64,000 bases of DNA from Trichodelitschia bisporula (lineage: Eukaryota), in the NCBI GenBank assembly GCA_010356995.1, contig ML996703.1, positions 310,001 through 374,000 of the forward strand. Reading direction: 5' to 3'. The notes beneath the pieces were generated by a model. It worked only from the letters and a program-made list of their open reading frames with translations. It was not told the DNA's origin and did no database searches. Below, piece by piece: positions 1-64,000 of this stretch. How positions within the stretch are numbered: the first letter of the stretch is position 1; the number at the start of each line of letters is the position of its first letter. The translations under genes were made by a program, and so were the position numbers.

Positions 1-1196
1 CACAGCAATGGCCCGACGGAGATTCTCAGGGACCAGCGTCCAAGTGTTCGTTTGAGGTGTTTGGAAGAGCTCATTGATGCATCAGAAAGCAATTTCTGAC
101 TCGCAGTCGGAAGCTGGAGATCCAGTCAAAGATGTGCACACCCACGTGGGTCATGAAGTGACTTTTATAAAATCCTAGTCTGCTCTTTAGCGGGAGACGG
201 CGGGCCGGTACGCCCTAAGGAAGGTGAGATGTGCCTCCTGGCGGAACATCAGGCACGAAGAAACAGGGGAAAACAAGAGGGTTGTTTTGATGCTGCGCTT
301 ATGCGCCATGCAATAGGCTATGTTCTAGGAATGAGGCTGCGAAAACAGCGAAACAGAGCGAGGATGTTTCTGATGGGCTGGTGCAGAAATGGTGACGAGT
401 TCGGAGGTCAGAAAACGCCAGGAAAAGGCAAAAATGACATGCATTCTTGTGATCTGACTTCTTACAGGCTCATCTCGCGACTCAGGTCATCATCCACCAG
501 CTGACTGATGATGGCTATTACTAGTGCCAGAGATAGGAAGACCATATCCTACCGAAAGCTATCATCGTGAATGCTGGGTTGCTGAGGGAAGCTTAGGATA
601 GCAAAGTACAAAAGACCGGCTGAAAATGCCATGCGGTTCCGGTCCGGGGCAAGATACGTATTCTAGACGTTGTGGACGCGCGGAGAGAGACGCATGAGAG
701 ACGTGCATGTCTGCAGTCTCCTCCGATTGACCACAGCCCACTGGCGCCAAGTTGTGATGTCCTAGCGAAGTTGAGCGCCCCAGCGGTTCTCCGGAGCGCC
801 TCATAGCTGCAAGTCGCCGCCTTCCCGACTCCGCTTGCAAGCCTTCAACCCCCCCAACCCCCCCCCCAGTCTTCCAAGTCACTCCTCCTCCACCATCCAC
901 ACAACTCCACTACCTCCCCCACCATTCCCGCACCCGCATTCCCTACTACTCTTCACATCACCCCTCCCTCTTGCATCTGCATTTCACGAAGCGCAAACGC
1001 ACCATTCTCCGACATGCCCAATTGGTGAACGTGCCAGCGAACCCCCCGGCCCCATCAGGTTTTGTTGTCACAAGGGCTCGCCCAGCGCACTGCCGGCCCC
1101 CTTGTGCAGCGTCCATCCTTGCCTGCCGGCCTGGTTCGTCCTACCGACCGCAGCATCCCGAGCCCTTCAAAGTGACCTGCGGGTCCTGATTTCAAG

Positions 1197-3418
1197 CTGG
1201 CCGAGTGAGTAGCATCGTCATCACATCCCCTCTTACTTTGTGCACCAAAAATCCGCTCTTCGTTGCGAGCGCGTCGCGAACTGTCGCGCTGATGGTGTCC
1301 AGCTTCTTCCTGTGGGGCCACACCAGTGGCCTCGCCGCCCGCCTCTCACAACATTCCTCGCCGAAACGTTCCATATCGGCAACAACTGCGTCGCCGGGAC
1401 CGCCGACGCCCTTATCGCCGCCTGAGACAACTCGAACTCTCGCACACTCTTCATCAACACCCGCACTTGCCGCCATGGCAGCGGCTGTCGCTCCCGCGCC
1501 TGCTATACCGTCGCGGCTATTTCCCGCAGACTCTGAAGCGATGAACACTATACGAGATCCCCGAACTCCGAGTCCGTCGTCCTCGCTCTCGCGTTCAGAC
1601 TCGACTGCATCAGCCCCGCACCCCGACCTCAGCAGCGAGGTTGCAACCCTGAGCTCCAAGCTCGTCAACGCCATCAACCACCAGACAAACCTCGATGATG
1701 CTCTACAGGGCGCGCGCCACGACCTCGAGATGGCACGGCGGAGGATGGACAAACTGGAGGCGGCGGTCAAGCAGCACGAACAACTCGTGAGCAGCGGTTC
1801 TCTGCTCCGCAAGGAGGACATTGAGGCACGCGAGGCCCGGATGGTGGCCGAGCTTGAGGAGGAGCGCAAGCTGCGGGCCAAGGCGGAGGCTGAAAAGAAG
1901 AAAATGGAGCAAGAGCTGGGAGATCTCACAACTGCGCTGTTCGAGGAGGCTAACACCATGGTGGTCACGGCACGTATGAAGGCCGAAGCCTTGGAGAAGC
2001 GCAACGAGCAACTTAAACTACAGATTGGCGATACGGAAGTGCTCCTCCGCTCTCAGCAGGACCAGCTGCACGACCTCAAAGTGGTGGTGGAAAGGATGAG
2101 CTCCGAGTACGACGAGAATGAGAGCACAGCCCAAATCTCCACAGCCCCTTCCACACCTGGCATACTGCCTCACGACAACCTGGTCAAGGCTTTTGAGGCG
2201 AGCAATGCCACGCCGTTGACTCCGATTGGCACGGAGGACGTGCAGCCAGATCAGCCTCTCCGCTTCCCGCACCTCCTACAACCAGTACTGCGCACGGACC
2301 TGACGGCGTTCAACGAGTTCAGGGCAATAGCCAAATCGATTCCTAAAGTTGGAGCCAGTCAGCCCCCCAGTCGCGTCACGAGTGGCAGCTTTGGGAGCCT
2401 CAACGTCATGGGCCTGGGGGCGGGACTTAATTTACACAAAACTTCCGCCTCCACGCCAGCCACACCGACCCATGCATCCTTCTCCTTCCCGCCGCGTGAG
2501 GTCACGCCGTCAATGCCGCTCAAGGACACGCCCGTGTACAAACGTGCGCTGGCTGAGGACATTGAGCCGACTCTGCGGCTCGACATGGCGCCAGGTCTTT
2601 CATGGCTTCAGCGTAGATCCGTCGTGCAGAGCATCAGCAGTGGCACGCTCTGCGTTGAGCCCCTCCCGGCGAGTAGCGTACCCTCTGGCGCTGCCACCAA
2701 GGCTCCGCCTTGCGCTCTCTGTGGCGAATCCCGCACCGAAGCCAAGTACGAGCGACGTCATCGCCTCCGCACGTCTGAAGAGAAGGAGGGTACTCAGCAA
2801 TCAAACACTAGCAGCAGGGACGCGGCCAAGTTTGCCTTGTGCGAGCACTGCGTTGCAGGCCTCAGGGCTGCATGCGACTATGTCGGCTTTCTGCGCATGG
2901 TGCGCGACGGGCTGTGGCGTGTTGAGAGCGATGAGGATGTGCGTGCTGCTTGGGAAGAGAGCGTGCGCCTCCGGGAGCGCATGTTCTGGATCCGCGTCGG
3001 CGGCGGTGTTGTGCCGACTACCGCCGCACGGGCCGAAGTTCGCTCCGACGAGGGAATCGAGGGGCGGATCAGCCAAGAGAAGTCGCTCGGGTCACCGGTC
3101 AAAAAGAGGGTCTCAATCTCGAATACGGTTGAGACCCTGATGTCTAAGCCGCATCCGCCTACCAACGTGCAGGCGGAGATAAAGGAGACTGGAAAGGTGG
3201 AGAATGCAGATGAAGATTCGGTGCGGAACTCGGTCGCATCGAGCGCTGGAGATACCGTAGTCGGAGCACAGGCTGCAGCTCTCACGACAGGGCTCGAGCC
3301 TGCGGCTCTTACTGAGGCTGTGGCCACACACGACGCAGCGACTACTCCTGCACCTCTCCCTGAGGCTTACGCCAGGGCCAACCGGCCAGGTCTTTCGATT
3401 CCGGGTGCTTTCGAGTGA
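1197..3418 (+). CDS. SEC2: Rab GDP/GTP exchange factor, Sec2 family (coiled-coil GEF domain plus C-terminal Cys-rich region); start uncertain (CUG 1197 via intron 1205-1302, or AUG 1292/1476/1541)
   Basis: Long ORF with Sec2 signature EQELGDLTTALFEEANTMV, the N-terminal HPDLSSEVATLSSKLVNAINHQTNLDD segment, EDIEPTLRLD and CALC/CEHC motifs. Confidence 0.9.
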
Positions 3419-4580
3419 GTGAGGAGAGAGACGATATAATTTCGTATCTTGCCTTAGGCGTTTTGGGTTCGAAACACAGCATATTACTACATTCGCCTCT
3501 GTCGAACAGGCAAAAGCAGCATTATCAGTTATTTGGGAACCGCCCGTCTTGGTTAGGGTGCTTCTTGGGTTGGGCATTTGTGTCGGCGTGCTTTGAGTTT
3601 ACTGATACGGGAGTAGGGCGTTCACATCTTCCAAGGGCAAGGTGACCCGCGACTGCGCAGTCATGTAAAAAGAACGGCTGGAAGTCGATGGCTTGTGACA
3701 GCGTTAATTGTCCGCCCTCGTTTGCTTTGACGGTTGGTCTGCATATATTAGAGGGATTGGGCGTGGGTTGGTGTTTGTACGAATAGAGAGTGGTAATGTT
3801 TGAGTACGATAATTGATATAAGTAAGGAGCGCTGAGCTTGCTTCAACCGATCAATCGACGATGAAGTTTAAGAATGGAGTATGAGAGTCTGCGAATGTCA
3901 ATAAGTGAGCAAGGCAAGCAAGGCCATTGGCTGGCGTAACGGACAAGCTCGCCCCGCCCAGCGCCCTAACTGAGGACGGTTTAAATCGCCAAGTGATCGT
4001 GGGGTGCTGCCCCGCCGGGTCACGGACCACATCCTTCACCTTCCACTACGTCCCTAACCCTCATTATCGTACCCGCAAGACAACGAGGTCATACGACGAA
4101 GGGTCCTACGGTATCGTAGACCAGGAGCACACCCCTCCCTCGTCCCCGCGTTTCCCCGCAACGCGACCGAAACGGAGCAGCCGCATCTCGAGACAGCGAA
4201 CCTTGCTGCGACGGAACAAGCCATCCATCGACGAGTCGACAGGAGCCGTTCGAGCCGTCTACAGATGCCGTCGCGCGCGCCTCAAGCCCGCCCTCTTCCG
4301 CTACCGGCTCGCGGCCGCGATATCGCTGGTGGGATGTGCGGGATTTTGACAGTGCCTTCCTCACTGGCGATTGGGGTGTGTACGAGACGGAGACGCCGAC
4401 GGCTCGCCGACGGCTCGCTCACAACGCTCGGCGACGGATATGGCTTCTGGAAGACATACGCACGCTGCGCTCCGCTCCTTCGCCCTGTGGAGACGTGAGA
4501 GTCGCGAGTGGCAAGAGATAGAGCGCTGCGGGACGGCTGGGCGGCTTTTTGTCCGCGGTGGAAGCCGATTTCCAACCCTG

Positions 4581-4600
4581 GTCACGTGAAATGGCGGCAT
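4581..4600. promoter_or_regulatory. GTCACGTG E-box followed by a near-CYS-3/MetR site (ATGGCGGCAT) upstream of PAPS reductase
   Basis: Motifs read directly; CACGTG (Cbf1-type) and ATGRYRYCAT (CYS-3) are known fungal sulfur-regulon elements; one mismatch to the CYS-3 consensus. Confidence 0.4.
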
Positions 4601-5246
4601 CGAGCAAGCGGCAAAAAAAGGAACATGACGTGCTCACGCTTGGACCTTTTGTTCTGGGGATAGTGACGAAACGGGATGTTGTCAGCCTCAGGAACCCGGT
4701 GAATTTTTGTCGTCAATCGCTCGAGTGCAAGGGGTGGGGCCGGACTGAATAATGGTGACGGCGTACACTTGGTGGAGAAGTCCAAAGCTACCAAAGGATC
4801 GGGAAGTCGTCTTTTCTATCCCTTCAGCTGTGATGCTCTATTTCCTTCACTGATGCCCATTTGTCAGTCTTCCATAGTCTTGGCGGCTTCTCAGCCTGCT
4901 GTTGCGCTTGCCATTCCTCAGCTCACCCTGTCTGAGCCATGGGCATGACGCTAAGGATTGCGTGCTCGACAAAACCCGATGGGTATTTTGCCAGCACCGG
5001 GGCTGGCCCGGAGACATCCTCCCTTACGGATATATGCTCACTTTCTCTGCTCTTATTTCGCGGTCACTCTCCCGCACAGAAATCTCTTCTACTCGCGTGG
5101 CGTCGTAACACAAACCTTCTTCCTCAAGCCATCGCTGCAAACTACTGCTTCTTCGGGAAACCGTTACGCCTTAGATACCGGTTCTGATTGTGTACACTTG
5201 ACCCCTCCCACCACCCCTTCAACCATCCCGCAGATACCTTTCAACC

Positions 5247-6205
5247 ATGGTGTCGCCGATTGATATCACGCCTCCTGCGACATCGCACGGCGACTCGGAC
5301 TCAACCTGCGAATCAGGCTATGCCAGCGCTACGTCTGATAATGGCGGCTTTGCGGAGATTTACTTCACCCGGCCCCACCTGAAGTACTTGAACAAGCAGC
5401 TGAGCCAGCTTGAGCCGCAGGGTATGTGCAAGCCTCTCATAATAGACCGGCAACTAACGTCATAGATATTCTGAAATGGTGCTTGATCTCTCTGCCGGGG
5501 CTGTTCCAAACCACGGCATTTGGTCTCACGGGGCTGGTTACCATCGACATGCTCTCCAAGATTGCCATTGACAACAAGTCACTGCCGCCACTCATCTTCC
5601 TCGACACACTTCACCACTTCCCGGAGACGCTGGCTTTGGTCGATCGTGTCACCGCCAAGTACCCGCAGCCTCTGCACGTGTACAAGCCGGCAGGCTGCGA
5701 GACGGCCGCGGACTTCACCGCCCAACATGGCGAGCGGTTCTGGGACGTCGACGATGAGCGCTACGACTGGGTGGCCAAGGTCGAGCCAGCGGAGCGCGCA
5801 TACGCAGAGCTGGGCGTTAAGGCCGTTCTGACGGGACGGCGTAGATCGCAGGGCGGCAAGCGCGGCGATCTGGACGTGCTCGAGATCACGGAAGCCGGGC
5901 TCATTAAAGTCAACCCGCTGGCAAACTGGACGTTTGCGCAGGTGCAGGCGTACGTGCGCGAGCACGACGTGCCGTACAACGAGCTCCTGGACCGCGGGTA
6001 CAAGAGCATTGGCGACTGGCACAGCACGCAGCCGATTCGCGAGGGCGAGGACGAGCGCGCGGGCCGGTGGCGCGGGAAGGATAAGACCGAGTGTGGTATT
6101 CACAATAAGAGGAGCCGCTATGCGCAATTTCTCATGGAGCAGGAGCGGCTGCGGGAACGGGAGGAGCTGCAGGGACGAGGGGAGCGGGTGGAGGTTAAGG
6201 CGTAG
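5247..6205 (+). CDS. MET16: Phosphoadenosine phosphosulfate (PAPS) reductase; exons 5247-5421 and 5466-6205
   Basis: QTTAFGLTGL, FLDTLHHFPET, TGRRRSQG, GYKSIGDWHST and KTECGIH motifs; GTATGT..CTAAC..TAG intron restores the frame. Confidence 0.97.
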
Positions 6206-7347
6206 GTGCAGCCTCGCAAGGCTGTTGCTAGTTATGGTGGATTTTGTGCTGCGCTTGGGCGTTTATGCGGCATCATGGCGCTGGGAGTTGGCTTGCGGGG
6301 GAAGGTGCTTCATGGGCTCGGCGTGGGTGGACTTTTGATCCTAAGTGTTTATATTCAGCATCGTGGGTGGCGATTATCAGGCATCTGGTAACGGATATTA
6401 TATCTAGAAGGTCCACGAACGGCTAGATTTTGAATCTAAAAAGCTTCATAGCTTAAGAGCAAGCGAGATGGTAGCACGTAAGGCGTGGGGAAAGCATGTG
6501 ATGTGCTACCACGATGTATCGTGGACTATTCCGCATTTTGAATAGACGACAAATGGCCCCGTAATCGCAATCGCGTGCTCCAGCTCGTGACCGGATGAGA
6601 GGCCAGTTTGGGAGGGTCAGAGCTCGTGATGCTTGTTCTCAATACTCGAAATGCTCTTAGGAGCCGGGGCTACGCAAAGACTTGACCTTCCAAAACTCGC
6701 AAGGTACAAGGAACCAACTTCGCGGCCAAGCGGAAAATGGCCTTGTGGCCGCGATCACGCAATTGCACTCCCCCGGCTGTGGTTTGGTAGTGTTCCGCAG
6801 ATGGCCGTGGGGAATACGCCATCGGGAAGCCGGTTGGAGCAGAATCTTACTTCTTGTCATTTTTGCCATTTTGCTGAGCTTTGGGTGATGCGCGGCGAAG
6901 CTCGGCGGGCTCTGCCGCCGTCCATGGGACGTTGCGGGTGGCTACTGTGGAAGGCGTGGTTCGCGTATGCGGATATGGTAGTCTACGGAGTTGCTGTCCT
7001 GTACCGGAGGTGGAAAGGTTTAACGGCGGTGGTTGAAGCTTTCTCGAGTAGTACATGTACCGCTGGACAGCCAACCCTCGACGTGAGATCTTTGCCGATT
7101 ACTTTTCTATCGCCGCGTGCCACCCGTCTTGTGTTGCTGATCTCCAAGATCGAAGCTACTGTAAGCACCACCTTATTCGTCCTGTGCCTTGCTTAAGAAT
7201 TCTTCTACTCCCATTCCCCCATCCCATCTACCCGCTTACTCTTTTACTCTCCGTTTCGTCCCCGCCGCTATTCCGCTTATCTCCCGCTCGTGCGCATCCA
7301 CTTCTTCCCCTTCTAGCTTCGAAATTTGCAGCATTGCGGGGCCGGGA

Positions 7348-7357
7348 ATGGCGTCAT
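7348..7357. promoter_or_regulatory. Perfect CYS-3/MetR consensus ATGGCGTCAT about 270 nt upstream of ATP sulfurylase
   Basis: Matches ATGRYRYCAT exactly, in a sulfur-assimilation promoter. Confidence 0.6.
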
Positions 7358-7623
7358 AGCTGCGGGCTCACGGTTACTAGCCACGACGAGAGAAGATCTC
7401 TAGAAGCTAGAGCTAGAAACGCGAGTGGCAATTTGACGAGTCCCCGACGACCGTTGCCCCCCCTCCCCGAAAGTCTTTCAACGCACCACCGGCTGCAAGA
7501 GGTCTTGTTTATAATCCGAGCCGAAGAAAGTCGTCCCGCGTACCTTCTGTCCCCACGCTCCCGTCCCATCCTCATCACCCTTCACCAAAACCCTACACAA
7601 ACTCCACATCCACACTCCTCACA

Positions 7624-9777
<2,154 letters not shown>

Positions 9778-10013
9778 TGGGTAGGGGATGGGGTTGAGGC
9801 GGAGCGTTTAGACGAATGATGGAATGAAGAGCTGAGGCATGTCGGGTTGCTTGTTGCATGCTGTGGAGTTGAATATCTTTGAGGCCGAACGTGGCAGTTG
9901 ATATCAAACGCATTCGAAATCCGCCCAGCACTCTCCAACCAAAGTAACAAGACACCCTTCCTCCGCCTTCGAACCTTCCAGTCGCTAGTCATCGCCCCGA
10001 TCCACAAAAGAAA

Positions 10014-10292
10014 ATAGAGTCTTCTGCTCGCTCAAGCCTCACCGTTCAGAAACCTGTCCACGGAGACAACAAAACAACACCACCTCCTTCACTACAGCGA
10101 AAATATCCAAGGCTTTGTACTGCGTCGTTTGGGAGTACGGGGTCTGGTAGGGAAAACCGCAGCAGATCCCATACTCCCAAGCGGCACTGAGCCTGATATT
10201 ATTGCCGTAGTGAAGGAGGTGGTGTTTGTTGCGTCGTCTCCTATTGGGAGGTCCTGGACATTGATGCGTTGAGCGGACAGAAGAGTTCCTAT
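10014..10292. repeat. Long imperfect inverted repeat / predicted hairpin (arms about 130 nt, loop about 10147-10162)
   Basis: AACACCACCTCCTTCACTAC (10076-10095) is the exact reverse complement of 10207-10226; pairing continues inward and outward with mismatches and bulges. Confidence 0.9.
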
Positions 10293-10852
10293 AATTGAGA
10301 ACTATCGGTGGGGACAAAGTGGACGTGATCTTCCTCTCCTAAACTCTGATGTTGTGTCGAACTCTGCGTCGCTCGCAGACAGTTTGCTGGTAGATAGGGT
10401 CGTGTTGGTGATGTCTATCGAAGCGCGTCCGGATGAGCGCGCCGGTGATCGCTACAAAACATTCGACCTGCCACCGCCACTCAAGAGGGACGACATCGCC
10501 CAGAAGGGACGACGGCACCCTTCCAGAGTACGGCGCCAGATCGAATGTTCCGCAGCCGTCACCGACGCGCCCATCCATTGTCCGCCAACGAAGATGCGCT
10601 GAGTTGATTATTTCGATGGAAGTGTGTTAAGCTGTTGAGCTGTGGCCCATGCACCGCCTTTTCCCCGCCTCGGGCTTGGCACCCTTGCTTGCGCGGCGCC
10701 ACCATCGGCCCGCCAAAAAGTATATATCCGGCGAACGCAACCTCACCTCGCCTCCACGTCGCCTCCCCTCCACCAACCCCCCAACCTACAATCGCTCTCC
10801 CACAACCTCACCACTCACCCACCAAAAACCCACCCTCCTCAAAAACATCACA

Positions 10853-11437
10853 ATGCCTCGCCAATCCCGCGGTCCCTCCCGCCCGGCCGCGCGCCCCGTT
10901 CCTCCCCCCCAGCGCCCCGCCGCACAGCAAACCCGCCCCGCGAGCACGAGCGCCGCACCCCCTGCGACGGCCGCGCCGACGAGCGTTGCGCAGCCGCAGC
11001 AGGCGAGCTCTGGTGGATCGGGGTTGTTTGGGCAGATGGCGAGCACGGCGGCGTAAGTAGCCTCGCGCCTGCAGTGGCGGAAAAACAAACGCGATGAGAA
11101 ATGTATGCTGACGAACGCAGTGGTGTCGCCGTAGGCTCCGCCGTCGGCCACGCAGTCGGCGGCTGGTTCGGTGGCTCCTCCGCGGCGCCGGCGGAGGCGA
11201 GCTCCACTGCGGCCCAGTCGACGGGTGACTCGTACCTGACGCAGAGCCAGTCCGGGCCGAAGGTGTGTGAGGGGGAGATTAGCAAGTTTAAGACGTGTAT
11301 GGATCAGAATGAGGTATGTCGCGTGTTGATATTGGAGGGTGAGGGGTAAAGGCTAATGGGCACAGGGCTCGCTTACGATTTGCGGGTGGTATCTTGATCA
11401 GCTTAAGAGCTGCCAGCAGATGGCGTCGCAGTACTAG
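10853..11437 (+). CDS. MIX17: Mitochondrial CHCH-domain protein (Mix17/CHCHD2 family); 3 exons
   Basis: MPRQSRG N-terminus, GLFGQMASTAAGVAVGSAVGH segment, twin CX9C at the C-terminus; introns 11053-11120 and 11314-11365. Confidence 0.92.
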
Positions 11438-12321
11438 GCGCGCGTGTCTGGTTGGTGGTTGAGGGTTAGGGTAGCGGGCATGGATGGAGTTCGGATGTAC
11501 GATTGTACATAGTCTGATGCTCAGCGCGCGGCTTGGTGGTCTTGTGGCTGCTGGGCTGGGCGTGCGAGCGGATGCAATGGGATCGCCACTTTGCCTATGA
11601 TGCCTATGATATGGGTTGTGTCACGGGTCTGGTCAGGTCCTTCCCAGACTGGGGGAGGAGCTCCTGCCAGACACTGGGGAGGATGGGGACTGAGGTCTTT
11701 TTCCTCTCACCCTCTTCTCCGCTCCCTCGACTTCTCCTCTCCCTCAACTTCTCAATTATAAGCTTCGATCGTCCTCGTCGTTCGGGTTCGTGACATTTTG
11801 GTGCCTGTGGTACGGTTGCTGCTGGCTTTCAGGTACCCAGCCTTCCTCCTGCGTATGGAAGGGCCGATTGTGACAGCAACACTGGAACCGGCGAACTTCA
11901 GCCCATACCGCCACATACGAGCTGGACATATTATCTGTGGAATTGGGTTCGACTGCCCTGGCTGTACTACCACGCCCTACAGATGTACTCGAATAACGAG
12001 CTCCCGCCAAACCCGGTCAAGATCGACAGTACTTCACCTTAAGCCAAGGTTGCGGGCGGTATCGACATCATCTAATCCCTGCTAAGTAGCAGCCTATTTT
12101 CCGACATAAAAGAAGAGTTCCTCTGAGATGGCGGCAACTTCATCCCAACATTGAAAGCAGTTGAGTTTTGCATCGGTCCAGCGCTGCAAGATGGCCACCA
12201 TCACGAACATCAATTCAGTCCCAAACTACAATTACTATCTACAACGCCCTCCACATCACCAAGGTATCACCAAGGTATCAACTTCTCCACCCTTCCACCC
12301 CCAGCTCGAAGACATAACCCC

Positions 12322-14974
12322 CTAATCACAGGCCTTCGGACACGCAATATTCGACCCAAACTTGTCCCCCGACCCACCCGCAATCTGCAAAATCGCATTA
12401 ATAACCCCTCCAATGCCCTCGCCCGCAATCAACCCCGCCGCAACTGCATACCCTAGAATCTCCCACCGGTGCGGATTGCGCTTCGCCCAAACCGTCGCAA
12501 TCGTAGCGCCCATGATCATGGCCGTGCCATCTGAAAAAAACCGTCAGCCTCATCCCTTCTGAAGGAGTCGGGGACAACTTACAGTACGTCTGCGGCAGGA
12601 CAAAAGCCAGCGCAATACACATCATATTGGGATGATACGCGCGGACCCACTCCAGCTTCCCAACCCACATGTAGTGCTTAACCAGCACCATCGCGCTGCC
12701 AAAAATGGAAAATACAATCGAGAATATGCCACTAGACTTCGGAATCGGGAAGCTAGGGTCCGTGACCGCGATAGCGGTTGCGTGCCACGCCGCTGCGCTA
12801 GGGTACGAGAACGCGCACGGCTCGCTCCTGGTGATGATGCATGGGTACGCGGTCATGAAGAGCTGGAACATGAGCGGTGCGATGAAGATGGCGACGAAGG
12901 TGCCGATGCCCTGCGCGATCCATTGCTGCAAAGGCGGCGTGCGCAGCAGGAATCCCGTCCGGAAGTCTTGCGTTAGGTCGGTGGACTGGTTGGCGCCCAT
13001 GTTGGCCAGCGCGCCGCCGAGCAGGTTCAGCTGGCGCGAGTGGTTCAGTTGCCAGTGTTCGCTCCTAGTCGCTCCGCCGAGGATGACTTGCGAGGCCTTG
13101 GAGGCTGCGGTGAGGGGGGTGATGTCTGTCCCGTCAGCCTAATCCAGCAGCCCAGTCGGAGTACCAAACTCACCGGTAACACCCGTGCACTGGATCGCCA
13201 AAAACGAGAAGAAAAACGCCAAAAAGATGGACAGCAGGCTCATGCCGACCGGCATCTGGTACTGGTAATACATGACCAGACAGCCTGCGATAATAACCAT
13301 GATCAGCCCCGGCAGCCACATCCACATCTTGACCAGCTCATGCGGCTCCGCGATATCCTCGATGATATCCTCGTCGTTCTGCCCCGTGCGCTTCCGGAGC
13401 CACTCGTTTTCCTTGCCGGCCCGGCGCTGGAGATCATAGATGCCACGTCCGATGCCACGGCCCAGGGCGCGGCCGGCAAAGAGCAGGATACGCCACTGGA
13501 GCAACAGCTCAGTGAAGGAAATGCACACCATGGCTAGCACACCTGGCCACAACAGCCAAAAGCGCGGGCTCGGGGTATCTTTGCTGCTGAACGGCTTGTC
13601 GAAGGACGCGAAATTCACGAGACCGTTCCATTTCGGATCCTTGGGGTACCTCACCTTGCCGAAGGCCATATTATTGTGCACCAAGGCCGGGCCGATGATT
13701 CCCCTGCAAAGTCAGCTTTGGCGCGGGTAAAGGGTTGGGGTACGAGCCAAGCAATGACGCTGCCGGCGAAAAAGGAGACCGACACGTTCATCCCGACGAG
13801 CATCCCCGAGCCGATGAAGGCCGGCGTAAACTGGACGAACCAGCCCCAGTTCTCTACCGCGAGAGCGGCATCTATCCCAGTTAGCCCGCATCTCGGAATT
13901 CAGAGAGATAACTTACTCTTGAAGTGGCCCCAGATGAAGAACCAGGTAAAGAACTACATTCGTCAGCCTTACCCGCAGCAATGCCGATATTACTCACATG
14001 CCATTCCCACAGAATCCCCACGGCATACTGTGAGACGACGCGTAAAACCAACGCCCCAATAAAGGCTGCCGATAGCGCCTTCATTTTCATCTTGCCGATT
14101 GCCTCGCCCTTCAGCGCATCGTGCATGCTACGGATGGTCATGGCGGTAGCCGAAGCCGACGGGAAGATGAGACGCATCTCGCGAGCGATGTAGAGGATGA
14201 AGAACTTGCGCACTATACGCCGTTAGACTGAACTCTGACATAGGCTTAAGGGCGCACATACGCGGCGTGGCGAAGAAAAACCCAAAGTATCCTCCAACAA
14301 CAGTAATGGATACGATACGCCAAAAATCCTTCTTAGGCGTGTCCATTAACCCCAGCTGGTACAGCGCCGGAAATGCCGATACGAAGACGTTGGACAGCCC
14401 GCCGGATGCCATGGCGGCAGTTTGGACGATGTTGTTCTCCCTCGGCCCGAAGGAGCCGCCCAAAATCGGGACGTTAGCGAAGGTCTTGGAGAAGAACTTG
14501 ATGATTGCGAAGCCAGCGATGGCCTGTTGCTCGATCAGCGTCGGCCATACATTGTTACGCAGCTCAACTTACGCCGAACAAGTTGGCGCCGAACGTCCAT
14601 CCTGACTTCAGGCCCAGGTACAAGTTGGACGCGTTCACGAGCACGCCGCAGATCAAGCCGATGAACACGGCGCGGATGGTCAGGATACGTGGGCGCTCCT
14701 CCGGCAGGTCGTTGAATGGCGTGAAGGGGTCCTTGGCGAAGGCGTCATGATACTCGTCATCAGGGCTACCATGTTCGTCGACAACTGGAATCTTCTCTTC
14801 TCCCGGAGCGTCCGAGTATTCCTTAGGGTTGGACTTCTCCGGAGCGTCTGAGTATTCCTTGGTGTTGTACTCAGACAGCATCGTGCTAGCTCCGTTAGCA
14901 GCTCGTCACAGTCACACTGGATATTGGGCAGCTCACCCATCTTGCGGGTCTACGTCGCGGTGCGCTGTCGCCAT
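12322..14974 (-). CDS. OPT-superfamily oligopeptide transporter (YSL-like clade); multi-exon; start 14974 via intron 14936-14886, or 14881
   Basis: LTIRAVFIG, YLGLKSGW, FGPRENNIVQT, FPSASATA, DLTQDFRTG and AAGLIAGEG motifs across spliced ORFs. Confidence 0.92.
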
Positions 14975-16822
14975 ACTATCTCGCGCAAGTAAGGCCTTCG
15001 ATTCGTCTTCGTCGTCTACGTCCTCGTCGTCCTCGATATCGTCCTTGATATCGTCGTCGTCGTCGTCGTCGGCAGAGTGTCTGCTCTCGCAATCTGGCAA
15101 CCGCTCAAACACGCCTCTCTCATCCCGCGTCCGGGTACGACCCTAATATAACCTTAACCAAGGCGACGCTCGCAACACACAGGGGTCTATCAACGCAAGG
15201 GAGAGATAAGAGGGGATAGACCACCAACAGTCCCGCGCACAACAGGGAAAGAGGGCAAACAGTCACACATCCCAGGGGTCTCGATATAACCCGTGCCGAG
15301 CATAGTCAAAGGATCTCTCGCAATCGGGGGCAACCATACCATGTCTCTTCCGCTCTGGCCCCCCCATCGCGCTCGCCGCAACCCCGACCCCCCGTCTCGG
15401 CGGCCGTTATCAGGCATTCCAGGTTCAGCGGGCGAATACCCGATTCTGGCGATCAGAAGCGTGGATCGCGGGTGCTCCGCAGTTCCAAGCACGGAATTCA
15501 GGGTTCCACAGTGCAACAATGCCCACGCCGAAGAGCGGGGCTGGCCGAAGCTACGGTTGTTAGTGGGACGGTTTGGGGAGGTGCGAGACTAGATCGTGGG
15601 GGGGTCGTCGGGGTGGGGCGGTGCGTGCTGTGAGCGTTCCTGGGTTGGAGGATGAGGGTGGGTGTCGATGCGCGACCGGTAATATACAGGGTGCATGGGG
15701 TGGGGGGCGAGACGTTGGATATAAACGGTGCTGCAAATGGGGTAAGCTTGCTGTGTCGCTGGGCGGACGGTGGGGATAGGAGGATTAATTCTACGGTTAA
15801 TGGAGCGGGGTGAGGCTCAGAAGTTCCGAAGTTTACATTTTGGTAGATGGGATGTGGTTGGTGAGGGAGTTGCATGAGAGGTGAGACGGACGACGGTGAG
15901 TGGTTGGTGAAGCCGGAGATGCGATTAGATAAGCCGGCAACACCGCGATAGCTTCAACAGAGGCGGAGGAACGCCCATCCTCCCATTCCCGTTCCTGCCG
16001 GAAAAAAAGACATCGAATACCTGCCAGCGAGCACATAGAACAAGCCATTTTCCATCCCCATTCCATCCCCTCCAGATCCCCCTCTCTACTCCGGACTACC
16101 ATGCCCATCCCGCGCCGAACTAAACCACCAATAGCGCCCCACCACCACAATCCATATCTGGGCACGCACGAATAACCTCACCCACCAACCAGGCATCCCA
16201 CCAGTCCTCCCTACTCCCTCGGCCTCCAAGCCCTCCCTGCCCCACCTCGGCCATCATGACACGCGCCGGCATTAGATACCGGGGGGGGGGTTCGGTACGG
16301 AACCGGGGAAAGGTCTCGGCATCAGGCCCCCGAGTACGGAAACATGGCCGAAAAGAGCTGCTCGGTAAATGCAATCGGCGCAAGCGCGGCGCAAGCACAG
16401 CGATAGAGATGTGATCGTAATCTACCGCTGCGATAAATTTACATCGCCGCAGCGGTCAAGGCTGTCGCTGCGACGGTCATGGCCATCACTTGATGCGTCT
16501 AGAAGGGAAACTCGGGGAGGGGGGATTCTGCCTGGCTTTTTATATCTTCGTGAGCCCCCGATGGCTACATCCTTTGGATGCAGAGGCAGGAGCAGAATGT
16601 CGTTGTCCTTTTTTATCGAGCGGCTTTACGCTACTGTACGAGCGTTGGGTCTTGGTCCTAGAATACAGCGCTCCACCGGCGGAAGCTTATCACAACGTCG
16701 CACCCGCCGTGCAGGAATGGCTCCCCACACCTCGGCATCCAGCATATCACGGCGCGCATTCGGCACGCCACACCGCGCCACTTCCCTCATGCCATCTGAC
16801 CCCCCGGCTTAGCCACGTTATA

Positions 16823-17882
16823 TCACTGTCGCGGCTTGCGATCCAGCGGCCCGGTCCAGTCGTTGATATGGTCGCGAATAACCTTCGCAGCCTGTTCTGC
16901 AGTGAAGTTGCGCCCGATAGCCTCGACGAAGTCGCCCTCGGGATCTGTACGCGCATCATTAGCCGTCGCCACCAACCGAAGGAAAAGAAAAGCACACGAA
17001 CCCATGAGGTAGAAGTAGATGCTGTGATCGACGAGATAGTCCTGCCCCGGCTTCAGATGCGGCGGCGTGGAGAAGTAGACGCGGTACACCTTGCATGTGT
17101 TCTTGATCTCGTCGTAGCTGCCCGTTAGCCCGATTATGTCCGGGTGGAATTCGGCGAGGTATTTCTTCAGGATTTCGGGGCTGTCCCGCGCGGGGTCGCA
17201 GGTTATCATGACGGGGAGGAGGACGTCGCCGCTCGTGGCCTTGACGCGGTCGATCATGTCGGCCATCTTATCCAGCTCGTCGGGGCAGATATCAGGGCAA
17301 TTCGTGAAGCCAAAGTAGACCTAATCGTCAGCGCCACATTGCATCACCCCGTGTACAAACCCACCAGTGAATATTTCCCCTTCAAATCCTCGCTCGTAAA
17401 CGGCCGTCCCTCATGATCGATGAGGCTAAACGGCCCACCGACCTTCGGCTTCCCAATCCCCTTCGTCTGCTCCGCAATCCGTTTACGCTCGAGCCGCTCG
17501 CGCTCCTCGCGGAAGTACACGATAATCGCAATGCCGGTTACCACAAAGACAGCCCCTGCCTTCAGTGTCAAGGGCTGGGAGAGCGTCAGTGAAAGCGCAA
17601 AAACGCACCTCGTATCAGTGCCTGCGTGGGAGTGATGTTATGAAGTACCCCTAAGCGGCCGCGTGACCGTGCTTGCTCCACCGTTTTCCATGCCTGCCGT
17701 GGGACGCTGCTGCTGAAGGCGCGGTGGAGCGGGCGTTGTGATGTGGTTCTTGATGAAGAGTGCAGTGGCCGGAAGTGCCATTGTTGCGGCGCGCTGGTAC
17801 CGGGGCGCGAGAGACCGAAGCTCTGGGCTATGCACCGCAGCGCTGAGCGGGATTGCTGCTGTAGACAGTGTGGTCGTGACAT
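16823..17882 (-). CDS. SCO1: SCO1/SenC cytochrome c oxidase copper chaperone; multi-exon
   Basis: Presequence-like N-terminus, single TM, VGGPFSLIDH, FGFTNCPDICPDELDKM, YLVDHSIYFYLM. Confidence 0.95.
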
Positions 17883-18261
17883 GGTGGGGTTGTGGAAAGG
17901 CGTGAAGTCGTCAGCCGGCACTTCATCGACTTGACGATTTTTTGAAGCTCGGGCCACCTCATCGGAGCATCTCCCCGCAGGTGGTGCGGGACGGAACATC
18001 GCCGCGCGGAAATATCTCCAGAGCACGCGTTCAAGTTGCGACCATATTCAGCAAGAAGCAGAATCAATTTAGTCTAAATATGTATGCGACCCATTCGCCG
18101 TCCACTTTTCTCCATATTCCGCCGCCCGAGGCTGTCAGAAAGCTCAAGTAAACGCCATGCGGCCTTTCCAATCAGGGTATTGCCACCGAACAAAGATGAT
18201 ATACAAGCCCACACCGCGACAACCCGCGAATGCACGAGTATAAGTGTAAACGTGAGGTTCT

Positions 18262-19495
18262 TCAAAGTCCCAAGAAGGCCCGACGTGACGGATGCATATC
18301 CTTATGCCGGTCAGCCTCAGCCTGGGCCGCCGCCTCCGGCGTCGCGTCCTTGCCAGCCAGTCTCTGCTTCTTCTTCTTCCGCTCCTCGACCTTGGCATCA
18401 TGTTCGGCCTTCCGCTTGCGCTGCTCATCCAGCCTCTCGTTCTTCTCCTTGAGCTTTGACTTGCGATGCTCGCTCTTGGAGCCGCCGCCGCCAGCGCTGG
18501 GTCGTTAGCTAGGGAAAGAGGCTGGAAGTAATGGGCAACTTACGTCAACTCCACGTTAATCTTGCGCGGCCCTGACTTGCCGCCGTCGTCGAAGGACGAG
18601 TGGTGGTACAGCTTGAGGCACGTCTTCATGCGGTCGTAGTTCTCAAACTCGAGGAAGGCGAAGCCGCGCGACTTGCCGCTGTCCTTTTCGGTAGCGAGGC
18701 GGACGGACTTGGGTGAGATCTTCTTGAAATGGGCCTCGACGGACTCGGCGGTCGCAGAGAAGGGGAGGTTGCCTTGATGATTAGCATTGAAAGCATGGTA
18801 CAGCCGGGTAGCTTACCAATGAAAACGATGAATCGGTTCTTATTGTCAGGATCCGCCATAACATCGGATTTCTCTTGCTCCTCGCTGACCTCCTCGCTTG
18901 CTCCATCTGCCTTCTTGGACTTCTTGTCGGACTTGGACTCCTTCTCAGACTTGGGCGTCTTTTCCTTCTTTTCCTTCTTTTCCTTCTTCTCTTTCTTGTC
19001 CTTCTTGTCTTTCTTCTCCTTGGGCGCTTTCTCGGTCTCGGGAGCATCGGCCTCGGGAGCATCGGCCTCGGGAGCATCGGCATCCACCATCGTGGTGTCC
19101 TCCAGCGAAGCCTCAACAACAGCCGCCGCACGAGCAGCCGCCAACTTCGCTTCCTTCTCCGCCTTCTTCAGCGCCTTCCGCTGCGCCTTCGCCTGCTTCG
19201 CTTCCTCATCGCGTTCCTCCCTCGACTTGCGCGCCTTCTTCACCGTAGGCTCCTCCTTAGTCTCAACCGCCGCACCGTTCGCCTTAGGCGTATCCACCTC
19301 CTCAATCTTCCTCTTCTTCGACTTCTCCTTCTTCTCCTTCACCGACTCAGCAGCAGGAATCGGCGTGTCAGGCATGGCATCGGTCGCCGCGGCGGGGACA
19401 TCAGCATCGTGGCTCGTCTTGCGCTTCTTGGACGCTTTTTTGTCCGATTTTTTGCCTTTGGCTTTGCGCTTCTCGGGTTGAGTGGCGTCGGACAT
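18262..19495 (-). CDS. Lys-rich nucleolar RRM protein (Nop6-like)
   Basis: KKE-rich N-terminus, NRFIVFIGNLP, SRGFAFLEF, RKINVELT and C-terminal MHPSRR after splicing. Confidence 0.8.
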
Positions 19496-19734
19496 GGTGC
19501 GGATCAGTGAGAGTAGGAATGGTTGTGTGTTGTGACTTGTAATCGGAGTGTTCAATTTCGCAGCAGTCGCACCCAAATCTCTCAGAAAAATTTCCCAGCC
19601 TCGAGCGCGCCGCACCCCTGCCCCACCAGCACCGCCAAGCCCAGCCCTGCCCGGCCCGACTCCCACCGCGCCGCGACACCACCGCGTTACGCCGACCTCG
19701 CTGACTTTTTGATATCACTTCGTAGCACACTGTC

Positions 19735-20841
19735 ATGAGTGCTTCCACACCCCTCCTACGCCAATGCGCGCACGCCGCATCACGGTCCTTCTCCCGAACG
19801 CCCCTCCGGCCCCGGTGCGCCCCGGCCCCAGCCCTCCGCCCCGCGCGCCGCTTCTACAACCCCGCCGATCAGCCCGGGTTCACGAGCGTGGTGGACAATC
19901 CCGCCGTGCTGGTCAAGACGGGGCAGAAGCATGGGCCGGGGCTGATTATTTTGGGTAGGTGGCTCCTCCTCGCCCTCTCCTGCCCTCATCGCCCGGAAGC
20001 CGAAGCTGAGGGCCAAGTCAATGCTGCTTCTAACGCTCCGCAGCCCTCATCCCCATAACCGCCTTCGCCCTCGGCACATGGCAAGTCCAGCGCCTAACCT
20101 GGAAAACCGAGCTCATCGCCCGCTACGAAGACCGACTCACGCGGGACCCCCTCCCCCTCCCCCCCCGCATCGACCCCTCCGCCATTCCCGAGTTCGATTA
20201 CCGGCGTATCTACGCCACAGGCCGGCTGGCCCACGAGCGGGAAATGCTGATCGGGCCGCGCGTGCGCGAGGGCGAGGACGGGTATATCGTGGTCACGCCG
20301 CTGGAGCGCGAGGGCGGGAGCACGGTGCTCGTGTGCCGTGGGTGGATTGCGCGCAAATTTAAGGAGCAGGGGAGTAGGGTGCAGAGCTTGCCGAGGGGAG
20401 AGGTTACGGTGGAGGGTTTGTTAAGGGTGCCGGCCATAAAGAATATGTTTACGCCGGATAATCGCCCCGAGAAGGGGGCGTGGTATTTTCCGGATGTGGA
20501 GGAGATGGCGGCGTGGGTTGGGGCGGAGCCCGTGTGGATTCAGGAGACTATGGGTAAGGAGGTTCTGGGTATGTGGGACGTGGGCTTACGCTGTGCAGAG
20601 AAGAATCTGATTGAGGAGTACCGCCGCGAGGAGAAGGGCATCCCGATCGCGACGGCCGCGGAGGTCAATCTCAGGAATAACCACGCGCAGTACATATTCA
20701 CCTGGTATCTACTCCTCCCCATCCATGACGTCATTAACAAAGTCCAGGTACGCGCTCGGAATAGCAACGACCGTTATGCTCGGTATGGTTCTGCGCAAAC
20801 CGGCCAAGAGCGCGAAAGTGCGCCGCAACCGCGAGTGGTAG
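19735..20841 (+). CDS. SHY1: SURF1/Shy1 cytochrome c oxidase assembly protein; 4 exons
   Basis: AFALGTWQVQRLTWK, VLVCRGWI, WYFPDVEEMA and NNHAQYIFTWY motifs. Confidence 0.95.
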
Positions 20842-20842
20842 T

Positions 20843-22594
20843 CTACTCGTCATCATCCTCCTGGATCGTAGCTAGCTTGCGCTTCTTCGCCTTCGGCGCT
20901 ATGCGCACTTCCTGCAGCAGCTCACGGGGGAGATATTTCTGCGCGAGCGAGAAGGGCGTTGCGCCGGGGGCTAGAAGGCGTTGTCTGCGGCGTGTAAGCA
21001 AAATGTACCCTAGCCTCTCCCAAACCAAAACAGAAAAGCAGAAATCACAAGGACAAGAACAAACAGCCAGCACATACCTCTTCATCAACGTGACCACATC
21101 CGCCTCCTCCACCGTCTTCCGCCCGGCATGATCGGCATAAACAGCCAAATCCTCGGCAATTTGCTCGAAGAACCAGTCCGACGTCTGCGACAACGCGGCC
21201 ACTGTCTCGGCAGTGAGTTTGCCGCTGCCGCCTGCTGAGCGTGCGAATGTTGTCGCTACCTTTTTTATTACGGCAGCAGGCAGGGACGGGAACTCGATGC
21301 CCCACTTTGAGATCTGGAGTTCCTTGCGCTTGCGTTTTGCGTGCTTGAGTTGTGCGGGTTGGGCGCCGCGTTCGGCGGCTGCTTGAGCTTCGACTGGTGG
21401 GGATGAGCCGAGTGGGATAGAGGGGTCGTGGACTTGGATGTCCTCGTCGTCATCGTCGTCGTTGCCTGCGACGTCGTCCAAGTCTGGAATCCCGTAGATC
21501 ACTTCGGCCTCTTCCCGTTCCCCTGCCTCCTCCGCTTCGTCTGCTTCGTCTGCTTCGTCGCCCTCCTCCTCATCAGCATCCGTCTCATCCGCTCCAGTTT
21601 CCACATCCAGAAACTGTCTCGCAGCAGCAGCAGCAAGACTCGACCGTGGCCCCGTAATCCTCCTCTGTTCTGGAATGCGAAAAACAAACGTAGGCTCGCC
21701 ATCCGTCTCCGGCGAATCCCTCAGAGCCAAATCCCCCGTCAAGCCAGACTGTCTCCTCTCCTCCAAAAGCGCCTGCAAATCCCCCGTAAGCTCATTCGCA
21801 ATCAACCGCCCAATATCCTCCGTCAACGCCCCCTGACCCACCCCAAACCCCTCCCCCTCCTCCTCATCCCCACTCCCAACCTCAACCCCCTCAGCATCCC
21901 CCCACCCCAACCCCAAACTCCCCCTCCCCACCGCCCGTCTCCCTTCCTCCACATCTTCCTCCCTCAACCTCGGCCCCTCCCCCTCCTCAAACCAACTCCC
22001 CTCCTCCTCCTCCTCCACCGGCATACTCATCCTCGGCGCCCTCCCCGGCGGACTCGGCACCTCCCCTACATCTAGCCTACTCCTCCTCCGGGCGGATGGG
22101 TTCGCGGGACTCTCCACCCGCGCCGTCCGCCCAGCGAGCACCCGACTCAACGCCCGCAAATCATCGCGCGGCGTCTCGCGGCCCCCGCGCCCGCTCCGCC
22201 GCCGGCCTGGCGTCTGCGCTGCGCGCCGCAGGGCTAGCGCGCGAATTGCGTGTGGAGTTGTGGGCGCGCGGCGGCGTGCGGTGCCCGGTGTGCGGGGTGC
22301 GGTGCCGGGGGTGTCGCGGGGCCGAGGGGTGGGGACGGTGGGCGTGCGGGTGGTGGGTGTGCGTTGCGGGCGGGGTGTTGGGGCGGCGGAGCGTTGCGCT
22401 GCGTCGACGGAGCGTTGGATTAGGCGGCCGAGGGTGTGCAGCTGTGGGAGTTAGACCAGATAGTAGGTTAGGGAAGGGGGACGCACGTTTTCAAAGGCCG
22501 TGGGCGTAGTCGTGCCCGTCGTTTCTGCAGTTGTTCCCGCGGCGGCAGAGACACGCGGCGTCGTGCGTACGCGCTTGGTGGTTGGTTCGGCCAT
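20843..22594 (-). CDS. Inner-kinetochore CENP-T/Cnp20-like protein with C-terminal histone fold
   Basis: TPHAIRAL...RETPRDDLRALSR N-terminal motif, acidic middle, C-terminal FFEQIAEDLAVYADHAGRKTVEEADV..LMKRQR..LPRELL. Confidence 0.85.
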
Positions 22595-22656
22595 TGCTGT
22601 GCTTGCGTGTGGTTTGGATGTGCGGGTGTGGGGTTGCGATGTTGCAATGTTGTTGC

Positions 22657-22662
22657 ACGCGT
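22657..22662. promoter_or_regulatory. MCB element (ACGCGT) in the about 200 bp divergent CENP-T/CMS1 promoter
   Basis: Motif present about 60 nt upstream of a kinetochore gene; short motif, could be chance. Confidence 0.35.
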
Positions 22663-22795
22663 CAAGTAGAGTAGACGCGCCGTGGACCGGGGTGCGTTAT
22701 CGATAAGGAGTTTGGCTTGGCATCGAGATTTCCGGCGGCCGAACTTCACGGCGATCAGATCCAGCTCGATTTCCAGTTCAGAATCCACCACCACA

Positions 22796-23659
22796 ATGCC
22801 TTCCTCCTCCGTCTCCGGCGGCGTCGACCTACCCTCCCGCTCTCCCTCCCCCGCCCCGAAACCGAGTAAACGCAAGCGCCCCACCTCCCCCGCCCTCGAG
22901 AAGACAAAATCCTCCAAAAAGCGGCGCAAGGCGAAAAAACCCGCCGACATCGACGATGACTCCATGGACCTCACCTTGGGGGTGAACACCGCGCTAGGTC
23001 ATTTAGACAGCGCAATGCTCGTCGAGCACATCGCCGCGCGCACACGACGCTTCGAGCCGGACCTCAGCGGAGTCGAGTACGAAGACCTCCGGGTGCCCGT
23101 GCGAGCCATCCAGGACTCTACAGCCTGGGAAGAAAAGCGCGAGACAAAGCACTGGCCCGAGTTTCTAGAAATGTTCAAGGACAAGAAGGAAAAGCTCAGC
23201 GTAGCGCCGAAGGCGCCAGGCGCGCCGCATACGTTGATCATCACCGCGAGTGGGATCCGCGCTGCGGACGTTGTGAGAGCGGTTAAAGGGCTGGGCGGGA
23301 AGGAAGGTGGCGTGGCGAAGCTTTTTGCGAAGCATATTAAGCTGAAGGAGGCGGTGGAGTCGTGTCGGAAGATGAGGATGACGATTGGTGTGGGCACGCC
23401 GCAGCGGATATTTGATGTGCTCGATGAGGGTCGGTTCCGTTGCATGTACTCAATTGAACGAAAGCTAACCCCCCCAGGCGCATTATCAACCCAGCACCTC
23501 AAGCGCATCTGCATTGACGCGTCATACATCGACCTCAAAAAGCGGGGCATCCTGGACATGAAGGACACGCAGGTTCCGCTCATCAAGCTGCTCACCCGGA
23601 CGGATTTGAAGGAGCGGTATGAGGCCGATGTGGCGCCGGTCAAGCTCCTGTTCTACTAG
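22796..23659 (+). CDS. CMS1: CMS1/CMSS1 90S pre-ribosome-associated protein; intron 23430-23477
   Basis: GIRAADVVRA, VAKLFAKHIKL, GVGTPQRI and DASYIDLKKRGILDM motifs. Confidence 0.9.
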   Translation: MPSSSVSGGVDLPSRSPSPAPKPSKRKRPTSPALEKTKSSKKRRKAKKPADIDDDSMDLTLGVNTALGHLDSAMLVEHIAARTRRFEPDLSGVEYEDLRVPVRAIQDSTAWEEKRETKHWPEFLEMFKDKKEKLSVAPKAPGAPHTLIITASGIRAADVVRAVKGLGGKEGGVAKLFAKHIKLKEAVESCRKMRMTIGVGTPQRIFDVLDEGRFRCMYSIERKLTPPGALSTQHLKRICIDASYIDLKKRGILDMKDTQVPLIKLLTRTDLKERYEADVAPVKLLFY

Positions 23660-23735
23660 CAGTACAGTAGCAGGTGATCACCGGTTCAGTAGTAGAAGGC
23701 CTAGCTAGCGCATATACCCCGTGGCATCCAGCTCT

Positions 23736-25141
23736 ATAATTCATGATAATCGGCATTGCCTTCTGGTTGCTCTTTTCTGCACACCGGCTGCCCTTCACGG
23801 CTTGTCATCCTGTTGTTCAGACGAATTCCGGCACGGTACCCCAGCGTCAGTAGTCGCGGTGAACTTGCTATGGACGATACATGCCGCGCACCATAGACTT
23901 AAAGACCCCTACTCTCTCGAGGTCTGGGTGCAATTACGGTTGTCAGCTTCAACCAAGTGTGAAACTGGTAGGCATCAAGAAGTAGAATTCACTCTACCGC
24001 GAACCTTAGTACGCCTAACTGTGGATTTCCATCACCCAAATTCCATGTCTTCAACGGACGTAGGCAAATCTTGAAACTTAAACATTACTGATAGTCCCAG
24101 CTATCACCCAAAAGCATTTACTACACAACCGAAGAGGGAATGACCTAGTACGAAACGACCCGCAGCACTGGCCTTTGACTCTATGATAGTGAATCCATCG
24201 TTGCGCATGGTAGCGTGACCTCCTGTCCGGATACGGTCCTGTGATACAACTCCCATCCATTGATAGGCGCCAACCTTTCGCTAACCCAACTAATCTTTGG
24301 AGGAATAGAGACCAATGCGTTAGCCCTCCAAATATGAGCAGCAGCCGGATCCTCTTCGACAATGAAGCAAGCAAAGATGAAAGAATCGGAGCCCCCGTAC
24401 CCGCACGCCGTAGCGAGGTCATGACTGAAAGGATACCAGGTGTATGGAGTACCCACATTCTCGGCAATACAAGCGAGTCTAACGGCATTAGAAAAAGGTA
24501 GGCCGTCTATATCGAATTAGCCAGTTTTGTGTGGCATGGAATTGTACCCAACCCGTTGCGATGATGACACGACCAGTTACCCGGTCCTGTATCGCGCGGA
24601 GTGAATCTGCGTATCCCAGTCTGACCGGGCCGCGTTTGCGGGCCTCCCAGATCATTTTGTTCACCTCCGTCAGCTTTTGTGGCGTTGCCCGTACTATCTG
24701 GAATGCCGTACGGAGTTAATTAACTGTGTGCCACTGGGCAGGATGCAACATACCCATCATTTGGGTCACTCTGAGGACCTGGCCCATGTCTGGAGGATGG
24801 CTGGAGAGGTCGCACATGTCGGAATCTGGGTCGCTCCTCATAGACGCCGGGTCAACACCTGGGTTGCTCCTCGAAGACGCTGGGTCAGCATATAGGTCGC
24901 TCAAGGGCGCTAGAGGGGTCATGCTGGAATCCATGATTCGGCGGATGGAAGCTGGGTCGCTTCTCATAGACACTGGATCAGCACCTTGGTTGCTCCTCCT
25001 ATACGCTGGGTCGGCATACAGGTCGCTCAAGGGCGCTAGCGGGTTCGGGTCGGAATCCATGATTCGCCGGATGGAAGCTGCCACGGCTGCTTCCCTCCTG
25101 TCGCAAGTTGAGGGGCCCGTGTTGTGATATGGATGGTTCAT
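23736..25141 (-). pseudogene. Probable degraded gene of unknown family with several in-frame TAA/TAG stops
   Basis: Reading frame from ATG 25141 stays open well past TAA 24718-24716; downstream frame is interrupted by scattered stops; region is less GC-rich than its neighbours. Confidence 0.45.
24826..25080. repeat. Tandem duplication with 126-nt period (two diverged units, 42 codons each)
   Basis: GCTGGGTC at 24879 and 25005; peptide repeat ASIRRIMDS..PLAPLSDLYADPA. Confidence 0.9.
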
Positions 25142-27515
25142 GTTCGAAGCAAGGTCGGTAAACTTCCTACGTATGGATCTGTATGCTGACAGTGAGGGTG
25201 GCGATAACCTAGATGCAGAGTGATGATGTTGGGAGAAGATGCAGATGAGGAGATGGGTTAAGAAGACTTGGGGGTGGATGTGAAGGGCCCATGTTGCGTA
25301 GATGAAGGAAGGAGAATGAGAGGGTCAGCGCTTGTGCTTCCTGATGGTAGAGGAGGCAAGAACGACAGACGACGAACTGTCCCTTCCATTGTTACACGCT
25401 GCTTGACAGCTGTATTGAGCTTGCCGTGGTGATGCGGGCTGAGAAAATGATGGGCAATGGCATGCCGCAGACATCGTGGTGCCCGGTCCATCGGCTTTAC
25501 AGTCCTCCGAAATCGCGGTTGGCCGGTTTGATCGAGACATGCTACGGTGTAGTTCGTGACCATATATAGCGTGGGGTAAGGCTGGCAACTCCGAACTCGG
25601 AATGCTCGAGCGGTACTCACTCATCAAAGCATTTAGGAAGTAACCCGTTTTGGATTCTGCAGCCTCAGTGAAGTAGATGGAAGCGCTAAATCGGCTCCAG
25701 CCCTGTAACCGCACTGATGGAGAGTGCTCGAGGGCGCCGAGGAGGTCGTCGAGCCTGCCCTGGTAGATGCGGCCCGACAAGGCGGATGACATCCTGGCAT
25801 ATAGATGAAGATAATCTCGCTAGTCACATTGCCGGGATGCAAACGGGTGGTCTAATCGCAGATTGTCAACAACAGCCCTTCCAACCTCCGGCGTTCTCGT
25901 TTTCCTGCTTCCAATTGTCGTCAGCTGCAAATGAGCCACGAGGCTAGCTGACGATACCCCGCACAGTACGCTATGAGGGGGGAGGAGCAAGGATGTGACT
26001 CCCTCCACACCCTCCTTCAGGGCTACGGAGACATGTGATCATCCAACGCTGCGGCAGCGGCTGCACGGCGTGCACTACGGTGCTGTCGACATTCTCGGTA
26101 TCACCATGGCTTTCTTTTTACGGGATGCGAGGCAATGGGAGGCGAGTGAGGCCCTCGGGGGGCTGCCGGGAGAACATTCGGCGCCGCCAACGAGCAAGTC
26201 ATCGCCATATTGCCTGCAGCGGGGCCGAGAAAGAGGCATCTGCAGATTGACCGCCAATTGGACAGGGCCACTCTATGCAGAGAGAGGTGCAGACGAGCGT
26301 TGCAGAGTGGCGTATGGCGGAGCACCGGGGGGCATGGCAGTGTGGCAGTTGAGGGCTAAGGAAGGAGAAGCGGAGGATTGGCTGTCAAGCAGAGACGCTT
26401 GAAGCGCTTGAACGAATCTGCCCTACGTTCTCTTCCTTAACCGCCGATGCAGTTGGTGCCAATCAGTTGTTGTAGCAGGCCAGTCGCGGTGGTGAGAGAG
26501 AGCAAGCTTCATCAACGTTTGAGCTTATTGCTTGGCGCGTAATGGCGTAGACTGAAGCGATTGAGGGAGAGAGAAGCTGGGGGAGGTGGGAAACAACAAC
26601 ATGATACGATGCCTCTGGCAGAGATGAAGGGGTTGGGATAGGATGGGAGAGAGGATGCAGAAGCAAACGCCCGGCTCCATGTCCAATAGACGCGATGGAT
26701 TGATGACCTTTGAGCGCCCGAAACTCAGCAAAAGAGAAAGAAGTTCCGCGCTCCGGCCCGCCAGTGCTGCTTGCCAGTTGCCTCGCATATCGTCCCGCGT
26801 TGCCGCGAGTCGTTGCTGCTTCTCGTTCCCGTTTGTCGACACCATCAACTCACCTTTCTTGTCCTCCGTCTCTCTTCCTCTCTCTTTATCGACTCTTTCC
26901 CTACATCTCAATCAGCAGTATTTGTTGAAGTCTGCAAAATTATAGTTGCTGTACTTTTCGTCTTAATAATTAGCGTGTGCGGTTCGTGGGCCGTAGCTTC
27001 TCATCACCTCCTCAACAGCATCACCCCGCCTGCCGCCTGGACTGGTATCTCATCCCACCTCCCTCGACCGCTCCTCTCTTTGATTGCTACGTTGCTCGTC
27101 CTGGGCAAATACCCAACCCAGCCCATCATCACCGTTAAGAGCGACAATCGTCTCTCGAGGTCTTATATTGCAGTCTGCAATTCTGCATAGCCAGTCACAA
27201 CTTGTTTTGTCTATTACGTCGAGTGTCTGCTATTCCGACAACCTACAGCTTTGTGCTGCAGTGGGCCGTGCTACATCGCTGCTATCCGCCCCCAGCAATT
27301 CCCCCAAACACCGACACCACCAAACTTCCCCGACGACCGCGACAAGCTATCGGTAAGCAGAAGCTCTCCCGGTGCATCCTACCGACGTAGACCATCTCAT
27401 TATCGCATTTGCCTAACCATTTGTAACTGCAGAGTCTGTTCCCACTACATCGCACGACTCGCACCAGCTCCCGCACCCGTACCCGCACTCCGCAACTCTT
27501 CTCACATCTTTCGCC

Positions 27516-28379
27516 ATGGCTGCCGCGCCTGCCACACAGTCGCTGAAGGTAGGACAGCGCCATCTCGGCATGTGATGTGCAGCGCAGTGCTGATGCTGTC
27601 ATTCTAGTGCGTGGTTACTGGCGACGGCGCTGTCGGCAAGGTACTTTCGTCGCAAGTGAATGATTGGGACCGTGCTGATCGTCGGACTAGACCTGCTTAC
27701 TGATTTCGTACACCACCAACGCGTTCCCTGGAGAGTATATACCTACTGTGTATGCACACTTCCTCCCGCGCACTGTTTGCCCCCTGCGCTAACACAAACA
27801 GCTTTGACAACTACTCCGCGAACGTCACCGTCGATGGCCGGCCCATAAGCCTCGGACTTTGGGACACGGCTGGCCAAGAGGACTACGACCGGCTGCGGCC
27901 TCTATCATACCCGCAGACAGATGTCTTTCTCATCTGCTTCTCCATTGTGAGCCGCGCATCATTCGACAATGTCAAGGCCAAGGTTCGTTCACCGCAAGTC
28001 TGCAAGACAGCGCTGATTAGACCAGTGGGCGCCGGAGATCGAGCATCACGCGCCAGGCGTCCCAATTATCCTCGTCGGAACAAAGCTCGACTTGCGCGAT
28101 GATGAAAACACCATCGAAAGCATGAAGAAGATGCGGACGAAGCCTGTCTCGTACCAAGAAGGTGTCGAAGTCAGCAAGCAGATCCGCGCGCATATGTACC
28201 TGGAGTGCTCTGCGCTTACACAGCGCAACCTGAAGCTCGTTTTTGACGAGGCCATCAGGTACGACCATTTTCTGCTTCGCAAGCCGTTGTCTGACCGCTA
28301 ACTCTTCAATAGAGCTGTCCTCAGCCCCCGACCGCAAAAAGGGCCGACCTCGAAGCGGCCGAAGTGCACGATTCTCTGA
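27516..28379 (+). CDS. RAC1: Rho-family GTPase Rac; 6 coding exons, plus a probable 5'UTR intron near 27353-27432
   Basis: [54 protein letters not shown] and CAAX end KCTIL. Confidence 0.95.
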
Positions 28380-29003
28380 TTACGCGCTCACAATTGATCG
28401 TTATAACATAGAGCGGAGGGCAGGATCGTGATGGGCCAAGTCATCTACGGGCGTGCGGTGTTAGGGACGCTGAGGACCTGCTGAGCGTGCTGCTATAGTT
28501 CGAGCATTGAAGGGCTCCGGGTGCATGTCCCGCGCATCCCCTCACCGCCAGCAGCACCCCCAAGCTTGCTTTGTTTTAACGTGCAATGGGGGTCTTTCTT
28601 TGGGGGAGGGGAACCGTTTTTCCGCGCTCACTTTAATGACGTTAGCGAATATCTGGGTGCTTTTTATCGTGTCTCAATTTGTAGATAGCAGGCTGAGGTT
28701 CAATCCCGACTTTGCCTTAATGGATGGTTGTGAGTGAGCGTAGCGTTTGGCTGTGCTGGTGACAGGAATGAGCTTTTCGCTAGTTGCGATCTTTCATCTC
28801 TTGAACTGCAGCTCTTGATCTTTATCCCTTAAACTGACTCTTGAGCTGCTTTGCTGCTGTGCCACAGTAGAGGAGGTGAATGCAGGGATCCGTGGCTGTG
28901 TACGCACGCCGCTGGCCGCGCGTTTGATGACCTCAACCCCAACTTCACATGTTCGACTTCTCCACGTCTCCACTTCCTCACTACTCACACACCTCCGTCC
29001 ACC

Positions 29004-30629
29004 ATGTTCCACGAAGGTGACCTGCAGTCGGGCATTGCTCTTGCAGTGCAGACATCTAAGGCCGTCTTGTGCTTCGTTACCGGTAAGCCTGGCGAGCTCG
29101 CGATCTCACAATCCCCATGCTTGTACCGACGACTGACACCTGGCAACCAGATTCCTCCCCCACAAGCACCACCTGGGAATCAGACTGGCTCCAAGCCCCC
29201 GAGGCAAGCTGCCCATCCGCTCCGTCTTCCACCCGTCTAACCCACACAGCTCGCATCCCTCCTCACTGAAACGGCCATAGCGCTGCGCATCCAAGCAAAC
29301 ACACAAGAGGCCCTCTTTCTCGCCCTCGCGGCGCACTGTGCCTTGGGCGAAGGTCCTTCTATCGCTATAATTCTGTATGTAGCCCGTGGGCTTGGCTGAG
29401 CGCTACTAATGTGTGCCAGGAACGGCCAGCTGCGCGAGCACATCCAAGCCAATGCCTCCCGCGACGAGTTCTTCGATAGAGTCAAGGCCGCCCTGGGCGA
29501 TGCACCTAAGGCGCCCGTGAGCGAGACTACCACGACCGGACGAACAGTCGAGCGCACCGGCATCATGGACCCATCCCTCGAAGCCCCGACCCCCAGCGCC
29601 CTCCCCACCCCCGCGCCCGCACCCTCCCCTCCAGCCCAAACGACCCGACCCCCCGCGCCCATCCTCTCAACCTCCCAACCCGCCGCCCGACCTCCTCCCC
29701 CTCAACCCAGCAACCCTGCCCGTCGGGCCCCTCCCCCCCCAGACCCTATCCGCGCCGAACGCGCCGCCCGCCTCGCCGCCTCCGCCGCCGCGCGACAAGA
29801 TCCTACCGCTCCCCCGCCCCCCGGACCTAATAACCCCCAACCCTCGGATTCAACAGCCTGGGCCGTGACGCAGCGCCAGCGGCTGGCGGATGCGCGGCGC
29901 GAGCGGGATAGGGTGCTGGCGCAGATTGAGGCGGATAAGGCGGAACGGAGGGCTAGGGCTGCAGCGAGGAGGGAGGGGGAGGGGGGTGTCAAGAGTGAGG
30001 CTATTCCGCTGAAGGGGAAGAAGGAGGAGGGGAAGGGGGCGAAGGTGCATTTACTGGTTCGATTGCCGGAGGGGGGTGTGCTAAGGGGTGCTTTTGACCC
30101 TGAGGCGACTCTGGGGGGGGAGGTTAGGGGGTGGATTGGGGGGCAGGGCGTGGATGGTGCGTACAATTTTCGGTTGTTGCTTCCGCCGCAGCCGGCGAGG
30201 AGGATTGAGGTGGCTGAGGAGGGGGTGCCGTTGAGGGAACTGGGTGCCCTGCCGAGTGCGACGCTGGTGCTTGTTCCTGTGAGGCGGGCGGTGGGGGTGG
30301 GTAATGGGGCGATGGGGGGGGTGTGGGCTTTCCTGATGGCGATCTGGATGTGGCTTTTGGGGGTGTTGGGGGGGGTGGGTGGTGCTCTAGGGCTTGGGGG
30401 AGCGGGGAGGGGTGGGGAGGGTATGAGGGGGGAAGAGGGTGTGGGCGAGAGTAGTGCACGTGAGGCGGCGCCGGGTGCGGGTGCGAGGATACGCGTGAGA
30501 ACGCTGGCGGATCAGAGGGCTGAGGGGGGGGAGGAGGCGCAGAGGTGGTATAATGGAAATCAGTTGAGTACGGAGCCGAGGAAGAAGGGCGAGGGGAAGG
30601 GCGAGGGGGAGGGGAAGGAGGAGGAATAG
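29004..30629 (+). CDS. UBX-domain protein (Ubx7/UBXN4-like) with C-terminal hydrophobic hairpin; 4 exons
   Basis: MFHEGDLQSGIALA start, IEADKAERR coil, LLVRLPEG..LPSATLVLVP UBX domain, WYNGNQL tail. Confidence 0.85.
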
Positions 30630-31119
30630 GGGAGAGGGAGAGGGTCTGATGTATGATTAGGAGGAGGAAATGGATGACGTTTCTTGTCACTGGCGCGATG
30701 TGTGTGAGCTACCGAGTAATAGCCTGAGGTATTATGCACGTAGTTGAGTGGTGAAAGGTACGCCATGGCTCGCACACGGCACCTTTACTACCACCTGCAG
30801 TACTACCCAAACACGCCTCTGGGACCCAGCTCCATACCTCCCCGGATCCTCCGCGCCGGCACACACACCCGGACCTGCATCTGACAACGGCCCGTACATA
30901 CCAGAATGCCAACCCGCGACCGGACGGACGACTTGTTGAGCAACCCGGCCCGATAATCGCAACCTAGTCCCAGGCGAGCGGTGCCGGCGCGGTTGCCGCT
31001 TCGTGGGAGGCAGTGAAACCTTCAGCCTTGCTCCTGACGTGTACCTTTTGTTCTTTGTCTTTGACGCCGAGACCATTCACTAGTGCCAGGCACGGGTTGC
31101 GTTTGTAGCTTTCTACGCT

Positions 31120-31509
31120 GCAACTCCGACATGAAAGCGAAGAAATCGGAGTCGCTACAAAGAGCTCGAGGTCTTGATTCGAACCGTGCCGTCTTTTTTG
31201 AAGTATTCCGTGATCTGCAGAGCAGCTAATGCGCGACAGCGCACGCACCTGAAGAGCATCGCGAAGATGGTCGAGCATAGACGCTATGCAAAGACTCGAG
31301 CGAAGTCCCTAGAATCCTCCATCTGCTCGGGTTTCTTACATAGGTTAGCGTCTATGCTTGTCCATGTTCGCAATGTTTTTCATGTGGCTGCGCTGTCGCG
31401 AATCAGGTGCTCGGCAGATCAAGGACCGGTTCAAGAGCGGTATGGTTCAAACTGTACGTTCGAGCTCTTTTCAATGGTTCCAACTTCGTTGTTTTGATGT
31501 CGGGGTTGC
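31120..31509. repeat. Long imperfect inverted repeat / predicted hairpin (arms about 180 nt, loop about 31302-31324)
   Basis: AGCATAGACGCTA (31274-31286) is complementary to 31346-31358 and pairing runs along both arms; opposite-strand ORFs give near-identical peptides (ALSRISCSADHG vs ALSRIRCSADQG). Confidence 0.92.
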
Positions 31510-31830
31510 CGCACAGGTGATGCCATACAAGATTCCCTTAGCGAACCTATCCAGACTATGATCAGTTCTGAAACGCTGGAAAAGATATAGCACTGAACCT
31601 CGGAGGGAGTGATCCTAGATGAAGTTAATGAGATAGTGGTGAAGAATCTGTTTGGTGACACAGCCGAGACGTCATCGCCGAGACATGCCAGATCTCGCAA
31701 GCAACGGTACCCGCCGCGCCAAGCAACTAAACGCCGAGTCGCCGTGAACGCCATCTCCAGCTCGACATTGAACACCGCAACAGTTCCCGCTAATCCCAGC
31801 ATCAGCGACTTCAAAGCGGCAGGCGCTTCA

Positions 31831-33304
31831 ATGCCGCCCTACGACGGCTCTCCGGCCAAGGCGCACAAGTCCGTCGTTACGCAGACGCTCGATCCGTCGC
31901 GTCTCGCCCCGGAGGATGCTTTCTACGCGCATTCCCCTCCGCGACGCCAACGCGCCCGCAGCCCGCTTGGTCTGGATGGTGCGGCGAGGGGCGACAAGAG
32001 TGAGGTTACGAGGAGACTGTCTGAGCGCAGAAGTTCGGGCAGGAGGAGGAAGAGCCAGTGGAGGAAGTTACTTTGGGTGAAGCAGAGCTGTGAGTTACGC
32101 TGGTGCCGAGGGAGGGACGTGCTCATGGATATAGATCCCGACAACTATACCGATGAATATACGTTCCTTGAACAGCTGCAACGCAACCCGCAGCTACGAC
32201 CGTACGAGTTCTGGCGGCTCGTGGCGGACTCCACTGCAATCGTCCAACACGTGTGCAGTGTTGCCATCTTCATCTGCTGCTTTACCGGAATATTCCAGGA
32301 GCGTGTCAGTCCACTCGTCATTGTTACCTGGGGAACAACTGGCACGGTTCTGGGCTGGGGCCTCTGGGACTCCTGGGTGACAAAGGCGGACGAGAAAGAA
32401 GCCGCAGCAAAGGCAGAAGAAGTGGCCAGACGAGTCACGGAAGGGGAAGACGACGACTCGATATCCGACAGCGGGTTGATAATGAAGGAGCGGAAAACTC
32501 CGAGTCTTGAACTTACGCGAAGCCCATCGGAAGAGCCGGCGCGCAATGGCCACGCTGTCCCAACGTCTCCCAATGGTGCCACCTTTCCTATATCTCCTTC
32601 CGCGGACAACTCGTCCGACGGATTCGCAACTCATGAGTACGACTCCATGGACGAAGACCATCTCCCGTGGGTACCTTCGCGGGCACAGCAGCGGCTGGCG
32701 ACTATTAAGTCCGCTCTTCTCATCTACTCCGCATTACTCGGGCTCAGCCCCATCCTCAAGTCTCTCACCAAATCGACGACCAGCGACTCGATCTGGGCGA
32801 TGAGTTGCTGGCTTTTGTGTATAAATATTTTCTTCTTTGATTACAGCAGCGGCGCTGGCGCAAAGTATGTGTATTCGCCTCTAGATGACAAACACTAATG
32901 GTCAAAGATTCCCTGCCTCTCTATCGACCAACGCTGCCCTAATGGCCTCAACGGTTCTCGCATCGCGGCTCACGTCGACCACGCATGTCTTTTCCCTCAC
33001 TCTCTTCTCCATTGAGGTCTTCGGCCTCTTCCCCGTGTTTCGGCGCCACCTCCGCCACGTGTCCTGGTCCGGCCACATTATGCTCACAATACTACTCGTC
33101 ATGGGCGCCGGCGCCGGCGTTGGCGTGACCGTAAGCGGAGGGGGGTGGAAAGCCGCCATCGTTGGCTGCGTGCTCGGGAGCATCCTCATGGTCCTGGCCA
33201 TGGGAATATGCAGCATGTGGCTGATCGGACTGCAAAAGTACAAGAACGAAATCCACGGGCCCTGGGATCCCGCGAGACCGATAATAAGACGACGCTGGGA
33301 CTGA
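31831..33304 (+). CDS. GPI2: GPI-GlcNAc transferase subunit PIG-C/Gpi2; 3 exons
   Basis: WRKLLWVKQSYPDNYTD, LSPILKSLTKSTTSDSIW, LSTNAALMASTVLASRL, YKNEIHGPWD. Confidence 0.95.
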
Positions 33305-33333
33305 GGCGCCGGTGGCATTGTATTTTGCAATAA

Positions 33334-34353
33334 TTACATGTACGGAAACTCGCCGTCTGGCCACCTTTGCTGGTACTCGGTCAACGTGCTCCACCCGCTC
33401 CGCGTAAGCCCGCCCCGCTCTCCAGCCTCGTTATTTTGCGCTCGCCGGAAGTCTCTCCTGAATGCACGCCCGCTAACCACCTTCAAGCTGGCCGAAGGTC
33501 CCTCGGTTCCCCAGCAAACCATCATATCGTCGGGTTCCCCCTCGATGCATCCGGCCATCCATGTCAACAGGCCTGCCAACTTGGTAATCTCCATGACGCC
33601 AGTCAAGATCACCGGCCCCCATTTCTTCAAGTACTCCTCTTTCTTCCCCATCAGTAACCGGCTGCCATCTCCACCCCACACAACCACTGTTTCCAACCCA
33701 GACACACCCTCCAGGATCCTTTTCACGACAGACACGTTCCCTGTAGACGGAGACGGGAAGCGCCAGGCCAGTAGATTGATCCGCAGCACGCGTAAACCCG
33801 GTACGTCGGTGGTCAACCGCGTGGGAACTTCAAGCCCCTCTTTGGCAAACGGCCAGTACAAGGCGGATGCGAAGCTAGGCACATTTTTGCAGATGTAGGA
33901 TTCCCAGCTCGGGGCTGTGGCGTAACATGTGTAGGTCATGTTGTCCAGTTCGCGGAGGTCGAGTTCGACGTCCCTGATTAGTGCCGCGGCGGCGGGACGG
34001 TGCTTGAAAAAGAGGTGTGCGTGCTTGGCCAGCGTGAAGCTGAAGGTATTGCCGTAGAGGACGTCGATGGGGTGTTCGGAGTGGATGCGGCGGCATGTTC
34101 GGAGGAGGGCGGTTGAGAGGTGGGGGATATAGCGGCTGGATGGTCGGGAGGCGTCTGAGTAGGGGGAGGGGTCGACGATTTGGGACGGGGTGGAGAGAAC
34201 CAGCTCATAGATTATGTTGCGGAGCTCCGCGGGGAGGCGGAAGAAGATGGATGAGTCCTGGCTATTGACTTCATGGGTCGTGGCGGAGTCGACCGCTTCG
34301 ATGTTGGGGATAACAAGGGCTGAAGTCTGCGTGATGGTCCGGGTTAAGGACAT
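33334..34353 (-). CDS. Hypothetical fungal protein with N-terminal F-box-like motif
   Basis: Intact 339-aa ORF; FFRLPAELRNIIYELVL and LLRTCRRIHSE..LY..F.F motifs typical of this broad fungal group. Confidence 0.7.
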   Translation of the reverse strand: MSLTRTITQTSALVIPNIEAVDSATTHEVNSQDSSIFFRLPAELRNIIYELVLSTPSQIVDPSPYSDASRPSSRYIPHLSTALLRTCRRIHSEHPIDVLYGNTFSFTLAKHAHLFFKHRPAAAALIRDVELDLRELDNMTYTCYATAPSWESYICKNVPSFASALYWPFAKEGLEVPTRLTTDVPGLRVLRINLLAWRFPSPSTGNVSVVKRILEGVSGLETVVVWGGDGSRLLMGKKEEYLKKWGPVILTGVMEITKLAGLLTWMAGCIEGEPDDMMVCWGTEGPSASLKVVSGRAFRRDFRRAQNNEAGERGGLTRSGWSTLTEYQQRWPDGEFPYM

Positions 34354-36431
34354 GGTGGAAATCTGTGGAGACAGAATCCACGTGGGGAAGGCATGATTTT
34401 ATTCATATCTCAGCTAGCCATTCCTATCCACTCTCGGCGTGCAGTAAGCCGGCATCCTCAAGACCTATCTCTAGAACTAGGTGCTGTTGGTGGCTGATAC
34501 TAAAGATACCATACAGACCTGTGGCGTGTTGGTTGGAGTGTTGGACGATTTGGCTAGGAAAAAGCAACGGGTTTTGGGCTGAAAACCCCAGCCAGGCTGA
34601 GCCTGCGGAGTGAGTGTCAGCTTCTGACCAAGCGGTATTCCGTTAGTCAGGACTTCGAGATATAGGTAAGAGGTTGCATTGTCGAACGTCGTGATTAGTC
34701 TTTTTGCTGACGCCGGCCGTGAAGCCGCGGTTGCTTAGGGGTGGCAGGGCGGCATTGAAATGTCTACAATCGCCTAAACGCCGATCGGCATGCCGACCGG
34801 GGGGCGGCATTCTGCAGGGTCCCAGCAGATGCGGCTGTTGGCATTGAACTGCTGGACCAATCCGACTACTGCGATATCGTATTTGCCGGATTTGAGTCCT
34901 CTGAGCTGGTGATACCGGATCGCATGATGAAGCCGGCGAACGGGCGCTTTGGTGGACCGCTGAAGGCTTTCGAGGAGTTTCAACACGTCTCTCGCAGGAG
35001 GGCTCTTTGCACAAGCCCCCTCCTATCTTTGGGCTGTCTTCTGCTAATCATTCGTGTCTGACTGTTGGATGGATTGCCGCGGATCCAACTCGGATGGCTT
35101 CAAGCGCAAGTCGCAGCGCTGACAGTTGCCGATGGATAGTAATCCTACAGCTGTAAAGCAAGCTGCCGGCGTTTCAACATACTAAGATGCGGTCAAGGGC
35201 CGTGCCGGCTTCCCGACGCCAGCTAGCCACAACCGTCGCCCTAATTCTTGCCGCAGCATCATCGGCAAACTGTAATTCGACCTCCGAGCTCTATTCCCCT
35301 CCTGTTTTATCAGTCGCTGGTTGAGTTGTACAAGCTCGCTGGGTTGCCGGGGCCACTTTGCTCTTGTCCTAAGGGCCCACATGGCGTTCAAGTCATAGCT
35401 TCTCAACATCAAACCCGCCGTCGAGCTTTGGCATAGCTTTGCAGCTAATGTGCCGCGTAGGACCAGTAGCGCCATCGTGGTTAGATTGAGCCGGCCTCTC
35501 CGCCGCTTGGACTCGCCTCAGATCTGGTCAGCGCCAGATGCCCTGAGATCCAGATAATGCTGGAAACTAGGCCGGGCAGTTCTTCAAACAACGCCCTATC
35601 TCATCGAAGAATAGGGATGAACAATATGCTTTCCCGTTGGTATCAGCGCCAAAAAGTCACGCACAGACGTCGTTCACAACATCGTGCACGAGATGTGCGG
35701 AATAAGGTGCCGGAGTCGACGTCACGTCATCTGAATCGCCCAGCTCCACGCTATTAAGTATGTCTTATGGCGCTTACTATCCAAAATTACTTGTCCTATC
35801 CGTTCCATCTCTTCTTTATATCCTCCACGGGCCACCGCCACCAGGGCCACGCACTCCTGCAGAGATCAACCTTCCAGAATCTCCGTCGCCGCGAGATTAA
35901 TAAGTTGAGGAGGATAATCTCCGCACCCGGGCTTCCCTCCTGGCTAGTAAATGCTCTATAGACCCTTTGTACCGCCAATCAATTAACGTTGCCTGTAGTT
36001 GTGAACCACTCTCCCGCCTTGCACCAAATACCAGCCACTGAGCGTCCTGCCATCGAGTGACCCCCATTGCAATATAGCCCACCCCAGATCATAGCGCAGG
36101 AGCTGAGCCATGCACCGCGGGGCGAGTCCACAGCCATTAGCGTTGAATCGGCGGTCGCTTCGTTTCATACATACACTCCCCAAGGACCGGGGTCAAACGC
36201 ACCCGCACACCTCAGCGGGCAGCACATCATGTGAAACAGCGGAACTTGGGACACGCTGCGGGAGCCGTAGCCGCTTTTTATCGGACCCAGTTCCCCTGGA
36301 TCTCCGCCGCCTGGGTACGCCGCAGTGAAGATCGATCCACGTCCTACCATATATATATACGGCGCGGAGAGCGGATTCGAAGACGAGAACGAAGAACGAA
36401 GAAAGCAGCCCATACAGGGTCCGAGGCTACC

Positions 36432-37703
36432 ATGCCCGCCAAACGGGCGCACAAGAAAAGTCGTAACGGCTGCGGCATTTGTCGTGCCCGCCGCGTCAAG
36501 GTGAGTTTTCAGCACTGCGTCCCCGCTCTCGTTCAGCCTTGCTCATGCCAGCAGTGCGATGAAGTCCACCCCGAGTGCGGACCATGCCGCAAGCACGAGG
36601 TGCGGTGTAACTACGACCGCAGCGTCTTCGTGTCGGCGCGCTCGTCCAGTCAAGGGCAGAGCAGCACCACGAGCTCGAAATCCTACCAACTGTCACCATG
36701 CAGCGAATCCTCACCCATGGGCTTCCTCGACCCGCCGCCCCCCGCCTTCGGCCAGCCCTCCAGCCGCATGCTCGACCTACAGCTCATGAACCACTACACC
36801 TACATGCACCTCATGGGCAGCTGCAAGCACGATCCACGAGTCCGCAAAATGTGGGCCTACGACGTAGTGCAGCGCGCCGTCGGGTGCGACTTCCTCATGA
36901 GCGCCATCCTGTCCTTTTCCTCCATGCACCTGCACATCAACAACCCTTCCGACCGTAAAATGGGCCTGGTGAGCCATTACTACTTCGGCACCAGCCTGCG
37001 GCTTCTCACAGAACAGCTCTCTACTATCGGCCCGCATAATGCAGACCAGGCCTTTGCCGCAAGTATCATGATCCAGTTCCAGACGTTTATGAGCTGGAAG
37101 GATCCGTGTACGCGGCATATGGGCCCGTATGCGCCGCCTGTGCATTGGCTTGAAATGTGCCAGGGTGTGGGCTCGATTCTGCGCACGGCGGCTCAGTGCG
37201 TTGTCAACTCTGTCATGAAGCCGCTGCTCGATGCCAGTCCGGCCGCACTACCCCGCGGTGCGGGCCCGGTGTCCCCGGGCTTCGTCGACGAGGTGGAGAG
37301 CTACTGCCCCGATTTCGCGCGCTTCGGCGAATTCCTCACCGCGGACGCAGCCTCCGAGTCGCCCGACCCGGCGACCGCGGTGGTGCGGGATGTGTTCGAC
37401 ATCATCCACACGCTGTACATCGCGCACGAAGCCGGACAAAACCCAATCGCAACACGACGCCGACTTCTCACATTCCCCAACGCGCTGGATCCGCGGTTTA
37501 TAGAACTTTTGAGGGCGTGTGACCCCAGGGCTATGATTACGCTCGCGCATTACTTTGCGATTATGAAGAAGGCGGATGGGATTTGGTGGTTTATGGGCCG
37601 GCCGGAGTATGAGATTGAGGGGGTTTGGGGGTTGTTGGATGAGAAGTGGAAGCAGTACCTGAGTTGGCCGAGAAAGCTGGTTGCGGGGGGTGGGGGGTTG
37701 TGA
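36432..37703 (+). CDS. Zn(II)2Cys6 transcription factor (Upc2-like group); intron 36501-36554
   Basis: [35 protein letters not shown] after splicing; DLQLMNHY and [14 protein letters not shown] motifs; TATA-like TATATATA near 36350. Confidence 0.93.
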   Translation: [423 protein letters not shown]

Positions 37704-38753
37704 GATGGGGTTTGGGGGATGCTGATGGTGGTTGGACTCGGTGTTGGAGAAAAGACGACGCTGGAAAGGGTCCGGGATACCACTTGATGGCATACAGCGA
37801 GCACTGCCGGAGTCTTCCATCTCAACATCAACTTCAACCCATCGGCAGAGGACCAACACAGGAAGTCTTCAACGAGACTCGCCGAAGCCGAAGGACAGGA
37901 TCAGAGGATTGAAGCAAAGCGCGGAGTTCAATTCTGGGTGGGAAAATTGCTTGATCGGCGCTGGTAAGATGCCATTTCCTTGGTGCACGGAAGGAGCTGG
38001 AATGGACAGGACAGGCGCATGGGATTCGGAGATGGGGTTCGCCATTTGGTGCCCCGTGAGGAGCCAGTTACGAATGATAACGGCCGCAGGCGAGATTGTA
38101 GGATTAAGAGAGAAGCTGAGTTGAGCTGAGGCCTCGACTTGGTGATGCCAATGAGACATCTACACTGCCTATTTGCTTTCACCACCCACTCCACCACCAA
38201 GTCCAAATCCCCTGCTCGAGCTCCATTAACACACCAGCGTCCCGAACTACCGTTCTCCCTCCCCGATCCCCTCTCACCTACCCCTCCCCCTCACCCCACC
38301 CACGTGCAACCCCTCCCCCTCCCCCAACCCCTTCCAGAACCCCCTTCCCCGCATCTCGCTACCACATTCCACACCCCAGTTCCATCAAGTACCAAGCCCT
38401 AAACCCACCGGGTCGCTTCTGCGCTTGCCCTGATTGGCCAAAGGGCAATCTACGCTGTATACGGAGCGAATGCGATCCCGCGCGCTGCTTTGGGCGAGGA
38501 GTGGCGCGCGGTGGCGGAATCAGGGAGGGATCGAGGAGGGATCGAGGTAGGATCGATCGGGTGGGAGATTAGGGGTGGTTGCGGCGCGGTTTGGCTGTGG
38601 GGGGGCGAGGGGCGTGGAGGTGTGCTGCGGGTTTGCTGGGAGTGTACTGGCCGAAAGCTGGAGAATGAAGAGCGCGTCTTCCGGGTATCATTCGTATCTT
38701 CGTGCAACAGGCCTAGAGATCTTGCGTCCTCGCAGCCGTGAGCCTCGCTGGCA

Positions 38754-39554
38754 CTAAGCTCTCCGCCGCATACTCCCACCTCGAACAGGCTTATAGGGAA
38801 CAACCTCCGGAATCGTGACAGCCTCAATCCCGCCGTCAACCCCCAAGCGCAGCCTCTTGACATCTCCACCCTCAAACCTAACCTCCACCTCTCGCGCAGC
38901 TTCATCGCACCCCTCAACCCCCTCAACCCCAAACTCCCCCCCTCCCGTCCCCACCCACTCCCTCAACACCCCAACCATCTCCCCCCTCTTGACCAGTGAC
39001 ACACACTCCCTCCTAACCCCCCTCGCAAACCCCTCCAAGTCCCCTCCCCCCTTCCTCCTCAAGTACTTCTGCTCCAACCCCGCAAGCGGCACACTCTCCG
39101 GCAGCGTATGCCTCAGCACCCTGACCCCCTCTCCATCCTGCCCCACCAGAAACACAAACCACGGCACACTGAACCGTCCGCTTCCGGTATCAAACCCTTC
39201 GATCCGTATCCCTACCACTTCGCCCCCGTCCACGGCATTTGGGTCTGGGTCTTGCACCCTGAACAGTGTGAGTCCGGTGCAGGCGCGGTGGATGTTCGCT
39301 GTATTGGTCTCGGTCTGTGCGGTGATAGCGGTGAGGGCTTGGGACGCGCCTGGTAATTGTAGAGAGGCGGTGAGCTCGGTGTGCAGGGCGGGCCAGGACA
39401 GGAGGGTGGTACGGAGGAGGGAGCGGCGGAGGCGTAGGGTGGAGACTGCGGGGTTAGCTGGGTTGAGATTGCGGGGGGAGGGAGGCGTACTTTCTGCGCG
39501 CAGGGCGGTTAGTTCTGCGTCTAAACTCGAGGTATCTGATGGTATGGGATCCAT
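38754..39554 (-). CDS. CENP-O/Mcm21-like kinetochore component; intron 39490-39446
   Basis: N-terminal coil, NIHRACTGLTLFRVQDPDPNAVDGGEVVGIRIE, VLRHTLPESVPL..L. Confidence 0.78.
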   Translation of the reverse strand: MDPIPSDTSSLDAELTALRAESTPPSPRNLNPANPAVSTLRLRRSLLRTTLLSWPALHTELTASLQLPGASQALTAITAQTETNTANIHRACTGLTLFRVQDPDPNAVDGGEVVGIRIEGFDTGSGRFSVPWFVFLVGQDGEGVRVLRHTLPESVPLAGLEQKYLRRKGGGDLEGFARGVRRECVSLVKRGEMVGVLREWVGTGGGEFGVEGVEGCDEAAREVEVRFEGGDVKRLRLGVDGGIEAVTIPEVVPYKPVRGGSMRRRA

Positions 39555-39934
39555 TGTTGGGGTTTGGTGTGGTGTTGTGGAGCGATGACGTTGTGAGGCG
39601 CGTATTGTGCATTGACGCGTCGTGGTGTTGGACGCGTTGATGGGCTTCCGAGGATGACTAAGCAGTGCAAGGCCGATGTCACATGACATATACTTACCCG
39701 GCAAGCTATGAAACCGACCACTGGAAGCTTGGAGCGACATCACGAGGAAATAGTTTGGCAAAAAGAATACAATTGATGGCCATCTATCTATGATAAGCCT
39801 CGCTTGCACAAGACACGAAGATTAACAGCCCCCAACGACCCATAGCCAGTTTTTACCGTAGTTGTGTCTAGATCGCTCCGCCCCTAACGCTGAAGAAGCC
39901 CATCGAACCTAGAACACCTTCAAGCAGAGGACCT

Positions 39935-42271
39935 CTACTCGTAGTCCATCATCTCTTCATCATAAGGAGAACGAGCACCACGAGACGGCGTCCCCGGCGC
40001 CAGGAAACGACGAGGCGTAGGCGTAGCCATCCCCGGATCCGTGAAGGAGCGGCCAGCAGCGCGCCGCGGCGTCGTCGGACTACCACGCGGCCAGGCACTC
40101 ATGGCGCGGATCTGCTCAGCGCGCGCCGTTGAGCGCTGCGTCGGCGTAAGCGAGCCATAGACGTCCGGAGACTGCGCGTTGAAGCCCATGTGGCGCTGAG
40201 AGTGCGGCGTGTGCGGCTGGACGGGCACATCGTCATTCACACGGCGGTTGCGACGAGGCGTCGTGGGGACGTAGTGTTCCTGGCGGACCTCGTGCGGCGC
40301 CATGACGTAGGGGTTGGGCTGCTGCGGGCGGACGAAGGGGTTGCCTTGCTGAGCGCCGAGGTATGGGTTGCCCTCCTGCGCGTACTGGTTGCCGTAGCTA
40401 GTCCCAAAGGCACCCGGATAGGGGCTCTGGCTCTGCGGGAAGGCACTAGGGCCCGAAGCCTGCGGAATCGGAATGCCGGCTGGATTGGCGTAACCCTGCT
40501 CATGCGGAGCGTCGATGAAGCGATGCTCGTAGCCGGGACCAGCGAACGGATTCTGACCGTGCTGTGCGTACTGCGGGACGTCCGGCGGGCCGTAGGCCAT
40601 CTGGTGCTGATCCGGGACAACCAGGGGAGGCCCAAAGCGCCGACCATTCGGAGAGGACACTATCGCGTCGTAGTTGCGCGAAGGAAAGGGCGATCCAGGG
40701 TGATCCGGCCCGGCTTGACGGTTGTAAGAGGCAAGCTGCGGATGCATCACGGGTTGCTGCTTGCGAGGCGTCATCGGGTACCAAGTCCCTTCCAGCTGAG
40801 CATCGAAGCCGCTGGTCGCTTCCTGCGACCGGTAACCCCGAGAGACAAACTCCTTGATGTTCTCGCTGGCATACGGCTTCGCCCACCCGTGGGTTGCCTG
40901 TGAGTTGTTAGCCACTGCTAAAAGAGAGTTCAATAGTATGTTAGGCATACAAGAGCCTTGTCCGCCGAAGAAACCTCGCTGTACATCACCACAAACACCC
41001 GCGTGTAGTCGTTGAGGATGAGGAAGGGAGCAACAGAAATGATATGACCGAACGTCAAGAACTGTCCATGAACGAGCTCAAGTGTAGTGAAAGGCGGTGG
41101 AGCGACGATGACGTTGGCTACGAGAGAGTTTTCATTGTTGTCTACCTTTTTGGCCGGCACCGTTTTGGCGGGCGAGACGGCGGTAAGCGCAGCATGGCGA
41201 CGAGGAGTGCTACCGCCGGACTTCTTGGAGTTGAGACCAAACTGCTTGTAATACAGCTGGTACTTGCTCATCGACTTGGGAAAGTCCTGCAACGTGGTTA
41301 GCCAGGCATTAAGGGGTTCGAGCAAACATACTTGCAACGCCTGCTGGCACTCCCCATAGTACTTGAATTTGACCCAAACGCCCTCGGGCAGCTCATACGC
41401 CTCCTTTTCGAAGCCACCAGGAATGACGACATCGTCGAGCGAGTACTGCTTGAGCGCCTGAATAGCCTCCTCGGGCCTGACCGGCTTGCCGTCGATTCGG
41501 GTGAAGAAGATGGAGCGATGCGCCTTTACAAACTCGACGCGGATCTTGCGACCCCGGACCGTCAGGCCTGCGCCTTGGTTGAACGCCACCTTCGCATGCT
41601 CCTCCTCCTTGAACTGGACGAAGCAGTACGGCATCGCATGGCCGTTACGATGAACGCTAATGTAGCATTCACCAAACTTCTTGAAGGCCACGTAGACCTG
41701 GTCTTCCAGTTGCCTATCGGTGTGGTTGCAGGGAAGATTCCCCACAAACAAACAGGCACTCGGGACGTAGGTCGCTTGCGCCATCTTGCCCGTGAGCTTC
41801 GGGTCAGCCTTGTCTTGAGAGCTAAGCTCTGTGTCTGAAGATTTGATAGTCAGTAAGCGGATTCGAGGGTAGTATGAGTAGAGGGCTTGGGCATACCGCC
41901 GTCGATGCCTAGAACGGGATGCTGAACGCAATGAAAGATGTCGACATCCGAATCGCCCATCTCGACGTCGGGAGCGTGAGACGAAAAGCTGCCAGATGGC
42001 CCGGGTTTGCCAGACACTCCGAAAGCACCAAACGTTGCAGGAGATTTGTTCTGAAGACTAAACGGGATCGGCGCAATCTGACCATATGCTGTGCAATGTT
42101 TAGCGCCAGGCACGAATAACGGAAGATACGCAAGCGAATTCAAACGCCCAGTAAGCGGTTACCTTTGATAGACTTCGAAGAAGTCGCCGCCTCCAGGCCG
42201 GAGGGATTCAGCTTGGCCATGGCTTGGGTCAAGCCCTTGACGTCGGCAGCCTGGTTCGCTTTGTCCGCCAT
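39935..42271 (-). CDS. Multi-RRM RNA-binding protein, Rim4/Msa1-like, with low-complexity Q/P/G/Y/N C-terminus; about 5 coding exons
   Basis: PSACLFVGNL..MPYCFVQF..GRKIRVEFVKAHRSIF resembles the Rim4 first RRM; canonical introns join the ORFs. Confidence 0.75.
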
Positions 42272-43101
42272 GCTTCCGGCACAGCGAGCTGTGGTGTGGT
42301 TAGTGATCAGCTTCAGAATGGCATGCTATGTACTCACAAAAGTGGGCGAGCGGGAGTTGCGGGGCGCAGTGGCAACGCGCAGACCGGCAGAACGATTGAA
42401 CTGGGGGCGCGATTGGTGATCTCGTGGTGGAGAGTTCAATAGCGCAGATGATGTGGATGGGTGGTGGAAAAAGAGAAGTGGAGAAATTCAAAGGTATATA
42501 AACGGTGGGGTGAAGGTAAAGGCTTGGAAGGTCAGTGCCGAGTGAGCTTGCGGGGATTTTGCAATGATGAATGCGGAAGGAAAGGGGGTCCTGCAAAAGG
42601 TTCTTGAAAATATTGCCAAGGACTTCTCCAGCTCATCGTCGCTATGAAACGAAGTCATATGGGACGAATGCCGACTTGCTGAAAGATGTTGAGAATGGAT
42701 ACGCACCTGTTAAGACACGTTCTCCGGTCCCACGCTCATATCCTGTACCACTTTAGATTTCTTAACACAATGATGGGGGAAGGAGAAACTCACTAAATAT
42801 AAACAATATATCATAGCCAAAAGTATACTTCAGTGAAGCCTGCTTCACATCGCCCAAAACTGTTTGTCTCCGTGATGGGGATCGGTAACCGAACTTGCAG
42901 TTAAACAAGTTCCCGAGGACGTCGGAAACCCGAGTGGGGATTGAGGGGAGCGAATCTCCAAGAGGCTCTGGCTCGTTAGTGACCGTGATGGGGAGTAAGG
43001 GGGCTTTATTGCCAGTCATCATGTATGTCGCGTTCCTGAATATAGCTATTCAGAAAGAGATTTGGAGAAGTGGAGAGGATCGAGTGTGGAGTCTGAACCG
43101 A

Positions 43102-43633
43102 CTACTTAGATTTGAGCTCGCTTTTTGTACTGTGCTGTTCCTTTGTGGAGGGAGAGCCGCCGAAGAATCCAGCCAAGAAAAAAGTCCGCACGGCGAAGAG
43201 CACGGCCGTTATTCCGATATTTCCCCAGGTCACTGGGTTCCACGAGGCAAAGCCTAGCGACTTCTCCCAGCCAAGAGCATAAAGGGTCAAGCCGACGTGG
43301 CCGATATCTCCAAGCCATAACGCCCAGATATATGCGCGCACGACGCTGAGTTCTCGGGTAGTGTTCAAGACGAAGACCCCGACAAGCCCAAGCAGGAGAT
43401 AACAGTTTCCAAGCTGCCATGCTAGAAGCCGTGAAGTAGCGTCCGTTCCCAGAGGATACTTCTGATCAAGCTGCCCAGAGATGAAGTAGTCGGGTGTGAG
43501 CATGGGGGCGAGGAATCCCGCAACTCTGGGTAACAATCAGTGACCGATTTCTTGAGCATCTGGGAGCATACAGTGAAATTGGCTCGAGGACACAAAATAC
43601 TAAAAAGGGAATTGGTGCCAGAAGCGATGCCAT
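43102..43633 (-). CDS. Small multi-pass membrane protein of unknown function; 2 exons
   Basis: About four hydrophobic segments; LEPIS, QLGNCYLLL and GDIGHV motifs; canonical intron. Confidence 0.75.
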
Positions 43634-44174
43634 TTTATCCGCAAAGTGAGGAATTTCTCTTCGAGAAGTCGATGGTACAATTGGCACCTGGTTCGAGCTA
43701 GAAAGAGCACACCGGCTTTCGTTGTTATTTCAATATCTGTTCGACACAATGCAGCCTCAATAGCACTGTGACAGGTAGCACACTGCTTCAGAGCAAATCT
43801 AACTTGAATTGATCGTGAAAAGGTAGAGAGTCAGACTTGGGATATGTCAGAGTTAAGACGTGAAGTCCAACCCCCTGGTGATTGCCAAGAAACATGGGAC
43901 GGTCCCGACCCGCAACCCTGGCGGCTTGGGCGTCATGCCCCATTCGGCCGTTTGCGCACTGCGGGGAGGGAAAGCGTGATATCACAGGGCGGGGGTGAGG
44001 AGCGGGGGATGAGTAAGGGCCGTGGGCTGGCAGGGAACTATTTTCAACCACACCAAGTCCGCATCGTGACATTCTTTCTCTCTATCCACGCTACCTCGAG
44101 GCATCCGACACCTTAGCGTACATTGTGCACCCCGTCACAGTTACCGCAATCGCAAACCCCACTCCATTGCCAGC

Positions 44175-44790
44175 ATGAGCCCTCCTACACCCCAGAAAAC
44201 GGGCGCGGCGAAGGGAATCTTCTCCACGCCGCCCACGAACCCCCATCTCGCGCACATGGCCACGCTGCCCGACGCACGACAACAGAGCTACGAGGAGATC
44301 TACGGGCCGCCAGAGAACCTGCTGGAGATTGAGGTATGGCTTGATCTGCAGCGGGATGGCGCGGTCGAACAAACTAACCGCGCTAGGTGCGCGATCCTCG
44401 GACGCACGGCACCGGCCGCCACATGTACACGGACTACGAGATCTATGTCGTGACGAACATTCCTGCCTTCAAGCTCAAGCAATCGTCGGTGCGCCGCCGC
44501 TACTCGGATTTCGAGTATTTCCGCGACATGCTGGAGCGCGAGTCTGCTCGCGTGACCATTCCCCCGCTCCCCGGCAAGGTGTTTACAAACCGGTTCAGTG
44601 ACGATGTGATTGAGCATCGCCGTGAGGGATTGCAGCAGTTCTTGAGGATTGTGGCTTCGCATCCGCTGCTGCAGACGGGGAGCAAAGTCATGGCGGCCTT
44701 CGTGCAAGGTACGATCCCGCCTTGGAAACATCTGCTCAGTCAACTAACGAAGTTGGCATAGATCCGAACTGGGACAAGAACTCGTGGTAA
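44175..44790 (+). CDS. SNX3: Sorting nexin-3 (PX domain); 3 exons; start 44175 or 44256
   Basis: [49 protein letters not shown]. Confidence 0.96.
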
Positions 44791-46349
44791 GGAAGTTCAC
44801 TGGGCGATATGCGCATACGCAGCGTTCATTCTGCCCCGTCTTCACAATGCGGTACACATTCACGTCGTTCCGGGTTCATAACACATGCATGGCGCTGAGC
44901 TTGGATGAGGCTCAAGTACCTGCGCGGCAGTTCTTTGTTTATATTGCAGGTTCGATGGCAAGCGGGGTGTCTGGTTTCTGCGTCCTTTCTTGTTGGAGTC
45001 GTTGGAGAGCCGGAGTCGATGAGGAGTAAGTCATCCTTGTGCTCTGTAGCCTTGTTTGCTCAGTCAGTGAATTGAAGCGGTCCGAAGTTCAATACAACCT
45101 GTTGTCCACTCTCGAGTCTTCTAGCTTCTCTGTCTTAGGGGAATGGCAAAGTTAACGACTCATATGTCCATCCATTTACCCGAAAACACAACTCTACGCA
45201 TGCGATCATATCCTCTTCCAACCGTCACCAGATTCCACCTCCCCGGAGCAGAAATCATCACAACATAGGTATTGTGAAGTTGCAGAGGTAAATCTTGATC
45301 AAGTCGTTCTTATTCCTACTGATGAGATCTACTGCACCCGCATCTAGAGCCCACTTGTGGTTGGTTCTGGGTTTCGCCTCGGTGAGTAGGACGAGACTGA
45401 GCTGAACTCGAGCAACAAGTATGTCCACCCCGGCAAGCCATGTAAGCACCCTCCAACGGCTCCCAATAGTCGGCTGTCCAAGCACCGCAACACATGCGGC
45501 GCACCTCCTTCTGCCACTCCAGCAAAGCGACCGGCTCGCGGCTCGACCCGGTCCACCGGACGTGGCATACCTGCCGCTTCCCCGTGGTGTGAGTTTCGTT
45601 GATTATGTTGTCCTCAATGGTCTGGCTGTCATCAAGGAGCATGCCCGTGTGATAGTTGCGCGACGTGAGTGGGCGCGATTGGCGACACTCTAGAAGTAGG
45701 ATCCACTCATCAATTTACAAATCAGTCCATCATTCCATCTCATCAGCGCAGCAAGGAGGAAAGCAAGTGAGGGGAAGATGCCGGCCCGGGTTCTTCGTAC
45801 TGCTTGAGGAGGGAGAATGCGGACAGCTGGGACGTCGAAGCTTTCGATGCTCCCGGCATAACCGTCAGCTTCCATTGTAGCGTTTGGAGAGGTGTGGATG
45901 GAAACCCAATGCCCGTCCTGACGGCTCGCAACAAAAGCCGGGGCCAAATGGCTGTGCAATGCCTCTCCCCGGAAAATGGGCGGAGTGACTAGGAATGAGG
46001 CAGTGATTTGGGCTTTTTGTGGTGCCTGGGGTGGCTGTATGGTTGCAGTAGTGATTCCCAAGGCCTGGTGGGAGTATCAAGGTGGTGGACATGATCAGCG
46101 TAGAGATGGTGGAGACGTTCGCCGGCCCGAACATGGACCTCTCAAGGCCGCTTATGCCAGTGGCGCAGCTTTACACGTAGGGCGAAATTGCAAATGCGCG
46201 AAAGGGTGCGATGAGGGGAAGAGCCCGACCTTGACCGTCCATGAAAGCGTGCCCCATGGTGCACAAGTGCTTCCGGGGGTGTGATCCGGAGGGTATTGCG
46301 GCGAGCAGCAGGCAAGTCTTCATGACCACCGAGATCTGCGCATGACCAC

Positions 46350-46530
46350 CAAAATCTGAGCAAAACCACGACCAGATCCGCCAGAAGAAGAAGAAAATCC
46401 CCATATTCACGCCCAGTATCCCGTAGGAAGTTGACCACATGGCCGCGGTACCGATACTGCGCACCACGCACCTTTCGTACTTCGATATGGACGTGTATCC
46501 GCGCAATGAGCATCTCCTCAACCTGCCACC
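46350..46530 (-). mobile_element. Short relic resembling the N-terminal region of fungal Helitron Rep/PIF1-helicase ORFs (DUF6570-like)
   Basis: Peptide VEEMLIARIHVHIEVRKVRGAQYRYRGHVVNFLRDTG..L.LL..DL.VVLLR recognised from memory; no Rep or helicase core and no termini seen. Confidence 0.6.
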
Positions 46531-48536
46531 CGAACCCGACCTCAGGATGGCAGGAAAGAAAGGGAAAAAGAGAGGTCGAGGTCGTTTTCAAGAATCTGGC
46601 CGTCCGCCGTCAAGGCCCGGTCTGACTGCATCGGAGTGCCCACGAACGAGCTAGAAGGAGAAGGGAAGCGCACAGCTCCACTGCTTCGCCTTGGTGTTGC
46701 TGTGAGGCACCATGGAGACCATGGACGGCGCCGCGATACTGAGTGAGAGGGGCCGTACTCGATGCCCGGTGTCACACTGGCCATGAACTTGGAATCCAGA
46801 ATTCATCTCCCCGATTTTCTGCTCCAGGAAGTGTGAACCCTTGCGCGGTGAGTCAAGGAGAGGTTGGTTGCTCGGTCTCAGTGGTGGAGGTGCCACCAGA
46901 GTAGCTGCTCCAGCGTAGCCCAACTCGAGATACCTAACGTGGAGAGCCGCGGGGAGGGCGAGGTACCGCGGTTGAGCTCCTGATTCTTCTTGCGCTCCTC
47001 AGCGGACTGGCCGCTGTGCTCGTGCGCAGTGACTGCCGGGGGCGTGAATGGCTTCGGGAGTACTCCAGCCGGGAACTTGACCGCGAGCACACGATTAGCG
47101 TCGGCAGTTCAAGGGTCGGGCATGCAGACGCACGCCTTGAACTTCTCGCCTCACCGTCGTGACGACCACATAACTCGTAGGCGAGGACACTGAATCTGAG
47201 GTCAATCATTGCTCGATAGACATACTAGATGCCTTACCTGTGAGGGCTGGCTGGTGTACAGCGGAGGCCTGGGGGTACTGACTGCCAGTCATGGCAGAGT
47301 GAGCAGTCCACCGCTGCTGAGACGCGTCTTGCACTGTACGGGATGTCAATCGGGACAGAAGACGCTGCGAGGAAGCCGAGCTGGTCAGGGTGCTCGTTGC
47401 TGTATAGTTCCGTACGTCAGTCACAGAGGGAAGCAAATCAGAGGCTTCCTTCTTGCGACGAATTGGAAGCTCCAAGATTGGAACAGGTGGCTCAGCTCCT
47501 TGCAGAAAACCTTGTTGCGGTGTGGTTCCATATGTCATGCCGTCGTCACAAGGAGAAGTGGACGCTGAGTGCGGAGTGCGACAGACACACCAGCAATGAG
47601 AAGGAGTGTCATCTGGAGCGCAAATGACGCCCGGGAGCAGGTGTATTACCCCCTCCTTCTCCAGGGTGTTCAACGCCCACCCTCTTTAAGAGCTTGTCCG
47701 GTTAGCCCAAGAATCAGAATTAAAATTTGACGAACCGTTCGTGTCTGTCAGGACCGCAGCATCCCATCGTGAAGTCATACTCGATGCCCGGCATCACACT
47801 AGCCATAAACTTGAGGAAGAAAACCAGGTACTGATCTATCCGGATGGCAACCTTGCTCTTCATCCCCCTTCCAGGGCTCCTGCAGGCTTGGACTGGGACA
47901 CCGGTTATTGTCTCCGTAACGCTGGGGCTTCAGGTATGCCCGTGGTGTCTTCAGGAGCTTGTTGAGTGTTGGCCATCGAACCAGAGTTGAAGCAGTAGAC
48001 ATACCCTCTTGTGCGGCAGGCTTCGTGGTCTTCTTTGTGCTCTTGCCTGTGACCCTTTTCACGACAGCCTTGACGGTGGACGGTGGTAGAATATAGGCTG
48101 GAGTTATTCCTCGGTGGATGCCAAACCGCGGAACGCTTGTGAGCTGGATACGCATATTAGAGATCTGGACAAGGAGGAAGTGACAGCCGGAGGAGTGTGG
48201 ATTAGCTGGCGAAGTGGTTCTTGCGTGTGGACATATAGTGCCCGTAGGCGGTGGAGGATGATTGAGAACTTCTTGAAGAGAGGAGATGCGACGCTGAGCC
48301 GTGTCTAGAAAGGTAGTAAGTAGATAAGGCTGCGCATCATGACCAGCCCTTCCGCCAGTGCGGGTGAAAAGGGGATGAGGACCATAACAATACCATTAAC
48401 GAACGAAAACGGGGTATATATACATCACCACAGCCCCCGTCCGCCACCACCCGTCTGTCCAACCCACAAACACACAAACCATCCACAAACTCCCCCAAAC
48501 CACCCATCAGCAATCCCATCCAAACCGCCCTAGCAA

Positions 48537-48887
48537 TCACTCCCCGCCTGTCCCCGTAACCCACGCCGGCCTCACCTCCACCCCATCCTCCCCCATAACC
48601 TTCCCACGATCCCACTCCCTCCCCTCCCCCTCCCGCACCCACCTCACATCCTCTTCCCCCCTCTCCCCGCCCCTCTCCGACCGCCTCACTTCCTCCTCCG
48701 TGAACCCCGCCTCCCTTAACCGTCGCGCCCGCAACTGCCGCCACTTCATCCGGTCACGCATCGCCTCCACCACTGCCTCACAGTCATCCGTGGCATCCGG
48801 CTCCACGTCTAGGCCTGGGTCGTAATCGGCGCCGAAGCGTGCGTCCATGGCGGAGGGGCCGTGGGTGCCGCGGCCGCGAGGTTTAGG

Positions 48888-48935
<48 letters not shown>

Positions 48936-49801
48936 GCGGGAGCGGCGTTTTGTTCTGCTGGATTTGGATGGGGAGTGAGAGTCGTGCTTGCTCCGCCGGT
49001 CTGTGTCCTTGTCCTTGTGCCTGCGTCGATCTTTTTCCTTGTACTTGTGCCGCTCCCCACGCTCGCGGCCCCGGCTGCGGCTGCGGCTGCGGCTGCGGCT
49101 GCGGCTGCGTGACGAGTGGCGGTGCCGACGTTTCCGGGAGCTGCGCTCATGGCTGCGGGGGCGGGATCTAGACCGCGACGTCGACCGGTGGTGGGGGCGG
49201 TGCCTATGCGAGCGGTGATGCCGATGGCGCTCGTCCCTGTCGCGACAGTCCTTGTCCCGCGCCAGACCAGACTCCCGGTCTTTGTCCCGCGTTCGATCCG
49301 ACCCCGCGTCCTTGTCTCGCGTCCGAGTCGACTCCCGGTCCGTATCCGGCGTCCGACCCAAGGCCCGGTCGCTCTCCCTCCGAGCCGACTCGCGGTGTTT
49401 ATTTCGCGACCGACCCGTGTCGCGCTGATTCCCCATCTCGCGCTCTAGACGGCCAGCCCACCCCGCATTCCGGTCGCCGTCCGTTCTCCGTCTCTTCGCC
49501 GGGCGGCCGTCATCGGCCTCTGCTTCCCTTCCACCCAGCCCCCTCAACCTAGCCCTAGCCTCCTCCTCCCTCTCCAGCAACGCCTTATTATGCCCCGTCG
49601 TCTCCCTCAAAATATTCCTCAGAAAACGTGTATTCGGCTTTGGGGCAAGTGGGTTCGGCCTGCATCATCCATCAGCACTGTCCATCCAAACAAGAAAAGT
49701 ACAAACCTGCTCGCAACGAGCCCATCGCTGCGTCCAGCTATGGCCTTTGCGTCGGAAGCAAGGAGCTGCGCGACGTAGCTGTCGTTTAGGTCGTCGTCCA
49801 T
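48537..49801 (-). CDS. Conserved fungal RS/RD-rich protein (possible splicing-associated); 2 exons
   Basis: MDDDLNDSYVAQLL start, PKPNTRFLRNILRETTGHN, RS repeats, MDARF..YDP and REWDRGK tail. Confidence 0.75.
48889..48934. repeat. G46 homopolymer (poly-Pro on the coding strand)
   Basis: 46 consecutive G counted in the sequence. Confidence 0.95.
49072..49108. repeat. (CGGCTG)6 microsatellite encoding RS dipeptides on the minus strand
   Basis: Read directly. Confidence 0.9.
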
Positions 49802-50015
49802 GGCGGGAAGCTGCAGTGTTGTATGGATGTAGAGTGGTTGTGATGGTGGCCAACGTCGAGGTGTGGCGCTTCCCGGCAGGGGTCAGGCCCAGTCCAGCCC
49901 TGCGGCGCACGGACTGTTTACAACCCCCGTCCCCCGGGCGGTGGGGAACGTAAACACCACGAGCCCAAGCATCACCACCACCAAATCATCGCAACCCACA
50001 CAACACACACTCACC

Positions 50016-50973
50016 ATGGCCGTCTCCATTCCCGCAATGAATGGAAATGCAAACTTCGACGCAGAAGCCCTCCTCACCGCCCTCGGCGCGCTGGACAAAC
50101 CCACCACCCTCTCAATCCTCAAACTCGCCTCCAGCCTCACCCCCGACCCCTCCTCCCCATCCTCAAAACGCACCAGCGACGCCAGCGAAGGGAGCACTTA
50201 CGCCGCAACCCCCGGTTCCCTCGCCGTCGACCTCGTGCACTACAAAGTCCGTCCCCCCAACCCCCTCCCCGTACCAACCCCTCCCTCCCCGCACTCTTCC
50301 CGTCCCCACCAAGCTAACCCCCCCCCCCCCCGGCCAGGACCTCTTCACAAAACTCCGCTTCTCCTACATCGAAACCGTGACCAAAGAAAAACTCCTCCGC
50401 TCGCTCACATCCAACCCCCCCATCCTGCCCTCCGCCTCCTCCAATTCCCTCCTCGAAGCCCAACTCGCCGAGGAAAAAACCGCCCTTAAGTCCCAAAAAG
50501 CCGCCGTCGCATCCACCCTCGCCGAGCTCGAAACCCGCGCCCGCACCCTCGCAACCCGCTATGCCGCGCTGCAGGAAAACCGCGAGACACTCTCAACCCT
50601 CATCCCCGCCGTCTCCGACCTCGAAGCCCACGTCGCGACCCTGCGCGCAGCCCACCCGCCCGAAGTGCGCGACGGACGGCCGGGTATGGATCTGGGGCTT
50701 CCTGCGACGAAGGCTCGGCTGGAAGAGCGACAGGCGGAGGAGCAAGGCCTGAGCGCGGAGGTGGAGCGATTGCAACGCCTGGTAGAAGCGAGGGGTGCGG
50801 AGGCCGCACGTCTTGAGAACGAAGCCACGGGCCTGGGCACGCGGCGCGCGGGCATTGTGGGCAGGGCAGACGCGGAGCGCGCGCGGCGGGAGGCGGGCGG
50901 CATCGCACCTGGCGAAGTCCGCGGAAGGTGGATGCGCGCCGCAGCAGGCGTGGTCGGCGGCTGCGTGGAGTAG
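50016..50973 (+). CDS. Kinetochore Sos7/Kre28-like coiled-coil protein; intron 50247-50337
   Basis: DLVHYKDLFTKLRFSYIETVTKEKLL motif followed by a coiled coil. Confidence 0.8.
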
Positions 50974-51181
50974 TACGTATCTCAGTCACGGTTGGAACGG
51001 GCGTTGGTGGTGGGACGGTTGGAAATACGCGGAACGTGTGGAGTGGTCTCGCGATTTCAGTCTCAGTCATGATTTGGAAGCGGCGTTTCCTGGTGGCAGC
51101 CGTCGGCGTTACACTATATACCCACAATCATTACACCTAGCAATGCGCCCCCATATCCATACCCATTAACCCACTCCATCC

Positions 51182-53585
51182 CTATCTATCCCGATCCACC
51201 TCCTCCCCTCCCCCCCACCACCGCCCCCACACCGCACTAACCCTTCCCACAACCCCCTCGCGCACCCACGCCGCACGCTCCAGATCAGGACTACGACTCC
51301 GCGCGCGCCTAGCCAGCAACCCATCCCCATCACCACGAGCCAGCAGTGCCGGTTCACCGACCGCAACACGCCCGCCGAGCAGACCCTCCTCCTCGTCCCC
51401 TCCGTCTTCGTCTTCTTCGTCGCTGAAATTAGTAACCTGCCTACTGGGCCCCTCCCCCCTCCCATTCCGGGCCAAACTCCGCACAACATCGCCCTTGCAA
51501 ATAGGACACGTGCGGCGGCGGGTAGTCAACCAAGGCGTACTACACACAATCATTAGCCCCAACAACCATATACGGACAAGAAGAGGCCCAAACTCACATG
51601 CACTCAACATGAAACTCATGCCCACACGGCAAACTCATAACCCGACTAACCCCATCCACATACTCCTCCAAACAAACCACACACTCCCTCTGCCGCCCCC
51701 CATACCGTCTCCTCCACTCCGCAAGCCCTGCCTCCCTCTTCTCCGCCTCGCTCATCGCGGCCTCCCCCCTCGCCGATCCCTCCGGCACCTCTGACGCCGT
51801 GCGACTCCGCGGGCGGGACCGACTCGGCGACCTCGACGGCCCGGGGCGCGCCGCGGGCTGAAGCAGTGGCGTGGTGGGACTCGTGCCCGTGGGCGAAACA
51901 CGCGCGGGCGTACTCGCCTCGCTACCAGCGATGGTGTGATACGTCCGGACGGGCAGACGATCGACCACGCTCTTGGGGGCGCGCCAGCGCCTCCGCCTGA
52001 TACGGCTGCGGAGGAGGAGGAGGGCGTAGACGACGGTGAGCGTGACGAGGGGGGAGACGACGAGGACGAGGAGGGTGTCGAAGAAGGGGGAGCTGGACAT
52101 GTTGGTTGGGGTTAGGGTGACCCATAGGCCGTCGTGGCGCGGGGAGCCGGGTGAGAGGGCTGTCTTGGAATTACCGGCTTGCCCGGCGGGGGCTTCGTGC
52201 CACCATGGGCTTTCGATGTTGGCGGACAGAGGCTCGGGGGCGTCGGCATCGGCGGAATACTCCCCGCTACCGGGCGTTGTGCTCCCGCCCTTGAGGTCGT
52301 GGACGTCACGCGGGGCGAGCGGAGCGGTATTCGCGTCCTTGAGCACGAGGTCGGGGTCGCGCCAGTCGTGCACGCCGATGACGAAGCTATCCCTCTCCTT
52401 ATCGGTCAGACCCTCGTTCTTCGCCTCCTCGATGTCCTCGAGGACCCAGTCATTGCTGCCAGAGCTGGGGGGCCGGACACTCACGCCTGCGGAGCGCTCG
52501 CGCCCGAAGCCGAGCCAGGCGAAGAGCGAGCGGAACCAGCCCTTCTTCGGCTTTGGAGTCGCGTCCTTGGCGGATGGGGCAGAAGTATCGCTAGCCGGCT
52601 TGGAGGGGACGTCCTTGGGGGGTTGCTTTGGCGTGATTTTTTCCTTCTTGCCTTTTGGTTTCGGTGTGATGCCAGCGGCGGGGAGCTTGAAGGCGCCGCC
52701 GGTGGGAATGAGCGAGGAGAGGAGATGCGCAGTGGTGTAGGACGTAAACAGCGCGGGAATCGTGACATTCGAGGTATCGCCGCGCGCGTACATGGTGACC
52801 AGCGGCCCGCCACGCACATCGTCGCCCACGATCAGCGCGATGCCACCACGACGCTGTGCCCATTTGACCTTCTCCAAAAAGCCGCAGCCTCCACGGCTCA
52901 GCAGCACCACCTTACCCGCAATCTCAGCACTCTCCTGCAGACTCTGGATATCAGCGTGATTATCCGACGACGCCTTGCCGTGCGGCTTCAACTCCGAGTC
53001 CGGCAGCGGGTGGTGCAGATAGTCATCCGTGCCGTCGTCCGCGTGCAATTTGCCCTTTCGCAGCGCCGCCTTCGTCTTGCCCGTATCCACAGTGTCGGGA
53101 TCGCTAACCAGTGAGCGGCGCGCCATTTCCTTCTCAGCCGCGATCTGGGAGTCTACACCGGGGGTGGCCGCCTTCGCCTTTCCTGCGTTGGCGGCACCGG
53201 GCTTGCTCAGCGTCGCGTCCCAGCCGGGCACATCGCTGCAGCCGAGTTCGCCCTCCGCCGTCGCTGCAAGTCCATGGCCCAGCACATTATCCTCGCCAAA
53301 GCCGCTGCCGATCCAGAGCTGACCACTCAGACCCTTTGACGGAAGGAGCGGGCCAAAAGCCGCCGGACGAGAGAGGAAGAAAGTGGAGTTATCATCGGTC
53401 AAGCTGATTACCGCCGACGGGGGGAACAGCGGCGTGTGAAACGAGAAGAAGGCGCGGAAGCGGGACTTTGCAGCGTCGGGAGTTTGCGACGATTCGAGCA
53501 CGGGCTGGCTGCGCGGGAGCAGCGAGAGCAGGCTCACGAAGAGGAAGCTGAAGAGCAGGGCGAGGAGGAGGCGGACGGGTCGCAT
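51182..53585 (-). CDS. PA-domain/TM/RING-H2 E3 ubiquitin ligase; 2 exons
   Basis: Signal anchor, LSRGGCGFLEKVKWAQ PA domain, TM helix, CVVCLEEY..LPCGHEFHVECITPWL..CPIC. Confidence 0.93.
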
Positions 53586-55068
53586 GGTGAAGTAGAAGCG
53601 CCCCCGTTGCGGGGCACTGTACGAGAGCGCGGTGGTGTCGATCGCGGTGGTGGTTACGGATGTGGTTGCATGGGGGAAGTGGATGAGGGCGAGGTGACGT
53701 GGGTATCGTCGGCTGACCCGGCGGACGCCGCTGCGCACGAGGGGTTGTGTGATGCTGCAACTTTTGCGGGGATTAGGGTACGTAGACGCAGGGTCGTAGA
53801 TCGCGGAGTTGACGAGAGAAAGAGAGGTAGAAAGGTAGAGAGGTAGAGAGGATGTTGCCCCGCGGAGGTGAGGCGGTTGGGTCGTCGTCTCGAGCGAACG
53901 GCGGGAGAGTTGGCAAGCCACCAGATAGGTGATGGAGGGTGGAGACAATTGGTGGGGGGCGAGGGAGAGTATGGAGAAAGAGAGACAGCGACAGCAAGAG
54001 GGCGGAATCGGAATAGCCTCACGTGCTGGGTGCAGCTGTTCTATCCGTCTGGTGATGCTTGCCTCAGATGAAGAGGTCGAGGAGAGCGATTGCAGCAATG
54101 CTAGAAACATCAGCAGGCAATATGCGCGGTTCTGCTTGACTCTTTCTATTTATCTGATGGTCCACCAACCCCTCTCTCTCCCTCATAATCTCCAAGCCTA
54201 GGCCAGATGCAGCTGAAATGCTTCACGATAACCCAAACAGCATCAGCCATCAGTCTCGGGCTTCTACCCCCTCTCCTTCACACTTGACTCTTTAACCCAT
54301 CCCTCTCTCCCCACACGCGCCCACGAGTTGGGTTATCCCAGTTGGTGGCACAGCAGCGACTGCTGAGAAATGTGGCTGTCGCTGCAAACAGGACGCCCCC
54401 CTCTGGAGTGAAACTGCACTCGAAACTTGCGAACAGCAACTCCGCCTGCGGAACGTCTCACCCGTAACTGTGGTAGTCGTTTCCGCAAGCTGTACCTCCT
54501 CCTCCGCACTTACTATGGCACCCCATATGCTGGATAACCTGTCAACCCAGTGTGCTGGTGATGGCGAGTCCTCTGGTGGGGAACTTGAGAGTCGACTGAC
54601 ATGACAGTCATGATGCCATTACCCTTTAGTAGTCTCCCTATAGCCTACCACTATTCGAGTTATCCGTGTCTTCCAGAAGTGCTATTGTCCCTGTGCCACT
54701 CGCATTCCGTAAGCGGCAAACATCAAATCCACCATGCTCAAAAGACCAAGCTGCCGCTTTGGGAATAACACCGTCGCACGGCAACCACCATGAGTCTCTA
54801 CGCGCTTTCTAACTTACCGTCCCGCAAGCGCGATGCCCTCGACTTCAAATTAGCCCAGCATGGCCCGGAGGCCGAGTATGTCTCTCCCACATCTGCTCCT
54901 CAACATCTCTCCTGTGTCCCTTTTGTCCTACAGAGCATAGCGTAACACTCGTTCGCATCTCAAGCATATATTTACTACACTCCACCTCCCCCCACAATTC
55001 CATCCTTCCGTAAGGCCTGGTTCCTGACCCGCTTTATCTGCAGCCTTGCACGCGACGTCGTCTTCGAC

Positions 55069-56091
55069 ATGAACCTCGCCCCGCCCCAGGCTCCGCCTAC
55101 CCCCCTCCCCAGCAAGCGGGAAGACGAAGACGGGACTCCGCGTCGTCTGTCATGGCTGCCAAACCGCATGCGAGGACACCTCGTCGCCATGCTGGGCGAG
55201 TTCTTAGGTACCTTTCTATTCCTCTTCTTCGCGTTTGCCGGCACCCAGGTCGCCAATGTGGACAAGACGGCGTCCATCGTCGCGAAGGTGCTGTACATCT
55301 CGCTGGCCTTTGGCTTCAGCCTGGCCGTGAATGCATGGGTATTTTATCGTATCAGCGGCGGCCTGTTTAATCCTGCCGTAAGAGAGAGTCCGAGGGCGAG
55401 ACGAAAGCTGACAGGACAGGTCACCTTCGCGCTCTGCCTCACAGGCGTCCTTAGCTGGACACGCGGCGCACTGCTCTTGCTCGTCCAGGTCCTCGGCGCC
55501 ATCGCAGCAGCAGCCGTCGTCTCGGCCGTGCTGCCAGGCCAAATGGTTGTCCGAACGACGCTCAGCCTGGCGCCGCGCACGAGCATCGCGCGTGGATTAT
55601 TCCTCGAGATGTTCCTGACGGCGCAGCTAATCTTCACCATGTAAGTCGTCCCACTCGCAGAATCCCAGGCCTAACGGCGCAGCTTCATGCTCGCGGCCGA
55701 GAAGCACCGAGCCACATTCCTTGCGCCCATTGGCATCGGACTCAGCCTGTTCATCGCAGAGTTGGCTGGCGTGCTGTACACGGGCGGCTCGTTGAACCCG
55801 GCACGGTCGTTCGGACCGGATGTTGTTTTGGGCCAGTTCAATGGGTACCACTGGATCTACTGGCTGGGGCCGGCGCTGGGCGCGTTGCTGGCGGTCCTGG
55901 TGTACAAGCTGATGAAGAAGCTCGAGTATGAGACTGCGAACCCGCCGCAGGACGCGGACAGCCCAAAAAAAGATATCGAGTCCATTGCTGGCGTCTCGCC
56001 TGAGGCCTATCACAACGACTTGAGGCCGTCGGGAACGCATTCGCGGCACTCCGATACGTATCAAACACCTGCCGAAGCGAGCCGGAGATAG
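55069..56091 (+). CDS. Aquaporin (MIP family, orthodox type); 3 exons
   Basis: GEFLGTFLF, SGGLFNPAVT, GGSLNPARSFGP, HWIYWLGP. Confidence 0.96.
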
Positions 56092-56641
56092 TTGGTGCAG
56101 TGTTCAGATCGGAGCGTTGGCGTCGGGGCCTGGGATTCCCTCTTCAGCGCACAAATTGTCATTGTTAGTTTCCTCGAGTTGGATTCATTCCTGTACGGTT
56201 GTTGTCCGGGTCAATAACGATTTCATTGCTTGATTATGCATGCGTGAATGTTGAATGCCGGATGTGGTTTGGATACTGCAGTGGGCATATTGTTAGCGAT
56301 GGTGACGGACCACATCCACGTTATGAAAAACGGAAGAGCAGCATGGATAGTGTCAAATCGAATTGCCATCATACTGCAGTTGAAGCTCGTCTAAGATGTT
56401 TCGTGACTTTGTCAGGAACCCCTGCATGTGACCCGCACCTTACCCGCCCATTCCTTGGCACGGCACCGAGTTTATCCGACCCGCAGCACACAACGCGAGT
56501 TAGCGAAGCAAATCCAACAGCAACGTCCTTGGACCTCCGATCACCGCCAACTCCACATTCAGCTAACCCAGCAGTGTAAGTAGGTCTACGCACGTCGCCA
56601 TCTCACATTTGCTAACTGACAACTCTAGTCCCTGATTCAAG

Positions 56642-57080
56642 ATGAGTACGTCGCATTCGAACCCTCCAAGGCCCAGGAATTAACGTCCGCGCAGCGAAGG
56701 GAACATCCAGCTTCGGCAAGCGCCACAACAAGACGCACACCCTGTGTCGTCGCTGCGGTATGTCTATCTTTATCGAGGAGTCACACAGCCATTGACGCAT
56801 CCAGGTCGCCGCTCCCTCCACATCCAGAAGCACACCTGCTCCTCGTGCGGCTACCCCTCGGCCTCCATCCGCAAGTGTACGTCACCTTTACCAACAACCC
56901 CCAAGCCCAACCCAGCTAACCACCCCAGACAACTGGTCGGAGAAGGCGAAGCGGAGAAAGACCACCGGCAGCGGCCGCGTCCGCTACTTGAAGACCGTCC
57001 CCCGGCGCGCGAAGAACGGCTTCCGGACCGGTGCTCCCAAGGGCGCGCGCGGCCCCTCGGCTGCCACTGCTTCGTCCTAG
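56642..57080 (+). CDS. RPL37: 60S ribosomal protein L37 (eL37); first coding segment of 4 nt, three coding introns and a 5'UTR intron 56576-56628
   Basis: [40 protein letters not shown] after splicing. Confidence 0.97.
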
Positions 57081-57516
57081 ATGTCTTGACGCGAACGGAA
57101 AGGTGCTCGGGCGTGTGAATCATGGGTTCTGAATTGGCAATATGCGGCGTGATCCGGCGGGTTCGTGCGGTGTACTATGGGTTGTGCTAGACTCTCGAGG
57201 GCTGCCACTGCGCTACCCCCGTGGCCGATGCTAGGACATGTCAATCCATGGCTTTCACCCCGCTGTCCTATGTGCCTTTTATGTACGGATTGTATGTGCG
57301 GCATTACAGGCTTGATTGTGGTGTAGAGTGTGTGTCCCATTACGACTTCTATGATCGCTCCATGCGTCCAATGCCCAGCCAAAAGCCGCGGCCTCTACAA
57401 ACTGAAAGGAAGAATGCGCAATTAGCGCTAGTTATACACGGCTGCAGTCCAGCTCAACCAAGAAATGCACGCAAGAAAGCCAACCCCCACCCAATATGAT
57501 ACAAATCCCCCACCCC

Positions 57517-58566
57517 CTATCCAGCGATCAACACCCAAAGCAAGAAGAAAATCATCAACACGCCAAACATCTTCGCCACCAGCCACCGATTCCCCTGCAC
57601 CCGACTCCAGTACTTGAGCAGCTCGCGCTGCGCCCCCGCTACGTTGTCAAGTACGTCGTCGGTGTCGGCATCGATGCGCTGGATCTGCTCGCCTTGCTCT
57701 GAGACCATCTGCGCGAGTTGTGAGAATAGGCCGCCGAGCTCGTTGATCGTGCGCTCAATCGTTTCGACGGCTTCGCCGCGCGCTTGGATGTATGCGTTGC
57801 TGCTGCTCCCTTCCTCCATGAGCAGGAGTTGCTGGCTATGCGGTGCCGTGCGCGCGAGGGCGGATGATTGCCCCGTTGGCATGTCGAGAGACAACACGTC
57901 GGACGCGGCCGCGTTGGCGTAGGGCGATTTCGGGCGCGCGCTGCCGGCGGCGGGGGGTTGGTAGAGGGGCGAATCGGTGCGGCTGGGAATGAGGCTAGAC
58001 GGCGCACTCGCGTTCCCCACACTCGTGATGAAATTCTCCGTCCTCTCGCGGCTAGCCTGTATATTGCGCGTGCGCAGCTCGAGTGTATCTTTGAACGCCG
58101 CGCCTACGGACCCGAGCTTGCCCTTCAGCAGAAACAGAACGTTACGGTTATGTTCGCGCTCATGGTCGGCCGTCGCAGCGGGCTGCTTCGCGCCTTGGCT
58201 TAGGGATTGTAACTGGCGGATGTCCTGGTCTAGCCTAGCGAGGTCCTGCTTTATGACGAAGGTGAGCTCGTTGATTTCGACGGGCCTGTCGTCGAAGAGT
58301 GTTTTGCGTCGGGCGAGCGCGGCGAGACGTTCTAGTTTGGACATTGTGCTGCTTAGGCCGCGGCCAATGGTTGCGGCGCGACGGGCGAATTCGCTGCGGG
58401 TTGCAGGGGTGCTGGCGCTGCGTTCGGAGGATGAGAGGAGGGATTGTTGCGCGGGAGGGAGTTTCTTGGAGTGTGGTTGGCGTTGCGTGGCGCGGTGGAG
58501 GATGGTGCGGAATTCGGGGGTGCGGTCTTGGATGTTAGGCCGTACGGCGGTGGTAGGATACGACAT
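57517..58566 (-). CDS. SED5: Cis-Golgi t-SNARE syntaxin Sed5
   Basis: IQDRTPEF N-peptide, LFDDRPVEINELT, SNARE motif IERTINELGGLFSQLAQMVSEQGE, C-terminal TM. Confidence 0.96.
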   Translation of the reverse strand: MSYPTTAVRPNIQDRTPEFRTILHRATQRQPHSKKLPPAQQSLLSSSERSASTPATRSEFARRAATIGRGLSSTMSKLERLAALARRKTLFDDRPVEINELTFVIKQDLARLDQDIRQLQSLSQGAKQPAATADHEREHNRNVLFLLKGKLGSVGAAFKDTLELRTRNIQASRERTENFITSVGNASAPSSLIPSRTDSPLYQPPAAGSARPKSPYANAAASDVLSLDMPTGQSSALARTAPHSQQLLLMEEGSSSNAYIQARGEAVETIERTINELGGLFSQLAQMVSEQGEQIQRIDADTDDVLDNVAGAQRELLKYWSRVQGNRWLVAKMFGVLMIFFLLWVLIAG

Positions 58567-59463
58567 GGTGCCGGTTGTGGGGGGGTGGTTGCTGTGTGTG
58601 TGGAGGGTTGGTATCGTGAGGGTGTGGTGTTGAGGAGAAGGGGGCCGAGGCGCGCGGTTTGAGTATCTTTGTGCAGGGCGGCTTGGGGCAGAGATGAGAA
58701 GAAAGTGAAGCGCGGGTTCTGGTAGCGTTGTGTCGAAGGGTAGAGGGTGAATAGAGATACCAGGATTCTCCGCTTCGACTTGGTCGTCGTGATGGTATCG
58801 GTTGACGTGGAGATGAGTGAAGGCGTTGGAGTGTGCTAATGTCACTTCTCGATGCCGCTTCCGGTTAGTGGCTTGGTGGACACGGTTCCGTCTGTACATG
58901 TGGCGAGAAACTTGAACGGCCAATCAATATGTTCATCTCCAGCACAGCCACATTCGCCGCCATCCTGGACGCCTTGTTCTTGGCTCGTCCTTGGCCCAAG
59001 CGGTCGCGGACGGTGGAGACGGAGCGCCGAAGGGGAGTAGAACTGTGGAACTGAACCCTTTCCACCTCGAAGCAACACCAAAAGCTCCCTCTCATCTCCT
59101 CCTCATCCTCCTCTTCTTCTTGTATACTGGACTCTGGTCGCCAGCTCTCGTTGCTACCAGCCTTGTCTCTCACTCCGCCACCGCGTGCCAGTCGTTTCTT
59201 GCTTCTGTCGTGCTTGGCCTGGCCCTCTCCTCGTACTCCGCCCACCCACCCGTTGCGCAGCCTCATCGTTCAAAACTCCACTGTCGCACGCCGTTCACAG
59301 CTCATTCAACGTGCACCGAGAGCTTCACTAGGCGCAGGATCTCATCTTTTTCCATCTCATTCATCAGTTCCTCCAACTGGCCGCGCCTCGTCCAATTGTC
59401 ACCAACCCGCAGCCTTACCGACCCATGAGTGCTGCCTCGTAGACGACCACAAGCTCGCCCGCC

Positions 59464-62400
59464 ATGGCGCATCCCTACCAGTTCTCCGACCGGGAGAACA
59501 GAGTGACATCGCCACTGTAGGTGCCCAAACATGCTGGAGAATACAGGTTCTAACTCTCACAGCGACCGTCAAGCACAAAACACCTTACGCCCGGATGAAG
59601 CCCCTTCCTTCAAGACCAACGTCCACCGCGCCAAAACGAAGAAATGGGTCGAGGCCAAATCATACTCGTACGAGGGCGACGACTGGGGCGAGTACGATGA
59701 GGACGACGAGTACGGCGTTGACGAGGCTCCGCCGCCGATGCCCACGGGCTTGCGGCAGCCGGGGCAGACTGCCAGGAGCGTGACGAACCCGCCTGTCCCA
59801 GCCGTGCAGCGTCGAAATTCTTTTGACAGAGGCGATGAGAAGCGTGCATTTTCATCGTCTTCTGCTGGGCCTCCGCCTCGGGCCAATACCGAACAATTCG
59901 CATCTAATGCCTCTTCGGCAGGGCCCGTACACCCCGCGCAGCATCCGCTGCCTGTCTCGCGAACGGCTACCCCTTTGCATGTTGAGACGTCCATAGCGGG
60001 TGGGCCCATGGATAGCAGTCCGAGCAACTATTCCACTGCTGGAGGAAGACAAACCAGCGCGGCCAGTGACTTTCGAGGTCAATCGCCGCTGAACACGCGG
60101 AACTCGCCTGCACCATCGGGTCCCGCCTCGGCTGGAGCGCGCTTTCCGCCGCGCAAGGGAAGCCTCTCGCATGAGGATACTCCCCTCCGCCCGTCTCCTC
60201 GTGGCACTCCAGCTCCCGAGCCTGCTCCACCAGCGTCTGAGCCCGCGTCTGCTTCAGTGACTAAGCCACTGCCTTTCATTCGTCCAGCCGACATCTACAA
60301 GCGCATGCAGGAGGCCATGGACAAAGAGAAAGAGAATCAGAAGCCCAGTGCTGAGGCTACCCCTGCATCTCCTGCTGCAGCTCCTCCCGCTGCCCCTCCT
60401 GCTGTGCAAGAGCCTGAGACTGTGTCTCAAGCACCACATCCCGTACCTAGCTATGAGCACTCCAGTGGTTATAACCTTGGAGCTCCCTTAGCGACTGTCC
60501 CCGAGCGGAACAGCGAATACATTCCTGACGACGCTCCAGCTGTGATCGGTGACGTAGGGAAGAACAGCGAGAAGGCACCGGCGTCGACCGCTACCATTGG
60601 CGACATTTCACTCCCACAGATTGGCGGAGCGTCGAGCTTCGGTGACGAGTTCTGGAGTTCTGCCCTGGGACCTTCGCAGGGCGCACCTCCATCCACCAGC
60701 CCTCCGCCGACGAACGGTACTCCCGATCAGCCGCTGTCACATCAGCCCTCGCTCGGGTTTACGTCGCTTGTGCATCAGGCTTTTGACGCGCCGGTCTCGA
60801 AACAAGATAGCCTCCGCTCCCAACCTACGAATGATTCTGTGTCGCGCAGCAACACGACGGGCACCTCTGACATTAGCCCCATCATCAGTCGCGCCTCAAG
60901 CAGTGCCGCTCAAAATACTGGGCGGGTAGAGGACCGTGCGCAGGGTTCGACGCCGGCCATCGCGGAGGAAGACGAACCGAAGCCTCGTCCGATGTCTCTC
61001 GAGACGGTCCCTGGGCCTCCCGTTCCGTCAAAACAGACTGAGCCCACGGTTGCCCCTGGCTACAGGCGCGACTTCAACAATCCCAACCCGCATAACTCGC
61101 CTGCTCGCAGTTTATCTTACGAACTCAGCAAGCAACTCCCCGTCCCAGAAGTCGCGCAGATTGCGATCAGCGATCCGCTCAACAACGGCCATAGCGAGGT
61201 AGCTCAAAGCATCGAAGCCGCGCCGTCCGTTCCTGACAAGATGGACGCTCCGATCGCTGCGCTGAAACCAACACCTGGTGCACGGCGCTCTGAATCCCCC
61301 GAGAAGGGCCGGGTGCGCGACCTCGCAGGCATGTTCGACGCAGGCTCCCGGCGCAACTCCGCAGCCAGCGTAGGAAGTGACAGGAAGAGCATCATTGAGC
61401 CTCCGGCTCTTGCACCGCCTCCACTAAAGACCGACCGACCTGCCGCCGAGCGCGAAGTCAGCTTCCGGCCGCATCTTCCTGGCCAGTGGGAGTCGTATAC
61501 TACGATTGGCACGACCGGTAGTGAACCCGTTGAGGCGGTTCTACCGCCGCTTAAGCCTTTGCCGTCGACGGTGTCTGAGGTCAGCCTTGAGCCTACTACT
61601 GCCAAGCGCGCGCTTGAGCCCGTGTCCGAACCGAAGGCCGAATCTAAGATCGATCCGCTTGTTGCACTTGCCGCTGCGGGTAGCGCTATGGGCGATGCGA
61701 TCAAGCGGTCTGTAGGCATGGATGTCGACAGTCCGACATCTAAGCATCAGCATGGCGACGTCTTGCACGGTCCGCTGCGGCCAGATATTTCACGCGAGCC
61801 AAGCGACTTCCCGCCCACGCCTCTGCCGAAAGACGAAACGGATACGAGCAAGAGCGAGGTGGCTGAGAGACCGGATACGCTTTCGCGCCAGGATAGCACT
61901 GACACGACAACTGAAGACCTGGAGAGCGACCGACTGCGCAGAGAAATCGTGCGCAGCTTGAGTCCCATCCCCGATTCAGCCTCGTCACCTACCCGCGAGC
62001 CCGGCCCTGTTTCTGCCTTCTTCCCGCCCGACAACAATGATATTGCAGACTCGCCTACCACACCCCCCGCTCTCAATGTTTCTAAGGCTGCTCAAGCTGG
62101 TGCTGCAGCCCTGGTGACCGGTGCAGTGCTTGGCGCGGGCGCAGTGACAGCCCATGAATCCAAAACAGCACCAGACCAGGATACTTCTGCGAAACCCACC
62201 GTCGCGGGCGATAAAGAGTTGCCGTTGCTGACGAAACGCTTCAGCTGGGAGCGCAGTCAATCGACCTTGCTGCAACAGCCTTCTAACGTCGTTTCGCCGC
62301 TCGCGGGTCCGGACCATGGGCCTACGAATCCCGCGAGCCTGTCGATTGTTTCGCCAATAGCGACGCCTGTGTCCGCGATTGTCTCGTCGAGTGGAGGGAA

Positions 62401-63124
62401 TACGGCGGCGCCGGGCATCACGGCTGGCGAGCGCGACATTGCGCTTGACGATCCGAAGTTGGGGACCGAGGGGTTGCACGTTATTAACGCGCAGCCGGGC
62501 GACATCCCGAGTCCGGACGAGTACCGGGCGGAGGAGAAGATCGTCGTCGATTCTACGCCCGCGCCCTTCGCGCCCATCACACTCCCCTCAATTACATCAC
62601 CAACCTCACAGGTCACTTCTCTAGGCATTGCCTCGCCGCTCACTCTCAAGGACTTCCCCCTCCCACCCACAACCGAAGTAAAGCCGAAACAATTCCGCGA
62701 AATCATGTTGCTGAAGACGCCCGAGGAGCGCATCTCCGCCTTCCAAACCACGCAGAAACAATGGGCGGGCATGAATTCCGGGCTCGATAACTGGCTCTCG
62801 CACACCGTGTCCGCACGGCCCGAGTTACGCGACCAGCTTCAAAGCGCGATGGACGTGCCGCAGCCCGACACGCCGGTGCGGCACAAAGCGACGGCCTCGA
62901 TCTCGCGCGTCTTCACCAAGGCGCACAGTCCCAGCGCGTCGTCTGGGGCCGCGGGGCCGGAGCCCATGGCTGAGGCGGGCGAGAGACCGCTCAAGGGGAA
63001 GGATTTGCTTCACACGACGAAGTTGCTGGGGGGGAAGGGGGTTATTGGGGCTAAAGGCCTGTTTGCGAAGGGCAAGAAGCGGTTTGGGGGCGGGAGTGGG
63101 GGGGTCGAAAAGGTAGATGAGTGA
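59464..63124 (+). CDS. Large disordered Pro/Ser-rich fungal protein, Fyv8-like; intron 59517-59562; C-terminus possibly alternatively spliced
   Basis: About 1200-aa ORF; KTKKWVEAKSYSYEGDDWG and ESDRLRREIVRSLSP conserved-looking islands. Confidence 0.7.
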
Positions 63125-63568
63125 TCCTTTCCTTGAATTCGTGCTTCCCCTCGTGTCTTTTTTCTTGCGCTGCGTCATGTTGTCTGCTTTACTTACGGCC
63201 GGTTTTTCTTGTGTGCTTGTAGGACGGGTGACCAAGCTCCTGGGAACGGGTTGGTGGCTGCAATGTAATGGATTCCATCAGCACTAGGCGGGCGTTTTGG
63301 GTCTTTTATGTGCTGGGGTCGACGACAACGAGACCACGAAAGGAGAGCTATGAACGAGTCGACGGATTCCCGCCTTTCATTTTGTCCTCAATCTTTCCTC
63401 GCATGTTTTTTTTCTCACCTTGGCGATTTGTACAATACTGAATTCCATTTCCCAATGCTCGGACCCGAACTGTGGTCCGTGATCGCCAATGTCCTCCTCG
63501 CCCTTCTTTCCTGCACATACTACCTATAACCTGAGGGACGCTTGCTCACTCCTTTTCCCGTTCCTTAG

Positions 63569-64000
63569 GCCCGCGAACTAGACTCCGACGACGAGAGCGG
63601 AGTACATCCCGAGTCCGACGCCGATCATGACGACAGTCACGTGCGCCCCCGTTCCTCGCCCGACCCGTCTGCCGGCACGCGCCGTGGGTATCCGTTTTCG
63701 CGTCCCCGCGGTCTCAGCGTTACGGACAGCGATGCGGACCACGATGTCGCGCCGCAGAAGCGTAAGAATCGTCCGCTGAGTTTTCCGGCTTTTGGGTTTG
63801 GGCGGAGGCATGAGGAAGACACGGGCGGGGAGGCGGATGGCGAGGGCGACGTGGATGTGGATCGTACTCCGCGGGCGAGTCGGGTTGAGGGAGAGTGGAA
63901 GGTCCCGGAGGAGGAGGACACGACGCACGCGCCCGGCGGGTGGGCGGCTGCGCAGCCGGGTATGCTACGAGACGTGCGGCTGAGGCATGAGCGGGTTGTG
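63569..64000 (+). CDS. Open exon without its own start codon, running off the window; probable alternative downstream exon of the preceding gene
   Basis: GCTCAC branch, pyrimidine tract and TAG acceptor at 63568, then 144 open codons (ARELDSDDESGVHPE...). Confidence 0.55.

What the first reader, a model, noticed from the sequence alone, without database searches (positions are those of the whole stretch)
10014..10292. Long intergenic hairpin 1: candidate milRNA/hairpin-RNA precursor downstream of ATP sulfurylase
Seen: about 130-nt arms pairing around a loop of about 16 nt, with a perfect 20-bp core (10076-10095 with 10207-10226), a second near-perfect 23-bp stem (GTCGTTTGGGAGTACGGGGTCTG with CAGATCCCATACTCCCAAGCGGC), and scattered wobbles, mismatches and bulges. 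No terminal repeat/target duplication structure or transposase is visible. G-U and A-C differences are both present, so the transcribed strand is unresolved. Established: fungal microRNA-like RNAs come from such imperfect fold-backs via Dicer and usually start with U. Inference: an unannotated small-RNA gene; a possible mature species starts at 10208 (UAGUGAAGGAGGUGGUGUUUG).
Basis: partly seen in the sequence, partly recalled or inferred. Interest (0 to 1): 0.75.

Follow-up and report, generated by a model that had tools for sequence, protein, structure and literature searches.

The report
Transcribed long hairpin behind ATP sulfurylase
A real 279-base fold-back sequence sits just behind a fungal sulfur-assimilation gene and is transcribed along with it, but it looks more like a slowly decaying DNA palindrome carried in the message's tail than a dedicated small-RNA gene.

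Summary
The hairpin is real. Window 10014-10292 folds at -158.4 (+) and -155.8 (-) kcal/mol, z about -14, 0 of 200 shuffles as good. It lies 237 nt behind the stop codon of an ATP sulfurylase/APS-kinase gene.

It is not silent intergenic DNA. Spliced RNA contigs of two runs run from the ATP sulfurylase exons straight through it, to 10445 and 10503.

It shows no second copy: none in the 64-kb window, in the DNA-run contigs at 90% likeness or in the metagenome contigs.

None of 57-58 relatives' ATP sulfurylase loci has a comparable structure downstream. These relatives are distant.

Its arms are 81% alike. Transitions split 7 G·U to 8 A·C, and both this symmetry and the 20-bp perfect core fit simulated neutral decay.

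No small-RNA data exist, so milRNA status is untested.

Best reading: a lineage-specific decayed inverted duplication riding in the 3' tail of the mRNA, at most an incidental Dicer substrate.

The neighbouring hairpin at 10428-10579 does carry a strong minus-strand G·U signature and is the better RNA-gene candidate.

The parts
10014..10146 (.). Left arm of hairpin H1
   Evidence: Pairs with 10163-10292. Contains the perfect core 10076-10095.
10147..10162 (.). Terminal loop/spacer of H1 (16 nt)
   Evidence: I3: 16 nt between the arms. It is partly paired in the MFE folds.
10163..10292 (.). Right arm of H1
Evidence: The reverse complement aligns to the left arm with 104 matches, 24 substitutions and 15 gap columns.
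9134..9777 (+). Last coding exon of the ATP sulfurylase/APS-kinase-like gene, with the stop codon at 9775-9777
   Evidence: Pfam PF01747 and PF01583. Residues from 9136-9774 are 213 of 213 identical to KAF2397434.1 of Trichodelitschia bisporula. The splice joint 9088/9134 is in an RNA contig.
9778..10503 (+). Transcribed tail behind the stop codon (3' UTR or read-through) that contains all of H1
   Evidence: X4 record 20, one spliced contig, covers 7131-10445. X3 record 17 covers 9153-10503. Word depths are 65.7 and 133, against 0-4.4 in the silent stretch 11824-12225. The + strand is inferred from GT..AG joints in the same contig; the contigs themselves are unstranded.
10428..10579 (-). Neighbouring, unrelated hairpin H2, which folds much better as a minus-strand RNA
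   Evidence: MFE -112.0 (-, z -12.3) against -74.4 (+, z -8.6). It has 11 G·U pairs on - and 2 on +. 13 of 15 arm transitions are G·U on -. 0 of 600 neutral-decay simulations reach the 37.6 kcal/mol asymmetry.

Best explanation
H1 is a lineage-specific, single-locus, old inverted duplication: a DNA palindrome whose arms have drifted to about 81% identity. It sits in the transcribed tail of the ATP sulfurylase gene of a Trichodelitschia bisporula-like Dothideomycete.

It most likely arose at the DNA level. The two candidate routes are a fold-back or template-switch inverted duplication of local sequence, or, less likely, an old fold-back-type element. It has since decayed without selection on either RNA strand.

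Because the ATP sulfurylase transcript runs through it, the mRNA tail should carry an imperfect duplex of roughly 110 bp. In an RNAi-competent fungus such a duplex could be diced into heterogeneous siRNAs that match the mRNA's own other arm. That would make it a long-hairpin-RNA-type by-product rather than a precise milRNA.

Shown: the structure, its transcription, its continuity with the upstream mRNA, the absence of close copies, and the absence of a strand signature.

Inferred: its DNA-level origin, its neutrality, and any dicing.
For: - Structure: z -14 on both strands.
- Transcription: a spliced RNA contig covers 7131-10445 (X4) and another covers 9153-10503 (X3), both with 0 differences. 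Depths are 65.7 and 133, against 0-4.4 in a silent stretch. No joint removes the hairpin.
- No strand signal: MFE -158.4 against -155.8; 9 against 10 G·U pairs. Transitions split 7 wobble to 8 A·C on +. 86% of 200 neutral-decay simulations give a larger strand asymmetry, and 39% give a perfect run of 20 or more. Transitions to transversions are 15:9, with 15 gap columns, as in unconstrained decay.
- Copy number: no other copy in the window by blastn with word size 7. In DNA run X2 all 7 laid records are listed, and only one, a 3,286-nt unitig at the flanks' depth, covers the hairpin. There are 0 metagenome matches to the 23-nt core.
- Not a conserved feature of the gene: no UTR similarity in 80 loci. 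0 of 58 loci have an inverted repeat of 60 bits or more within 1 kb downstream. 0 of 57 have a 160-nt window at z -2.9 or below.
- Genome habit: the window holds 3 unrelated strong hairpins in 64 kb, against 0 strong in 419,534 nt of other fungi.
- No coding signal: the 92-aa minus-strand ORF across it has 0 relatives among 1.84 billion representatives and no Pfam family.
Against: - Neutrality is argued from one sequence, with only 15 transitions. A weak constraint, or use of both strands, would look the same.
- The relatives examined are distant: 88% amino-acid identity or less and 81% or less in the blastn-aligned parts of the CDS. Absence there says nothing about conservation within Phaeotrichales.
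- An old palindrome (Jukes-Cantor distance 0.22 between arms) that still pairs over about 110 bp might be kept for a reason.
- The adjacent H2 does show an RNA-strand signature, so hairpin RNAs may matter at this locus.
- The RNA contigs are unstranded, and a contig across a region does not prove a single transcript. H1 could therefore belong to a separate or antisense RNA.
- Copies diverged by more than about 10% would have escaped the DNA-run check, so an old dispersed family is not excluded.
Confidence: 0.55

Rival explanations
1. H1 is a selected small-RNA precursor, either a milRNA or a long hairpin RNA. It would be co-transcribed with ATP sulfurylase, or transcribed on its own, and diced into functional 20-24-nt RNAs.
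For: It is a highly stable fold-back and it is transcribed. The candidate at 10208 begins with U.
Against: The arms are about 130 nt, whereas well-supported fungal loci have short hairpins. There is no strand-biased G·U pattern, and the perfect core is expected by chance. There is no Rfam family at gathering score; the only overlaps are a 16-bit mir-4891 hit at E 4.3 and a ctRNA_p42d hit (10004-10025) at E 6.3. No comparable hairpin lies behind the gene in 57-58 relatives. The hairpin-bearing RNA assembles in one unitig with the last coding exon (X3 record 17, depth 133, against 210 for the upstream exons), so it is not visibly depleted. That last point is weak, because contig depth is only a mean.
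Confidence: 0.2
2. H1 is a decayed copy of a fold-back or MITE-type transposon family that landed in the 3' region of the gene.
For: The whole element is an inverted repeat with a short spacer. Three unrelated elements of this kind lie in gene-flanking DNA within 64 kb, while other fungi show none.
Against: No target-site duplication is visible: the 8-nt flanks match at 3 of 8 positions, and a TA reading is possible but trivial (read). No transposase is nearby. There is no second copy in the window. No other contig at 90% likeness or more, and no unitig branch, appears in the DNA runs. The core has 0 metagenome hits. H1, H2 and H3 share no termini or sequence.
Confidence: 0.15
3. H1 and H2 belong to one minus-strand non-coding transcript, a two-hairpin cluster. 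It would start near the strong promoter of the downstream gene and run antisense into the ATP sulfurylase tail.
For: H2 is strongly biased towards minus-strand folding. H1 folds equally well on the minus strand. H2 lies roughly 200 nt upstream of the estimated start of a very highly expressed + gene (depth 3777 and 1247). The RNA contigs are unstranded.
Against: There is no direct evidence of minus-strand RNA. The contig over H1 is continuous with + strand spliced exons. The listed X3 and X4 records stop at 10503 and 10445, inside H2, and do not cover all of it. H1 has no minus-strand signature.
Confidence: 0.1
4. H1 is a cis-acting 3' UTR structure that tunes ATP sulfurylase mRNA stability, localisation or translation, for example as an RNase III target or a binding site for a double-stranded-RNA-binding protein.
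For: It lies inside the transcribed tail of the gene, which is a regulated sulfur-assimilation gene (established knowledge).
Against: No equivalent is found in 57-58 other fungi. The plus strand, which would be the functional one, shows no G·U bias. The many bulges and indels fit drift.
Confidence: 0.08

Closest known systems
Fungal microRNA-like RNA (milRNA) precursors, as re-analysed in PMC9757828
   Same: An imperfect fold-back in a transcribed, gene-associated, non-coding region. UTR origin is an accepted context.
   Different: Well-supported fungal loci have short, animal-like hairpins, whereas H1 has arms of about 130 nt. There is no small-RNA evidence, no conservation and no strand signature here.
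Long hairpin RNA (hpRNA) / endogenous inverted-repeat siRNA loci of plants and flies (recalled; natural occurrence called an open question in PMC9757828, passage read)
   Same: A long transcribed inverted repeat with mismatches and a short loop. It would yield heterogeneous siRNAs if diced.
   Different: Known hpRNA arms derive from, and target, another gene. No source or target was found in the window, and the rest of the genome could not be searched. Here the only certain complement is the same mRNA's other arm.
Fold-back / MITE transposons and MITE-derived hairpin RNAs (PMC3086885, search listing only)
   Same: An inverted-repeat body of a few hundred bases in gene-flanking DNA, transcribed by read-through.
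   Different: No target-site duplication, no dispersed copies detected, and no family relation among the three hairpins of the window.
Introner-like elements of Dothideomycetes (PMC3879977, passage read; the primary paper, van der Burgt 2012, was not seen)
   Same: The same fungal class. These are short non-coding insertions in transcribed DNA. That they have unusually stable predicted folds is recalled, not read.
   Different: Introner-like elements are multi-copy, near-identical and efficiently spliced. H1 is single-copy at the level tested, and no RNA contig splices it out (table 5).
Inverted repeats in animal 3' UTRs, such as inverted Alu pairs (recalled)
   Same: A long imperfect intramolecular duplex carried in the 3' UTR of an ordinary mRNA as a by-product of DNA-level events.
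   Different: Those are pairs of dispersed repeats and are marked by A-to-I editing. Here the arms are a local unique duplication, and the RNA contigs show no letter differences from the DNA (table 3). Contigs would hide rare variants.

Membership tests
milRNA / miRNA-like precursor | Hairpin fold clearly more stable than shuffled controls | tested here: met
   z -14.05 (+) and -14.46 (-); 0 of 200 shuffles fold as well
milRNA / miRNA-like precursor | Precursor is transcribed | tested here: met
   RNA contigs of runs X3 and X4 (one study) cover all of H1 at depth 133 and 65.7, against 0-4.4 in a silent stretch. The strand is not resolved directly.
milRNA / miRNA-like precursor | Discrete, dominant 19-25-nt species with a star strand, dependent on Dicer | not testable with these tools
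   No small-RNA run was listed for this DNA, and the contigs cannot show small RNAs
milRNA / miRNA-like precursor | Short hairpin of animal-like size | tested here: not met
milRNA / miRNA-like precursor | Hairpin retained in related genomes | tested here: inconclusive
   No similarity or comparable structure in 57-58 relatives' loci. All of them are 88% amino-acid identity or less. No close relative was available.
Fold-back / MITE transposon | Terminal inverted repeats | tested here: met
   The whole element is an inverted repeat, so this feature does not discriminate
Fold-back / MITE transposon | Target-site duplication at the ends | tested here: not met
   The flanks at 10007-10014 and 10292-10299 agree at 3 of 8 positions. 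Only a trivial TA reading is possible (read). Decay could have erased a duplication.
Fold-back / MITE transposon | Multiple dispersed copies in the genome | tested here: inconclusive
   There is none in the 64-kb window. No second record at 90% or more, and an unbranched unitig at single-copy depth, in the DNA runs. The core has 0 metagenome hits. Copies below 90% identity elsewhere in the genome could not be looked for, because no genome is held.
Long hairpin RNA (hpRNA) locus | Long transcribed inverted repeat | tested here: met
Long hairpin RNA (hpRNA) locus | Arms homologous to a target gene elsewhere | not testable with these tools
   No match in the window. The ORF across the arms has 0 protein relatives. 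The rest of the genome is not held.
Any Rfam family | Score at or above the family's gathering threshold | tested here: not met
   0 matches in the whole window at gathering score. The only overlaps of H1 are mir-4891 at 16 bits against a threshold of 100 and ctRNA_p42d (10004-10025) at 14.9 bits against 50.
RIP-mutated duplication | Arm differences almost all C-to-T/G-to-A transitions in a CpA (TpA product) context | tested here: not met
   15 transitions against 9 transversions, plus indels. About 2 of 15 transitions lie in a TpA context (read).
Introner-like element | Spliced out of the transcript; near-identical copies | tested here: not met
   No joint spans H1 in either RNA run (table 5). 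No close copy was found.

The most novel reading that the evidence does not exclude
This fungus may carry a genome-wide set of unique long hairpin-RNA genes placed behind or between genes, at about one per 20 kb in this window. In that case H1 and H2 would form a two-hairpin locus at the ATP sulfurylase 3' end whose dicing couples small-RNA production to, or feeds back on, sulfur-assimilation mRNA. It would be a natural long-hpRNA system in a filamentous ascomycete. H2's minus-strand G·U signature would be the first trace of selection on it.
Probability: 0.12. Interest if true: 0.65.

Novelty: new member of a known kind. Interest (0 to 1): 0.3.

Why it matters
Whether fungi naturally use long hairpin RNAs is still described as unexplored (PMC9757828, passage read). 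A long duplex inside the mRNA of a core sulfur-assimilation gene would be a clean test case for self-directed RNAi.

As it stands, the evidence points to an ordinary outcome: an old local palindrome carried passively in a long 3' tail.

Two side results are more useful than the hairpin itself. This genome seems unusually rich in unrelated long hairpins (3 in 64 kb against none in 420 kb of other fungi). One of them, H2, bears a strand-specific pairing signature that neutral decay does not produce.

Tried and rejected
- Whole-genome search for copies: no genome is held for this window.
- Earlier findings of the scan, searched by place, by sequence and by words: nothing.
- Rfam: nothing at gathering score in the window. 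Around the hairpins there are only sub-threshold hits. The best is MIR8565 on H2 at 44 bits against a gathering score of 136, which I take as generic hairpin likeness.
- Sequencing runs: no RNA holder is on record as RNA and no small-RNA run was listed. X3 and X4 proved to be RNA by their spliced contigs. The parts without RNA cover, 11824-12225, were used only as a background control.
- RIP as the source of arm differences: rejected for H1 and H2 on context and transversion counts.
- Regional mutation bias as the cause of H2's asymmetry: rejected, because the flanks are skewed the opposite way.
- Synteny-based empty-site comparison: not possible. The downstream gene is next to ATP sulfurylase in only 2 of 80 loci (L077 and L078), and there it lies upstream on the other strand.
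- Coding reading of the 92-aa minus-strand ORF: no Pfam family and 0 relatives.
- Identity of the highly expressed downstream gene: no Pfam family. Romo1 scores 17.3 bits, below its 27.6 cut-off. Its N-terminus reminds me of Mix17/CHCHD2-type proteins, from recall only.
- Literature: 21 papers mention the genus, and none of the 15 listed is about small RNAs or repeats. The 101-genomes paper has no passage on its repeats. The searches on fold-back duplications and on introner-like elements added only background.

Full report
**What is there.** Window 10014-10292 is a genuine long imperfect inverted repeat.
- The repeat finder reports the two best-paired blocks: 10076-10107 with 10195-10226 (32 nt, 91%) and 10126-10146 with 10163-10183 (21 nt, 86%, 16 nt apart).
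- The 279 nt fold at -158.4 kcal/mol as + strand RNA and -155.8 as - strand RNA. Shuffles give about -83 +/- 5 (z -14.05 and -14.46), and 0 of 200 shuffles fold as well.
- The + fold has 110 pairs: 54 GC, 47 AU, 9 GU.
- A global alignment of the left arm with the reverse complement of the right arm gives 104 matches, 15 transitions, 9 transversions and 15 gap columns.
- In a scan of 160-nt windows over the whole 64 kb on both strands (3,200 folds, corrected for G+C), H1 and its neighbour H2 are the strongest outliers. H1 reaches z -4.0 and -3.5, and H2 reaches -4.2.

**Context and organism.** The ORF 8614-9777 (+) matches Pfam ATP-sulfurylase (6.7e-67) and APS_kinase (1e-55). Its last exon is 213 of 213 residues identical to KAF2397434.1 of Trichodelitschia bisporula. 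This is a dung-inhabiting Dothideomycete of the order Phaeotrichales (PMC7082219, passage read). No whole genome is held for the window. An OPT transporter lies further downstream on the minus strand, at 12398-13684.

**Transcription.** Four public runs hold the stretch. I laid them on 7000-13000.
- X1 and X2 are DNA and may be the source of the assembly.
- X3 and X4 come from another sample and study. They are RNA, because their contigs skip GT..AG introns.
- In X4 one 2,883-nt contig covers 7131-10445. It carries the ATP sulfurylase splice joints (7641/7690, 7839/8032, 8059/8107, 8290/8338, 8483/8537, 9088/9134) and then runs unbroken through the stop codon (9777) and all of H1.
- In X3 a 1,351-nt contig covers 9153-10503.
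- Both match the window with 0 other letters and 0 gaps.
- Their word depths are 65.7 and 133. The stretch 11824-12225 has 0-4.4, so DNA carry-over does not explain the cover.
- No joint removes the hairpin, and no letter differences were reported.

H1 is therefore transcribed and continuous with the ATP sulfurylase mRNA. That implies a tail of roughly 670-730 nt behind the stop codon. There are three limits. The contigs are unstranded. A contig does not prove one molecule. Contig depth is a mean, so neither alternative upstream poly(A) sites nor an overlapping antisense RNA can be excluded.

**Copy number and relatives.**
- blastn with word size 7 finds H1 only at its own place and as its own inverted match.
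- In DNA run X2 all 7 laid records are listed. The only one over H1 is a 3,286-nt unitig (8042-11327) at depth 196.8, like its neighbours at 199.8 and 214.1. X1 gives the same picture, although 2 of its 10 laid records are not shown.
- An unbranched unitig means that no other locus shares a 31-mer with H1. The laying threshold was 90%, so older, more diverged copies would be missed.
- The 23-nt core pattern has 0 matches in the metagenome contigs.
- A scan with the ATP sulfurylase ORF returned 80 fungal loci, at 88% amino-acid identity or less and 81% or less in the blastn-aligned parts of the CDS.
- The 863 nt behind the window's stop codon find nothing in them except one 25-nt match at E 0.39.
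- 0 of 58 loci with at least 700 nt downstream hold an inverted repeat of 60 bits or more in the first kilobase. The best is 51 bits, in L003.
- 0 of 57 have a 160-nt window at z -2.9 or below, and the best is -2.4.

A long hairpin is thus not a general attribute of this gene. Because the relatives are distant, conservation within the order remains untested.

**Is there a sign of selection on the RNA?** In a hairpin kept for one RNA strand, arm differences should favour G·U on that strand.
- In H1 the 15 transitions split 7 G·U to 8 A·C on the + strand.
- The two strands fold within 2.6 kcal/mol of each other.
- In simulations that decay a perfect palindrome with the same numbers of substitutions, 86% of 200 runs show a larger strand difference (sd 13.3). 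39% keep a perfect run of 20 or more.
- Together with 9 transversions and 15 gap columns, this is what unconstrained decay of a DNA palindrome looks like.
- The Jukes-Cantor distance between the arms is 0.22, so the duplication is old.
- RIP does not explain the differences: transitions to transversions are 15:9, and about 2 of 15 transitions lie in a TpA context.
- No target-site duplication is visible (3 of 8 flank positions agree). No transposase domain is nearby.
- The 92-aa minus-strand ORF across H1 has no Pfam family and 0 relatives among 1.84 billion representatives.

**Best reading.** H1 is a lineage-specific, old inverted duplication that rides in the transcribed tail of the ATP sulfurylase gene. 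I rate this passenger reading at 0.55.
- For its origin I favour a local fold-back or template-switch duplication over an old fold-back element. It is unique, has a short spacer and has no target-site duplication.
- In the RNA it must form a long imperfect duplex. If the fungus has working RNAi (not tested), some dicing into heterogeneous siRNAs is plausible, and their only certain target is the same mRNA's other arm.
- That would make it work like a long hairpin-RNA locus, not like a milRNA gene. Well-supported fungal milRNA hairpins are short (PMC9757828, passages read).

The rivals are a selected small-RNA precursor (0.2), an old MITE-type copy (0.15), part of a minus-strand hairpin transcript together with H2 (0.1), and a cis-acting UTR structure (0.08).

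**The surroundings are more unusual than H1.** The same inverted-repeat scan finds three strong hairpins in the 64-kb window:
- H1, at 139 bits.
- H2 at 10428-10579, at 78 bits.
- H3 at 31117-31512, at 191 bits. H3 lies between a UBX-domain gene and a GPI2 gene.

It finds none that strong in 419,534 nt of the 80 other fungal loci, which give only two weak hits at 58 and 48 bits. The three share no sequence.

H2, only 136 nt from H1, differs from it in kind.
- It folds at -112.0 kcal/mol as minus-strand RNA and -74.4 as plus-strand RNA.
- It has 11 G·U pairs on the minus strand and 2 on the plus strand.
- 13 of its 15 arm transitions are G·U on the minus strand.
- 0 of 600 neutral-decay simulations reach its 37.6 kcal/mol asymmetry (sd about 11.5).
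- Its flanks are skewed the opposite way, so a regional mutation bias is not the cause.

H2 sits where the ATP sulfurylase RNA contigs end. By my estimate from bin depths, it lies about 200 nt upstream of the start of a very highly expressed + gene, with depth 3777 and 1247. It is the better candidate for a selected hairpin RNA, and it keeps open the reading that H1 and H2 belong to one antisense transcript.

**Verdict.** The interpretation as a small-RNA gene is neither shown nor excluded, and the indirect evidence leans towards a passive palindrome in a long 3' tail. Small-RNA and stranded RNA sequencing of this fungus, and a relaxed search of its full assembly, would settle the matter.

Noticed in passing
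window 10428-10579 (H2): A 152-nt hairpin, unrelated to H1, that folds at -112.0 kcal/mol as minus-strand RNA and -74.4 as plus-strand RNA. 13 of its 15 arm transitions are G·U on the minus strand. 0 of 600 neutral-decay simulations reach this asymmetry, and the flanks are skewed the other way. It lies at the end of the ATP sulfurylase RNA contigs and upstream of a highly expressed gene. Its best Rfam hit, MIR8565, scores 44 bits against a threshold of 136.
   Followed up: partly
window 31117-31512 (H3): A hairpin of about 400 nt (191 bits in the self-inverted blast) that folds at -212.7 (+) and -191.2 (-) kcal/mol. Its arms are about 74% alike. It lies between a UBX-domain gene (ORF end 30629) and a GPI2 gene (from 31597), both on +. 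Its transcription was not examined.
   Followed up: partly
whole window against loci L001-L080: There are three strong, mutually unrelated long hairpins in 64 kb here, against none as strong in 419,534 nt of other fungi's ATP sulfurylase loci. This genome may be unusually rich in such structures.
   Followed up: partly
window 9089-9133: An in-frame 45-nt intron inside the ATP sulfurylase domain. It is spliced in the X4 contig. In X3 the contigs break there with loose ends at 9091 and 9134, which suggests that both spliced and retained forms exist. Retention would add 15 residues without breaking the frame.
   Followed up: no
window about 10770-11690 (+): A small gene with two introns (11053-11120 and about 11312-11365), a likely start codon at 10853, and an Ala/Ser/Pro-rich product. 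Its RNA contig depth is 3777 and 1247, against 133 and 66 for ATP sulfurylase. It has no Pfam family; Romo1 scores 17.3 bits, below its cut-off. It resembles Mix17/CHCHD2-type proteins, from recall only.
   Followed up: partly
window 22081-22360: A stretch of 78-81% G+C that is among the strongest-folding windows, at z -3.3 on +. It was not examined further.
   Followed up: no
window 48615-48979: A weak, long inverted repeat: 380-nt alignment, 59% identity, 54 bits.
   Followed up: no
window 11298 and 11972 (DNA run X2): The loose ends flanking a 675-nt unitig look like halves of a Cre-lox mate-pair linker (recalled). This is most likely a library artefact, not biology (table 7).
   Followed up: no

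What the first reader, a model, noticed from the sequence alone, without database searches (positions are those of the whole stretch)
31120..31509. Long intergenic hairpin 2: about 390-nt fold-back between the UBX gene and GPI2
Seen: arms 31120-31301 and 31325-31509 pair along their full length around a loop of about 23 nt, with regularly interspersed single mismatches and small bulges. By manual alignment G-U-compatible differences outnumber A-C ones on the plus strand (roughly 11 to 6), mildly favouring a plus-strand RNA. Transversion mismatches and bulges are not explained by RIP alone. It has no visible sequence similarity to hairpin 1 and no transposon hallmarks. Inference: a second independent long hairpin-RNA/milRNA locus able to yield several duplexes (for example UAGCGUCUAUGCUUGUCCAUG from 31346). 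Two such loci within about 21 kb suggest an unannotated small-RNA gene class in this genome.
Basis: partly seen in the sequence, partly recalled or inferred. Interest (0 to 1): 0.78.

Follow-up and report, generated by a model that had tools for sequence, protein, structure and literature searches.

The report
Transcribed long fungal RNA hairpin
Between two ordinary fungal genes lies a single-copy, 390-base back-to-front duplication that is copied into RNA and would fold into one long hairpin, a plausible source of small silencing RNAs, though nothing yet shows it is more than an old, decaying duplication.

Summary
The fold-back is real: 146 pairs, -208 kcal/mol, 0 of 100 shuffles as stable. 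It is the longest fold-back in 864 kb scanned. No second copy, Rfam match, terminal-repeat family or RIP signature was found. Two runs of one sample carry spliced joints, so contain RNA, and their unspliced contigs span the hairpin; one starts inside the UBX coding sequence. Strand and ends are unknown. The genome encodes three Piwi proteins and probably two Dicers. No target was found, and 0 of 8 distant GPI2 loci carry a hairpin. Best reading (0.4): a long hairpin-RNA-like Dicer substrate, probably plus strand, in or after the UBX 3' tail. A passively transcribed neutral relic is nearly as likely (0.35); a canonical milRNA is unlikely. The scan noted similar unproven hairpins elsewhere in this genome and in another fungus. 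Small-RNA sequencing decides.

The parts
29004..30629 (+). UBX-domain gene upstream of the hairpin (stop at 30629; first ATG inferred)
   Evidence: PF00789 at E 2e-08; ORFs; spliced joints at 29081/29150, 29201/29248, 29374/29420 in runs X3 and X4
30435..31624 (.). Stretch covered by unspliced contigs of the two RNA-containing runs (X3 30435-31624, X4 30718-31624); strand and true ends unknown; UBX 3' tail or a separate non-coding transcript
   Evidence: table 8
30760..30950 (.). C/A-rich stretch where G skew flips from +0.71 (UBX 3' end) to -0.43; resembles gene boundaries elsewhere in the window, but does not give a strand
   Evidence: interpretation is inference
31041..31058 (+). 18-nt U-rich motif 76 nt before the stem, also found before two tandem hairpins on contig C16; link unproven
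31117..31302 (+). 5' arm of the fold-back (contains a T6 run at 31194-31199)
31303..31323 (+). Terminal loop, 21 nt (23 nt in the centroid structure)
31324..31512 (+). 3' arm of the fold-back, with a 5-nt bulge at 31341-31345
31831..33304 (+). GPI2 gene downstream (start codon inferred); introns 32090-32134 and 32865-32907
   Evidence: PF06432 at E 1.9e-58 and 4.4e-43; spliced joints

Best explanation
An old local inverted duplication of about 185 bases is transcribed, probably on the plus strand, within a roughly 1-kb unspliced non-coding stretch that is either a long UBX 3' tail or a transcript starting just behind UBX. The RNA folds into a 146-pair imperfect rod. Dicer cuts it into several small-RNA duplexes, as with fly hairpin RNAs, rather than one precise milRNA. 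With no trans target found, the likeliest effect is in cis: cutting shortens the life of the hairpin-bearing RNA, and any loaded small RNAs match mainly the locus itself. Shown: fold, no second copy found, RNA contig cover, RNAi genes. Inferred: origin, strand, polymerase II transcription, Dicer cutting, any effect.
For: Fold far beyond shuffles. Longest of 9 fold-backs in 864 kb, in gene-dense DNA with flank GC 0.59. Unspliced contigs span it in both runs that show six intron-sized joints absent from the two DNA runs. Three Piwi loci and two tandem RNase III pairs. 118 21-nt windows have 3 or fewer unpaired bases. G-U plus G-G versus A-C plus C-C is 23:11, p=0.058, and the strand energy gap has one-sided p=0.06: a weak lean to the plus strand. 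No RIP signature, target-site duplication or terminal-repeat family. Across 6 gene-region fold-backs G-U/A-C is more lopsided than binomial, p=0.012. A perfect hairpin over 200 nt is diced by Dcl2 in Penicillium (PMC4425646, passage).
Against: No small-RNA data were available. 150 simulations of neutral decay reproduce the plus-strand energy (P=0.20) and strand gap (two-sided P=0.13); mismatch runs are random. Longest perfect helix is only 15 bp. No source or target gene: DNA searches found only the locus, and two 21-mers each gave one outside hit at 3 mismatches, about 0.4 expected by my arithmetic, whereas the fly hpRNA examples read have arms homologous to a target (PMC10317233). No hairpin or UBX neighbour at 8 distant GPI2 loci. 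RNA cover is from one sample, contigs only, and DNA carry-over is not formally excluded. The class-level asymmetry rests largely on one hairpin (10431-10576), and strand-biased mutation would also produce it (inference).
Confidence: 0.4

Rival explanations
1. Neutral relic: a fold-back made by template switching or break repair, or a lone remnant of an extinct foldback element, decaying freely and transcribed only because it lies in the read-through tail of UBX. It does nothing of consequence.
For: Energy, strand gap, mismatch runs and codon-position spread all fit neutral decay. G-U excess is not significant. No target, no conservation in distant loci. This genome makes other fold-backs, including a two-copy palindromic element in L018. 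Fold-back mechanisms are described in yeast (PMC7467729, PMC11724301; search listing and abstract start only).
Against: It has survived to 27% arm divergence with few gaps (7 of 174 columns) in compact gene-dense DNA. No family, target-site duplication or RIP signature. All strand measures lean the same way. A neighbouring hairpin shows 13:2 asymmetry.
Confidence: 0.35
2. Cis element of a long UBX 3' UTR: the rod controls stability, export or poly(A) choice of the UBX mRNA through a double-stranded-RNA binding protein or RNase III, without making functional small RNAs.
For: One X3 contig runs from the UBX coding sequence (30435) past the hairpin. Plus-strand lean. The C16 hairpins begin about 100-150 bases behind a plus-strand stop codon and share a short upstream motif. 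Two RNase III matches lie outside the tandem pairs.
Against: A contig across two features does not show one transcript (caveat). The skew flip at 30760 looks like a transcription-unit boundary. Homology to the C16 hairpins failed profile tests.
Confidence: 0.15
3. Canonical milRNA gene giving one precise mature/star duplex, as the first reader's example 21-mer at 31346 would require.
For: The 21-mer at 31346 starts with U and has 2 unpaired bases; 5' U is typical of milRNAs (PMC4425646, abstract passage).
Against: Well-supported fungal precursors are short with inter-duplex spacing under 20 nt (PMC9757828 section 11); here the stem is about 185 nt per arm and that duplex is spaced by 59 nt. 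A T6 run inside the 5' arm would stop polymerase III on the plus strand, and no run of 4 or more T follows the 3' arm up to 31624, unlike Neurospora milR-1 to -4 (PMC3547838). 31 U-starting windows are comparably paired.
Confidence: 0.07

Closest known systems
Drosophila hairpin-RNA (hpRNA) endo-siRNA loci (PMC10317233: section 7 and passages read)
   Same: Long inverted repeat inside one transcript, arms of about 200 bases, lineage-specific, in a genome with Dicer and Argonaute genes.
   Different: Fly hpRNAs are defined by Dcr-2-dependent 21-22 nt siRNAs and a precursor that rises in mutants, and the examples read carry sequence of a target gene or transposon. Neither was shown here; no source gene was found and the arms are only 69-73% alike.
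Fungal mi/milRNA loci (PMC9757828 abstract and sections 9, 11; PMC3547838 and PMC4425646 passages)
   Same: Single-copy, no Rfam match, outside coding sequence, stem-loop, near protein-coding genes.
   Different: More than four times the 43-89 nt Penicillium precursors; no downstream T run of the Neurospora polymerase III type; conservation and small-RNA support are absent or untested.
MITEs and foldback elements of filamentous fungi (defining features recalled; L018 pair is the local example)
   Same: Short non-coding palindrome with arms alike along most of their length.
   Different: No second copy, no paired terminal repeats elsewhere, no target-site duplication; lies in GC-rich genic DNA (flank 0.59) rather than the AT-richer context of the L018 pair (0.46).
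Plant MIRNA/long inverted-repeat loci born by inverted duplication (recalled, no call)
   Same: Long imperfect fold-back of a few hundred bases with drifted arms.
   Different: No founder gene is recognisable and no processing is shown.

Membership tests
hpRNA (endo-siRNA hairpin) | Long inverted repeat folding into an extended duplex | tested here: met
   146 pairs, z -15.5
hpRNA (endo-siRNA hairpin) | Both arms lie in one transcript | tested here: inconclusive
   Single unspliced contigs span both arms in X3 and X4, but contigs show neither strand nor single molecules; one sample
hpRNA (endo-siRNA hairpin) | Dicer-dependent 21-22 nt siRNAs; precursor rises in Dicer mutants | not testable with these tools
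   Only 4 runs listed, all contigs
hpRNA (endo-siRNA hairpin) | Arms homologous to a target gene or transposon (common, not universal) | tested here: not met
   Only self-matches or chance-level hits; the genome-wide DNA search is of limited sensitivity
hpRNA (endo-siRNA hairpin) | Host has Dicer and Argonaute | tested here: met
   3 Piwi matches (one with stops inside, probably introns); 6 RNase III matches including two tandem pairs read as Dicers by inference
Fungal mi/milRNA (tiers 1-2 of PMC9757828) | No Rfam, coding-sequence or transposon overlap | tested here: met
   no transposon library was available, so that part rests on copy number
Fungal mi/milRNA (tiers 1-2 of PMC9757828) | Short hairpin with minimal inter-duplex spacing | tested here: not met
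   396-nt rod; best-paired segments are 59 nt apart
Fungal mi/milRNA (tiers 1-2 of PMC9757828) | Conserved between genomes | tested here: inconclusive
   0 of 8 distant GPI2 loci have a hairpin upstream or UBX neighbour; no close relative is held
Fungal mi/milRNA (tiers 1-2 of PMC9757828) | Dominant mature/star duplex in small-RNA reads | not testable with these tools
   No small-RNA run listed
Neurospora polymerase III milRNA genes | T run immediately downstream of the milRNA, short primary transcript | tested here: not met
   T6 lies inside the 5' arm; none after the 3' arm up to 31624; on the minus strand only one A4 equivalent
MITE / foldback element | Multiple copies sharing terminal inverted repeats | tested here: not met
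   Terminal 18-mer at up to 2 mismatches: 17 outside hits against 8 for the control, none paired in inverted orientation; DNA search self only
MITE / foldback element | Target-site duplication | tested here: not met
   Only 3-base coincidences overlapping the stem ends; an old one could have decayed
RIP-mutated repeat | High TpA/ApT and low (CpA+TpG)/(ApC+GpT) | tested here: not met
   0.55 and 1.24 against window 0.67 and 1.18; usual cut-offs 0.89 and 1.03 are recalled

The most novel reading that the evidence does not exclude
This fungus has a small class (at most about a hundred loci) of unrelated, long, imperfect hairpin-RNA genes placed in or behind gene tails. They are born by local inverted duplication, some are marked by a shared U-rich upstream motif, and they are diced into multiple endogenous siRNAs: a fly- or plant-like hpRNA system distinct from short fungal milRNAs, of which this 390-nt rod is a large member.
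Probability: 0.2. Interest if true: 0.7.

Novelty: new variant of a known kind. Interest (0 to 1): 0.38.

Why it matters
Fungal hairpin small-RNA loci are poorly annotated and the trusted ones are short (PMC9757828). Natural long hairpin-RNA loci in filamentous fungi did not turn up in three full-text searches (the library lacks most subscription papers). A confirmed 390-nt endogenous Dicer substrate would show how new small-RNA genes arise in fungi, and would give a testable case of an inverted repeat that is transcribed yet bears no RIP damage. If neutral, it is a caution that even a z of -15 says nothing about RNA function.

Tried and rejected
Rfam: 0 matches at gathering score in the window; two sub-threshold matches, mir-2831 (24.5 of 90 bits) and H19_3, rejected. 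No tRNA. Transcript ends: both RNA contigs stop at 31624 with no loose end; no RNA contig is listed between there and 31866/31898, in the G-rich UBX stretch near 30317-30404, or in X4 at 30597-30717. One study only, and holes in contigs prove nothing, so neither the ends, the depths nor a link to GPI2 were used. No holder is on record as RNA; no differing letters were listed, so no sign of editing in the contigs. Coding: five ORFs over the locus have no Pfam match under E 0.09; Atlas gave nothing above 0.78 for one and nothing for another; arm differences are even over codon positions, p=0.63. A tRNA B-box-like 10-mer at 31176-31185 (minus; consensus recalled): 4 in the window against 5.2 expected. 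Homology to the C16 hairpin (L056): a shared 12-of-13 stem word and an 18-nt upstream motif looked striking, but profiles built from L056 did not find this locus at E up to 20, empirical p was 0.004-0.04 by scoring, the pair ranked 9th of 180 hairpin-half comparisons, and of 23 other motif hits only 1 had a fold of z below -3 behind it, without a blastn fold-back. Left as unproven. Homology to hairpin 1 rejected. Metagenome pattern 0 hits; phages 0; 3 viral hits limited to the searched 21-mer. A bacterial promoter/terminator scan found nothing and does not apply. The arm profile could be run only over 664 kb of held DNA, not the whole genome, and no genome-wide hairpin census was possible.

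Full report
Observation. The region 31120-31509 folds into a single rod of 146 pairs (45 AU, 18 UA, 35 CG, 30 GC, 18 GU/UG) at -208.3 kcal/mol, z -15.5, with 0 of 100 shuffles as stable. The minus strand gives -183.6, z -16.2. The loop is 21-23 nt at about 31303-31323; a 10x10 internal loop and a 5-nt bulge interrupt the stem. The arms agree at 122 of 167 aligned columns. The coordinates and general description are right.

Context. The flanking genes are a UBX-domain gene and GPI2, both on the plus strand, with short spliced introns. The window lies in a 25.8-Mb, 44-contig genome for which no relatives are held; fungal by gene content and intron form (inference). Rfam and ARAGORN found nothing. 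ORFs over the locus have no credible family.

Copy number. DNA searches of the genome with the whole hairpin and with its best 111 bases returned only the locus and its mirror; the tool warns that this does not prove rarity. Two stem 21-mers at up to 3 mismatches gave one outside hit each, neither extending. The terminal 18-mer gave 17 outside hits against 8 for the control, none as an inverted pair. A two-arm profile found only the two arms in 664 kb. There is no target-site duplication and no RIP-type dinucleotide shift, although the genome has 4 cytosine-methyltransferase matches (RID not identified). A MITE family is therefore not supported.

How common are such rods? In the window plus 80 stretches of 10 kb (864 kb), a self-blastn scan found 9 fold-backs: 3 in the window (265, 146, 396 nt), a two-copy palindromic element in AT-richer DNA (222, 189 nt), and 4 of 66-117 nt. 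Block-shuffled controls of the first 264 kb gave 0. None of 250 nt or more lies in the 800 kb outside the window, which puts an upper bound near 100 for the genome (my arithmetic). Two further fold-backs turned up in loci fetched by motif (L106, L127) and are not in that count.

Transcription. Four runs hold the stretch. X3 and X4, one sample and labelled RNA only by guess, show six intron-sized joints (five read GT..AG, one is ambiguous) that the DNA runs X1 and X2 lack, so they contain RNA. Unspliced contigs cover 30435-31624 (X3) and 30718-31624 (X4) with no differing letters. The hairpin is thus probably transcribed. Contigs give no strand, ends or level, and DNA carry-over is not formally excluded. 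The X3 contig begins inside the UBX coding sequence, which allows a 1-kb UBX 3' tail; the G-skew flip near 30760 looks more like the edge of a separate unit. The two are not resolved.

Is the fold under selection? G-U against A-C is 17:10, p=0.25. Adding G-G against C-C gives 23:11, p=0.058. In 150 simulations of a perfect palindrome decayed by the same numbers of transitions and transversions, 20% folded as well on the plus strand and 6% had as large a gap in its favour, 13% two-sided. Mismatch spacing is random (63 runs against 66.7) and the longest match run, 13, is as expected. So there is a weak plus-strand lean and no evidence of selection. Transcription-linked mutation would also favour G-U on the transcribed strand (inference), so even a significant excess would show strand rather than function. 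Over 6 gene-region fold-backs the asymmetry is overdispersed (chi-square 16.3, p=0.012; L026 dropped for fewer than 4 informative mismatches; the L018 pair p=0.50), mostly through the hairpin at 10431-10576 (13:2 on the minus strand, p=0.007).

Relatives. A stem pattern found nothing in metagenomes. GPI2 brought 8 loci at 50-84% identity in the best segment. Five have 1.3 kb or more upstream and several appear to be the same organism. None has an upstream fold-back, a UBX match or a match to the intergenic DNA. They are too distant to test conservation of the fold.

A possible family. A 13-base word of the inner stem recurs with one mismatch in both arms of a 117-nt hairpin on contig C16 (z -9.9). 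That hairpin is one of two tandem units behind a stop codon, each preceded by a 10-mer whose only other occurrence in 864 kb is 76 nt before this hairpin. Independent tests did not confirm homology: no profile hit at E up to 20, empirical p 0.004-0.04 before correction, rank 9 of 180, and no enrichment of hairpins behind 23 other motif hits. It stays a lead.

Mechanism. The genome has 3 Piwi loci and two tandem RNase III pairs. A transcript carrying this rod offers 118 21-nt windows with 3 or fewer unpaired bases, though no perfect helix over 15 bp. I judge a multi-duplex hpRNA-like Dicer substrate slightly the likeliest reading (0.4), acting mainly in cis because no target was found. A neutral, passively transcribed relic is close (0.35), a UBX 3'-UTR control element less so (0.15), a canonical milRNA least (0.07).

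Literature seen. PMC9757828: abstract, sections 9 and 11. PMC3547838: passages. PMC10317233: passages and section 7. PMC4425646: passages. PMC7467729 and PMC11724301: listing and abstract start only. No supplements were opened; the locus tables of PMC9757828 could hold long fungal hairpins that would lower the novelty. Searches for natural long hairpin-RNA loci in fungi gave 1 nematode paper, 0 papers and 1 unrelated paper. RIP cut-offs, MITE features, the B-box consensus and plant MIRNA origin are recalled.

Earlier notes. The scan has recorded comparable, unproven hairpin loci on other contigs of this genome and in another fungus. They are unchecked and were not counted as support.

Verdict. 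Real, rare, apparently single-copy and probably transcribed; function unshown. A variant of the hairpin-RNA kind at best. Interest 0.38.

Noticed in passing
window 10431-10576 (minus strand): A third fold-back, 147 bases from hairpin 1. On the minus strand it is a near-perfect rod (-118 kcal/mol for 10420-10590, z -11.6) with 13 G-U against 2 A-C (p=0.007). It is the best sign in the window of a fold tied to one strand, and could share a transcript with hairpin 1 (10020-10284), diverging from the next gene's promoter.
   Followed up: partly
L056:3120-3640 (G000:C16 about 503.1-503.6 kb): Two tandem paralogous units behind a stop codon, each with a hairpin; the second is a clean 117-nt miRNA-like stem (z -9.9) that extends to about 240 nt. 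Single-copy, no Rfam match.
   Followed up: partly
L018:5972-6193 and 8492-8680 (G000:C5 about 506-509 kb): Two copies, 76% alike, of a palindromic element in AT-richer DNA; MITE-like.
   Followed up: partly
L044:1816-1902 and 4433-4504: An 87-nt hairpin (4 G-U, 0 A-C) with a 79% alike second copy 2.6 kb away.
   Followed up: no
L106:986-1153 (G000:C13): A 168-nt fold-back, 69% arm identity, no Rfam match.
   Followed up: no
L127 (G000:C5 about 16-17 kb): An inverted repeat spanning about 960 bases with 85% alike arms near the contig start.
   Followed up: no
window 30006-30046: A 41-base stretch of the UBX coding sequence matches another contig of the same runs with 4 differences; probably a low-complexity coincidence.
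   Followed up: no
window 31690-31830: The GPI2 start is uncertain: a branch-point-like CTAAT followed by CAG lies near 31790, and upstream ATGs are out of frame with 31831 (read).
   Followed up: no
window 33334-34353 (minus): A DUF7730/2EXR-family gene converges on GPI2; RNA contigs join the two and skip 33404-33487.
   Followed up: no
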